This document shows positions 1 through 64,000 of a stretch of 64,000 nt of DNA, one piece after another. The notes beneath the pieces are model-generated. The model saw nothing but the letters and a program-made list of their open reading frames with translations, was not told where the DNA came from and ran no database searches. Each line of letters starts with the position of its first letter. Positions within the stretch are counted from its first letter, which is position 1. Position numbers and translations under genes: made by a program. The DNA is taken from contig OZ024742.1 of assembly GCA_964016885.1 (NCBI GenBank), positions 275,714,001 through 275,778,000 of the forward strand, given 5' to 3'. Source of the stretch: Eledone cirrhosa (taxonomy: Eukaryota).

Positions 1-1110
1 CTCAAAATGGTGGAAATTGTGTTGGGAAGTGGATTGGAGAAAAAACTTGTAGCAGATTGTCTATTAAACAGTACTGTTCAAAGGAGAATCAGAGACATGG
101 CCAATGACATTAAGGATCAAGTCTGCCACATTTGGCTTATTTTAAATTCAACTCGAAGAATCAACTGATGTGCCATCGTGTTCCCTGTTGATGGTGTTTG
201 CAAAGTATGTGTATTCAGGTTCATTTAAAGAAGAGTTTCTCTTTTCATCTCATCTTGAAACAACTACCAAGGATTCTGGTATTTTGCAAAAGGTTTCATC
301 TTTCCTTGAATCAGAAAATCTTTTGTGGAGTAATATCTACGGGTGCTGTACAGATGGAGCACCAGCTATATTGAGTACAAAACCAGGATTTCAAGTTTGT
401 GTGAAAAGCGAACTCGAAAAGTGAAAGGCACTCATTGTATAATCCATTGTCAGACACTGGCCTCCAAAACACTTCCAGGTTGATTATCAATCCATACTGT
501 TCAAAGGCGGATCAGCGACATGGCCATTGACATCAAGAATCAAGTTGTGCAGGATATCAAGTCTGCAGTATTAGGCTTATTTTCAATTCATCTTGTGGAA
601 TGGATCATGCACCTTGCCTATTTGGTTGATATTTTTGAGCAACTGAATAAACTGAATCTTCAGATGAAAGGAAGGAATACAAATATCATAAAATTTGTGG
701 ATGCTTTGAAAGCTTTCATGAGCAAACTGGAAAATTGGGAGAGAAAGATCAATATCAAAAATGTTGCAATGTTTCAGAAGCTGTCATCTGTTGTTATTGG
801 TGGTGGTGAAGACCAAGTGCTTCCACAATTTGTCAAAAATGAAATTTTGTAGCATTTGTCATCAGTGGAAAATGAATTCAGCCAATATTTTCCTGAACTC
901 AGTGATGATTTGGATTTAATGAAAAATCCATTCAAATTGTCAATTGAAAAAGTTCCCAATGATTGTCAAGATGAATTTCTGGAGCTGAAAACTGAATCAG
1001 GAGCAAGAGATATGTTCAATGCGAAATGAATCACAGAATTTTGGTCCTTCATGTGCGATTCCTACCCAAAAGTGGCAGAAAGAACAATCAGTGCATTGCT
1101 TCCATTTGTG
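1..1110 (+). mobile_element. Decayed hAT (Buster/Charlie, ZBED5/ZBED8/FAM200-like) transposase relic, copy 1
   Basis: Fragmented ORFs with motifs QLEESTDV, FKEEFLF, CTDGAPA, HCIIH.Q.LASK, LAYLVDIFEQLNKLNLQMKG and YPKVAERTISALLPF; many stops and frameshifts. Confidence 0.9.
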
Positions 1111-2455
1111 AGTCAGGAAGCTATCAACCACTTCTATAGATCCTACCTGCATTTGAAAAATGTGTCTATCACTGCGACTTCTGCTGTCAAATTTCACTGC
1201 ATATGTAGTTTTCCCTACCTGTTAGCTTGCCAGCTATCAACACTTTAGTCTTAGCTAGGTACCCTCTGTCCTCTTGATTCCAACTGCTGTTTCCATAGCC
1301 AGAATTTATTCCCTAGCTCCTCTACTGATTCTGCTATAAGTACCAGATTGTCAGCATAGAGAAGTTCCCATGGGCAGCCAGTCTTAAACTCCTCTGTTAT
1401 GGCTTGGAGAACTATAATGAATAAGAGTGGACTGATGATCAAAACCCTGATGCACTCCTACTTGTATCTGGAATTCCTCACTAAACTCCATTCCTACTCT
1501 CACTTTACTGACAGCACCTCCAGCTTGCACTGTCATCACAAGCCATTCCTCCACACCTAGTTTCTTTAGGGTCCACCAGATGATAGATTGGGGTACTCTA
1601 TCAAAGGCCTTCTCTAGGTCAACAAAAGCTAAATATAGTGGCTTATTCTTCTCTAAGAACCTCTCTTGTAGTAGTCTCACTAAGAAGCGGGCATTTGTGG
1701 TACTTTTCACAGGCACAAAACCAAACTGCATCTCATCTAACTTGATCCTTTCTTTAATTAATTGTGCTAGCAGTCTTTCTGTCACTTTCATAATCTGATC
1801 CATCAGTTTTATGCCCCTATTATTGCTCCTCTCCAGAGCATCCCCTTTACCTTTGTAGCAATTTATAAGAATACTGCTGCACCAGTCTTTGGGTATGACT
1901 CCACCATGTATAGCTTGATTGATTGTGTGTGCAACCAGTTTAGTTCCTACTTCTTATGATGCCTTCAGCATCTCAGCAACTATCCATCGGTCCAGCGGCC
2001 TTACCACTTTTCATTTCCTAAATTGCCTCTTTGACCCTATATTCGTCAATCTCAATAGCTGGTCACTCTGTTGTGTCTACTGGGGTTAGTTTCTCTCTCT
2101 CCCATTCATTGTCAACATCCATCAGTCTCTCATAATAATGTTTGCAGGTCTCCTTTTTCTGAGCATCAGTGACACCAGCATCATTTCGAACCCACTTATC
2201 TCTGACAACATCCTGATTTACACTGACACACCGCCTTGCAATACAGAACACCGCACGTCTCTGATCTGCTCATTGCAAAACATTGGCAAACCTCCTAGTC
2301 TCAGTTTCCCTACGTGCTAAGTACACCTGACGTCTAGCCTCTCTTTTAGCGGGTGAGTATCGGTCTCTACTCAGCCCATTTTTCCAAGCCTTCCATGCTA
2401 CTCTTTTGTCTTTAATGGTTCTATCTACTGTGCTGTTTCACCACCAGGTCACCCT
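1111..2455 (-). mobile_element. Decayed RTE-clade LINE fragment (RT region)
   Basis: Minus-strand ORFs DEMQFGFVP..STT, AFVDLEKAFDRVP and CPWELLYADNLVLIAES; paralog at 50385-51790. Confidence 0.9.
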
Positions 2456-3289
2456 CTGTCTGGTTGGAGCTCTGCTCCAGCCATAGGTCTCTTCAGTAGC
2501 CTACATATACAGACATATATATATGTGTGCATTAGATAATTGGCTGGGATTTGAGGAGGATTTTGCTTGTATTTCTTGTAGATTGAGGTATCACATAGAA
2601 CCTTTCCTTTTGGCATCATACATAATACATACATAAGACAGTAAGGTAGGAATTGAAGGAAATTTGGTTGCTATTTCAAACAGATCTAACTACTACACAA
2701 TCTTACTTATACTACTTTATATAGCAGAGGTACCCAGGGATATTCTTCAACAGTAACACAGATTGCTTGTTTTGTTACCATTACTTGTCCTGTGATGTAG
2801 TAAATATATATATATGTAATTTAGAGTTGAAGCTGAGTGTAATCAATTAAGGCTTCAATCTGGTCATTAGCAAAACATGTATTAAGCATGATTATAAATA
2901 AAATATATTAAACGGAAACTTTGATCTCTCATTCTTAATATAAACCCTCTGTATAGTACACCAATAACAATGTCAATGCTAATACACACTTTTAACTACA
3001 AATATCCAATTCACATGTGTTGTCATGACAAAAAAACAAGCACCCTCTTTCACTTTGTATTTATCTTTTTCTTTCTTTATCTCCTTTTTCTCACTCCCTA
3101 CTTTGGAATATTTTCTTAGTTTGCACAGACATTAAAAGTTATTTCATTAAGAGAAAAAAAACAAACAGGTAATATATATATGTACATAATATCAAACACA
3201 CACACTCTCACAAATGCATGCACACACCCACACAGATATATGTTCACGTTAAGGGGTATACATTTAAATTACTGATTTCTGTCTTTTTG

Positions 3290-3900
3290 TTAGGTTTGGA
3301 GGAAGGAACTGTGCCCATAACCTTTACCAAGAGACTGGTGCTGTTTATTTTCAATTTCAATTGATCCAGGTTGACTCCTGCATGAAAGACATGTGCAGGG
3401 AATGAATTCCAGAGGGATGACATACTGGGGAGGAAAGGCTGAGTTTATTGGTTAGTGTGAGGTAATATAGGTGATGAGATCAGGAGAGATTATTGAGGCA
3501 GGAATGTCAGAGTACTGGTTGCTCCACCATTTATGAGGAGCAGAGGCCATTGTAGTAGCAATAGAAAAGACAGAGAGAGGTAACAGTATCTGTGGGCCAG
3601 AGGTGAGAGTGTGTCTGTCAGTAACTATGCCAATCAGACAAGTGACCTTTTTCTGGATAGGATGTTTGTGTGAGTGGTAGTAACATCATCCCAGAGGTGG
3701 GAGTTGTACTCCATTATAGGTGTTACTCAAACTTTGTAAAAGATCAAAAGTTGGTAAGGATTGAAGTAATTTCTGGCTCTGAAGAAAAGAATCAGTCTTT
3801 TAGATACAGTTGTAGCTATATTTAGGATGTACATTCGTCACAAGAATGAGGCCTAATATTTGGAAGGTACGTAAGGTCTCTAACTCTGTGCTGTTCACGT
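3290..3900 (-). mobile_element. Decayed CR1/L2/Jockey-group LINE 3' fragment
   Basis: Minus translation reads FRARNYFNPYQLLIFYKV*VTPIMEYNSHLW, resembling the post-RT region LYK..VRP.MEY.SH.W; partial paralog at 52590-52960. Confidence 0.6.
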
Positions 3901-4349
3901 TTAAGAGGTGTAGTGATATTTTAGTTTGATACACCTATAATCAAAATAACAAATGAACAATAACAATACAAATTAATAAGATGTTTCACTGATTTGGTTT
4001 CAGATATTCAACTTCCTAAAAGGTTTTGCAATCATATCAATCCCAATACTTATTTTTATAATCTTCATTTACCAAATTATCACATTATGGGACAACAGTA
4101 AGACTAGACATGAACAGATACACACAAATACACATACATTGAATATAACATGCTTCAAACAATATAATTATGCAGGGTTGCAATTACCCACTGACTGACT
4201 CATCTCTTTCCCAATCAATGTCAGGTACTACTACTAGTAAATATTAGTATATATATATATATACATGTTACTGCATGCTACAGAAGGCACAAGTGCATTT
4301 TATCATGACATCTGCACTAGCTACATTCTCATGTCTTTCACATATATAT

Positions 4350-5460
4350 GTATATCTCTACCTAGCATTTGTTGACCTGAAGAAAGCAATTGACAGGCTC
4401 CTCGCTCCATAAACTGGTGGGCTTTTAGGAAACTAAGGGTAGATGTATGACGTGTGAGTGAGGTACAAGTCATGTACAGTGGTGCAGAGACAGCAAAGTG
4501 AGAGTTAACAAGGTGTATAGTGAGGAATTTACCATGAATTTGGGGATCCACCAGAGGCCCTCTATCCTCAGCCCTCTCAAGTTCATTATTGTCAACCAAG
4601 CCATGACACAGGAGTTTAAGACTAGCTGCTCATGGGAATTCCCATATGTTGATGAAGTAATTATTGTAGCTGAATCTGCAGCAGAATTAGAGAAAAAACT
4701 TCTGACTTCAAAGCAAACCTCAAACCAAAAGACCATAAAGTCAACTCGGCAAAAATTAAAGTGCTACAAACTAGAAAAAAAAAACAGAGCCCTGATTCCA
4801 TCAGGGAAATGGTTGTGCTCAGTATGCAGAAAAGTATCAGGATGAAATTCTATTATATGTAACAAATGTAAACTATGGATACACAAGAGATATGGTGGGA
4901 TCTCTTGCAGGCTAGCAAAGACTGCCGGGTTCACATGAAGAAACCTCTATCAAATGCTCCATAAAAGTAATCGACTGCTTCTGTTACTTAGGTGACCAAA
5001 TATCAGTGAAGATGGGTGTTCTAAAGGTACAGTAGCCAGAGTGTGAACTGGGTTCAGACAACTACTATCAGTGCTGGTTACAAAGCGTTTCTTGCTCAGG
5101 GTGAAAGGCAGATTCTATGATGCCTGTGATGAACTGCTATGCTGAATGGGATGAAAAAAGCACCCAGTCCATCCTGTAATTTCACGGTGCTGGTAACATG
5201 ACAAAATCACCCAGTTCACCTTGTAAGGTTGAAGTGCCAGTGCAATGACAAAAGCATATAGTACACTCAGTATGGTACAGTTGCCATGAAAAATGCTCCC
5301 AGTACACTATAATGTGGTTGGTGATAGGAAGAGCATCCAGCCATAGAAACCAAGCAAAAAACAGAATGTACGAGCAAGACATGATCACTTGACTTGTCTA
5401 GCGACAGAATGTGATAACCAATCTAACCAATAGAAGCATTGGAAATGAGGATGATGATAT
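4350..5460 (+). mobile_element. Highly decayed RTE fragment plus RTE/SINE-type 3' tail
   Basis: Relics YLAFVDLKKAIDR, QEFKTSCSWEFPYVDE and PSGKWLCSVCRK; tail ggttggtgataggaagagcatccagcc...gatgatga. Paralog at 53180-53880. Confidence 0.8.
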
Positions 5461-5467
5461 ATGTATA

Positions 5468-7085
5468 TGGAGCGATGCTACTTGCTTTTGGCATATTGAT
5501 AATCTATTCACACATGATTTGGCTAAGTGAGGCGCACGAATATATATTTCAACTTCCGCCCAAACAAAGATTTTCCTGCTTCTGTGGTTAACACTATCTC
5601 AGTTGTTGCTTTAATCGCTGAAAGGAAAAGACACTATTATGTAATGGTGAGATTTTCACTTTGGCTTGGCACAACGCCACTCTTACTTCTTGGTTCTTAA
5701 TTTTGCTTATATCTTTTTGAACGGCATGCCTGCATAACTTCTGTAATTTAGTTGTAAAAAAAAACATGTAAAAATGTTATCGTGGACTTACAACTATCTC
5801 AACAAACATTCACTTCTCTCACACATAATATACGTTACATTTCTAGCCATAACAAATAGCCTAACAACTCCTCGTGTTCTAAAAGCAACAACACGCAGCC
5901 TTCTTATCTATATATTAATTTCAACAATGTCAGTATTCCGTGTGTCATAATTCTCGATTATCATTGGTTCATAGGTTTCAAACGACTCCGCCCACCTCAA
6001 CAACACCAAACTTAAATTAATATGCATAATGCCAATGAGGGAGTGAGAGGGGAGAATAAGAAAAAGAGAGGCAAAGTGAATGCTGTAACTATTACCATGT
6101 GTGCATGTGTATGTACGTGCGCATATGTTTATGTGTGTGCGCGTATATGTTTGTGTACGTGCACATATGTTTATGTGTGTGTTTATGTAGCGTTCCACAG
6201 AAAGTAAAAGCAATTCGACTTTATCAAACAGTGAACTACAGCAGGTACGGCGTACAGCCAGGAATGAAGAAAAACAGGCTGAACAGCGCCATTGGAACGC
6301 CAAACTTCAGAGGCGAAGACGTGCCGCCATGAATGAAGAGGAGCTGGCTGAACAGCGCCAACGAAACACTGGAGCCAAGCAGCGATGGCGTGCTGCGATG
6401 GTTGAAGATGAACTGGCTGAGCATCATCTTTTATATTAATTATCTATATCTACATCTACATATAATATAAAAGATTGGAATTTCCATCATCCTTTTGAGA
6501 AACGTGGAACAACCACGTCTATGCAATGATACACGTTTTACAGTCAGGCAGAAGATGAACCATCTCCTAGAGGTCACTATTCTAGGTGGGAGCACCTAGA
6601 ATTGTTCATATACTATGCACAAATGGTACAATGAAGAATCTTGTATATCTGGAAGATTTATTTTACTGTTTTTTGTATCACACAGACACCACGGACTCGC
6701 CTCATACTATAACCAGACAAACATCCAATACAGTCATTTTCTCTTTTACCTGTCTTCTCTTATCATCTGTTTACCCGGGCGAAGCTGGGTACGTCAGCTA
6801 GTTAATATTATGCCAACATAGCATAATATTTTTTTTCCAATTTTGTTTATATCTTTTTCTTAATTTTGTTTATATCTTTTTGAACGGCATGCCTGCTTAA
6901 CTTCTGTAATTTAGTTGTAAATAAAAACATGTAAAAATATTATCGCGGACTTACAACTATCTCAACAAACATTCACTTCTCTCACACATAATATACGTTA
7001 CATTTCTAGCCATAACAAATAGCCTAACAACTCCTCGTGTTCTAAAAACAACAACACGCAGCCCTCTTATTAATATTATGCCAAC
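5468..7085. mobile_element. 1.6-kb insertion of an unclassified element with an internal ~215-bp tandem duplication, flanked by a 59-bp direct repeat
   Basis: 5409-5467 ~ 7086-7144; unit B has one copy of this repeat and no insert (about 53835-53890). 5695-5906 ~ 6855-7069. An inverted relative lies at 20800-21030. Confidence 0.7.
5907..6801 (+). mobile_element. Non-autonomous Helitron
   Basis: 5' TCTATATATTAA; 3' hairpin ACCCGGGCGAAGCTGGGT followed by CTAG (6798-6801); inserted at A|T with no TSD; empty site TCTTA|TTAATATTATGCC at 7069/7070. Confidence 0.88.
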
Positions 7086-8239
7086 ATGTGATAACCAATC
7101 TAACCAATACAAGCATGGGAAATGATGATGATGATATATGTATACATATATTATATCTGTGAAACACACATACTCTTACCATCCCCTTTCCACAATCTGA
7201 TCCAAGTTTTAATAAGTAAATGTCTTTTAGTTCTCTCTCTCAACACACATGCTGACCACTCCATTTCCATTAGGATGTGAAATTGAAAAATAAAAACTTG
7301 TGGCTGCTGTCTCTTGCAGATAAACTCTTACCATCCCTTTTCCACAGCATAATCTATTGTTACCACTTTAATATTATATATATTATAACATATGTTCTAA
7401 TAAATCTATTGAATTAGCTATTATCCTTGTCAATAATGAAAAATATTTCTACTGGCAACTAACTAAGGGTTTCCTTCTGCCTTTCTTTTCTATCTATGTT
7501 GCCATGCCTGATATTGAAACATGGGACTGTGTCATTAATCAGGTCACAGAGGTGCAACAAATTCTGACACACTATTAAATAAATGAAAGGTGGACATTTT
7601 TGTACATATAACATGAAGCACTACAGATATGTCCAACCCATAGCAGCATTAAGCATTAAGCCAACAAGATGGTAAAATGATAATGCATACTGTCACCATG
7701 CAATGATCACCCACTCTACAGAGTGTACTAAGTGTATTTCATTGTGGTACCAGCACTAGGGATGTTGCTATGTCCTTAAGACTAAAGAATACACTCTACC
7801 CTATGTTATAAACGTACTTTACTTGGTGTATTTTATTGTGGCTCTAGCAGTAAATACTATAAATGAAACAACAAACAATTCATTGATGGGATATATACCA
7901 AATAATATTTACACCAGAATATACATGAATGTATAGTCATTATCACTTTAACATCTGTTTTCCGTGTTTGCATGGGTTTGAAGAGTAATCACATTATGAG
8001 CCTGCCTATTTTTAGTTTCATTTTCTTCAGCTGGATACCCTTCCTCATGCCAACTACATTACAGCATGTAATGGGAGATTCCTTGTGGCACCAACACTAC
8101 CATTTTGCATATTGCACTGGGTGCTTTTTGTTGTGTCACCAGCATACCCTAAAGGATGGACTGAGTGCTTCTTGTAATTTTGGCACAAACCTTACCAGAT
8201 GAAAATATTTACACATATATATATATCATCATCACTAAA

Positions 8240-10135
8240 GAAGTGATGATATATCATCATCACTTCTTTGTCTGCTAGCAAGGATTGAATATGAATGGCG
8301 AATTCTTCATTTGCGAAGACCAGTCGGAAGAATTGTTGTCCTGTTCCATGTAGAGGCACACCCTGAAGTGGCTGTAGAATCCAATCCTGGACCCATAGGC
8401 TCTGGTACAGTTGGGGTAATGTGTACTTGGTCAGTTGGTGGTTGGGTGGTGGACAGCTTTCTTCTTTGATGTTTGTCTTCAGCTACTGCCTTCCTGTGCT
8501 CCTCAAAGCTGACTGCAGCTCTTTTCATGGTCGATCTGCATTTCTCTCCGTCTTCTGCCAAATATTCCCATCCCCTATTGCTTTGGACCAATGGTTGCTT
8601 GAGTTGGTCTTCAAAGCGTATTTGGGGCTGCCTTGCTGTAATTCGCTGTAGAAAACTACCTTTGGTATCCTAGAATGGTTCGTGCTCAAGATACAACCTG
8701 CCCAGCAGAGCTGTCCCAGCATCAGCATGCTCTCAATGCTTGTGATATTGGCCCTCTTAAGAACTTCCTTGTTTGTTACAGTCCTGCCAAAAGATGCCCA
8801 TGATGGAGCGAAGGCATCGCTGATTGAATCTTTCCAGTAGCTTGATCTGCTTCCGGTACAGGACCCAGCTTTTAGTTCTGTAGAGGAGAGTAGTGATTAC
8901 AAGAGCTCTGTAGACTATGATCTTTGTGGTGAGGCATAGAGAGTAGTTCTGCTACACGCGTTTCTGCAAGTGTCCAAATAAGCTGCTGGCCTTGGCAATG
9001 CAGTTGTCAATGTCCTTTGCTGATGTAGCGTCATTAGTAATAATATTTTCCAAGTATGCAAAGTGCTCCACTGTACTGAGGGGGTGCCCATCGATGTTAA
9101 TCTGTGGAGGGTGGTACACTTCATTTGCTGGCTTCTGGGACATGACTTCAGTTTTCTTGAGGCTGATGGTCAAGCCAAAGTCTTTGGCAGCCCAAGCAAA
9201 GCTGCTGTCAGCTACCTGGACATCTTCCTCCATAAACATTGGAAGGGCAGTCATCTGTGAACAACAGATACAGGATCAACTCCTCCAGTGTTTGGTGCAG
9301 GAGAGCAGACATCGCACTTTGAATACATTCCCATCAGTACGGAACCGGATGCAAATGCCCTCCCACAGAACTTTGCTTTGCAGAGCAATATTGCTGAAGA
9401 AGATTGCAAATAGGGTTGGTGTAAGGAGACACCCTCGTTTCACGCCATTCTCGAGTTGTTGGAGCATGGCCAGGAATTTTGGCATCCAAGTCTGCTGAGG
9501 ATCTTGCACAGTCCATCCCTACTGACTGTGTCAAATGCCTTCATCAGGTTAATGAAGGCAGTGTACAAGGCCATATTTTGCTCTCTACATTTTTCTTCGA
9601 TTTGGCAGAGGACAAATATCATGTCTGTGGTGCCACAGTTGGTACAGAATCCACATTGGCTCTCTGGGAGGACATCCTCTGCAATGGATGGGATGAGTCT
9701 ATTGTGCAAGACACAAGCTAGAATTTTGCTTGCAGTTGAGAGTAACATGATGCCACAGTAGTTTGAACAATCTGATCTTTGGCCTTTGTTCTTGTACAGA
9801 GACACTATCATGGCATTTTGGAGGTCTGTTAGTATCTCTACCTTTGACCAGCACTGTAGAAACATGTCCGTGAGCTTCTCAAGGAGTGAGCCATTGCCAT
9901 ACTTGTACACCTCAGCGGAAATACTGTCAACACCAGAAGCCCTGTGTGTTTTCAGATGGGTGATTGCAGTCTTTACCTCCTCTAGTGAGGGTGATGCATC
10001 CAGCTCACTTTTCACTTGCTGCTGTGAGATGTTGTTGATCGAAATGTCTGCTACCGGGCGTTTGTCTCCAAATATGTTGCCTTAGTGTCCAGTCCAACAG
10101 TTCAGGATGGCCTTTGTGTCTGTGAGCAGTGCTGA
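8240..10135 (-). mobile_element. Decayed 5'-truncated RTE-BovB-like LINE
   Basis: ORFs LPESQCGF...TTDMIF, KAFDTVSRDGL, GVKRGCLLTPTLF, FGLTISLKKTEVM and RIPKVVFYSEL; (GAT)n tail at the left end. Confidence 0.9.
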
Positions 10136-11074
10136 ATGGAGAGGGGCTTGTGTTTGGTGAATAGGGCCATATACCTCCCTAAGTGCCTCATAGAAGGCTC
10201 CGGTCTTGCAAAGATTGAACGGGTCTTTATACATGCAGTCAGTACTCAAATGGAGCTAGTGGCCTCTCTGATGGGCCGTAGTCTTCCGTTTCACTTACTT
10301 GCATTCCCACAATCTACTGGCTGGTCAGGTGGATCAGATTTGCTTACAAAATGTTACTATGCTCTAATGAGTACATTTCATCCTGGCACCAGCATTAGTG
10401 AGTTTATCATGTTTTGATACAACCTTATGTTTGTCAGATTTTCAACAGCTCGTGATTCTTACAGTATATTGGGTGCCTTTATTGTTTAATCACCAACAAT
10501 AGGGGGAGGGGGGCTGTTATATCATTGACACAGCTGAAGAGTCCTCATGACCCATTATTTGGCAAGTTGTCCACAGCTGGATCTTCTTATCATGAACCAC
10601 TTTACAGAATATACTGTGTGCGTTTATCATGTACATCACCACCACTAGAGAGGTTTCCATGCCCTTGTAACAACTGGAGAATCCACTCTACTCTTTCGGC
10701 ATAGCTTCTACCATGGGTCTACTGGGTGAATTTCTTGTGGTATCAGTAGTAGTGATGTGTTGGTCATTGTTTCAGCTGATGAGACTTCCATATTCTACAG
10801 GAGGAGGGTGAAAAAAGTATATGTGTATATGACAAGGGTGGAGTAGTGCTAATGTGGATGGGTGACCTCTAGCAGCATGAGGTTCTGTGATAAGAATTAC
10901 TGAGAGAGGCAGAGGGTTTATGATAGGTGTATTATAGTGGTGTGTGGGGATATCAAATTTGAATCTGAATATTGTATAATGAAATATTTTCTTTTATGTT
11001 TGAATATATATTTCTAACATCTGATTTATAAGAATACATTTCTAAGCTATTTATTCATAATGTAAAATATTACC

Positions 11075-11350
11075 ATCCTTTTAAGTCTGCTTTCCCATAC
11101 TTACATGGTTTGGATGGAACTTTTCCAGTTGTTGTGTTCCTTTGTCATCTACTCTGTCAGATGCAGCATTTTGAAATATGCTATCATCACTTCTGCCCAG
11201 GTCTCCCTCCACTGCAGTTTCCTTCCACTCAGATTTCTTCACCCAGTGATCACCATCTGTACACATAATGTATCCACACCATCACAATTCTTTCTCTTGC
11301 ACACTGCATCTGATTACTTTTATACACACCCAATTAATCTATGCTTCTAG
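11075..11350 (-). mobile_element. Short decayed RTE 3' fragment
   Basis: Minus translation G.GYIMCTDGDHWVKK...AVEGDLG resembles the RTE C-terminus. Confidence 0.55.
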
Positions 11351-11544
11351 AAATATGTTAGATAGAAAACAAATATGTATTGTGAAAGAATAATTTTATT
11401 AAAAATATCACAATAGTAAATTATTTCACCAATGTAGATATATTTGTGGTTATATAAAAGATAGTTTTAGAAGGTTATTATCAAACATTGTAATATCTTC
11501 TTTTTTATAGAATGTCTTTTGACATTGATATGGTTATACTTCTG

Positions 11545-11713
11545 TATTAAGAGACATTTTTTACAGAATCATTTAGCACAGATATCAAAACTCTTGGAAA
11601 GTAGATGTCAAACAATGATGATGATGATGAAAATGTCATAGCTTCTCTCCAGTATGAACACATATCTATTTAGTTAAAACACAATTTCTAGAAAATATCA
11701 GTGATGTAAATTT
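11545..11713 (-). pseudogene. Two decayed C2H2 fingers downstream of the ZNF stop codon (3' UTR)
   Basis: Minus reads FSRNCVLTK*ICVHTGEKL*H...DICAK*F; the paralog at 55385-55548 reads HTGEKL*H...DICGKSF. Confidence 0.7.
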
Positions 11714-13159
11714 TCAAAGTTTTCCAACAATGTGCATGTGCTTGTGTCTAGTTAAGGCTCTACTTTCAGAGAATGATTTACCACAGATATCACAATGATA
11801 TGGCTTTTCGCCTGTATGAATACGTTTATGTATAATTAAGGTACTATTTCGAGAATATGATTTACCACAGATATCACAGGGATATGGCTTCTCTCCTGTA
11901 TGAATATATTTGTGGGTTGTTAAATCACCACTCTGAGAAAACGATTTACCGCATATGTCACAGTGAAATGGCTTCTCTCCTGTATGAGTACGTATATGAT
12001 TTGTTAAGGGAGATTTATCAGAGAATGATTTACCACAAATAACACAATGATATGGCTTCTCACCTGTGTGAATGCGTTTATGTCTAGTTAAGACATTTAT
12101 ATGAGAAAATGACTTACCGCAGATATCACAAAGATACAATTTATCTCTTGTATGAACACGTTTGTGTTTAGTTAAGTCACCATTTCGAGAGAATGATTTC
12201 CCACAGATATCACAGTGATATGGTTTTTCTCCTGTATGAGTACATTTGTGTTTAGTTAAAGTACTATTTTGAGTGAATGATCTCCCACAGAAATCACAAT
12301 GATAATTTTTCAAGCCTGTATGAATATTTTTGTGAGCTATCAATGTAGCTATTTCAGAGAATGATTTACCACAGATGTCACAGTGATACTTTTTTAAGCC
12401 TGTATGAATACTTCTGTGAGCTATCAACGTAGCTGTTTCAGAGAATGATTTACCACAGATGTCACAACAATATGGTTTTATGCCTGTATGAATCCATTTG
12501 TGATTAGTTAAGTTACCACCTTCAGAGAATGATTTACCACAGATATCACAGTGATATGGCTTTTCCCCTGTATGGATATGCCTGTGTCTAGTGAGGCTAC
12601 TTCTTCCTGAGAATAACTTACCACAGATATCACAATGATATGGCTTTACTCCTGTATGAGTATGTCTGTGCATACCCAACACACAACTTCTAGAGTAAGA
12701 TTTACCACAGATATCACAGTGATATGGCTTCTCTCCTGTATGGCTACATTTGTGTATAGTTAAAATACTTCCTGAAGAGTAGAACTTACCACAGATATCA
12801 CAGTGATATGGCCTCTCACCTGTATGAGTACGTATGTGTATAGTTAGGCTTCCATTTGCAGAAAATGTTTTACCACAGATGTTACAGTGATATGGCTTCT
12901 TTCTTTTATGAGCAAATTTGTGTTTAATTAAACGAGCATCTTCAGAGAATGATTTACCACAGATATTACAATGGTAAGACTTTTCTCCTCTATTACTATG
13001 TTTATGAGAATTCAGTTTATATTTTTTGGATAATGATTTAGCTGTGATATCACAATGGTATGATGTTTTTACTATCTCGTTCAGTACCTCACTAGGAGAA
13101 TCATTTCTTTCAGGCTCCAATTTAATCTTAACCTGTTTCTCCCATAATTCATTTTCCAT
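11714..13159 (-). CDS. Tandem C2H2 zinc-finger protein, 481 aa, with 15 intact fingers and 1 degenerate finger
   Basis: Uninterrupted ORF of 28-aa CxxC-x12-HxxxH repeats with TGEKP linkers; 33-aa non-finger leader; splice acceptor TTTCAG 84 nt upstream of the ATG. Confidence 0.95.
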   Translation of the reverse strand: MENELWEKQVKIKLEPERNDSPSEVLNEIVKTSYHCDITAKSLSKKYKLNSHKHSNRGEKSYHCNICGKSFSEDARLIKHKFAHKRKKPYHCNICGKTFSANGSLTIHIRTHTGERPYHCDICGKFYSSGSILTIHKCSHTGEKPYHCDICGKSYSRSCVLGMHRHTHTGVKPYHCDICGKLFSGRSSLTRHRHIHTGEKPYHCDICGKSFSEGGNLTNHKWIHTGIKPYCCDICGKSFSETATLIAHRSIHTGLKKYHCDICGKSFSEIATLIAHKNIHTGLKNYHCDFCGRSFTQNSTLTKHKCTHTGEKPYHCDICGKSFSRNGDLTKHKRVHTRDKLYLCDICGKSFSHINVLTRHKRIHTGEKPYHCVICGKSFSDKSPLTNHIRTHTGEKPFHCDICGKSFSQSGDLTTHKYIHTGEKPYPCDICGKSYSRNSTLIIHKRIHTGEKPYHCDICGKSFSESRALTRHKHMHIVGKL

Positions 13160-13177
13160 AATATATTTTTTTAATAT

Positions 13178-13243
13178 CTATTCTGTAGATGTTAAATATG
13201 GATGATGCATCTGATCTAAAGAATTCTTTAATGCCAATGTCAT
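13178..13243 (-). other. 21-codon upstream ORF (MTLALKNSLDQMHHPYLTSTE*) beginning at the first base of the ZNF exon
   Basis: ATG directly follows the acceptor TTTATTATTTCAG; same frame as the ZNF; TAG stop six codons before the ZNF ATG; conserved at 57070-57135. Confidence 0.55.
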
Positions 13244-13270
13244 CTGAAATAATAAAGAAATTCTATAAGA
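13244..13270 (-). promoter_or_regulatory. 3' splice acceptor of the ZNF coding exon
   Basis: Minus strand TCTTATAGAATTTCTTTATTATTTCAG|ATG; identical in unit B at 57136-57162. Confidence 0.7.
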
Positions 13271-13779
13271 TATATACGATATTTGAAATGTAGAGATTCA
13301 ACAATGGAAAGTTTACTACATTTCTATATCAATAAACTAAAGATAAAAACATTTATCTGAAGAAGTGAAGATTACCATTATTGAAAGAAGCAGCATTGCT
13401 GAAGCTTCAAACACTTTTCTTTAGGAAATAAAACATTCCTTTTTCTCTGTTAATGAGATACCAACTTGAAGGAACTTTTATTTCATTATAACACCCCACT
13501 ATTTACCTTTTTCCATGTTTGTGAGGTGAACTGCTTAATAAGACAGTCATACTTGCCCCTATATATCATTCATGATGAGAATAAATAATGATACTTTACC
13601 AGACTTCATCTTCTTTCACATCAAACTTACCCAAAATTTCTTTGCCTTAATAATACTAAAACTGTCTAAAAATATTTTGGTTCCATAATACCAACCCACA
13701 CAAAATAACCTATTCATATTTAAATGAGAACATCAATGTGAATCTCATTAGTACATCTGTGAAAACATGCAATCTTCCT

Positions 13780-14800
13780 AGAGAAACACTTCTCAGAATT
13801 GTTTATCCCAAAACTTTTGGATATTTTTCTTCCACATTGAAATTTGAAAATTTTCAGTTTCTGTTTACATTTTTAAAAATTAATATCAGCCTGACATTCA
13901 TGAAAAGTGATACAAAATTTGACAGTTTTATGAAAGAAGCTGAAAAAAACAAGTGAAGACTGTAAGCAAAATCACATGGGAAATTTGTAATCAGATATCT
14001 GATTACAAAAATGATAGTGACTCCAATTATGATAACAGCAGTGATTCAGAAGGAAAGTAATATTTACTAAGAGAAAATTTGGAAGAGAACACTCTTCAAG
14101 ATTTTTCTGAAGTGTCAGGACTTCACCACAATCTTTCAAATGATAGGATGGCATGGTTTAAATAAGTCAGATAAATTTCAAACAATATATGTCAAACAAG
14201 CCCATTAAGTGGGAGTTCAAAGTCTAAAAAATTTGTGAATCATGTACTGCAGATTTGTTTGTTTATACAGGAATGAGAAACAGTGTTCCAAGTTAGTATG
14301 GCCTAGGGTTTAATGTAGTCTGGAAATTATCACTTCCATACCATAACCAAGACTGGATATTATATTTTGACAGTTCAATAGAACTTGTGAAGGACTTAGA
14401 AGTTGTAATGACAAATTCATGTACCACAGTGACAACAAATAGAAAAAGGACTACCATTGAATATAAAAAGCAAAAAAAAAAGAACAGGATATTAACCAAT
14501 GTGAGAAAGGACATTTACAAGAAACTGCATAAAAGACAAGAGGTAAATAAATGTTCTATCTTGTGCTTAAACCACATGTGGATGTAAATGGTAAACCAAG
14601 ATTGTAACAGTTTTATGGGAGATGTAAATCTGATGAATCAGATAATGAATTATTACTTGGATCGGTAGACTAGGAATTAAGTGGTGGCAATACCTAGTTT
14701 GGCATATAGTAAATATAAGTATTGTAAATGTTTTTTGTTTTTTTTACTATACAGCAAATTGCAAGATACTCAAAAGCATTGCAATTGTTCCTAGTAGATA
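13780..14800 (+). mobile_element. Decayed piggyBac-like transposase relic in the ZNF intron
   Basis: 14173-14225 translates NFKQYMSNKPIKWEFKV (cf. FKQYMPNKPIKWGFK); IKWWQYL...NISIVN relic near 14675-14730. Confidence 0.7.
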
Positions 14801-15029
14801 TAGTATTGTGGTTCAGGGTAGGGTATTTTTGAAAGAATCATCTGTTGGGGGAAAGCAAAAGCCAGTATACAAATGAATGTTTACTCAATAATGTTTCATA
14901 TAGGACCTCATGATGAATGTAATAACATACATGTAGAGTACAACCTGAAATAGCTCATGGGTGACCCCATTCCGCTCTTCAAAACTCAAAGAAGGGAACA
15001 TGATTGAAACAAGGAGGTTCAGTCCATCT

Positions 15030-16980
15030 ATGATGACCAAAAGTCTGATGTTCTTTGTGGAGACTAGTATCTGAGGCTAGTACATGGAGACAATGACAGG
15101 GAGATTGAAAGAAGTGGTAGAGGTAATGGAGAGAAGAATGATGGACCTATATTGAGTGCAGGAGATAAGATGAAAGGAAAGTGATATTAGAATAGTGAGA
15201 AGACACCAACGAAATACAAGTTTGTGTACCAAAAGGTTGTCTGGAAGATGTGCATGGTGTTGGTGAGTATCATGATTTCCACAAAGTGTAAGACAGTGTA
15301 GTGAGTATGGCTAGAGTAAGTGAACAGTTGATGGTGGTTAAACTGGTGATTGGAAAGTTCTTGGTGAACATCATATTAAGATATGCCCCACAGGCTGGTG
15401 AGAATGTTGAAGAAAAAGGGAAGTTTTGGTGTGCAATAGAGAAGATGATTGAAGATATGAAAGACAAGGAAGTTATTGTGATAGGGAGGAATTTGAATTA
15501 ACATGTGGGAAGGAGTATGGGTGGCTGTGAGTGAGTCCATGGAGATTACAAGTATGGCGTGAAGAATGAAGAAGGAGAAAGGATTTATGAGTTTGCTGAT
15601 AGAGCTGAGATGTCAATCTGTAATAACCAATTCCAGAAAAAAAGAAACACTTCATGTACACATCAGGTGGATCATTATAAACTGTGAACTACCTGATGGT
15701 ATATGAGTGAAATAGGAAGAACCTTCATGATACAAAGGTAATCCCAGGTGAGGAAGTTGGTACACAGAACCATCTAGTTGTCTGTGATCTAAGGATGGAA
15801 GGTGGGAGGAGAGCTTAACAGAGGAAATATCAACAAAGGCTGAATGTGTGGCGGTTAAAAGAAGCCACAATGAAGAAGGGTCTAAAAGAGAAACTGANNN
15901 NNNNNNNNNNNNNNNNNNNNNNNNNNNNNNNNNNNNNNNNNNNNNNNNNNNNNNNNNNNNNNNNNNNNNNNNNNNNNNNNNNNNNNNNNNNNNNNNNNNN
16001 NNNNNNNNNNNNNNNNNNNNNNNNNNNNNNNNNNNNNNNNNNNNNNNNNNNNNNNNNNNNNNNNNNNNNNNNNNNNNNNNNNNNNNNNNNNNNNNNNGAG
16101 TGGAGGAATGGTTGGTTAGAATAGTGATGGCAATGTATGAGAAAGCATATATAGTTGAAAGGATGAAAGATGAGAACAGTTTGAAGTGAGGTTGGTGTGC
16201 ATCAGAGATCTGTATTAAGCCCACTATTATTTGTAGTTGGGATGGAAGTACTGGCTTGAAGTGGAAAGAAAGGTTTAGTATGGGAGTTACTACACACAGA
16301 TGATCTGGTGTTAATAGCAGAAGGTATGATGTTAAGCTGGACCTTTGGAATGGTGTGGTAATGTTTTGTTGGAGATGTTGAACAGAGAATATGGCTCAGA
16401 TTCTGCAAGAGTATCTAGAGTGCGAATGAGCGGAAGATAGTTCTAGAAACTAGATTAAGTATTGTGGTTAATGAGAGAGGAGAGTGTCACTGAAACTGAA
16501 GGGAAAGGTGTAATGTGTATGTGAGAAGTGCCATGGTATATATAGCAGTGACTCATGAATGATCAAGATGCGAAAGAGAACAGAAATGAGGATTTTTTTA
16601 CAGAGATAGAGGCAGACAAACAATGAATTGCAGAGGATTATGAGAATAAAACCAGTGATAAATGTTATAAAGAGAAATGGAAGGAGATGTTTGGGTCATG
16701 TATTAAGCATTGTTGAGAGAGAATGGGTCAGAGGATAATGGAAGTAAAGCCAGAGAAGAATGTTGTGAAGAGAAATGGAAGATGAAGAAAGAAAGAGCTA
16801 TTGCTAAAGATAATACTAGTGAAGAGAGAAGGATGAGACCAAGAAAGACATAGCTAGAAAAAAAGGACATTGTGATGAGGAGCAGGATGGACTTGTCAGA
16901 CAATTAAGAGGGTATATGGAGGTGTGTCATGGGCTCCACAAAGCTAATTCCTGCTTTAGCAGGGAAGATGACCTGCAAAG
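15030..16980 (+). mobile_element. Decayed RTE LINE (EN to 3' end) interrupted by an assembly gap
   Basis: RVSEQLMVVKL, YAPQAG, VEEWLVRIVMAMY, HQRSVLSPLLF and WELLHTDDLVLIAE; an inverted paralog lies at 58240-58860. Confidence 0.8.
15898..16097. other. Assembly gap (200 N)
   Basis: Run of exactly 200 Ns. Confidence 1.
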
Positions 16981-17974
16981 TAAGTAGTAACATTATGATT
17001 AAGGAATCATTATTGTGTATATTTATGTATGTGTAAATCTATTTCATTTTGTAGTTTATTATGTGTCTGTCAATTTATTTCATTTTGTAAGTATTCTTCA
17101 AACATAATCTTGACAAAGGGCAATAACCCAGAAACAATATTGTCGATTGTTTCTCTCTGTCACTGCTGGCCTATGAACAAGAAGAGGGTGTGGTCATCTA
17201 ATAAACATAGTATATTGAGGCTGTTTGCTTGCAAACAAATCGATTATTATCATTATTCAATATAACGAACCTTTATAATGCACCTGTTTTATATACACTT
17301 AAGTTCAATTGAAAATTCAATGTGTACGATTCTTTAATATTATAATGCTGTTATACACTCAGTTGGATATTGGCTAATCATTCATTTTATAAGGTGATGT
17401 TCCAACAAAATTTAAATAATTTTACAAAATTGACTTGTAATTTACCTGTAATTAGAGCAGTTGTATAACAAATTTATTAAAATACTATTTTGTTAATTTA
17501 GATAAAACCTGTCAAAATTCTTGCTTATTTCAGAATTTAACTGGAATACATACATGGTGTATTTTAGTTAGAAATATAGTAAGAAAAAGGTTAACAAAGC
17601 TATTTCTACAAAAGATCCCCTCATCTTCCACCCTATGTGCACCTAGTACACTCTGTAAAGTGGTAGTACTGTTCCATGGAAAAACTGATGTAAAATAAAC
17701 ATCAAACAATGATGATCATCCTCATTTAATATGTTTTCACTGTTAGCAAGGGTTGGCTGATTTGTCACCAGTCATGACTACTAATCGGTGCAACTGACCT
17801 TTCAGATAGATGTTGGGGCTAAGGGGGTTTCACTTACATACTATTCCCACAAATATAGTGATGTACATGGTGCATATCATAGAAGTCAGAGGACGGACTG
17901 AGGATGTGATGTGAGGGTTTTTGGGGCAGAATCTTAATTTTATATTTTAAAATATATAATTAAATCCTTTTGCT

Positions 17975-19320
17975 AATTAAACACTTGGGAGTATTGCCAA
18001 GAAATATATTGTTGTTTTGTTGACCTTGAGAAGGCATATGACCGCGCTCCTCAGGACCTGCTGTAGAAAGTTTGCTTGCAGGAGTATGGGATTGATGGTC
18101 AGCTTTTTGCTGCCCTGATGTCTTTATACGAATGGCCAAGTAATTGTGTTTGGATTAAATAGTGCTCTAATATTGAAACCAATTTCAATTATGGGAGTCG
18201 GACTCTGCCAAGTGTGCATACTTTCACCTCTCCTGTTCATTAGTTACATGAACAGGATTGACATGTACAGCCAGGTTGGAAGTGGTATCATGACTGGCAG
18301 GTGTAAAATCAGTCAGCTGGAATTTGCAGACCACATGGTGTTACTTAACTCAACAGAAGGTGATCTTCGACTTGTACTTGATTGGTTTGATGCCAAGTGC
18401 TACATGGCTGCAATGAAAATTAGTGCTGCAAAAACTGAGACACTCATCCTCTCAAGGAAGCCTGCGCAGTGCACTCTACATGTAAATGAAATTCCACTGA
18501 AGCAGATAGAGAAGTTTAAGTATCTCGGGGCTGTATTCAGAAGCTGATTGGAAGGCAGGAGGCTTAATTAAGTGCAAGAATTGCAGAGAGTCTTGTGCAT
18601 TACTTCCAACTTCGGCACTCAGTATAATCAGAAAGATAGAGGAGGTAGGCATAAAAGGCAAACTCATTATCTTCAATTCACTATTAATGCCAACCTTTAC
18701 CTATAGTCATGAATAATGGGTAATGACTGAAAGAATGCAATCACAAACACAAGCAATTGAAATGGGATTCCTCTGAAGGGTCCTTGGAGTAATATTATGT
18801 CAGATTTATTTTTAGGTTGGAAACTGAAATTGCTTCTATTTTATTCAATTCAATTTAGAAAGGATATCTGTCAGATGACAGGTGCTTAAGCATAGATCTG
18901 GTATCTTTAAAATGTAAATACTGAAAATTCTTTGAACATAATTTTGTATGAGTATAGATGGGAATAGATTCTGTAATTGTAACTTTACCTATGACCATGA
19001 GTCTTGGGTAATGACTGAAAGAATACGATTGCGAATACAAGCGGCTGAAATGAGTCTTTGAGGTAACGTTACTTGATAGAGTGCGTAGCTCGGAGATCAG
19101 AGAGTCATTCCAGGTAGAGTTGCTACTTCTCCCATACTATGGGCATGTGGTTATAATGTCTCAGGAAAGAACCGGCAGGAGATCCAGGGGTAGACTCTGA
19201 GTGTGGCTGGTCTCGCTTGGAGAACCAGCCGGATCAGTTGCTGCTGACAGGACTGTGTTTGAGGACTCTGTCGCAACGACTCTCTTCGGAATAAATAGGA
19301 GGAAGTAGTAAGGGGGAGGG
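17975..19320 (+). mobile_element. Decayed Expander/Rex3-like RTE 3' half
   Basis: FVDLEKAYDR, ILSPLLFISYMNRI, FADHMVLL, EKFKYLG, TYSHE*WVMTER and RVRSSEIRES; paralog at 59590-60830. Confidence 0.8.
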
Positions 19321-19759
19321 GTCTCAACATACATGAAATAACAGCGAAATTTCCCTCACATCTCACTCCAGACCTTCGTTCTGCTATTTCCCTACTAACT
19401 TACAAGTGAGCTTTTGCATAAATAACAGCCAAATCTCTGTGACATCACACTCCAGCCCTTTCGCTATTTCCCACTAACTAACAATAGAGCTTCTACGAGA
19501 TATCCCGACACACAAGATATAACAGCCAAAATATGAAATAGTTGCTGCTGAAGAAAAGGAGTTTAAAAATTAACATTTTTCTCTTAAAATTGTAAATCGT
19601 AAATAGTTCAAAATCGATAGTTCTTCAAAACTATGGTAATTTTTTACACTTACACCCATCTAACGTTGGAGCGAAAATATGTTTTTATATTTTGTTTTGT
19701 TTCAGTTAATATTATAGTTATTTTCGTGAGATACTTATTCCAAAACACCACCTATTTTT

Positions 19760-20043
19760 TTTTCTTTCATTCACTTCATCATTTGCTAGCAAGTGTTGGA
19801 CGGGTAATTAGAATAATTTATTCAAAACATCCGGTACATCGGATCGATTGATTTTACTTTCACTTTAATGCAGTGATGGTTTATAGGGAATTTGCCGTCA
19901 ATAATACACCCAAGAAAAGACGATTGAATAAAGAAAGCAACTAAGATGAATAAATACCTCGTATATATCAGAGCTATTGTTGGGAAATCAGAAATGGTGG
20001 TTGAACATGGTGTATTCTCTCTTGTACACTCTTTCATTCTTCG

Positions 20044-20077
<34 letters not shown>

Positions 20078-20245
20078 TAGTAGATAAATATGACTACGTT
20101 ACAGTAAAATTATGTTTCATGCTTAACAGAATCCATCTACTGATCGATGTGATTCATTTGAAAATAACACTAAAGAGTTCGTTAGCAACAACAAAAACGC
20201 AGAATTAAATCAATATCCGGTTGATCATGCGCATTAGTAAAATAT
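19760..20245 (-). promoter_or_regulatory. Candidate promoter and first non-coding exon of ZNF-A
   Basis: Non-TE block, relatively CpG-rich and strongly conserved with 61120-61590; NRF1/Ewg-like CATGCGCAT at 20226-20234; candidate donor GAG|GTATTT at 19957. Confidence 0.5.
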
Positions 20246-20295
20246 AAGACATGAGTAGTTGAACGAGTGTATGTGTGTGAAGACTTTCATTATAC

Positions 20296-20775
20296 ATTTC
20301 TTCTTCTCTTGGACTTGAGAGGGCTGTTGGGGTAGAGTCTTCAAACACTCCTTCCAGAAGCAAACATCTCCAACTGATCTGGCTGGATCCCCACGTGAGA
20401 ACAGCGAAGCCAATTGATGTTATACAACCATTTTGCACAGAGTCTACACCTGTGTCTCTTGCCGGTTGGTTATGTCCGCAAAATTTGTCCAGTGATTCTT
20501 TCCTGAGTCATTCTAACCACATGCCCATAGTATCGGAGCTGTGATCTCGCAATTCAGAAAGTGACTCTCTTATCTCCAAGCTATACACTTTATCAAGTAA
20601 TGTCTCTCCAAAGACAGTTCGGAGGAATCGCATTGAAGCCGCTTGTATTCTTTCAGTCATTACCCAAGATTCAGCTGACTGATTTTACACCCGCCAATCA
20701 TTATATCACTTCCCACCCGGCTGCCCATGTCAATCCTGTTTATGTAAATAACGAACAGGAGAGGTGACAGTATCC
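20296..20775 (-). mobile_element. Expander/Rex3-like RTE, 3' portion with internal deletions
   Basis: Reverse-complement homology to 18225-18320 and 18990-19160; (GAA)n tail at 20297-20307. Confidence 0.75.
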
Positions 20776-20799
20776 ATCCTTGGTTGAGCTTTTAGCAAA

Positions 20800-21030
20800 A
20801 AAATAATATGCCATGTTGGCATAATATTTTTACGAAAGTTTATTATACCGTGTTGGCATAATAAGAATAAGAGAAATTATTGTTATTTGTTGATAGCACA
20901 CGAGGAGTTGTCCAGCTAATTGTTATAGCGAGAAATGTAACGGTATATTATGTGAGAGAGGCAATGTTGGTTAAGAAGTGTATGTTTGTTGAAGTAAATG
21001 TATGTTTGGGCACTACAACGCTATTAGCTG
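20800..21030 (-). repeat. Inverted relative of the unclassified 5.7-7.1 kb element
   Basis: Reverse complement of the motifs TTATGCCAACA, ACAACTCCTCGTG and CTCTCACACATAATATAC.GTTACATTTC. Confidence 0.7.
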
Positions 21031-21062
21031 TCAGTCGAAAGCAGCCGATGGAAGCAAAACAT

Positions 21063-24000
21063 CGTATCTTCTGTATTACAGTGTAGCGCCAAAGATCTCG
21101 GTCCAGTGACATTGTCTTAGAGAGGTGTATGTGTGTGAGGTCGGAATTTATCAAGTCGTCCCAGGTTTTTCTGGGTCTGCCTACTCCGTGGCTACCGTCT
21201 ATTTTTATCGCCCTGCACTTTTTTATACAGCTGTCGTCTTTGATGCGCATCACGTGACCGTACCAACGTAGTCTTCTCTCGAGTAAACAACATCTGATCC
21301 CTCTTATTTCTAATTTTTCCCTTAGTTCGTTTATGCTTTGCCGTTCACGTATATTACTATTACACATCCAGTGGAGCATGCAAGCTTCGTTCCTCTCCAG
21401 TCTGCATATATCCTCTGCACCCGATGCCCAGGTCTCACTGCCATGTAACATTGCTGTTCGTATGCAAGCATCATACAGCCTGCCTTTCATTTTTAGAGAG
21501 AACCCTTTAGCGGCTAATAGTGGTATAAGCTCTCTGAACTTTTTCCATCCAGTTCTGACTCTAGCTACTGTACTTTCAGAGCACCCTCCACCACTGCTGA
21601 TTTTGTCACCCAAGTAACGGAAGGTGTCCACTATTCCTATAGAACCATCTGTGCAATGGAATGAGCTAGTATTCTGTGGGCGCTTGCTGCTACTTATTGC
21701 ACCAGAGCACCGGCCACATATAAAATCTATATTCTTAGTTAGCTTACCTGTGATCCCACTACATCTTTTATACACCCATACATTGCATTTGGGACATAAA
21801 TGGAGTTTCTGCCTACTCCTTTCCTACACACTGAGCATGGCCATTTCCCGGATGGGTCCGGTGCCCTATTTTCCTTCCTACAAACTAGAACTTTAGTCTT
21901 AGACAGGTTAATTTTAAGGCCTTTTGATTCTAGGCCATGCTTCCATGTTTGGAATTTCTTCTCTAGTTCAGCCATTGATTCAGCTATGACCGTTAGATCA
22001 TCTGCGTATAGGAGTTCCCATGGGCAGCCGGTCTTGAACTCCACTGTTATAGCCTGAAGGGCAATAATAAATAGTAGGGGTTAAGAACGGAGCCCTGATG
22101 AACACCAACTTTTACGCTAAACTCTTCACTATATTCATTGTTAATTCTAACCTTGCTGACTGTTTCTTTATACATAGCTTGTATAGCTCTCACAAGCCAT
22201 TCATCAACACCTAGTTTTTTAAGAGCCCACCAGATAATGGAACGGGGACTCTGTCAAAGGCTTTCTCCAAGTCGACAAAAGCTAAGTATAGGGGTTTACT
22301 TTTAGCTAGGTACTTCTCCTGTAGTTGTACAATGAAAAGAGCGTCTGTGGTACTTTTACCTGACACAAACCCGAACTGCATTTCATCTAGATCAATTCGC
22401 TCTCTGATTAGTTGCGCTATTACTTTTTCTGTGACCTTCATGACCTGGTCGATTAATTTAATGCCTCTATAGTTACCCATATCTAGGGCATCTCCTTTAC
22501 CCTTGTAGCAGTTAATGATGATGCTGCTACGCCAGTCCTTCGGAACAACCCCATTCTGTATGACTTGGTTTACTATCCGGGTGACCATAGTGTGTCCCAC
22601 CGTTCCAGATGCTTTCAGCATTTCAGCAACTATTTCCGAAGGCCCAGCCGCCTTTCCTGTCTTCATATCTTTGATTGCCTTACTTATTATACTACCTCCA
22701 ACTAGCACTGCTGGTCCCTCTATTGGATCGATGTGGGGGAGACTGTCTTTCTCCCATTTATTCTCCTCATTTAGTAGTCTTTCGTAGTGACACTTCCAGG
22801 CTACCTTCTTATCAGCGTTAGTGATGGCAAGAACACCATCATCATTAAGGACACACTTCTCCCCGACAATATCACGGTTTTCCTTGACACATTGCCTAGC
22901 AATCCTGAACACCTCACGTTTTTGGTCCTCGCGTTGTAGAACATACTTGAACTTTCTTTCCTCTGCTTCCCTTCTTGCGAAGTACACTTGTCTCCTAGCT
23001 TCCCTCCTGGCCACTTGATAGTCTTTTCTACTTCCCCCATCCCGCCATACTTTCCAATCCTGCTTTTTGGCCTTAATTGACTCCTCCACCTTTTACTGTT
23101 CCACCACCGCGTTACTCTCCTCCTGCCTATAGGCCTGCTCCAGCCGCAGACTTCATCTGTCGCCATCAGCAGGTTTGCTTTCAGGAATTCCCACTGTTCC
23201 TCTATATTGTACGACTCTAATTGCTCTTCCTTACTGTCGAAAGCATCAAGTAATATGCTTTTAAATTTATTACTGGCTGTGGGGTCCTTTAGCTTCCATA
23301 TTTTTCTCCTGAGGATAGTCCTCTTCTGTTGTCGAGAACGTCTCGTCCTGACTATGAGGTCGCTAATTATGAGTCTATGTTGGGAGGTGCATTCTTCATG
23401 GGGGAGGGATTTAGTGTTTACAACAGACACTCTGTCACGTCTTCTGGTAAGGATATAATCTACCTGGCTGGTATATTCCCCTGATCTGTAGGTGATCAAG
23501 TGATTGTTTCGTTTTTTGAAGTTAGTGTTACAAATAGTTAGGTTATTTGCGTCACAGAATTCCAGGATTCTGGAGCCTTCCTCATTTCTAGTACCAAACC
23601 CATAGCCTCCATGGATTCCGTCATAGCCGTCACAATGTTGTCCAACGTGACCATATAGTCACTGTCGGTTATTTGGGAGGTAGTGAGCATCAGTGTCTCA
23701 TAGAATCTGTCTTTTATAGCGCCAGGCAGTCCGGATTGGGGTGCGTACGCAGATATTACTGTCACAGTAGTTCTATTTAGAACAAGTCTTATTTTAATTA
23801 TTCTGTCGTTCACTCTATTTACATCTATTATCTTATCCACCCATTTTTCTGCTAACATGATTCCTAACCCACCCAGCCCATTGTCATTTCCCACCCAGAA
23901 AAGCTTATAGCATCGTTTTTTACCCACAATGAATCAAGCAGACCCTCCCCTCCACCTGGTCTCTTGGATACAGCAAACATCAACCTCCTTACGTTCAAGC

Positions 24001-25024
24001 ATTTCTACAACCTCGTTAGAGCGACCTTTTGAGGTGCCTACATTCATGGTACCAACTCTGAAGTTTTGGATTGCGTTTGGTGAGTGGGGCGCGGGGAGGG
24101 GTGAGGGGGATGGGGTTGGGGTTATGTTGGCCATCCGCAGCCGAAACAAAGAGGAGGAGTCCTTGGCCTTTCGTCCGGCAGCATGAGGTGAATTTGTCGT
24201 TATCTTTGGCATTGTCTCTGAGTGTCCAGATTCTTCAGACTCTCCTGAATTCCTTAGTCCATCCATCATATCGAAAAGCAACCAGAAGTGATGGCATAGG
24301 CCGCTGACTTATGATTGGTCCAAGTAATAATGGTGGAGAGTGGGGGCGGGCGGGAGGGGTATGGGGTAGTTAGCGAATGAGGAGAAGGTTTTAAATAAAG
24401 CATATAACAGTAACAAGCGATATACTGGGATTTTAAAATCCACAAGATTATTTAGAACAGCCAGACAGAATTATAGAATAGCAGTGAGAAAGTAGGATTG
24501 GATTCTGGGCGATTATACAGATATATGGATGAATGAACCGAAGAGTGGGGAGAAAAGAAGAAAATGGTATTTTTACATTACATTTCGTAGAAGTGGACTG
24601 ACCATTAATAAGAGTTGACAAATTCTGAGATTCGTATCTCGTAACAGGTTTATTTATATTTGGTGCGAGTAGGGAGTGATCGAGTGAGAGAGAGAGAGAC
24701 CAACAGGCACGTATGTGATAAAGAAGGGAGGGTGACAGAGATTTAGAGGGACTAGGGAGGCCATTTTTATGAATCCTGGAAAATTTCGTCCAAAATTAAG
24801 ATTAAGCGAGGAGAAGGTTTTAAATAAAGCATATAACAGTAACAAGCGATATACTGGGATTTTAAAATACACAAGATTATTTAGAACATCCAAACAGAAT
24901 TATAGAATAGCATTGAGAAAGTAGGATTGGATTCTGGGCGATTATACGGATATATGGATGAATGAACCGAAGGGTGGGGAGACAAGAAGAAAATGGTATT
25001 TTTACATTACATTTCGTAGAAGTG
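21063..25024 (-). mobile_element. Near full-length RTE LINE (APE endonuclease plus RT with an inserted PHD-like finger), frameshifted, 3' UTR missing
   Basis: ORF pieces from 24281 down to about 21060: GTMNVGT..DVCCIQETRW, SAYAPQ, SQVDYIL..SQHRL, QFGF, DLEKAFDRVP, LLYADD, FRYLG and WYGHVMR. The extension of the 5' region to 25024 is inferred. Confidence 0.9.
24379..25024. repeat. 217-bp direct repeat pair (24379-24595 and 24808-25024)
   Basis: GAGGAGAAGGTTTTAAATAAAGC...TTACATTTCGTAGAAGTG present twice, nearly identical. Confidence 0.9.
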
Positions 25025-25033
25025 TATATATGA

Positions 25034-25117
<84 letters not shown>
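25025..25117. repeat. (TA)n microsatellite
   Basis: Directly visible. Confidence 0.95.
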
Positions 25118-25121
<4 letters not shown>

Positions 25122-25551
25122 ATACTTTGGGAGGGTCATGTTGGGGACAGAGTGAGAACACACACACACATAGAACAAACAACCAACCAACAACATGTAA
25201 ATAAATAAATAAACAAATAGATAAATGAACACAAACACACACAGACACCCGGATGTGGCGCGTGCGCAGACTGAGCACACAACACACACACAGAAACAAA
25301 ATGGCGTAGGACAGAAGAAAGGAAAGGCACAGAAACAAAGAAAGGAATCCCCAGTCACTGAAGAGGTCACAGAGTGTGTGACGAAAGGACTATGACTATA
25401 TATAAACAACTATCTGGTTGTGGAACCAACCAACCAACCAGAAATTTATAAGTTTGTAGATTTATAAATTTATAAATATATAATAAATTGAAGTGAAAGC
25501 AACTGGTGCGTGTGTTTCTTATTGGCAACATGACCCTCCCAAAGTATAACA
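25118..25551. mobile_element. 434-bp TGT...ACA element with perfect 26-bp TIRs and an ATAT TSD (Ginger-like MITE or solo LTR)
   Basis: TGTTATACTTTGGGAGGGTCATGTTG (25118-25143) pairs with CAACATGACCCTCCCAAAGTATAACA (25526-25551); ATAT on both flanks. Confidence 0.8.
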
Positions 25552-25609
25552 ATATCGGTTTCAACACACGATTTCAGATAAAGAATCTTGCTAAACAAAT
25601 TCAGAAACG

Positions 25610-25611
<2 letters not shown>

Positions 25612-25705
<94 letters not shown>

Positions 25706-25714
25706 ATATATATA
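25612..25714. repeat. (TA)n microsatellite
   Basis: Directly visible. Confidence 0.95.
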
Positions 25715-25781
25715 GATGTAATCTGAATTTTATAGATGTAATCTGAATAGTATGGTAGAATATTAAGTGTTAAATGTTAAT

Positions 25782-25820
25782 TGAACAAGTACTTTCATGC
25801 TTTCGCAATCTTCAGGTTCA
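25782..25820 (-). ncRNA. Minimal type I hammerhead ribozyme motif in the pLTR
   Basis: Minus strand UGAAC-CUGAAGA-UUGC GAAA GCAU-GAAA-GUAC-UU-GUUCA: stem I UGAAC/GUUCA, core CUGAnGA/GAAA, GNRA-capped stem II, palindromic GUAC stem III. Confidence 0.65.
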
Positions 25821-26745
25821 TATTCTGTGGTGACAGTCAAGTTTGCAATTTTCAACTGTAATGAGATGGATAAATTTTGTGCCTTATATACAGTGAAAAG
25901 CGGCTACAGAATGCTACATGTTGCAAACTGTATTTCGACCAATTGGTGTGTAGTTTCACTGGATTACTGAAGCTGATTGGTTTAGGCGTCATGGTTGGTT
26001 GAGCATGTCTAACGACTTCTATTTGGTTCTATCCAAAGCATCAATTGTTTTGCTATTTTTAGAAATGATGTAAATAGCATTTTCTATGGTTTTTATGCCC
26101 CTAAGAATTATAATTGTTCATTTAGCTTGGGTTGGAATTTATCAATAAAATTCTTTTCTTTGATTTTTCTCTTGAATTCACTTGGCCTGTGTAATTTGTA
26201 GAGTGGAAATATTATAAATATTTTCTGACCACATGTTGCTAGATGGTTACTCAGGGGTATCTGACGGACAGTTGGGTCTTTGATTTGCTGTCGGTGCTCC
26301 CGTGCACGTTCCGATAGTACATTTCCAGTTTGACTGACATATAGTTCTTCACAATTCGGACATTTAATGCAGTAAATTAGATTTCTGCTTTTGCAGTTCA
26401 TATTTGCATTTGGGAATATTTTTCAAAATTCCAACCCAAGCTAAATGAACAATAATAATTCTTAGGGGTATAAAAACCCTAGAAAATGCTATTTTCATCA
26501 TTTCTAAAAATAGCAAAACAATTGATGCTTTGAATAGGGCCAAATAGAAGTCGTTAGACATGCCCAACCAACCGTGATGCCTAAACCAATCAGCTTCAGT
26601 AATCCAGTGAAACTACACACCGATTGGTCAAAATACAGTTTGCAAAATTTAGCATTCTGTAGCCGCTTTTCACTGTATATAAGGCACAAAATTTACCCAT
26701 CTCATTACAGTTGAAAATTGTAAACTTGACTGTCACTACAGAATA

Positions 26746-26784
26746 TGAACCTGAAGATTGCGAAAGCATGAAATTACTTGTTCA
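26746..26784 (+). ncRNA. Second, more degenerate hammerhead motif in the inverted pLTR
   Basis: TGAACCTGAAGATTGCGAAAGCATGAAATTACTTGTTCA; stem III is broken by a G>T change. Confidence 0.5.
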
Positions 26785-26928
26785 ATTAACACTTAATATT
26801 CTACCATACTATTTCATTCTAATACCATTATAATTTTAAAGGATTGTAAATAAAACGAGTAAATCAGACAAAGTTGGAATTCCTTTTATTAATATAATCT
26901 TCTATACACAATCATACACACCCGTGTA

Positions 26929-26976
<48 letters not shown>

Positions 26977-27169
26977 GCTTTTAAGCTATTTTGTAGTATC
27001 TCTGTTCAGAAACACTCCACTTATATTAAATTTATCTCCCTGGAGCTTTGTAAAAGTATGAGAGATTGGCTACATATATGTTTTATATATTTTTTTTTTT
27101 TTGTTTAGATGGAAGACAAAACAAAAAGATGAATACAAAGATGAAGAAGAGAAAGATAAAGATGAAGAA

Positions 27170-27620
27170 CCTCACTGCACCGCACTGCACAACACCACAC
27201 TGCACCACACCACATCGCAGTGCACCGCAGCACATCACGCCACACTTCAGCACACCACATAAAAACATACAACACTACACCACACCACATAACACCACTC
27301 CTTACTACTCCACTCCACATAAAAACACACCACAACACACCACACTACTCCACTCCACATAAAAACACACCACTCCTCACTACAACACACCACACTACTC
27401 CACACCACAACACAACACACGACACCTCACTACATCACACGACATAAGAACACACCACACTACTCCACACCACATAACAACACAACACACCACTCCTCGC
27501 TACATCACTCCACATAAGAAAACACCACACTACTCCACACCACATAACACCACAACACTACACACCTCAGTACATCACACTACATAAAAACACACCACAC
27601 TACTCCACACCACATAACAC
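27170..27620. repeat. (CACCA/CACTA/CACAA)n pentamer-based low-complexity repeat
   Basis: Directly visible; similar tracts at 28685-29030, 29330-29400 and 30680-30895. Confidence 0.9.
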
Positions 27621-27624
27621 CCAA

Positions 27625-28683
27625 AATTTTTTCCTCATCTTTTTTTCATGTGTTATCAACTAATCCGAACTCCAAGATGTTTGTTATTGACTCTCTCTTC
27701 ATGGAAAACTTAGGTGGATGCACTTCTCTCATTTAACCCCAGAGTTTTCTCTAAGATTTTTCGTATGTTATCAACGAATATGACCTCCAAACCAGTTGGA
27801 AATGATTAGTTGTTCTAGGAAAAAGGAGGGGTAAAGCAGGTGGAAAAACCATTGTCGTTTTGTAGATATATACCCTAATGATTTTTCTTCGGTCTCCTTT
27901 TGAGTGCTATCAACTAATCTGACCTTTTAGTTGCTCTGAATCATTTTTTTTGCTGGGATTTGGAAACTAAAACTAAATTAAACATAAAATTAAATCTAGC
28001 CCCAACCTTAAACTCTAAATCTAAACCAAACCAAGCTAAATCTAAATATAAACATTACCCCAACCCTTAAACTAAACCCTAAACTATACCCCAACCATAA
28101 AACTAAACCCTAAACATTACCCCAACCCTAAAACTAAACCCTAAACTTTACCCCAAACCTAAAACTAAATCCTAAACTTTACCCCAATCCTAAAACTAGA
28201 TCCTAAACATTACCCCAACCCTAAAACTAAACCCTAAACTTAACCCCAACCCTAAAACTAAACCCTAAACCCTAAACCTAACCCAGGGAAATAAGTTGAT
28301 TGGAAGCATCTAGGAGGTCAGATTAATTAATAGCACAGGAAATAGCACAGGAAATAGCATAGGAAATAGCACAGGAAATTAATAGCACAGGAAATATACC
28401 GAAAATGATTAAGTCCCACAACATGTGAGTGAGGTGTGGATCTGCAAAACTCTTTCCCTCTCCTCTTTCTCCAAAGCTAGTTGTTTTTGACTGGTTTGGA
28501 AGTCATATTCACTGATAACGCATGAAAATAGAATCAAAGAGAAAATTCCGAGTAAGCAGGGGTTATCCGGATGAAGGGGGAACCACCTCACCCCGCCGTT
28601 TTCCTGGGGGGAAAAGGTCAGTTTCAAGCATCTTGGAGATTGGATTAGTTGATAGCACATGAAAAATAGGATGAAAAAATTTG
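27625..28683. mobile_element. Fold-back-like element with nested inverted repeats around a telomere-like array
   Basis: Outer IR 27625-27690 / 28625-28683; inner IR 27904-27956 / 28283-28336; centre 27962-28283 is CCCTAAA/CCTAAC-rich with a ~31-bp unit. Confidence 0.6.
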
Positions 28684-29478
28684 ACATCACATCTCACCAC
28701 ACCACATCACACCACACCACATCATATCACGTCTCGTCTCGTCTCGCCTCACATTACATTTCACCACGCCACGCCACATTTCATCACATCACATCACATT
28801 TCACCACGCCACGCCACATCACATCACATGCCATCATCACACCACATGCTATCATACTACATCCCACCACACTCCACTACACCATATCCCCCACCCTACA
28901 TTGAACCACACTCCACTATACCACACCACTGTCCGCTACACTAAACCACACTCCACTACACTACACCACACCACTGTCCACTACACTAAACCACACTAAA
29001 CTACACCACACCACACCACACCAGACCACTGTCTATTCGACTGTTTTCTATTTCGTAGGTATGTCCAGTTACAGTAAGAGAAAGAAAGTTATTTCAAAAG
29101 ATCTGAGTAAGTAAACACTTCATTGACCATCATTTTAAGCAGAATCTCAGTGTAGTTTTAAATTGACCTTTTCATATGATTACACCTCAGTCTTAACTTA
29201 ATCACCTGTAGATGGATGCTACATGTAATGTTAAAATTAGTTAAACACTGTTTCCCCCTTCTCATCACATGTGGATGCTACATGTGTATTGTTAACGTTA
29301 ATCTAACGTTGTCCCCCCCTCCCCCGCCTCACCATATCATACCACACCACATCACATCATATTGTACCACACCAGACCACATAACACCATGCTATACCAT
29401 ATATATATATATGAGGTCCCCGCTCGTTATATTAACTGTATCTCCTCGGTGTTTCGTGAAAGTCTGAGAGATCAGCTA

Positions 29479-29935
29479 TCATCATCATCGTTTAACGTCC
29501 ATATTCCACGCTTGCATGGGTTTGGACGGGAGTTTTCCCACCTGAGGCAAGAGTGGTTGTCTTGCTCGCATAGGACTGTCTGGCGGGTTTTCTACGGCTG
29601 GATACCCTTCCTAACACCAACCACATTTACAGTGTGGAACTGGGAGGTTTTTACCATGTTACCTACACGGCCACATTACAGCGTGGACTGTGTGTTCTTT
29701 TGTCATGACACCTACACGACCTCATTTGTTTCGGGCTGGATGTTGTGGTACCAACATAACGTTACATTTAAAGGGGCGGTGTGGATGGGGTGGGGGTAGT
29801 GGGACGGGTGTGTATTTTGTTAGAGGTGCCTACTGACTGTAGTAGGTTTCACTTTGTACTTAGGTAAGGTGGGTCTTCTCTATTACTGTGTAGCGCCAAA
29901 GATCTCGGTCCAGTGACATTGTCTTGGAGAGGTAT
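29479..29935 (-). mobile_element. RTE 3' end (same family as the 21-25 kb element), 5'-truncated
   Basis: 29875-29932 matches 21065-21127; (GAT)n tail at 29479-29489; sister copy at 37417-38024. Confidence 0.85.
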
Positions 29936-30412
29936 ATATTTGTTTACAATGTCTTGGAGAGCTATATATTTGTTCACAATTTCTTTTTATATTTAGATGG
30001 AAAAGAAGAAAAAGACGACGAAGCAGACGACTAAAATGAAAATGACAACAAAGACAAAGAAGACACGGGAAACGAAGATGACGAAAGGAAGAAGAAAGTA
30101 TGATCTCAGTTCAGTCTAAACCTAATGATTTATAGATATGATCTTAGTTCAGCCTTAACCTAATGACCTGTAGATATGATCTATTTAGGTTTAACTTAAA
30201 CATTCAAAGATATTTGTATATACTTTTGTTGATGTTTGACATTGTTTTTAGTTATGAAATAGCTTATAAGCTACATTATAGGATCACAGTGCATGAGCAC
30301 ACTGCTCTTTAAATTAATTTTATCTCCTCAGCACTTTGTAAAGTCTGAGAGATAGGCATCATATATGTTTTACATTCTTTGTTTTTGGTATTTAGATGGC
30401 AGAGGAGAAGAT

Positions 30413-30610
30413 AAAAGCACAGAAGAAGTCAAAAGCACAGAAGAAGTCAAAAGCACAGAAGAAGTCAAAGGCACAGCAGAAGTCAAAAGCACAGAAGAAG
30501 TCAAAAGCACAGAAGAAGTCAAAGGCACAGAAGAAGTCAAAGGCACAGAAGAAGTCAAAGGCACAGAAGAAGTCAAAAGCACAGAAGAAGTCAAAGGCAC
30601 AGAAGAAGTC
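30413..30610 (+). repeat. 18-bp minisatellite x11 (AAARGCACAGMAGAAGTC), reading K[S/G]TEEV
   Basis: Directly visible; lies just downstream of a TTTAG acceptor-like site at 30395. Confidence 0.92.
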
Positions 30611-30929
30611 AAAGAAAATGAACAAGAAGAACAATTATTATTACTATTGTTATTGTTATTATTATTTGTATTATTATAATCAAACTAAGCCACACTACAT
30701 CAACCTATACCATACCACACCACACTGACAAACATTATACCATACCACATTATCCAACACCACACTACGAAACACTGTACGGCCTCACATCTGACCATGC
30801 TATGAAACAATATACCATACTACACTATACAACAATAGACAACACCACACAAGACTATGAAACACTATACTTTACCACACTATATCACACCACTCAAGTT
30901 AGAGAGGATCAACTTTTTTCCTGGAAAGT

Positions 30930-33900
30930 AGAAAACCTAACTTTAAGCTAAAACCGAACTTTAAAAATAACTTACCCTAACACTTGCACTCACACATGCT
31001 CTAACACTTGCACTCACACATGCTCTAACAGTGAACTTAGCGCTAACATGAAAACTAACACAAACACAAAATCTGAAAACTAACATTAAATAGAAAACTA
31101 ACACAAACACTAACCTGAACACTAACACTAAAACTGACACTAACACTAACCTGAACACCAGCACTAAAACTAACACTACCGTAAACACTAATACAAACAC
31201 TAACACTAACCTGAACACTTACACTAAAACTAACATTAGCACAAACATTAGACTGAACACTAGCACTAAAACTAACACTACCATAAACACTGACCTGAAT
31301 ACTAACACTAAAAGTAACACTAACACAAACACTAATCTGAAAACTGATACTAACCAGAAAACTAAGCTAACATTAACTTCAACACTAAAACAAACACTAA
31401 CGCTAACAGAGATTCTAATACAAATATTAACACAAAAACAAACACTAACACAATCTCTAACACTAACCTCAACACTAACACTAAAACTAACATTAACTTG
31501 AACACTAACTCTAACCTGAAAACTAAGCTAACATTAACCTGAACACTAACATAAACACTAATGCTAACACTAACAGAAATACTAATGCTAACATTAACGC
31601 TAATCTTAACACAAAAACAAACACTAACGCTAACACAATTACTAACACTAATGGAAACATCAAACACTAATGCTAACAGAGATACTAACACAAATATCAA
31701 CACAAAAACAAATACTAACACTAACACAATCTCTAACACTAACCTTAACACTAAAACTAACATTAACACTAACACTAACCTGAACACTTACACTAAAACT
31801 AACATTAACCTAAACACTAGCACTAAAACTAACACTGCCATAAACAGTAACACAAACACTAACACTGATCTGAGCACTAACACTAACAATACCATAAAAA
31901 CTAACACTAAAAAAACACTAACACTAACCTGAACATTAACACTAAAACTAACACGAAAACTGATACTAACCAGAAAACTAAGCTAACATTAACCTCAACA
32001 CTAAAACAAACACTAACATTAACAGAAAAACAAAGACTAGCACTAACACTAATGGAAACACTAACACAAACATTAACACAAAATAAAACACTAACACAAA
32101 CATTAACACAAAATAAAACACTAACACTAATGGAAAAAATAACACTAACACTAAAACTAACACTACCGTAAACACTAACACTAACCTGAACACTAACACT
32201 AAAACTGACATTAACACGAACATTAACCTGAACACTAACACTACCACTAAAACTAACACTACCATAAACCACTAACCTGAGCACTAACACGAACCCTAAT
32301 CTGAAAAATAACACTAACCAGAAAACTAAGTCAACATTAACCTGAACACTACCACAAACACTAACACTAACAAAAATGCTAACACTAATACAAAATCAAA
32401 CACGAACACTAATGGAAACACTAACACTAACGCCAACGCTGACACTGACGAAGATGGCTATGCTGGCACAAACGCTAGCGCAAATGTTGACACGATCGCT
32501 TACGCTGACACAAACACTAACATGAATACTGATGCGGGTGCAAAGGCGAATGCTGACAAAGACTCTGATGCACACGCTGATGTAAATGCTACACAGACTC
32601 TAACGCTGATGTGGACACTGATACAAATGCTCACGCTGATGCAAACACTAAAGCAAATGCAGACACTAATGCAAACACAGACGCAAATGTTGATGCAGAT
32701 GTTAAAGCAAACGCAAATGCTGACGCAAAAGATGACAGCGATGCTAATGTGAACCTTAACGCAGACGTAAACATTGACGTAGAAGCTAAAGGAAACACTG
32801 ATGCAAACACTAATGAAAATGCTGACGCAGACGCTGACACAGACGCTAACACACGTTAACACAGATGCTAACGTAAACACTTACGCAGATGCTAATATAA
32901 ACATTGACGCAGACGCTGACACAGATGCTAACACACGTTGACACAGATGCTAACATAAACGATGACGCAGACACAAATGTAAACGCTGACCCTGATGTAG
33001 ATGTAAATACAGACACTGACACAGACACTGATGTAGAAGCTAACACAAACGCTGGCACAGACACTAATGTAAACGCTGACGTAGAAGCTAATGTAGATGC
33101 TGACGTAGAAGCTAACATAAACGATGACGTAGATGTTAACATAGACGCTGACGTAGAAGCTAACGTAGTTGCTGGCGTAGAAGCTAACGTAAATGCTGAC
33201 GTAGAAGCTAACAAAACGCTGACATAGTTGTTAACGTAGAAGCAGGCGTAGAAGTTAGCGTTTACCCTTACCGCCGAAGCTGATCTCCAAAACGCAATTG
33301 CTAATGCGGATTGCTGAAGCCAAAGCCAAGCTAACGGTGACGCAAATGTTGAGGCAGTATTGCCGGCGCTGACGTGTATGCTGACGCTAACGCAAATGCT
33401 GATGCGCTAGGGCTAAGGCTAACACTAATGCTTAAGTTAACGCTTACATGGGATATGCAGACGCTGCAATGATGCGGAGGCCACAGGAAAGGTTGATGGA
33501 AACGCCAAAGCTAACAGAAACGCTGACGTAGACGTTACGGAAACGCTGACGTAGAAGCTAACGGAAATGCTGACGTAGAAGCTAACGTAAACACTGACGT
33601 TAACTGAAACGCTAACGCTGATGTAGATGTAAATACTGACGCTGACACAGGCGCAGTCGGAAACGCTGACGTAGAAGCTAACGGAAACACTGACATAGAA
33701 GCTAACGGAAACACTGACATAGAAGCTAACGGAAATGCTGAGAAAGATGTTAAAGGAAACGCTTTCGCAAACGCTAATGCTAATGTGAATGCTGATGCAG
33801 ATGCTGACGCAAATGCTAACACCTACACAAATGCAAACGCTGATGCTAACACTGACTCAAACACTAATGCAAATGCTGACGTGCACGCTGATGCAAACGC

Positions 33901-34325
33901 TGACACTGAGTGAAATGCTGACACTGACACAAGTGCTGACACGGACGCTAATGATAATGCTGACGTAGACGCAGGCACTGAAACAAACACTAATGTTGAC
34001 TCAGACGCTAAGGGAAATGCTGACAAAATCACTATCACCAATGCACACGCTGACGCAAATGCTGACATAGATGCTGACACTTACGCAAACACTAACGCAG
34101 ATGCTAACACCAGTCTACATAGACACTAACACAAAAGCTTACATAGACACTTATGCAAATGCTAACGCTGATGCAGACAGTAACGCAAACAGTAATTGTA
34201 AGAGTAACAGTTACAGTAACACTAACAGTGACAATAATGCTAACAGTAACACAGTCACTAACAATAAACTTACCATTAACAGTAAAACTTACCCTAACAC
34301 TAACCCTAAATCTAACATTAACCCA
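30930..34325. repeat. 3.4-kb degenerate hexamer array (AACCCT-like edges, AACACT, then RAYGCT/GACGTA)
   Basis: Period-6 structure throughout, with a compositional shift near 32440 and back near 34190. Confidence 0.9.
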
Positions 34326-34809
34326 GAGAAAAAAGTCATTTGCAATCACATTTAAGGTCACTCTTTAAGATATAGAAGATAGGCATTACATTTTAATGAT
34401 TTTGCAACACAATAACACACCACACCACACTAACCTACACTACACCAAACCAGATTATACCATACCTTGGTAAATTTATGATAGGTTTCCATGTTATAAC
34501 TACACCAAACCAAACCACACCATAACAAACTACACCATACTACATCACACCATGCTATTGAACTCAGTGTGAACAATTTTCTTCCTGCTTTTTTTGTCTT
34601 TTTTGTGTGTGTGCTTACCACCCAATCTGACATTAAAAGTGTTCACAATTAACTATTTCTTGCACATATTATCAATGAAGACTTTGAAACCTGTTGAAAA
34701 TGACTAACTTTGTAGAAAAAAGAGGGCGGAAAGTGGGTGGAAATAACATTCAAAAAGCTTGTCATTTTTGATTGCAGTGAAAGTCATATTTGTTGTTAAT
34801 ATGGTAATA

Positions 34810-35141
34810 GAGGCACATGGCTTAGTGGTTAGAGCATTGGCCTTGCAATCGAAAGATTGTGAGTTCAATTCTCAGACCAGGTGGTGTGTTGTTTCCTTGA
34901 GCAAGACACTTTATTTCAATTTGCTCCAGTTTACTCAGCTGTAGAAATGAGATGATAGGACTGGGGTCTGTATCATTCCACTGCAAAGTGGTCGTGTAGG
35001 TGCCATGGCAAAAAACCACCCAGCACTCACTGTAAATGAGGTTGGTGTTAGGAAGGGCATCCAGCTGTAGAAATCAAGCCAGAATCAGTTCCCATCCCAC
35101 CCTTGCAAGCAGGGAAAAGTGGACGTAAAATGATGATGATG
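34810..35141 (+). mobile_element. tRNA-derived CORE-type SINE (OR-like) with an RTE-derived tail
   Basis: A box TGGCTTAGTGG, B box GAGTTCAATTC, CCTTGAGCAAGACACTT core, (GAT)n tail, TSD ATGGTAA. Confidence 0.88.
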
Positions 35142-37416
35142 ATGGTAAAAGCATAGTCGGCTGTGAGCATGTTGGAGGTTGGAAAACCATACCACATTAA
35201 ACTACATCAAACTACACCATACTACATCACACCATGCTATTAATCTCAGCGAGAACATTTTTCTTCCTGTTTTTTTTCTTCTGTGTGTGTGTGTGCTTAC
35301 CACCCAATCTGATATCAAAGGTGCTCACAAATTACTATTTTTTTACACATTATCAATGTATATAACATGGAAACCTATCATTTGCAATAGGTTCCCATGT
35401 CATAACTACAACAATCCAAACCACACCATAACAAACTACACCATTCTACATCACACCATGCTTTTGATCTCAGTGTGAAAAATTTTCTTCCTGTTTCTTT
35501 TTTTTTTTTTGTGTTCTTACCACCCAATCTGACATCAAAGGTGCTGCAATTGACTATTTTTCGCATATATTATCAATAATTATGACATGGAAAACTGTCG
35601 AAAATGACTAGCTTTGTAGAAAAAAGAGGCAGGATGTGGGTGGAAATACCATTTACAAAGCTAGTCATTTTTTATTGCAGCGGAAGTCATATTTTTTGTT
35701 AATATGCTAAAAGCATAGTCCACTGCGAGCATCTTGGAAGTTGATAGCACATACAAAAATGAAGGAAAAATATTTTTTCTAACATAAATCAAAGTGGAAA
35801 TTTAAATCCTCACTTATAACAAAGCACACCACAGCACATTAATCTACCCCAATCCACACCATAACCATACTTCACTATATGGTAAATTTATTACAAAACA
35901 CCTACTCCTACCATTTACATCACACCATGGTGTGGACATCAATGTGACAAATTTGCTACCTGCTTTTTTTTTTTTTTGGTGGTTACCGCCTCAAACTAAC
36001 ATCAAAGGTGCTTGCAAATGACTATTTTCCCACACATTATCAATGAATATGACATGGGAATCTATCGTTTACAATTGGTTTCCATTTCATAACTTCACCA
36101 AACCAAACCACACCATACCAACTTACACCATACTACATCACACCAAGCTATTGATCTTGGTGTGAAACATTTCCGGTTTCCTTTTTTTTTTTTGTGTGTG
36201 TGCTTACCACCCAATCAGACATTAAAGGTGCTCCCAATTGACTATTTTTTTTCCACTTATCAATAATTATGACATGGAAACCTGTCGAAAATGACTATCT
36301 TTGTAGAAACTTCACCAAACCACACCATACTACATCACACCAAGCTATTGATTTTGGTGTGACAAATTTTCATCCAACAATTTTTTTTTTTTTTTGTACT
36401 TACCACCCAATTTGACATAAATCGTGCTCGCAAATTACTATTTTATGCACATATTATCAATGGTTATGACATGGAAACCTGATGAAAATGACTAGCTTTG
36501 TAGAAAAAAGAGGGAGGATGTGGGTGGAAATACCATTTACAAAGCTAGTCATTTTTTATTGCAGCGTAAGTCATATTTTTTGTTAATATGCTAAAAGCAT
36601 AGTCCACTGCGAGCATCTTGGAAGTTGATAGCACATGCAAAAATGAAGGAAAAATATTTTTTCTAACATAAATCAAATTGGAAATTTAAATCCTCACTTA
36701 TAACAAAGCACACCACAGCACATTAATCTACCCCAATCCACACCATATACTTCACCATAACCATACTTCACTATATGGTAAATTTATTACAAAACACCTA
36801 CTCCTACCATTTACATCACACCATGGTATGGACATCAATGTGACAAATTTGCTACCTGCTTTTTTTTTTTTTTGGTGGTTACAACCTCAAACTAACATCA
36901 AAGGTGCTTGCAAATGACTATTTTCCCACACATTAACAATGAATATGACATGGCAATCTATCGTTTACAATTGGTTTCCATTTCATAACTTCACCAAACC
37001 AAACCAAACCACACCATACCAAGTTACACCATACTACATCACACCAAGCTATTGATCTTGGTGTGAAACATTTCCCGTTTCCTTTTTTTTTTTTGTGTGT
37101 GTGCTTACCACCCAATCTGACATTAAAGGTGCTCCCAATTGACTATTTTTTTCCCACTTATCAATAATTATGACATGGAAACCTGTCGAAAATGACTATC
37201 TTTGTAGAAACTTCACCAAACGACACCATGCTACATCACACCAAGCTATTGATTTTGGTGTGACAAATTTTCATCTGGCATTTTTTTTTTTTTGTGTGCT
37301 TACCACCCAATTTGACATAAAAGGTGCTCGCAAATTACTATTTTATGCACATATTATCAATGTTTATGACATGGAAACCTGATGAAAATGACTAGCTTTG
37401 TAGAAAAAAGAGGGAG

Positions 37417-38060
37417 TATCATCATCATCATCATCATCATCAGGTTTAGCGTCCGTGTTCCACGCTTGCATGGGTTTGGACGGGGGTTTTCCCACTTGAG
37501 GCAAGAGTGGTTGTCTTGCTCGCATAGGACTGTCTGGCGGGTTTTCTACAGTTGGATGCCCTTCCTAACACCAACCACATTTACAGTGTGGGGCTGGAAG
37601 GTTTTTACCGTGTTGCCTACATGGCCACATTACAGCGTGGACTGTCTGGCGGGTTTTCTACAGCTGGATGCCCTTCCTAACACCAACCACATTTACAGTG
37701 TGGGGCTGGGAGGTTTTTACCGTGTTGCCTACACGGCCACATTTACAGCGTGGACTGTGTGTTTTTTGTCGTGACACCTACACGATCTCATTTGTTTCGG
37801 TCTGGATGTTGTGGGACCAACATAACTGTACATTGAAAGGGGCGGTGTGGATGGGGTGGAGGTGGTGGGACGGGGGGGGTGTTTTGATAGAGATGCCTAC
37901 TGACTGTAGTAGGTTTTTACTTTGTATTTAGGTAAGGCGGGTCTTCTCTATTACTGAGTACCGCCAAAGGTCTCGGTCCAGTGACATTGTCTTGGAGAGG
38001 TGTAAGCGTGTGAGGTCGGAATTTGTGGTCGGAGTATGAGGTCGGAATTTGAGGTCGGAG
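37417..38060 (-). mobile_element. RTE 3' end inserted in the satellite, with an internal ~110-bp duplication
   Basis: Homologous to 29479-29935; TSD GGAGTAT; 37529-37640 duplicated at 37640-37755. Confidence 0.85.
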
Positions 38061-38621
38061 TATGTGGGTGGAAATACCATTTACAAAGCTAGTCATTTTT
38101 TATTGCAGTGGAAGTCATATTTTTTGTTAATATGCTAAAAGCATAGTCCACTGCGAGCATCTCAGAAGTTGATAGCACATGTAAAAATGAAGGAAAAATA
38201 TTTTTTCTAACATAAATCAAAGTGGAAATTTAAATCCTCACTTATAACAAAGCACACCACAGCACATTAATCTACCCCAATCCACACCATATACTTCACC
38301 ATAACCATACTTCACCATATGGTAAATTTATTACAGAACACCTACTCCTACCATTTACATCACACCAATGCTCGCAGTTGACTATTTTTTTCACATATTA
38401 TGAATGAATATAACTTTGAAACCTATCGTCAATGATTAGCTTTGTAGCAAAATGAAGGCAGAAAGTTGGTGAAAAAACCATTCACAAAGCTAGTCATTTT
38501 TAATTGCAGTGGAAATCATATTTGTTGTTAATATGCTAAAAAAATAGTCAATTGCAAGCATTTTGGAGGTCGGATTACTTGATAGGACATAAAATAACAA
38601 AGGAAAACAAATATTGTCTAT

Positions 38622-38723
38622 ATGTTCCTGTGGAAAGTCGGGTCTTCTGTATTACTGTGTGACGCCAGAGGTTATGGTCGTGTGTCATTGCCCTTGAGAG
38701 GTGCAATTGGGAAAGGTCGGCTT
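38622..38723 (-). mobile_element. Short RTE ORF-end fragment (45-47 kb family)
   Basis: Reverse-complement match to 46928-47010. Confidence 0.7.
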
Positions 38724-39660
38724 AGAAATATTTACTTCTGCGTTCACAGATTGATTTTTTTTAGCTTCAGAAGATCCCATTAAGGGTGAAAGCAGACGAT
38801 TCTTTGCTTAAACTTTAATCTGTTATTTTAATAAATATTTGCTCTACGGTTCTTATATATTTGATATATATTTATCCTTATCGAGCCCTCTTTGGATGTT
38901 AGTCTTCAAATTTATTATTATTACTATTGGGCTCCCTTGACTGAGTACTCTGACTTATATTCATCATGCAGAAACATCTGAATATTTCTACAAAGAACAT
39001 ACCCGTACCAAGCAGGAAGAAATACCTAAAACTACGTCCCCACAAACCAAAGTATCGCCTTCCTGTCTTCCTTCGGTTGCAACGTTTTTCGAAATATTTA
39101 CTTCTGCGTTCACAGATTGATTTTTTTTTTAGTTTCAGAAGATCCCATTAAGGGTGAAAGCAGCCGATTCTTTGCTTAAACTTTAATCTGTTATTTTAAT
39201 AAATATTTGCTCTACAGTTCTTATATATTTGATATATATTTATCCTTATCGAACCCTCTTTAGATGTTAGTCTTCAAATTTATTATTATTACTATTTGGC
39301 TCCCTTGATTGAGTACGCTATTGACTTATATTCATCATGCAGAAACATCTGAATATTTCTACAAAGAACATACCCGTACCAAGCAGGAAGAAATAGCTAA
39401 AACTACGTCCCCACGAACCAAAGTATCGTCTTCCTGTCTTCCTTCGGTTGGAACATTTTTCGAAATATTTACTTCTGCATTCACAGATTGATTTTTTTTT
39501 AGTTTCAGAAGATCCCATTAAGGGTGAAAGCAACCGAGTCTTTGCTTAAACTTTAATCTGTTATTTTAATAAATATTTGCTCTACGGTTCTTATATATTT
39601 GATATATATTTATCCCTATCGAGCCCTCTTTGGATTTTAGTCTTCATATGTATTATTACT
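38724..39660. repeat. ~370-bp tandem repeat, about 2.5 copies
   Basis: GAAATATTTACTTCTGCRTTCACAGATTG at about 38725, 39091 and 39462. Confidence 0.92.
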
Positions 39661-39662
39661 AA

Positions 39663-39709
<47 letters not shown>

Positions 39710-39775
39710 TGTGTGTGTGTGTATATATTAGTTTATATATATGTGTGTATATATATACATACATACATACATATT

Positions 39776-40139
39776 GAGAGCATTGGCCTTGCAATCGAAA
39801 GGTTGTGAGTTCAATTCTCACACCGGGTGATGTGTTGTTTCCTTGAGCAAGACACTTTATTTCACATTGCTCCTGTTTACTCAGCTGTAGAAATGAGATG
39901 ATAGGACTGGGGTCCCTATCATTCCACTGCAAAGTGGTCGTGGAGGTGCCACAGCAAAAAAGCACCCAGCCCACACTGTAAAGTGGATGTGGAGGTGCCA
40001 CGGGAAAAAAGCACCTAGCACTCACTGTAAATGAGGTTGGTGTTAGGAAGGGCATCCAGCTGTAGAAATCAAGCCAGAATCAGTTCCCGTCCCACCCTTG
40101 CAAGCAGGGAAAAAGTGGACGTAAATTGAAATGATGATG
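39776..40139 (+). mobile_element. CORE-type SINE, 5'-truncated
   Basis: Homologous to 54411-54796. Confidence 0.88.
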
Positions 40140-40475
40140 AATACTCCCAGCTGTGGTCACCCCATAGTATCAAACTAATCATGGAGCTTGAAGCAATCCA
40201 ATGAAGCTACACCAAGAAGGTTGCCATGATGAAGGAGATAAACTACTGGGAGAGTCTAAAAGAACTGAAACTCTACTCCTTGGAATGAAGACGGGAGAGA
40301 TATGCAATGATATACATATGAAAAATCCTGGGGAAACTAAGACCAAACTGTCGCATTGAGAGCTGGACCAATTCTCGAACAGGACGTCACTGTATGGTAC
40401 CAAAGGTCCCGTCTTCCACATCTAGAATCAGGAGCAGCTATTGCAATAGCCTGGGGTTCAAAGGCCCTCAACTTG
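40140..40475 (+). mobile_element. CR1-group LINE 3' fragment
   Basis: YSQLWSPHSIKL..ELEAIQ..YTK, YWESLKELKLYSLE; paralog at 44065-44530. Confidence 0.8.
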
Positions 40476-40545
40476 GTTTTCAAAATTTAAATTTTTATTT
40501 CCTATTCATCAATGCTTCAAGCAAGCTATAAAACTCTGTTATATT

Positions 40546-40929
40546 TCATCATCATTTTATGTCAGTTCTTCTACGCTAGCATGGGTTGTCCTGTTGTGGG
40601 CAGTGTCCGGTCCGCTGACCTTGTCTTGCTCATACGGGAACTGATTCTGTCTTGATTTCTACAGCTGGATGCCCTTCCTAACACCAACCTCATTTACAGT
40701 GAGTGCTGGGTGTTTTTTTGTTTTTTTTTGCCGTGGCACCTCCACGATCACTTTGCAGTGGAATGATAGGGACCCCAGTCCTATCATCTCATTTCTACAG
40801 CTGAGTAAGCTGGAGCAATGTGAAATAAAGTGTCTTGTTCAAGGAAACAACACATCACCCGGTCCGAGAATTAAACTCATAACCTTTCAATTGCAAGCCC
40901 AATGCTCTAACCACTGAGCCATGTGCCTT
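40546..40929 (-). mobile_element. CORE-type SINE, full length, with a variant tail
   Basis: Reverse complement of the SINE head and core; terminal part matches the RTE 3' end at 47220-47330. Confidence 0.85.
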
Positions 40930-40954
40930 CTATTGTTGGCAATGTTAGGTCAGG

Positions 40955-41915
40955 TGACCATGTCTTGCTCATAAAGAACTGATTTTGGCTTGGTTTCTAC
41001 AGCTGGATGCCCTTCCTAATGCCAAGCTCATTTACAGTGAGTACTGGGTGTTTTGTGTTGTGATTCCTCCACGACTACTTTACAGTGTGGACTGGGTGTT
41101 TTTTACTGTGTCACCATCACGACCACTTTACAGTGTTTCGGCCTGTTCTCATGAAAGATATATTGGTGGGTGGGATGGAGTGGTGCATACTGTATGTATG
41201 TTTCAGCCTTGGCCTGGGCCCGTGGGAACTTGGGGTTTCTGTATTACCTCATAACGCCAGAGCTATTGGTCTTGTGTCATTGCCTTTCAGAGGTGCAATT
41301 GGGCAAGGTCGGCTTTTATCACTTCATCTCAAGTCTTTCTGGGACTTTATGTAGCTGTCATCCTTCATACGAATCACATGTCCATACCAACATAATCTCC
41401 TCTCCTGCACACAACATTTGATTCCTCTTATGCCTAGTTTCTCTTTCAGTTTGTTTATGCTTTGCTGTTCGCATATATTACTATTACACATCCATTGGAG
41501 CATACAAGCTTCATTCCTTTCTAATCTACGCAAGTCTTCTACACACAGCGCCCAGCTCTCACTACCATGCAACATTGCCGTTCATATGCACACATCATAC
41601 AGTCTACCTTTTATTCTGAGGGAAAAGCCTTTTGTATCCAGCTGTAGCAGTAGCTCCCTCAACTTCTTCCATCCCGTTCTTTCAGAACACCCCCCTCCGC
41701 TGCTAATTCGATATTGTTTTTACCAAGTCCTCCCAGACTTTGATGTCACTTGTTTTCAGTGATTGTTTGCTGCTTACTGTCCTGGTGCAACTGCTACATG
41801 TAAAGCCTACATTCTTAACTAAACTTCCTGAGATCCCACTACATCTCTTGTGTACCCATAGTTTGCATACGGGGCAGAGGATGGAGTTCCTACCTACACC
41901 TCTCCTACATAATGA
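40955..41915 (-). mobile_element. Decayed RTE 3' part with 3' UTR
   Basis: GVGRNSILCPVCKLWVHKRC, MLHGSESWAL, RRLERNEACML and WYGHVIRMKDD. Confidence 0.88.
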
Positions 41916-42214
41916 GCACACACACACACACATATATATACACACACTCACATATACATATATACTAGCCGAATTACCAGCGCCTTGCTGCATTTCACAC
42001 ATTTCACACATTTTTTTTGTAAGAAAATGATGATTGATTTTAAATCAGTGATTTAATTTATGGAGAAAAACTCAATATTACTCAATGTAAAATATAATTC
42101 ATGAAAAATTGGAAAACATCATTTTTTGTAATATATCAAATCAAAATTGCATTATTAAATCTTTGCCTTTCATCCTTACGTGGTCGATAAAATAAAGTAC
42201 CAGTAATATACACA

Positions 42215-43165
42215 TGATAATGAAATATCCTTAAGAATCAAGAAAGCCAGTGATGCGTTTGGACGGCTGCATCAACGTTTATGGTCCAGACGAGGTATCA
42301 CTATCGAAACCAAGGTGAAAGTGTATCTGACTCGTGTTATCTCCTCTTTACGTTATGTTTGTGAAACGTGGGTCACATACAGAAAGCACCTCAAGGATCT
42401 GGAGAGATTTCACCAACAATCTCTTCATAAGTTACTTGGGGTGTGGTGGAAAATGTTTGCCAGTGATTTGGAAGTTCTAGAACGGAGCAGGTGCGTGACT
42501 ATAGAGAGCATAATCATTCGGTATCGGTTGAGGTGGTGCAGTCACGTGGTCCGGATGTCTGATGATCGTATTCCAAAGCAACTTCTCTATGGAGAACTGT
42601 GTGAAGGAAGGCGACCACCACATAAACCAAAAAGGTGGTACCGGGACTATCAGGAGCACCTTGGCTTGTGCTGGAATTTCATCTGATGAATGGGAGAAAA
42701 TGGCTGACGAGCGTGTGAAGTGGAGACGTTTGATCAAGTCAGGTGGTGAACACTTTGAAACTCGTCGGAGAGGACACCTAACACTGAAAAGGAAGGTGAG
42801 GATTGAGACTGTTCTGAACTGCCTGCTGTTGAACATCATCTGGTTTGCCAGCACTGTGGTCGAGTCAGCCTGAGCAAAGCTGGTTTTATTAGACATGAAC
42901 AAAGTCATATCAGTAGACCTCATGTAGATTATGATCTGAAAGGTGTAAGAAATGTACAAGCATGGGAGTTCTTAAAAGATACATGTGAACATACAGCCAG
43001 AACAAAGCAATGGAAGGTTTCGGGGGAGCCTAAAGTTGCCATGTGTGTGCCAGAGGGTGCAAGTATTTGGCTGATTTAAAGAGTCACATTTGTGCTTCAC
43101 ATTTTTGAACATTTTATCGGGCGATGGCAATACTTGAACACGAGTTTGCAGCCATCATGTAGTAT
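42215..43165 (+). mobile_element. RTE-BovB-like 3' fragment with C-terminal C2H2 finger relics
   Basis: IKKASDAFGRL, CETWVTYRKH, RIPKQLLYGEL, CQHCGRVSLSKAGFIRHEQSH and CHVCARGCKYLADLKSH. Confidence 0.85.
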
Positions 43166-43169
43166 GTAT

Positions 43170-43795
43170 GTCGGGTCACTCTTGAGTGCTATTGGTAACA
43201 TGTAACCCAGTACAACCTATCGCATGGTCGGGTCGTCGGCGGCTAAACCAGCAACCCCACCAAGTTTACTTGGTGAGGAGGGTGATTTTGGACACGCTGC
43301 AGGACAAAAAACAAAACCTGACAAAGGGCGGAAGATCTCATAAGAGTCAACGGCCATCCAAAAGTGTGTAAATATGTATATACACATGTACATATGTATG
43401 TATATGTATTTGTGTATATACATGGGTGCATGTGTATGTACATGCGCGGGGACATAGAAATAATCGGGCTGGACACCCGATCGCGCGGTTAAACCACTGG
43501 GAGTGAAGGACCCCTAGCCTTTATCAGGGCATTCTTCTAGGAGAAGGCAACTCAAGAAACTGGGATAACTCCGATATAAAACCTGCGGCTCAGTAGTTAC
43601 CGATGATGTTGATATTTTCTTCTTTTCGGGTTATAGCTAGTCGCTCAGAGAGTGGGATTGGCTCAGTGCACAGTCTTTCCTCATTTAAAAAAATATCATG
43701 CACAGGCATTGCACGATAGAATTAATTAATAATTATTAATAATGGTATATCGTGCAATGGCCATACTCGATAACGAGGGGGCAGCCATCATGTAT
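43170..43795 (+). mobile_element. Two short GC-rich non-autonomous retro-elements (43170-43367 and 43445-43795), each followed by a TG/TA tail
   Basis: The second ends ATGGCCATACTCGATAACGAGGGGGCAGCCATCATGTATG, similar to the RTE end at 43124-43165, and contains RTE 5'UTR-like CTAGGAGAAGGCAACTC...AAACC. Confidence 0.55.
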
Positions 43796-43863
43796 GCATG
43801 CATGCGTGTATGTATGTGTGTGTGTTTGTGCGTGTGTGTATATATATATATATGTGTGGTGTG

Positions 43864-43919
<56 letters not shown>

Positions 43920-44064
43920 CATGTGGGTGTGTATATATATATCTCCATATACATATTTATTCAGGTGATATAGGCTGGATTGGTTAGAATATTCTGACGC
44001 GAATTCTTTCTGCTCTGTTAAATCGGAACAAATCTTGACTTTTTATTTGAGGTTTTCTATATAA

Positions 44065-44530
44065 GAGACCAGGAGACCATGTTGATACTATGAAGGCCAT
44101 TTGTCCTAAGCCGCCTGGACTATTGCTCCCAGCTGTGGTCACCCCATAGTATCAAACTAACCACGGAACTTGAGACAATCCAACGAAGCTACACCAAGAG
44201 GATTGCATGATGAAGGAGATGAGCTACTGGGAGAGGCTAAAAGAACTGAAACTCTACTCCTTGGAACGAACACGGGAGAGATACGCAGTGATATACATAT
44301 GGAAAATCCTGGAGGGACGAGCACCAAACTTTGGTATTGAGAGCGGGACCAACCCTCGAACAGGACGTCACTGTGTGGTGACAAAGGTCCCGTCTTCCAC
44401 ATCTAGAACAAGAAGCAGATATTGCAATAGACTGGGGTTCAAAGGCCCTCAACTCTTCAACAAACTGCCGAGGGATTTGAGAGATCTACATGGTGTGGCC
44501 GTGGATATTTTCAAGAAACATCTAGAACTG
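44065..44530 (+). mobile_element. CR1-group LINE 3' fragment
   Basis: MLIL*RPFVLSRLDYCSQLWSP and SYWERLKELKLYSLERTRERY..IYIWKIL. Confidence 0.85.
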
Positions 44531-44737
44531 TTTCATTCGGAGGAAATCATCAGAAAAGCCCACTGTCAATGTAATATGGTGGTATTTATACATTTTCTGG
44601 TGGTAGGGGAGGGTAGTAAATTGATGCTAAGTAGACAAACACATACACACTGACAGGCACTCCTAATTTTCAAGATTCATTTATTCCAAACAAAGGGTTT
44701 TCATTGAGTGGCAATATTAAAATGCTCTGCTAAAAGA

Positions 44738-44745
44738 TATAAATA

Positions 44746-44788
<43 letters not shown>

Positions 44789-44823
44789 ATTTGTGTATAT
44801 ATATATATATGTGTATGTGTGTT

Positions 44824-44874
<51 letters not shown>

Positions 44875-44887
44875 ATGTGTGTTTGTG

Positions 44888-44918
<31 letters not shown>

Positions 44919-44936
44919 TTGTGTATATATATATAT
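44738..44936. repeat. Compound (TA)n/(TG)n microsatellite
   Basis: Directly visible. Confidence 0.95.
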
Positions 44937-47332
44937 AAGACCACAAGCAAGAGGAGAGTGACTTGGTGGTGGAACAATAAGGTAGATGAGGCAGTTAAGG
45001 CCAAGAGACAGGCATGGAAAGAATGGAAGAACGTGGGGAGCAGGGTACATTACATAGAGACCAAGAGGGAAGCTAGACGACAAGTATACTTAGCTAGGAG
45101 GGAAGCAGAGGATAGAAAATTCAAGCATGTTTTGCAATGAGAGGACCAGAAACAGGAGGTGTTCAAGATTGCGAGGCAGTGTGTCAGAGAGAATTGTGAT
45201 GTCATTGGAGAGAAGTGTATCCGGAATGATAAAGGTGAGCTTGCCCTCACAAGTGGTGAGAAGAAAGATGCATGGAAGAGTCATTATGATAGATTACTAA
45301 ATGAGGAGAATGCATGGGAAGAAGAGACCCTACCTCAAGTAGACCTTATAGAGGGACCAGCAGTACAAATCAGCAGCAGCGTAGTAAGTAAGGCAATCAA
45401 AGATATGAAGATGGGGAAGGCAACCAGTCCATCGGGTATAGCTGCCGAGATGCTGAAGGCATCTGGGTCTGTAGGTCACACTATAACCACATGTATTGTT
45501 AACCAGGTAATACTAGAAGGTGTCATACCAAGAGATTGGTGCAGTAGCATCATTGTCAACTGCTACAAAGGTAAAGGTGATGGACTCGATAGAGGAAACT
45601 ATAGAGGTATAAAGCTGATGGACCAGGTCATGAAAATAACAGAAAGAGTTATAGCACAGTTGATTAGGGACCGGGTGAAACTAGATGAGATGCAATTTGG
45701 GTTTGTACCAGGAAGAGGCACCACTGATGCGCTCTTCCTTGTGAGGCAGTTACAGGAAAAGTACCTAGCTAAAAGTAAGCCACTCTACTTGGCATTCGTC
45801 GATCTCGAGAAAGCCTTTGACAGAGTTCCACGTGCTGTAATCTGGTGGGCTCTTAGAAAACTAGGAGTAGATGAATGGCTTGTGAAAGCTGTACAAGCCA
45901 TGTATAGGGGAGCAGTCAGTAAAGTTAGGATTAGCAATGAGTATAGAGAGGAATTTAGTGTACAGGTTGGTGTCCACCAGGGCTCTGTTCTTAGCCCTCT
46001 CCTGTTCATCATAGTCCTGCAGGCAATAACAGAGGAGTTTAAGACCGGATGCCCATGGGAGCTCCTGTATGCTGATGACCTCACACTTATAGCTGAATCT
46101 ATGGTAGAACTAGAGAAGAAATTCCAAACTTGGAAGCAGGGACTAGAAAGAAAGGGTCTCAAAGTCAACATGACAAAGACTAAGGTCCTTGTAAGTAGAC
46201 GAGAAAACAGAACCCAGATCCCCTCAGGGAAATGGCCTTGCTCAGTATGTAGGAAAGGTGTAGGTAGGAACTCCATTCTCTGCTCCAAATACAAACAATG
46301 GGTACACAAGAGATGTAGCGGGATCTCAGGAAGCTTAATTAAGAATGTAGGCTTCACATGCAGCAGCTGTGTTGGGACAGCAAGCAGCAAACAGCCATAG
46401 GAAACAAGTACCACCAATCTCTCTGGGAGGGCTCTGTAGAGACAGTAGACAGCTTCTGCTACCTAGGTGACCGAATTAGCAGCGGAGGTGGGTGTTCAGA
46501 AAGTACAATAACTAGGGTAAGAATGGGATGGAAGAAGTTCAGGGAACTACTGCCACTGCTAGCTGCAAAACGCTTCTCGCTCAAAATGAAAGGCAGACTG
46601 TATGATGCGTGTATCCGAACAGCAATGTTACATGGTAGTGAGACCTGGGCGCTGAAGGTGGAAGACTTACGTAGATTAGAGAGAAACGAAGCCTGCATGC
46701 TCCGATGGATGTGTAATAGTAATATATGCGAACGACAAAGCATAAATGAATTGAGAGAGAGACTGAGCATAAGAGGAATCAAATGGTGTGTGCAGGAGAG
46801 GCGGTTGCATTGGTATGGACATGTGATGCGTATGAAGGATGACAGCTGCATAAAAAGGTGCAGAATACTAGAAGTCAATGGAAACCGCGGAGTGGGGAGA
46901 CCCAAGAAGACCTGGGATGAGGTGATAAAAGCCGACCTTACCCAATTACACCTCTCAAAGGCGATGACACACGACCGTGACCTCTGGCGTCACACAGTAA
47001 TACAGAGTACCGGACCTCCCATGGGTACAAGCTGAAGCATATAGACAATATGCTTCAACACCCTCCCACTGCAAGGTGGTCGTGGAGGTGCCACGGCAAA
47101 AAAGCACCCAGCCCACACTGTAAAGTGGACGTGTAGGCACCACGAAAAAGCACCCAGCACTCACTGTAAATGAGGTTGGTGTTAGGAAGGGCATCCAGCT
47201 GTAGAAATCAAGCCACATCAGTTCCCGTATGAGCAAGGCATGGTCAGCCGACCAGACACTGCCCACAACAGAACAACCCGTCTAACCCATGCTAGCGTGG
47301 AAGGACGGACGTAAAACGGTGATGATGATGAT
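44937..47332 (+). mobile_element. Relatively young 5'-truncated RTE LINE (RT with PHD-like insert and complete 3' UTR)
   Basis: ORFs 45159-46400 and 46358-47035 with QFGFVPGRGTTDA, DLEKAFDRVP, GVHQGSVLSPLLF, LYADD and FCYLG; (GAT)n tail. Confidence 0.93.
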
Positions 47333-47334
47333 TC

Positions 47335-48290
47335 TCTTCACCTAGTGAAGATGCAGCTCTCTGAAGAGAGAACCCCAGATGCTTTCTTGATAGCAGGTGT
47401 GGAGGTGGGCTTTCTATTATGAAGTCGGCAAATAGTCTGCCAGAACACTTTATCTGCTGATCTGAAGTCGGATTCCAGCTTAACCCCAAAGTCCTCCCAT
47501 GTCTTAACGTTTGACGCTTATACTGTCTCTGCTGCAAATTTACATGCCTGCTTGTACCACAAGTGCAAGAAGGAGGACTTATTTCCAAGCCAAGCTTTGT
47601 AAGTCTCTTTCTTTGTTCGGATGCCATTTTTGACCTCTTGATTAAACCAAGGGGTCTTCCTGCCATTTGGCACCACACCAAGCCTCTTTGGCTGGCATTT
47701 AACAGCTGAAGCAGAAACTGTTGCGCTGAACAATCTCCACCCTGTCTCAATGTCCTCAGTTTGCTCAGGGAGTTGTATGAATTTGGATGCAATATTATCT
47801 GCATATCTGGGCATGATTACCTTATCCATATCCTGTAGGTCGCCCTGGACCTGTCAGTTTTGTGGGCTTCTTTAGCTTTAGGTAATCCCAAGTTGTAGAT
47901 AACTAGATGATGATCAGTTGACAGCTCAGCTCCTCTCTTAACATGAACACCCAGCATAGAATCAAAGAGATCAGAGACAATTGCGAAATCAATTATTGAT
48001 TTCTGTCCCTGCTTCCCTTTATACCATGTATATTTATGGATGTCTCTGTGCTCAAAGAAGGTGTTCATAATAGAGAGTCCATTACTAGAACAGAAGTGTA
48101 GCAAAGCCTCTCCATACGTATTTAGTTCAGGGTCGCCATTTCATGTCAAGTCATCAGTGCCAACATGTGCATTAAAGTCTCCCATCAGGATATATGAGTC
48201 AGTCTTAACTACATCTAAAGCTGCAGTGACTTAATCAAGGAAGGACCTGTATTCAGACACCGTATTTGAGGTATAAACTTGCACCACCCA
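47335..48290 (-). mobile_element. Expander/Rex3-like RTE, endonuclease/linker portion
   Basis: VVQVYT, LMGDFNAHVG, GLSIMNTFFEHRDIHKYTW, SIIDF, VKRGAELSTDHHLV and TPWFNQEVK. Confidence 0.85.
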
Positions 48291-48314
48291 CAGTATACCT
48301 ATCTATCAATATAT

Positions 48315-50060
48315 CAAAGGGGTTCTGAACTAGGGGGGAATTGGGACCACATATTGCCAGATTCAAACTGTTAGAATATTGATTTTTGTATTGTTTTCAA
48401 GCTCCCCAGGGCGGCACAGAACGCAGTGTACATCAGTAACCTGCTGCAAACAGCCTATTAACTGTGCATCACAAGCTCCTGAACTGTAAGGTTCAAAATT
48501 GATTACTCTGATAGGGCTGTCACAAAGAAAAGACATATGCTTCCCTGAGTGGTCTGTCTGCAAGTGCCCTTACGTATTACCTAGTCTCCTATCATGAGTA
48601 CCGCCTCCCCTTTCCTTCTCAGTGATGCGACACAACTGCTCTGCTACCCTCCCTCCCACAGATGATATGTGACTCATGCTTGCAGTTCTGACCCTTCTTT
48701 ACTGGTCCGTGCTACTGAGAGGTTACGCGGGTTTTCTCTCCTCTAGCTCGTGTTTTTTTGCCACTTTTAGTATTATTTTATTGATTTCACACTCACATTG
48801 GTGGATGTGCTTCTCTAGTTTTTGTGGCATTAGCGTGGACCATTATCTCCCATATTTGTGCATTTATGTTGTTTTTTTTAGCGTCACCGGCAGTATATAA
48901 TTCTTGACGTCAGCCATATTGTAGATTAAATAAAAAAAATAAAGATAAGTATTTCCCTTTTTAATCTTTGACTTTTCTTGTTTATTTATTTGCAGATTTT
49001 GGAGCACATCATGAGTAGCAAAAAAAGAGAGTACAATTATTCATATATTCAATATCGATTCATATCCATCATCACTAATGGAGAAGAAAGGTCTCAATGT
49101 GTTGTTTGCAGTAAAGCTTTGTCAAATGATTCTATGAAACCGACAAAGTTGAAGCAACATTTACAGAATGTTCATCCTCAATACAAGAACAAGGACAAAA
49201 ACTTTTCTGAATGTCATGGGAATGCTCTTAAACTGATGAAGCTGGATTCAACAGAAGCATTCCAAGAAACAAACCTAAAGGTTACTGAAGCTTCTTATGT
49301 TGGTTGTAGCACTGCAGATAGTAAAGCAGAAAAACCATATACATTTGGGGAAACTTTGATCAAACCTTGCTCTCTCAAAATGGTGGAAATTCTGTTGAGA
49401 AGTGGATTGGAGAAAAACCTTTTAACAGTTTGACTATCAAACAGTACTGTTCAAACGAGGATCAGAGACATGGCCAATGACATCAAGGATCAAGTTGTGC
49501 AGGAGATCAAGTCTGCCACATTTGGCTCATTTTCAATTCAACTGGATGAATCAACTGATGTGCCATCGTGTTCCCTGCTGATGGTGTTTGCAAGGTATGT
49601 GCATTCAGATTCATTTAAAGAAGAGTTTCTCTTTGAAACAACTACCAAGGCCTCTGATATTTTGCAAAAGGTTTCCTCTTTTCTTGAAAATCTGTTGTGG
49701 GATATCTGTGGATGCTGTACAGATGGAGCACCAGTTATGTTGAGTACAAAATCAGGATTTCAAGTTTGTTTGAAAAGCGAGCTCTAAAAGTGAAAGGCAC
49801 TCATTGTATAATCCATCGTCAGACACCGGCCTCCAAAACACTTCCAGCTTCATTATCAATCCATACTGTTCAAAGGAGGATCAGTGACATGGCCATTGAG
49901 ATCAAGGATCAAGTTGTGCAGGAGATCAAGTCTGCAGTATTTGGCTTATTTTCAATTCAACTTGTGGAATGGATCATGCACCTTGCCTATTTGGTTGATA
50001 TTTTTGAGCAGCTAAATAAACTGAATCTTCAGATGAAAGAAAGGAATACAAATATCATAA
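48315..50060 (+). mobile_element. Decayed hAT/Buster element copy 2, including the 5' end and BED finger
   Basis: TIR-like CAAAGGGGTTCTGAAC at 48315; MSSKKREYNYSY...CVVCSKALSNDSMKPTKLKQHLQNVH (BED), KPYTFGETLIKP, QLDESTDV and CTDGAP. Confidence 0.9.
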
Positions 50061-50384
50061 ATTCCGAATTTTTTATTATCTTTGAAGGTTTTTGTTTCTT
50101 TTGCACAATCAGAACCTCCGAAATTCAAAACAAGGCACCTGAAGGCTATTTTGAAAACCATGAATGAAATAACATAAAAGATAAAGTTAGTATTGGCTCA
50201 TGAATGAACTATTATGAAGTATTTACTTAATCATTTCTGTAATTCAGAAAGTGTATTTAGATTTTTACACTATAGCTTTCACTCACCTTTGCCGCTAAGG
50301 CAGTAGAATCTTGTTTGAGGGAGATTTGTTTTCTATTTCTATCAGGTATATCAACAATCATATGGAATACATACAAACATCATC

Positions 50385-51790
50385 ATTTTACATCCACTTT
50401 TCCCTGCTTGCACAGCATCTCTCTATTCGTCATCTCCTCTCTTAGCTTCAGCAATCTGTGGTCAGCTCTCACCACCTCTGCCCATGATTTTCATGGTTTC
50501 CTTCGACTGCATCTTCCCTCCACTGGTATTTCTTGGCACTTCTTTACCCAGCCTTCATCCTCCATGCGCATCACATGTCCATACCATCTCAGCCTTCCCT
50601 CCTGCACACCACAACTTATCCCTCTTATACCCAGTTTCTTTCTCAACTCGTCTATGGTTGGTCGTTCACGCACATTGGCATTGCACATCCAACGGAGCAT
50701 ACTTGCTTCATTTCTCTCCAGTCATCGCATATCCTCTGCAGTTGCTGCCCATATCTCACTACCACGCATCTTATAACCAGCCTTTCATTCGTAGGGAGAA
50801 ACCCTTCTTTGTCAACGGAGGAAGCAGCTTCCTAAACTTCTTCCAAACCATCCTTGTTCTAGATACTGTCCTCAGAGCACCCTCCTCCCTTGCTAATCTG
50901 ATTACCTAAGTATCGAAAGCTATCAACCACCTCTATAGATCCTACCTGCATTTGAAAAATGTGTCTAAAAACTTCCCTGTACATCTACTGCATATGTAGT
51001 TTTCCCTACCTGTTAGTTTGCCTGCTATCCCACTACATCTCTTGTGTACCCAAGATCTGCATTGTGTACATTCTATACAATTTATGCCAACTGCTTTCCT
51101 ACATACTGAACATGGCCATTTCCCTGATGGAATCAGAGTTTTGTCCTCTTTCCTACTTATCAACACTTTAGTCTTAGCTCAGTACACTCTCAGTCCTCTT
51201 CATTCCAACTGCTGTTTCCATAGCCAGAATTTATTCTCTAGCTCCTCTACTGATTCTGCTATAAGTACCAGATCGTCAGCATAGAGAAGTTCCCATAGAC
51301 AGCCAGTCTTAAACTCCTCTGTTATGGCTTGGAGAACTATAATGAATAAGAGTGGGAAGAGGACCGAAACCTGATGCGCTCCTACTTGTATCTGGAATTC
51401 CTCACTAAACTCCATTCCTACCCTTACTTTACTTACAACACTTCTATACATAACTTGCACTGTCCTCACAAGCCATCATTTCGGACACACTTATCTCCAA
51501 CAACATCCTAATTTACAGACACACTGCCTTGATTTACGGAACACCGCACGTCTCTGATCTTCTCATTGCAGAATATTGGCAAACCTCCTACTCTCAGCAT
51601 CCCTGCATGTTAAGTATACCTGATGTCTAGCCTCTCTTTTACTGGGTGAGTATCGGTCTCTACTCAGCCCATTTTTACAAGTCTTCCATGCTAGTCTTTT
51701 GTCTTTAATGGCTCTATCTACCGTGCTGTTAAACCACCAGGTCACCGTCTGTTTGGTTGGAGCTCTGCTCAGCCACAAGTCTCTTCAGTA
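50385..51790 (-). mobile_element. Decayed RTE fragment (paralog of 1111-2455, retaining the 3' end)
   Basis: LYADDLVLIAES, GKWPCSVCRK..CTQCRSWVHKRC and LRWYGHVMRM; CATCATCAT tail. Confidence 0.88.
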
Positions 51791-54410
51791 GCCTGCATAT
51801 ATACACAAATATGTATGTTTGTGTGCGTTAGACAGCTGGCTGTGATTTGAGGTGGATTTTGCTCATATTTCTAGTAGAACGAGGTATCATATAGAACCTT
51901 TCCTTTTTGCTTCATACATAATACATACATGAGACAGTAGAGTGGGATTTGAAGGAAATTTGGTTGCTATTTCAAACAGATCTACCTACTACACAATCTT
52001 ACTTATACTACTTTATATAGCAGAGGTACCCAGGGATATTCTTCAACAGTAACACAGATTGCTTGTTTTGTTACCATTACTTGTCCTGTGATGTAGTAAA
52101 TATATATATATGTAATTTAGAGTTGAAGCTGAGTGTAATCAATTAAGGCTTCAATCTGGTCATTAGCAAAACATGTATTAAGCATGATTACAAATAAAAT
52201 ATATTAAACGGAAACTTTGATCTCTCATTCTTAATATAAACCCTCTGTATAGTACACCAATAACAATGTCAATGCTAATACACACTTTTAACTACAAATA
52301 TCCAATTCACATGTGTTGTCATGACAAAAAAACAAGCACCCTCTTTCACTTTGTATTTGTATTTATCTTTTTCTTTCTTTATCTCCTTTTTCTCACTCCC
52401 TACTTTGGAATATTTTCTTAGTTTGCACAGACATTAAAAGTTATTTCATTAAGAGAAAAAAAACAAACAGGTAATATATATATGTACATAACACACACAC
52501 TCTCACAAATGCATGCACACACCCACACAGATATATGTTCACATTAAGGGGTATACATTTAAATTACTGATTTCTGTCTTTTTGTTAGGTTTGGAGGAAG
52601 GAACTGTGCCCATAACCTTTACCAAGAGACTGATGCTGTTTATTTTCAATTTCAATTGATCCAGGTTGACTCCTGCATGAAAGACATGTGCAGGGAATGA
52701 ATTCCAGAGGGATGACATACTGGGGAGGAAAGGCTGAGTTTATTGGTTAGTGTGAGGTAATATAGGTGATGAGATCAGGAGAGATTATTGAGGCAGGAAT
52801 GTCAGAGTACTGGTTGCTCCACCATTTATGAGGAGCAGAGGCCATTGTAGTAGCAATAGAAAAGACAGAGAGAGGTAACAGTATCTGTGGGCCAGAGGTG
52901 AGAGAGTGTCTGTCAGTAACTATGCCAATCAGACAAGTGACCTTTTTCTGGATAGGATGTTTATACATTGAATATAACATGCTTCAAACAATATAATTAT
53001 GCAGGGTTGCAATTACCCACTGACTGACTCATCTCTTTCCCAATCAATGTCAGGTACTACTACTAGTAAATATTAGTATATATATATATACATGTTACTG
53101 CATGCTACAGAAGGCACAAGTGCATTTTATCATGACATCTGCACTAGCTACATTGTCATGTCTTTCACATATATATGTATATCTCTACCTAGCATTTGTT
53201 GACCTGAAGAAAGCAATTGACAGGCTCCTCGCTCCATAAACTGGTGGGCTGTTAGGAAACAAAGGGTAGATGTATGACGTGTGAGTGAGGTACAAGTCAT
53301 GTACAGTGGTGCAGAGACAGCAAAGTGAGAGTTAACAAGGTGTATAGTGAGGAATTTACCATGAATTTGGGGATCCACCAGAGGCCCTCTATCCTCAGCC
53401 CTCTCAAGTTCATTATTGTCAACCAGGCCATGACACAGGAGTTTAAGACTAGCAGCTCATGGGAACTCCATAAAAGTAATTGACAGCTGCTGTTACTTGG
53501 GTGACCAAATTATCAGTGAAGATGGGTGTTCTAAAGGTACAATAGCCAGAGTGTGAACTGGATAGGAAAGGTTCACTGTTGAGCAAAAAGCGTTTCTCAT
53601 GAACTATGCTGAATGAAAGTTTAAACTTGTGCTTTGTGTACATGGACATCATGGTACTGTGGGATGAAAAAAACACCCAGTCCACCTTGCAAGGTTGAAG
53701 TGCCAGTGCTATGACAAATGCTCCCAGTACACTATAATGTGGTTGGTGATAGGAAGAGCATCCAGGCATAGAAACCAAGCAAAAAAAACAATGTATGAGC
53801 AAGACATGATCACCTGACTTGTCTAGCGACAGAATATGATAACCAATCTAACCAATACAAGCATGGGAAATGATGATAATATGTGTATACATATATTTTA
53901 TCTGTGAAACTCAAGATTAACAACAGAGAGTAATCTTTTTCTCTCAAACACACATACTCTTACCATTCCCTTTCCACAAGCTGATCCAAGTTTTAATAAG
54001 TAAATATCTTTTAGTTCTCTATCTCAACACACACATGCTGACCACTCCATTTCCATTAGGATGTGAAATTGAAAAATAAAAACTTGCGGCTGCTGTCACT
54101 ACTACCTTAGCTGTTTCTCGCAGACAAACTCTTACCACCCCATTTCCACAGCATAATCCATTGTTACCACTTTAATATTATATATATTATAACATATGTT
54201 CTAATAAATCTATTGAATTAGCTATTATCCTTGTCAATAATCAACATTATTTCTACTGGCAACTAATTAAGGGTTTCCTTCTGCCTTTCTTTTCTATCTA
54301 TGTTGCCATGCCTGATATTGAAACATGGGACTGTGTCATTAATCAGGTCACAGAGGTGCAACAAATACTGACCACCATTAAATAAATGAAAGGTGGACAT
54401 TTTTGTACAT

Positions 54411-54796
54411 GGAGGCACATGGCTTAGTGGTTAGAGCATTGGCCTTGCAATCGAAAGGTTGTGAGTTCAATTCTCAGACCGGGTGATGTGTTGTGCCCTT
54501 GAGCAAGACACTTTATTTCACATTGCTCCAGTTTACTCAGCTGTAGAAATGAGATGATAGGACTGGGGTCCCTATCATTCCACTGCAAAGTGGTTGTGGA
54601 AGTGCCACGGCAAAAAAGCACCCAGCCCACACTGTAAAGTGGACGTGTAGGCGCCACGGTAAAAAAGCACCCACCCAGCACTCACTGTAAATGAGGTTGG
54701 TGTTAGGAAGGGCATCCACCTGTAGAAATCAAGCAAGAATCCGTTCCCTTCCCACCCTTGCAAGCAGAGAAAAGCGGACGTAAAATGATGATGATG
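54411..54796 (+). mobile_element. CORE-type SINE, full length, specific to unit B
   Basis: A/B boxes, core and tail present; empty site in unit A at about 7607 (TTTTGTACAT|ATAACATGAAGC). Confidence 0.9.
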
Positions 54797-55148
54797 ATAA
54801 CATGAAGCACTACAGATATGTCCAACCCATAGCAGCATTAAGCATTGCCAACAAGATGGTAATATGATAATACATACTGTCAACATTTAATGATCAACCA
54901 CTCTACAGAGTGTTCTAAGAGTATTTCATTGTGGTACCAGTACTAGGGATGTTGCTATGTCCTCAAGAATACTAAAGAATACACTCTACCCTATGTTATT
55001 AACATACTTTACAGTGTACTGGGTGTATTTTATTGCGGCACTAGCAGTAAATACAAGAAATGAAACAATAAACAATTCCTTGATATCTTCTTTTTTTTAT
55101 AGAATGACTTTTGACATTGATATGGTTATAATTCTGAATTAATATAAT

Positions 55149-55366
55149 GATTTCTGATTTAGGCACAAAGCCAACAATTTTGGGGGAAGGGAAAGTCGAT
55201 TAAATTGACCCTAGTGTATTACTGGTGCTTTATTTTATTGACCCTGTAAGAATGAAAGGTAAAACTAAATTTGCAGGATGGGAACTCTGTACGTAGAGAG
55301 ACGCAACTCTATGCTGCAAAGCACGTTGCCCAAAGCTCTACCGATACTGCCAATCCATCGCCCTAC
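55149..55366 (-). mobile_element. Second tRNA-derived SINE family (Nin/Deu-like central motif)
   Basis: Minus strand CCTTTCATTCTTACAGGGTCAATAAAATAAAGCACCAG; ~16-bp TSD TCTGWATTAATATAAT; absent from unit A. Confidence 0.7.
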
Positions 55367-55548
55367 ATCTGTATTAATATAATATGTATTAAGAGACGTT
55401 TTTATACAGAATGATTTACCACAGATATCAAAACCCTTGAAAAGTAGATGTTAAATGATGATGATGAAAATGTCATAGCTTCTCTCCAGTATGAATACGT
55501 GTTTAGTTAAAACACAATTTCTAGAAAATATCAGACTGATATAGATTT

Positions 55549-57051
55549 TCAAAGATCTCCCACAATATGCATGTGCTTGTGTTTAGTTAGGGCATTATCT
55601 TCAGAGAATGATTTATCACAGATATCACAGTGATATGGCTTTTCACCTGTATGAATACGTTTATGTATAATTAAGGTACTATTTCGAGAATATGATTTAC
55701 CACAGATATCACAAGGATATGGCTTGTCTCCTGTATGAATATATTTGTGGGTTGTTAAATCACTACTTTGAGAAAATGACTTACCACATATGTCACAGTG
55801 AAATGGCTTCTCTCCTGTATGAGTACGTATGTGGTTTGTTAAGGGAGTTTTATCAGAGAATGATTTACCACAAATGACACAGTGATATGGCTTCTCACCT
55901 GTGTGAATGCGTTTATGTCTAGTTAAGACATTTGCATGAGAGAATGACTTACCACAGATATCACAAAGATATAATTTATCTCTTGTATGAACACGTTTGT
56001 GTTTAGTTAAGTCACCACTTCGAAGAAATGATTTACCACAGACATCACAATGATATGGCTTTTCTCCTGTATGAGTACGTATGTGTACAATTAATTCACT
56101 ACCGCAATGGCATGATTTACCACAGATATCACAGCGATTTGGCTGCTCACCTGTATGAATACGTCTATGATTGGTTAAGGTACCACCTTCAGTGAATGAC
56201 TTACCACAGATATCACAGTGATAAGGCTTCTCTCCTGTATGAATGCGTTTGTGTTTATTTAATTTACTTCCTATAGAAAATGATTTACCACAGCTGTCAC
56301 ATTGGTATGGCTTCTCTTTTGTATGAATGCGCTTGTGTGTAGTTAATTTAGTATTTGTAAAGAATAATTTACCACAGATGTCACAGTGATATTGCTTTTC
56401 TCTTGAATGAAGGAGTTTGTGCTTAGATAAGTTACTTCTAATAGAGAAAGATTTACCACAGGTATCACAGTGATATGGCTTTTCTCCTGTATGAGTACGT
56501 TTGTGTATAGTTAATTTAGTATTTGTAAAGAATGATTTACCACAGGGATCACAATGATATGGCTTTTCTTCTGTATGAGTAAATTTGTGTCTCTGTAAGT
56601 CTGAATTTCGGAAGAATGATTTACCACAGACCTCACAGTAATATGGTTTTATTCCTGTGTGAGTAGATTTGTGTCTCTGTAAGTCTGAATTTCGGGAGAA
56701 TGATTTACCACAGACCTCACAGCAATAGCTTTTTATTCTTGTATGGATACTTTTGTGAGATATCAAGTTATGTTTTTGGGAGAATGATTTACCACAGATA
56801 TCACAGTTATATGGCTTTTCGCCTGTATGCGTACGTATGTGTGTAGTTAACTTTCCATTTGCAGAAAATGTTTTACCACAGATGTCACAGTGATATGGTT
56901 TTATTCCTGTATGGATACTTTTGTGAGCACTCAAAGTATCTCTTTGATAGTATAATGTTTTTACTATCTCGTTCAGTACCTCACTAGGAGAATCATTTCT
57001 TTCAGACTCCGATTTAATCTTTACCTCTTTCTCCCATAATTCATTTTCCAT
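55549..57051 (-). CDS. Tandem C2H2 zinc-finger protein, 500 aa, with 16 intact fingers and a half finger
   Basis: Uninterrupted ORF; shares the leader and the last six fingers with 11714-13159. Confidence 0.95.
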
Positions 57052-57069
57052 AATATATCCTTTTTATAT

Positions 57070-57135
57070 CTATTCTGTAGATGTTAAATATAGATAATGC
57101 ATCTGATGTAAAGAATTCTTTAATGCCAATGTCAT
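57070..57135 (-). other. 21-codon upstream ORF (MTLALKNSLHQMHYLYLTSTE*)
   Basis: Same position, length and frame relative to the acceptor and ZNF ATG as in unit A. Confidence 0.55.
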
Positions 57136-57506
57136 CTGAAATAATAAAGAAATTCTATAAGATATACAGGATATTTGACATGTAGAGAATCAACATCGCT
57201 TGAGCTTCAAACCCTTTTCTTTAGGAAATAAAACATTCTTTTTTTCTCTGTTAATGAGATACCACCTTGAAGGAATTTTTATTTCATTATATCACCCAAA
57301 CAATCTATCTTTTTCCATGTTTGTGAGGTGAACTAATTAACAAGACAGTCATACCTGCCCCTGTATATCATTCATGATCAAAATAAGTAATGTTCAGTTA
57401 CTTTACCAGATTTTATTTTCTTTCAGAACAAACTTGCCGAAAACTACTTGAAATTTTTTTTACTTAATAATACCAAAACTATCTAAATACATTTTGGTTT
57501 CATAAT

Positions 57507-57722
57507 GGTTTCTTATATAGGCACAAAGCCAGCAAATTTGGGGAGGGGGAAGTTGATTAAATCAACCCCAGTGCATGACTGGTACTTTATTTTATCAATC
57601 TCGTAAGGACGAAAAGCAAAGTTAACCTCGGCGGGATTTGAACTCAGATCAGAGAGAGATGTAACTCTATGCTGCAAAGCATGGCGTTTGACCCCCTACC
57701 GATACTGCCAACCCACCACCCT
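57507..57722 (-). mobile_element. Second SINE family copy
   Basis: B box GAGTTCAAATCC on the minus strand; 16-bp TSD ATTTTGGTTTCATAAT. A further partial copy lies at 58070-58175. Confidence 0.8.
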
Positions 57723-58239
57723 ATTTTGGTTTCATAATAGCAAACCACCTGAAATAACCTATTTATATTTAAATGAACTGTCAGGATTTCATCACAATTT
57801 TTCAAATGATAGTAGAACTTGTGATGGACTTATTTAAATTTTGTTGGAACATCACCTTACGAAATGAATTATTAGCCAATATCCAACTGAGTGTATAACA
57901 TAATTGTAATATTAAGAATTGTACACATTGAATTTTCAATTGAACTTGTATATAAAAACAGGTGACTCAAAAACAATCAACAATATTATTTTGGGGAATA
58001 CTTATAAAATGAAATAGATTCCCACATACATAAATACACACAATAATGATTCCATAATCATAATTGTTTCTACTTTAGGCACAAGGCCAGCAATTACCCA
58101 GTACATTACTGGTACTTTATTTTATCGACCCCGTAAGGATGAAAGGCAAAGTTAACCTCGGCGGGATTTGAACTCATAATGTTACTACTTACTTTGCAAG
58201 TCAATTAAAATTACAACTAAATAACAAATGTATTACGGT

Positions 58240-58860
58240 CATCTTCCCTGTTAAAGCAGGAATTAGCTTTGTGGATCCCATGATACGTCTCCATTTTCCT
58301 CTATTGTCTGCATCCCCCCCTCACCAAATCCCTGGCTTCCACTTCCTCCTTTTTTGTTAGCATGTCTTTCCTGGTCTACTCCTTCCTTCACATTCATTTC
58401 CATCACTTCTTTCATCCAGTCACTTTCATCTTTCCTCAACACATGTTCCAACCATCTCCTTCCATTTCTTTTCACAACATTCGTCACTGGCTTTATTTCC
58501 ATCATCTTCCCCATGATAAAAATTGCATCAGTTGTTCCTTTTCCTTGCATGAATCCAAACTGCATCTCATCAGTTGCCACATATTTCCTTATCCACTTCT
58601 CTAACACTCTTTCCAGTACCTTTATTTCATGTTCCAATAAGTTAATTGCTTGATACAAACCAAAGTCTAAAGGATTGCCTTTCCCCTTGGACAGAGGGAT
58701 GAATGTACTCATCTCACAGTACACTGAAATATGGTCTTCTTTCACCACCAACCTACAGATCTCTATCACATTCTTCACACCTCAACTTCCCACGGCCTTT
58801 AACATATCTCTTACAACTCCTGGCAGTTTTCCAGTTCTTCCACTTGTCTTTTACAATACT
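58240..58860 (-). mobile_element. Decayed RTE fragment within the inverted intronic segment
   Basis: ORF 58263-58778 KGKGNPL..DEMQFGFMQGKGTTDAIFI; reverse complement of 16640-16975. Confidence 0.8.
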
Positions 58861-59285
58861 TCCTCTGGAATATATATACAGTGTATTTTAGTTAGAAATA
58901 TAGTAAGAAAAAGGTTAACAAAGCTATTGCTACAAAAGATCCCCTCATCTTCCACCCTATGTGCATCTAGTACACTCTGTAAAGTGGTATTACTGGTACA
59001 TAGAAAAACTGATGGAAAATAAACATCAAATGATGATGATCATCCTAATTTAATATCTGTTTTCACTGTTAGCAAGGGTTGGATGATTTGTCACCAGCCA
59101 TGACTACTTAATTGGTTCAACTGACCTTTCAGATAGATGTTGGGGCTAAGGGGATTTCACTTACATACATTCCCACAATACAGTGTGTACATGGTGCATA
59201 TTAGAAGGGAGGACTGAGGAGGTGATGTGAGGGACATTAGGTTTTTTTAGCAGAATCTTAATTTTATATTTTAAAATATATAATT

Positions 59286-59566
59286 AATTCTCAGACCGGG
59301 TGATGTGTTGTTTCCTTGAGCAAGACACTTTATTTCACATTGCTCCAGTTTACTCAGCTGTAGAAATGAGATGATAGGGACTGGGGTCCATATCATTCCA
59401 CTGCAAAGTGGTCGTGGAGGTGCCACGACAAAAAGCACCCAGCACTCACTGTAAATGAGATTGGTGTTAAGAAGGGCATCCAGCTGTAGAAATCAAGCCA
59501 GAATCAGTTCTCGTCCCACCCTTGCAAGCAGGGAAAAGCGGACGTAAAGTGATGATGATGATGATG
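59286..59566 (+). mobile_element. CORE-type SINE, 5'-truncated, specific to unit B
   Basis: Homologous to 54470-54796; empty site at about 17960 in unit A. Confidence 0.88.
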
Positions 59567-59589
59567 AATTAAATCCTTCTGCTAATTAG

Positions 59590-60830
59590 GGACCTGCTGC
59601 GGAAGGTTGTAAATGGTTCTAAATCGAAACCATTCAATATGGGAGTCGGACTCCACCAAGTGTGCATATTTTAACCTCTCCTGTTCATTATTTACATGAA
59701 CAGGATTGACATGTGCAGCCGGGTTGGAAGTTGTATTATGACTGGCAGGTGTAAAATCAGTCGGCTGGAATTTGCAGACCACATGGTGTTACTTAACTTG
59801 ACAGATGATCTTCGACTTGTATTTGATAGGTTTAACGCCCAGTGCTACATGGTTGAAATGAAAATTAGTGCTGCGAAAACTGAGACACTTGTCCTCTCAA
59901 GGATGTCTGCACAATGCACTCTACATGTGAATCGAGTTCCACTGAAGCAGATAGAGAAGTTTAAGTATCTCGGGGCTGTGTTCACAAGTGATGGAAGGCA
60001 GGAGACTGACTTAAGTGCAAGAAATGCAGGAGTACTTAGTAATCAGAAGATAAGTAGGCGTAAAAGTCAAACTTGCTATTTTCAATTCAGTATTCATGCC
60101 AACCTTTACCTATAGTCATGAATAATGGGTAATGACCGAAAGAATATGATCCCGAATACAAGCAGCAGAAATAGGATTCCTCCGAAGGGTCCTTGGAGTA
60201 ATATTATGTCAGATTTATTTTTAGGTTGGAAACTGAAATTGCTTCTATTCTATTAAATTCAATTTAGAAAGAATACCTGTCAGATGACAGGTGCTTAAGC
60301 ATACCATTTGATGGATCTGGTATCTTTAAAATATTAATACAGAAAATTCTTTGAACATAGTTTTGTATGAGTATAGATGGGAAATAGATTCTGTAATTGT
60401 AACTTTACCTATGGTCATGAATCTTGGGTAATGACTGAAAAAATACGATTGCAAATAAAATGGCTGAAATGGGGTTCCTCTGAAGGGTCTTTAAAGTAAT
60501 CTTACTTGATAGAGTGCATAGCTCGGAGATCAGAGATTCGCTCCAGGTAGAGCTGCTACTTCTCCAAATTGAGAAATCACAGCTCCCATACTATGGGCAT
60601 TTGGTTAGATTGTCTCAGGAAAGAGTCGCTGGACACATTTTATGTGCAAAACCAACCTGCAGGAGGCCTAGGAGTAGTACCCGAGCAAGATCGTTAGATA
60701 ACATCCACGACCTTGGCTGGTCACACCTGGGGAACCAGCCGGATCAGTTGCTTCTGACAGGACCCGCTGGATAGAGTCTTTGAGGACCCTGCCCCCACGA
60801 CCCTCTCAGGAATAAGTTAAAGGAAGAGGA
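59590..60830 (+). mobile_element. Decayed Expander/Rex3-like RTE 3' half (paralog of 17975-19320)
   Basis: ORFs 59696-60115 and 60514-60774. Confidence 0.8.
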
Positions 60831-61119
60831 GGAACTAACAAGGGGCCCCCTAAAAAGGTCTCCCAACATACTTGAAATAACAGCCAAATCTCCCTCACAT
60901 CACAATCCAGCTCTTCCTTTTGCTATTTCTCCACTAACTAAAAAGGGAGCTTCTACATACTACAAATAACAGTATATCACCCTACATATAAGAAATAACA
61001 GCGAAAACCCGTCGGAAGTTACTTTTTTTGTTTAGTATGGTCTCAGTTAATGTTATGGTTATTTTCGTGGAATACTTATTCCGAAACTACACCTTTTTTT
61101 CTTTCATTTATTTCTTCAT

Positions 61120-61590
61120 TCATTTACCGTACTCTTACTTTCTGGCAAGTGTTGGACGGGTAATTAGAATAATTTATTCTAAACATCCGGTACATCGGAT
61201 CGGTTGATTTTACTTTCACCCTAATGCAGTGATGGTTTATAGGGAATTTGCCGTCAATAATACACCCAAGAAAAGACGATTGAATAAAGAAAGCAACAAA
61301 GATGAATAAATACCTCGTATATATTAGAGCTATTGTTGGGAAATCAGAACTGGTGGTTGGACGTGTTGTATTCTCTCTTGTACACACTTTCATTCTTCGC
61401 TTGTATATATATTTATATTATAGTAGATAAATATGGCTACGTTACAATAACACTATGTCTCATGCTTAATAGATCATTTGAGAGATCGATGTCATTCATT
61501 TGAAAATAACATTGAAGAGTTCTTTAACAACAACAAGTGCAGAATGCATTCAATATCCGGTTGATCATGCGCATTAGTAAAATATCAGAA
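61120..61590 (-). promoter_or_regulatory. Candidate promoter and first exon of ZNF-B
   Basis: Paralog of 19760-20245; CATGCGCAT at 61566-61574. Confidence 0.5.
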
Positions 61591-63019
61591 GACGAGATTG
61601 CAGAGATACGTAGATGAACGAGTATGTGTATGTGGATACATTCAGTATACCCATCTATCAATATACCCCGGAAGAGGGGGGGTCACGTATTCGCATACTC
61701 AAACTGTTAGAATATTGACTTTTGTATTGCTTTCGAACTCCCCAGGGCGACACAGAACGCAATGTGCATGGGTTACCTGCTGCAAGCAGCCTATTAAACT
61801 GTGTATCACAAGCACCTGAATCGTAACGTTCAAAATAGATTACGAATAGATAGGGCTGCCACAAAAGAGAGACATATGCACCACCGAGTGGTCTGTCTGC
61901 AAGTGCCCTTACGTATTACCTACTCTCCTTCATGAGTACTCCCCTTTTCTTTCTCGGTGATGCGACGCCACGGCTCTGCTACCCTCCCTCCCACAGATGA
62001 TGTGTGACTTATACTTGCAGTTCTGAGCCTTCTTCAGTGGTCTGTGCTACTGAAAGGTCACGCTGGATTTTCTCTCCTCAAGCTCATGTTTTTTTTTGCC
62101 ACCTTTAGTATTGTATGAAACAATTATTGATTTCACACTCACATCGGTGGCTATGCTTCTCTAGCTTTTGTGGTGTTAGCGTGGAACATTATCTCCCTTA
62201 TTTATGTTTTTGTATAGCACCACCGGCAGTATTTAATTCTTGACGTCAGCTCTATTGTAGATCTTTGACTTTTCTTGTTTTTTTAGAGCACATCATGACT
62301 GGCAAAAAATGGAGAAGAAAAGCCTCAATATGTTGTTTGCAGTAAAGCTTTGACAAATGATTCTATGAAACTGACAAAGTTGAAGCAACGTTTACAAAAT
62401 GTTCATCCTCAACACAAGGACAAGGACAACAGCTTTTTGAATGTCATGGGAATGCTCTTAAAAGGATGAAGCGGATTCAACAGGGGCATTCCAAGAAACA
62501 AACCTAAAGATTAATGAAGCTTCTTTGTCGTAGCACTGGAGATAGCAATGCAGAAAAGCCACATACATTTGAGGGAACTTTGATCAAACCTTGCTCTCTC
62601 AAAATGGTGGAAATTGTGTTGGGAAGTGGATTGGAGAAAAAGTTTGCAGCAGTTTCACTATGAAACAGTGCTGTTCAAAGGAGGATCAGAGACATGGCCA
62701 ATGACATCAAGGATCAAGTCTGCCACATTTGGCTGATTTCCAATTCAACTTGATGAATCAACTGATTTGGCATCGTGTTCCCTGTTGATGGTGTTTGCAA
62801 GGTATGTGCATTCAGGTTCATTTAAAGAGGAGTTTCTCTTTTCATCTCATCTTGAAACGACTACCAAGGCCCCTGGTATTTTGCAAAAGGTTTCATCTTT
62901 CCTTGAATCAGAAAATCTTTTGTGGAATAATATTTGTGGGTGATGTACAGATGGAGCACCAGCTATGTTGGGTATAAAATCAGGATTTCAAGTTTGTGTG
63001 AAAAAGCGAGCTCTAAAAC

Positions 63020-63051
63020 GGCTGCGTGTTCGTATCACGTCAGGGTTACCA
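63020..63051 (+). other. 3' 32 nt of a tRNA-Trp including CCA (primer-derived, not a tRNA gene)
   Basis: GGCT GCGTG TTCGTAT CACGT CAGGGTT A CCA matches metazoan tRNA-Trp positions 45-76 (GGCTGCGTGTTCGAATCACGTCGGGGTCACCA) with 3 differences. Confidence 0.8.
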
Positions 63052-63052
63052 A

Positions 63053-63361
63053 TATAGCGAGAGTACTGGGTTGTATGAATGTAACAAAACAAGGCATGGT
63101 TTGTGTGTATAATATTTAATTAACAATGGTAGATAGTATAGTTGACATGTCAAAGAAATAGATGATAGAATGAAACAAAGTTAGTCGTTACCGTTTTGAT
63201 TGCCAGGCAAACGCGGCTGGCAGAGGACGCCAGGCGCCGGAAGGCCAAATGAGAGGCAGAGAGCCGAGAGCTATTCGTTTTATAGGGCTCTGCCGGAAGT
63301 TACAGAAAGGGTTCTACTTCCCGTCTAGATGTTAATCCAAACAAGGGAGACAACCGCTACA
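63053..63361 (-). mobile_element. Single 309-bp LTR (Gypsy-like) followed by a tRNA-Trp PBS
   Basis: Minus strand TGTAGCGG...TCGCTATA termini, CCTATAAAA TATA box, ATTAAA signal, then T plus TGGTAACCCTGACGTGAT; absent from hAT copies 1 and 2. Confidence 0.82.
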
Positions 63362-64000
63362 AGTGAAAGGCATTCAATGTATGATCCATCATCAGACACC
63401 GACCTCCAAAATACTTCCAGGTTCATTATCAATCCATACTGTTCAAAGGAGGATCAAGTATCAAGTTGTGTAGGAAATCAAGTCTGCAGTATTTGGCTTA
63501 TTTTCAATTCAGCTTGTGGAATGGATCATGCACCTTGCCTATTTGGTTGATATTTTTGAGCAGCTAAATAAACTGAATCTTCAGACAAAAGGAAGGAATA
63601 CAAATATCATAAAATTTGTGGATGCTTTGAAAGCTTTCATGGGCAAACTAGAAAATTGGAAGAGAAAGATCAATATCAAAAATGTTGCAATGTTTGAGAA
63701 GCTGTCATCTGTTGTTGGTGGTGGTGAAGACCAAGTGCTTCGACAATTTGTAAAAAATGAAATTTTGTAGCATTTGTCATCAGTGGAAAATGAATTCAGC
63801 CAATATTTTCCTGAACTCAGGGATGATGATTTGGATTTAATGCAAAATCCATTCAAATTGTCAATTGAATAAGTTCCCAATATAAATTTCTGGAGCTGAA
63901 AACTGATTTTGGGGCAAGAGATATGTTCAATGAGAAATCAATTACAGAATTTAGGCTCTTCGTGTGTAATTCCTACCCAAAAGTGGAGAAAGAGTAATCA

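Follow-up and report, generated by a model that had tools for sequence, protein, structure and literature searches.

A non-coding LTR retrotransposon family of Eledone cirrhosa inherits a primer-binding site extended into tRNA-Trp

Near the end of the window (the whole 64,000-nucleotide stretch of Eledone cirrhosa DNA that was analysed, lying on contig C3 of a 3.0-Gb genome), a relic that an earlier sequence-only reading had named hAT is interrupted by an LTR whose primer-binding site (PBS) runs on into sequence complementary to tRNA-Trp, with a mismatch at tRNA position 58. The question raised by this locus is whether the tRNA-like stretch was copied from a primer tRNA when this insert arose, or whether the element already carried it.

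The insert and its retrotransposon family

On the minus strand, the insert consists, in order, of an LTR, one spacer base, the PBS, a 14-nt complement of tRNA-Trp, and one more base (Table 1). This order and the coordinates had been read from the sequence alone, and both held on re-reading and on comparison with the family. The tRNA-Trp match of 63020-63051 is not due to chance, because complementarity extends to 29 of the 32 nt and no match came from the reversed-pattern controls. Compared with the host tRNA-Trp genes, this segment differs at exactly three sites, 63033 (tRNA position 58), 63042 (67), and 63047 (72), which confirms the difference at 58 reported earlier. ARAGORN detected no tRNA gene in the window, and the Rfam search of 62500-64000 returned two matches only, both at chance level.

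At the corresponding site, two hAT paralogues in the window (about 411-421 and about 49781-49792) lack the insert, and there is no 4-5 bp target-site duplication (TSD) around it, in agreement with the sequence-only reading. The insertion site holds one A more than the empty paralogues and, given this extra base, the insert may be 344 bp long rather than 343. On the leader side, the family leader and the hAT relic share as many as two bases of the junction. DNA sequencing runs, whose cover of the flanks was thin, showed no joint across the insert, and no RNA run was listed for it, which has no bearing on expression; contigs of run X1, possibly the source sample itself, span both insert junctions but reach just 20 and 27 letters into the insert, short of the 31-letter rule, and 21 raw reads from another sample run on into the family leader at 63017.

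Table 1 Features of the insert and its flanks (window positions)
Feature	Positions	Strand	Remarks
5' LTR of non-coding LTR retrotransposon family	63053..63361	-	309 bp, ends TG...TA; family LTRs 317-335 bp
Single spacer base between LTR and PBS	63052..63052	-	Common to family copies
tRNA-Trp PBS, 18 nt, with two family substitutions (63047, 63042)	63034..63051	-	379 exact matches to a PBS of this type together with the extension
14-nt extension complementary to tRNA-Trp 58-45, inherited family leader	63020..63033	-	A opposite A58 at 63033
First 1-3 nt of family leader, break point at predicted U5-leader hairpin tip	63017..63019	-	At most 2 nt common to hAT flank
Putative hAT-type relic, left flank	62701..63018	+	91.5% to window 104-420; 85.7% to 49505-49789; both empty at site
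Putative hAT-type relic, right flank	63362..63700	+	One extra A at site; without 4-bp TSD

A genome search with the insert gave 2128 first-look candidates, of which 40 were scored (86-96% identity); all 343 bases were covered by 21 of the 41 scored matches, counting the window copy. The extension was present in each of the 16 other distinct 5' LTR junctions that were read (15 identical and one with a single change), and all 16 have the same PBS and the same next base, followed by a common leader. Genome-wide, 513 exact family matches carry the extension after the PBS, a finding named beforehand by the sequence-only reading as one that would speak against its own account; the base opposite position 58 in these matches is A in 507, G in 6, and T or C in none. 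Among 40 further copies from the pattern-match list, 39 extend at least 200 nt into the family leader; the remaining copy folds back.

Five full elements of 1.9-2.2 kb possess two LTRs, a PBS, a polypurine tract, and 4-bp TSDs (5/5), and their LTR pairs have 310-331 identical bases of 317-335 (97-99%). No recognisable Gag-Pol was found in these five, nor any stop-free stretch of more than 197 codons when the stretches were read by eye. The family is a non-autonomous, non-coding LTR retrotransposon of over 500 copies, all inheriting the extension. The window copy, which shares the two PBS substitutions and the base after position 45 with the family, is the truncated 5' end of one such element, and its mismatch at 58 was inherited. 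The stretch previously described as tRNA sequence rather than retroelement leader is the family's own leader and, with 16/16 other junctions carrying the extension, the locus is not an integrated read-through product that itself records the modification m1A58.

The host tRNA-Trp genes gave 46 matches with a search pattern that fixed A58, none with both PBS substitutions. Since the family PBS changes are present in the window DNA and jointly absent from the host tRNA-Trp, this DNA was templated on an element and not on the tRNA; 63042 and 63047, earlier ascribed to post-insertion decay or to host tRNA differences, are family substitutions. A separate search revealed one tRNA-Trp gene copy with T58, but the copy has A57 and the family has G57. 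That the three differences stem from a variant host tRNA was therefore rejected: no gene has both PBS changes, and the T58 copy differs at 57. Of note, this copy is included in a tandem array of more than 30 tRNA-Trp gene matches, mostly of the A57 isoform (G000:C4:353394883-353486314).

Origin of the extension

We consider it probable that the extension was made once, in an ancestor. Plus-strand strong-stop synthesis would have read through m1A58 of the tRNA-Trp primer, an A would have been placed opposite it, and reverse transcriptase (RT) would have stopped near position 45. The founding event may have been a single overrun in an ancestor or the renewed copying of a site that was extended before, with its product rejoined to the element leader by mis-transfer or fold-back, and the family would then have been mobilised by coding CsRn1-type gypsy helpers. 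Methylation of A58 in the host tRNA-Trp is likely, judging from the conservation of m1A58 in primer tRNAs (PMC13191261), and m1A read-through with misincorporation is documented (PMC4787781). The read-through mechanism put forward earlier for the window locus is abandoned there, but is likely for the founder of the family. It should be noted that the family's A at 58 represents one event (n=1), that two ordinary PBS substitutions also became fixed in this lineage, so this A could be chance, and that a coding family has the same end (45) with the matching T, so the extension may have been inherited and mutated later.

PBS inheritance was followed on a tree of 81 family copies, from which the PBS and the extension were excluded and in which tRNA-perfect PBSs were enriched by sampling. 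The copies divide into 56 with the variant PBS, 23 with a tRNA-perfect PBS, and only 2 half-way. On this tree, which has chimeric long-branch rows and unsettled bootstrap values, the PBS type needs 14 changes, five of them forced by well-supported branches, and is still clustered (14 changes vs a shuffled mean of 21.6). The simplest reading would be that the 18-nt PBS is occasionally corrected from the primer and position 58 never is, the extension being a passenger or a pairing aid. Because the PBS flips between variant and perfect while position 58 never regains the tRNA-matching base, family replication would normally stop at 58. Alternatively, the mixed PBS types may have come about via recombination among copies. 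PBS reversion through tRNA copying is in print (PMC7472051); the tree suggests such tRNA-templated correction in a gypsy-type element, whereas the same review has Ty1 and Ty3 strictly inheriting their PBS.

We think it rather unlikely that the extension is instead a selected, longer primer-pairing site that came from a coding relative, with A at 58 tolerated since m1A58 cannot pair. A CsRn1-type coding gypsy family with an extension to 45 was found (21 matches, T at 58 in 20 of them; protease, RT, RNase H, and integrase detected with Pfam, and a CHCC Gag motif), as was a second coding family with an extension to 37 (3 copies, one of which combines A at 58 with the alternative isoform base at 47). 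The predicted tRNA pairing energy doubles with the extension (from -27.7 to -55.9 kcal/mol), 15 of the 16 copies that were retrieved without any pattern constraint have an identical extension, and one locus (L086) joins the LTR of the coding family to the leader of the window family. However, the window family matches C47, the common isoform, and the coding family T47, the rarer one, so that two changes are needed, both of the kind that one fresh tRNA copying gives; no similarity was detected by BLAST between the two LTRs; and the extension is absent from other PBS families (105 of the 189 sites examined). An overrun origin and retention by selection are compatible with each other. Since no direct LTR homology was found between them, the coding family ending at 45 is no more than a candidate helper of the window family.

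Very improbable is the sequence-only reading of the insert as an aborted product of plus-strand strong-stop synthesis, with its final 32 nt templated by the tRNA and its mismatch made in that event: the exact U3 start, the missing TSD, an end within 1-3 nt of the tRNA match, and the presence of such products elsewhere in the genome would suit it, but hundreds of family copies have this very leader, identical in the extension, the A at 58, both PBS changes, and the base that follows, and a tRNA template would give a tRNA-perfect PBS (0/46 host matches have both substitutions).

Read-on junctions elsewhere in the genome

Exact copies of the tRNA-perfect PBS number 410, and 124 of them run on into the tRNA to at least position 49. 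A sample of 189 distinct PBS sites, enriched for extensions, contained 84 sites that read on and 105 without extension; most of the 84 belong to families. A tally within this sample of junctions continuing into tRNA, which the sequence-only reading had proposed for the whole genome, yielded 24 independent read-on LTR-PBS junctions with unique downstream DNA, which fall into 9 LTR groups (BLAST) and end at tRNA-Trp positions 28-52. These junctions have an excess of errors at position 58, in support of the earlier proposal beyond the window locus, and read-through is likely at these other loci: the base is wrong in 5/24, vs 9/470 at other extension sites (Fisher p=0.0003), and in 3/14 vs 6/264 (p=0.007) in the subset found by PBS-only patterns. 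The background error rate in these comparisons was lowered by the exact patterns and by end-trimming; with a 5% background P=0.006, and with a 10% background P=0.085. Position 58 has the correct base in 19 of the 24, three of the five wrong-at-58 junctions sit in two LTR groups, and one junction has a second mismatch, at 37.

The count of 24 depends on several choices. Locus L155 was excluded because it derives from the window family, and L106 was included even though it clusters with L333 via a shared fold-back. L095/L329, L229/L230, and L115/L117/L124 were each taken as a family. L327 scored under the cut-off and was not counted, and the L341 type (coding, 4-nt match, A at 58, about 11 sites) was left out, as a match that short can be chance.

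The end points include eleven at 38-40, five at 35-36, and three at 28-29, in a tally in which one search pattern forced ends beyond 42. They fit stops at G37 and G26 of tRNA-Trp, both of which we take to be modified. No exact 4-bp TSD was found in the 18 read-on junctions with a candidate LTR start (0/18). A second LTR lies downstream in two of the 24 and inverted LTR copies in two, the downstream scope being at most 1.5 kb for 17 of them. Adding three family representatives gives three LTR groups in which every member is wrong at position 58 (8/8; G/A/A/G, C/G/A, and C), whereas the base is correct in 19/19 of the remaining groups. Members of a single LTR group differ from each other in the base at 58, in the isoform bases at positions 57 and 47, and in where they end. 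Small as these numbers are, the variation points to separate tRNA copyings by lineages that differ in fidelity.

Other layouts were encountered during the tally. At L327 (G000:C2:139378313), an LTR-like end and PBS lead into a degraded complement of nearly all of tRNA-Trp, which may be an ancient complete read-through. At L139, L127, L150, L152, L237, L106, L032, and L118, the PBS is followed by an LTR start, an internal LTR, or an inverted LTR copy, and these joints look like circle-junction and fold-back products of reverse transcription. Reportedly, tRNA sequence at LTR circle junctions was described by Colicelli and Goff in 1986, and Ty1 capture by Moore and Haber in 1996. Tandem units of LTR end, PBS, and extension inside one leader occur at L067/L068, L070, and L183/L189, in this genome and in metagenome contigs, and L105 (G000:C14:21368000-21465000) is a tandem array of ~5.7-kb units, each with the family LTR, the leader, and a ~47-bp satellite.

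The metagenome contigs provided 11 stretches with a PBS and extension behind a putative upstream LTR, three of them wrong at 58 and one with a mismatch at 37. In host tRNA numbering, they end at 27, 27, 28, 32, 38, 40, 41, 44, 45, and 45, with one near the tRNA 5' end. One pair repeats the layout of an extension to 45, a spacer, and a second partial PBS.

Fixed extensions also vary at 58. Sister copies differ at this position in two small families, the second coding family (T/A/T with an isoform switch) and a third pair of elements, with an extension to 44 (C in one copy and A in the other). The coding elements with an extended PBS have a CHCC Gag, a DTG protease, a YxDD RT, and a GPY integrase tail, in the order PR-RT-RH-IN. 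The CHCC Gag motif was found in 5/9 other tRNA-Trp elements examined; the window family, being non-coding, lacks it by nature. Coding CsRn1-type elements at L341, L195, L206, and about 8 more loci have a leader layout that echoes that of the window family: the PBS is followed by 4 nt matching the tRNA (with A at 58), a spacer, and another, partial PBS. LTR swaps, with the LTR of one family on the leader of another, were observed at L086, L318, and L239; they suggest co-packaging and recombination.

The break point and comparison with known systems

Downstream of the extension, the family leader contains a stretch that briefly repeats the LTR end and carries a partial second PBS, then an A-run, and a U5 copy in inverted orientation. 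For one copy, folding predicts a long hairpin with the end of the extension as its loop (-48.4 kcal/mol, z=-4.6, 0/200 shuffles as good), and three more copies are predicted to fold alike. The window copy breaks 1-3 nt beyond the predicted loop. At six loci, another LTR-PBS lies head-to-head with the leader of the window family, joined a few bases further on, and this part of the leader may be prone to breakage or template switching. Such head-to-head joints, in which the LTR and PBS of other families meet the window family leader at the same 3-nt microhomology, were noted at L130, L131, L141-L143, L224, L240, and L334; they involve at least two different LTR types and suggest two plus strands joined at their 3' ends.

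We favour a captured broken cDNA as the origin of the truncation: the window fragment is likely a cDNA with an exact U3 end whose other end broke at the hairpin tip before end-joining. A less likely course is that a full-length element first integrated with a 4-bp TSD, and that a subsequent deletion, joined via 1-2 bp of microhomology, removed everything between the hairpin tip and the TSD. Such a deletion would agree with the exact TG start, as given by normal integration, with the 1-2 T common to both sides of the junction, and with the one extra base at the site, which would be a TSD remnant; inverted repeats are also known to favour deletion. Its far break, however, must fall within about 2 bp of the element end. 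Moreover, LTR-PBS fragments without TSD are common here (the 0/18 given above), and the six head-to-head chimeras break in the same part of the leader.

In its general layout, the window family resembles TRIM/LARD-type elements, which are non-coding and have two LTRs, a PBS, a polypurine tract, a TSD, and a structured leader. It differs from typical TRIM elements by its larger size of 1.9-2.2 kb and by a leader made of an over-extended PBS, a second partial PBS, and the inverted U5.

The features of the CsRn1 clade of Ty3/gypsy elements are described in PMC2582038. The window family is similar to this clade in its tRNA-Trp PBS and 4-bp TSD and differs in being without a coding region; the coding elements found here are similar in their Gag, protease, RT, and integrase motifs and domain order. 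The accessible text of PMC2582038 mentions only a PBS for the clade and no extension of 14-22 nt.

In lentiviruses, m1A58 is the plus-strand stop and the extra complementarity is short (PMC8599865, PMC13191261); according to the same sources, complementarity beyond the 18-nt PBS into the T-loop can rescue plus strands past m1A58 in lentiviruses and spumaviruses, and HIV-1 has a minor plus-strand stop at position 37. The family studied here is alike in having complementarity directly after the PBS (13/14 nt). The lentiviral and spumaviral over-extension reaches ~55, whereas it reaches 45, 44, or 37 here, in gypsy elements, with tRNA-Trp and with a putative function. As to rescue of over-extended plus strands at the second strand transfer, the window family speaks against it, since 0/513 copies have T at 58 and few vary, whereas the sister copies that differ at 58 in two small families speak for it.

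A family-wide mismatch at tRNA position 58 has been described in the mouse ERV ETn/MusD and was ascribed by the authors to m1A misincorporation (10.1101/2025.05.12.650695), so the idea of a genomic record of m1A58 is already in print for a mouse ERV. ETn/MusD differs from the window family by an extension of ~4 nt, by tRNA-Lys3, and by C at the site, and that account, as far as its accessible text goes, does not include, as the present one does, a series of independent events that differ in base and end point. For Ty1, LTR-region intermediates with cDNA-only bases (40/56 3' LTR insertions) were end-joined without an integrase TSD (PMC11372161). Those captures concern induced breaks in yeast, whereas the present ones are germline-fixed animal relics that continue 7-31 nt past the PBS into the primer tRNA.

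Within the open papers covered by our literature search (closed papers, supplements, and repeat databases lay outside it), neither 14-22-nt extensions in gypsy elements nor a genomic tally of LTR-PBS junctions reading on into tRNA was found. Over-extension, the mismatch at the m1A site, and cDNA capture are known; the length, the recurrence, and the genomic tally are new as far as we found.

The window locus itself is ordinary transposon debris. The plus-strand stop at m1A58 has long been argued from in vitro work on a few retroviruses (PMC8599865), and its failures are apparently preserved in germline DNA, where end points and error bases can be counted. More broadly, and with confidence evenly balanced, CsRn1-rich animal genomes may hold a readable fossil record of in vivo reverse transcription through modified tRNA, with stops near 37 and 26, lineage-specific errors at 58, and overruns that repeatedly founded families with primer sites extended by 14-22 nt, some of which were re-copied later. 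If so, tRNA modification and RT fidelity could be read from assemblies alone. The wider pattern also offers a concrete route by which a copying error can remodel a leader and give rise to a successful family of over 500 copies.

Two further observations concern repeats. The window contains two 84-bp repeat arrays (11667-13142 and 55502-57041) that are about 93% alike in register and, judging from the repeat period, are likely paralogous C2H2 zinc-finger exons. A short interspersed repeat, presumably similar to an octopus SINE, is present in the flanks of L119, L116, and L122.
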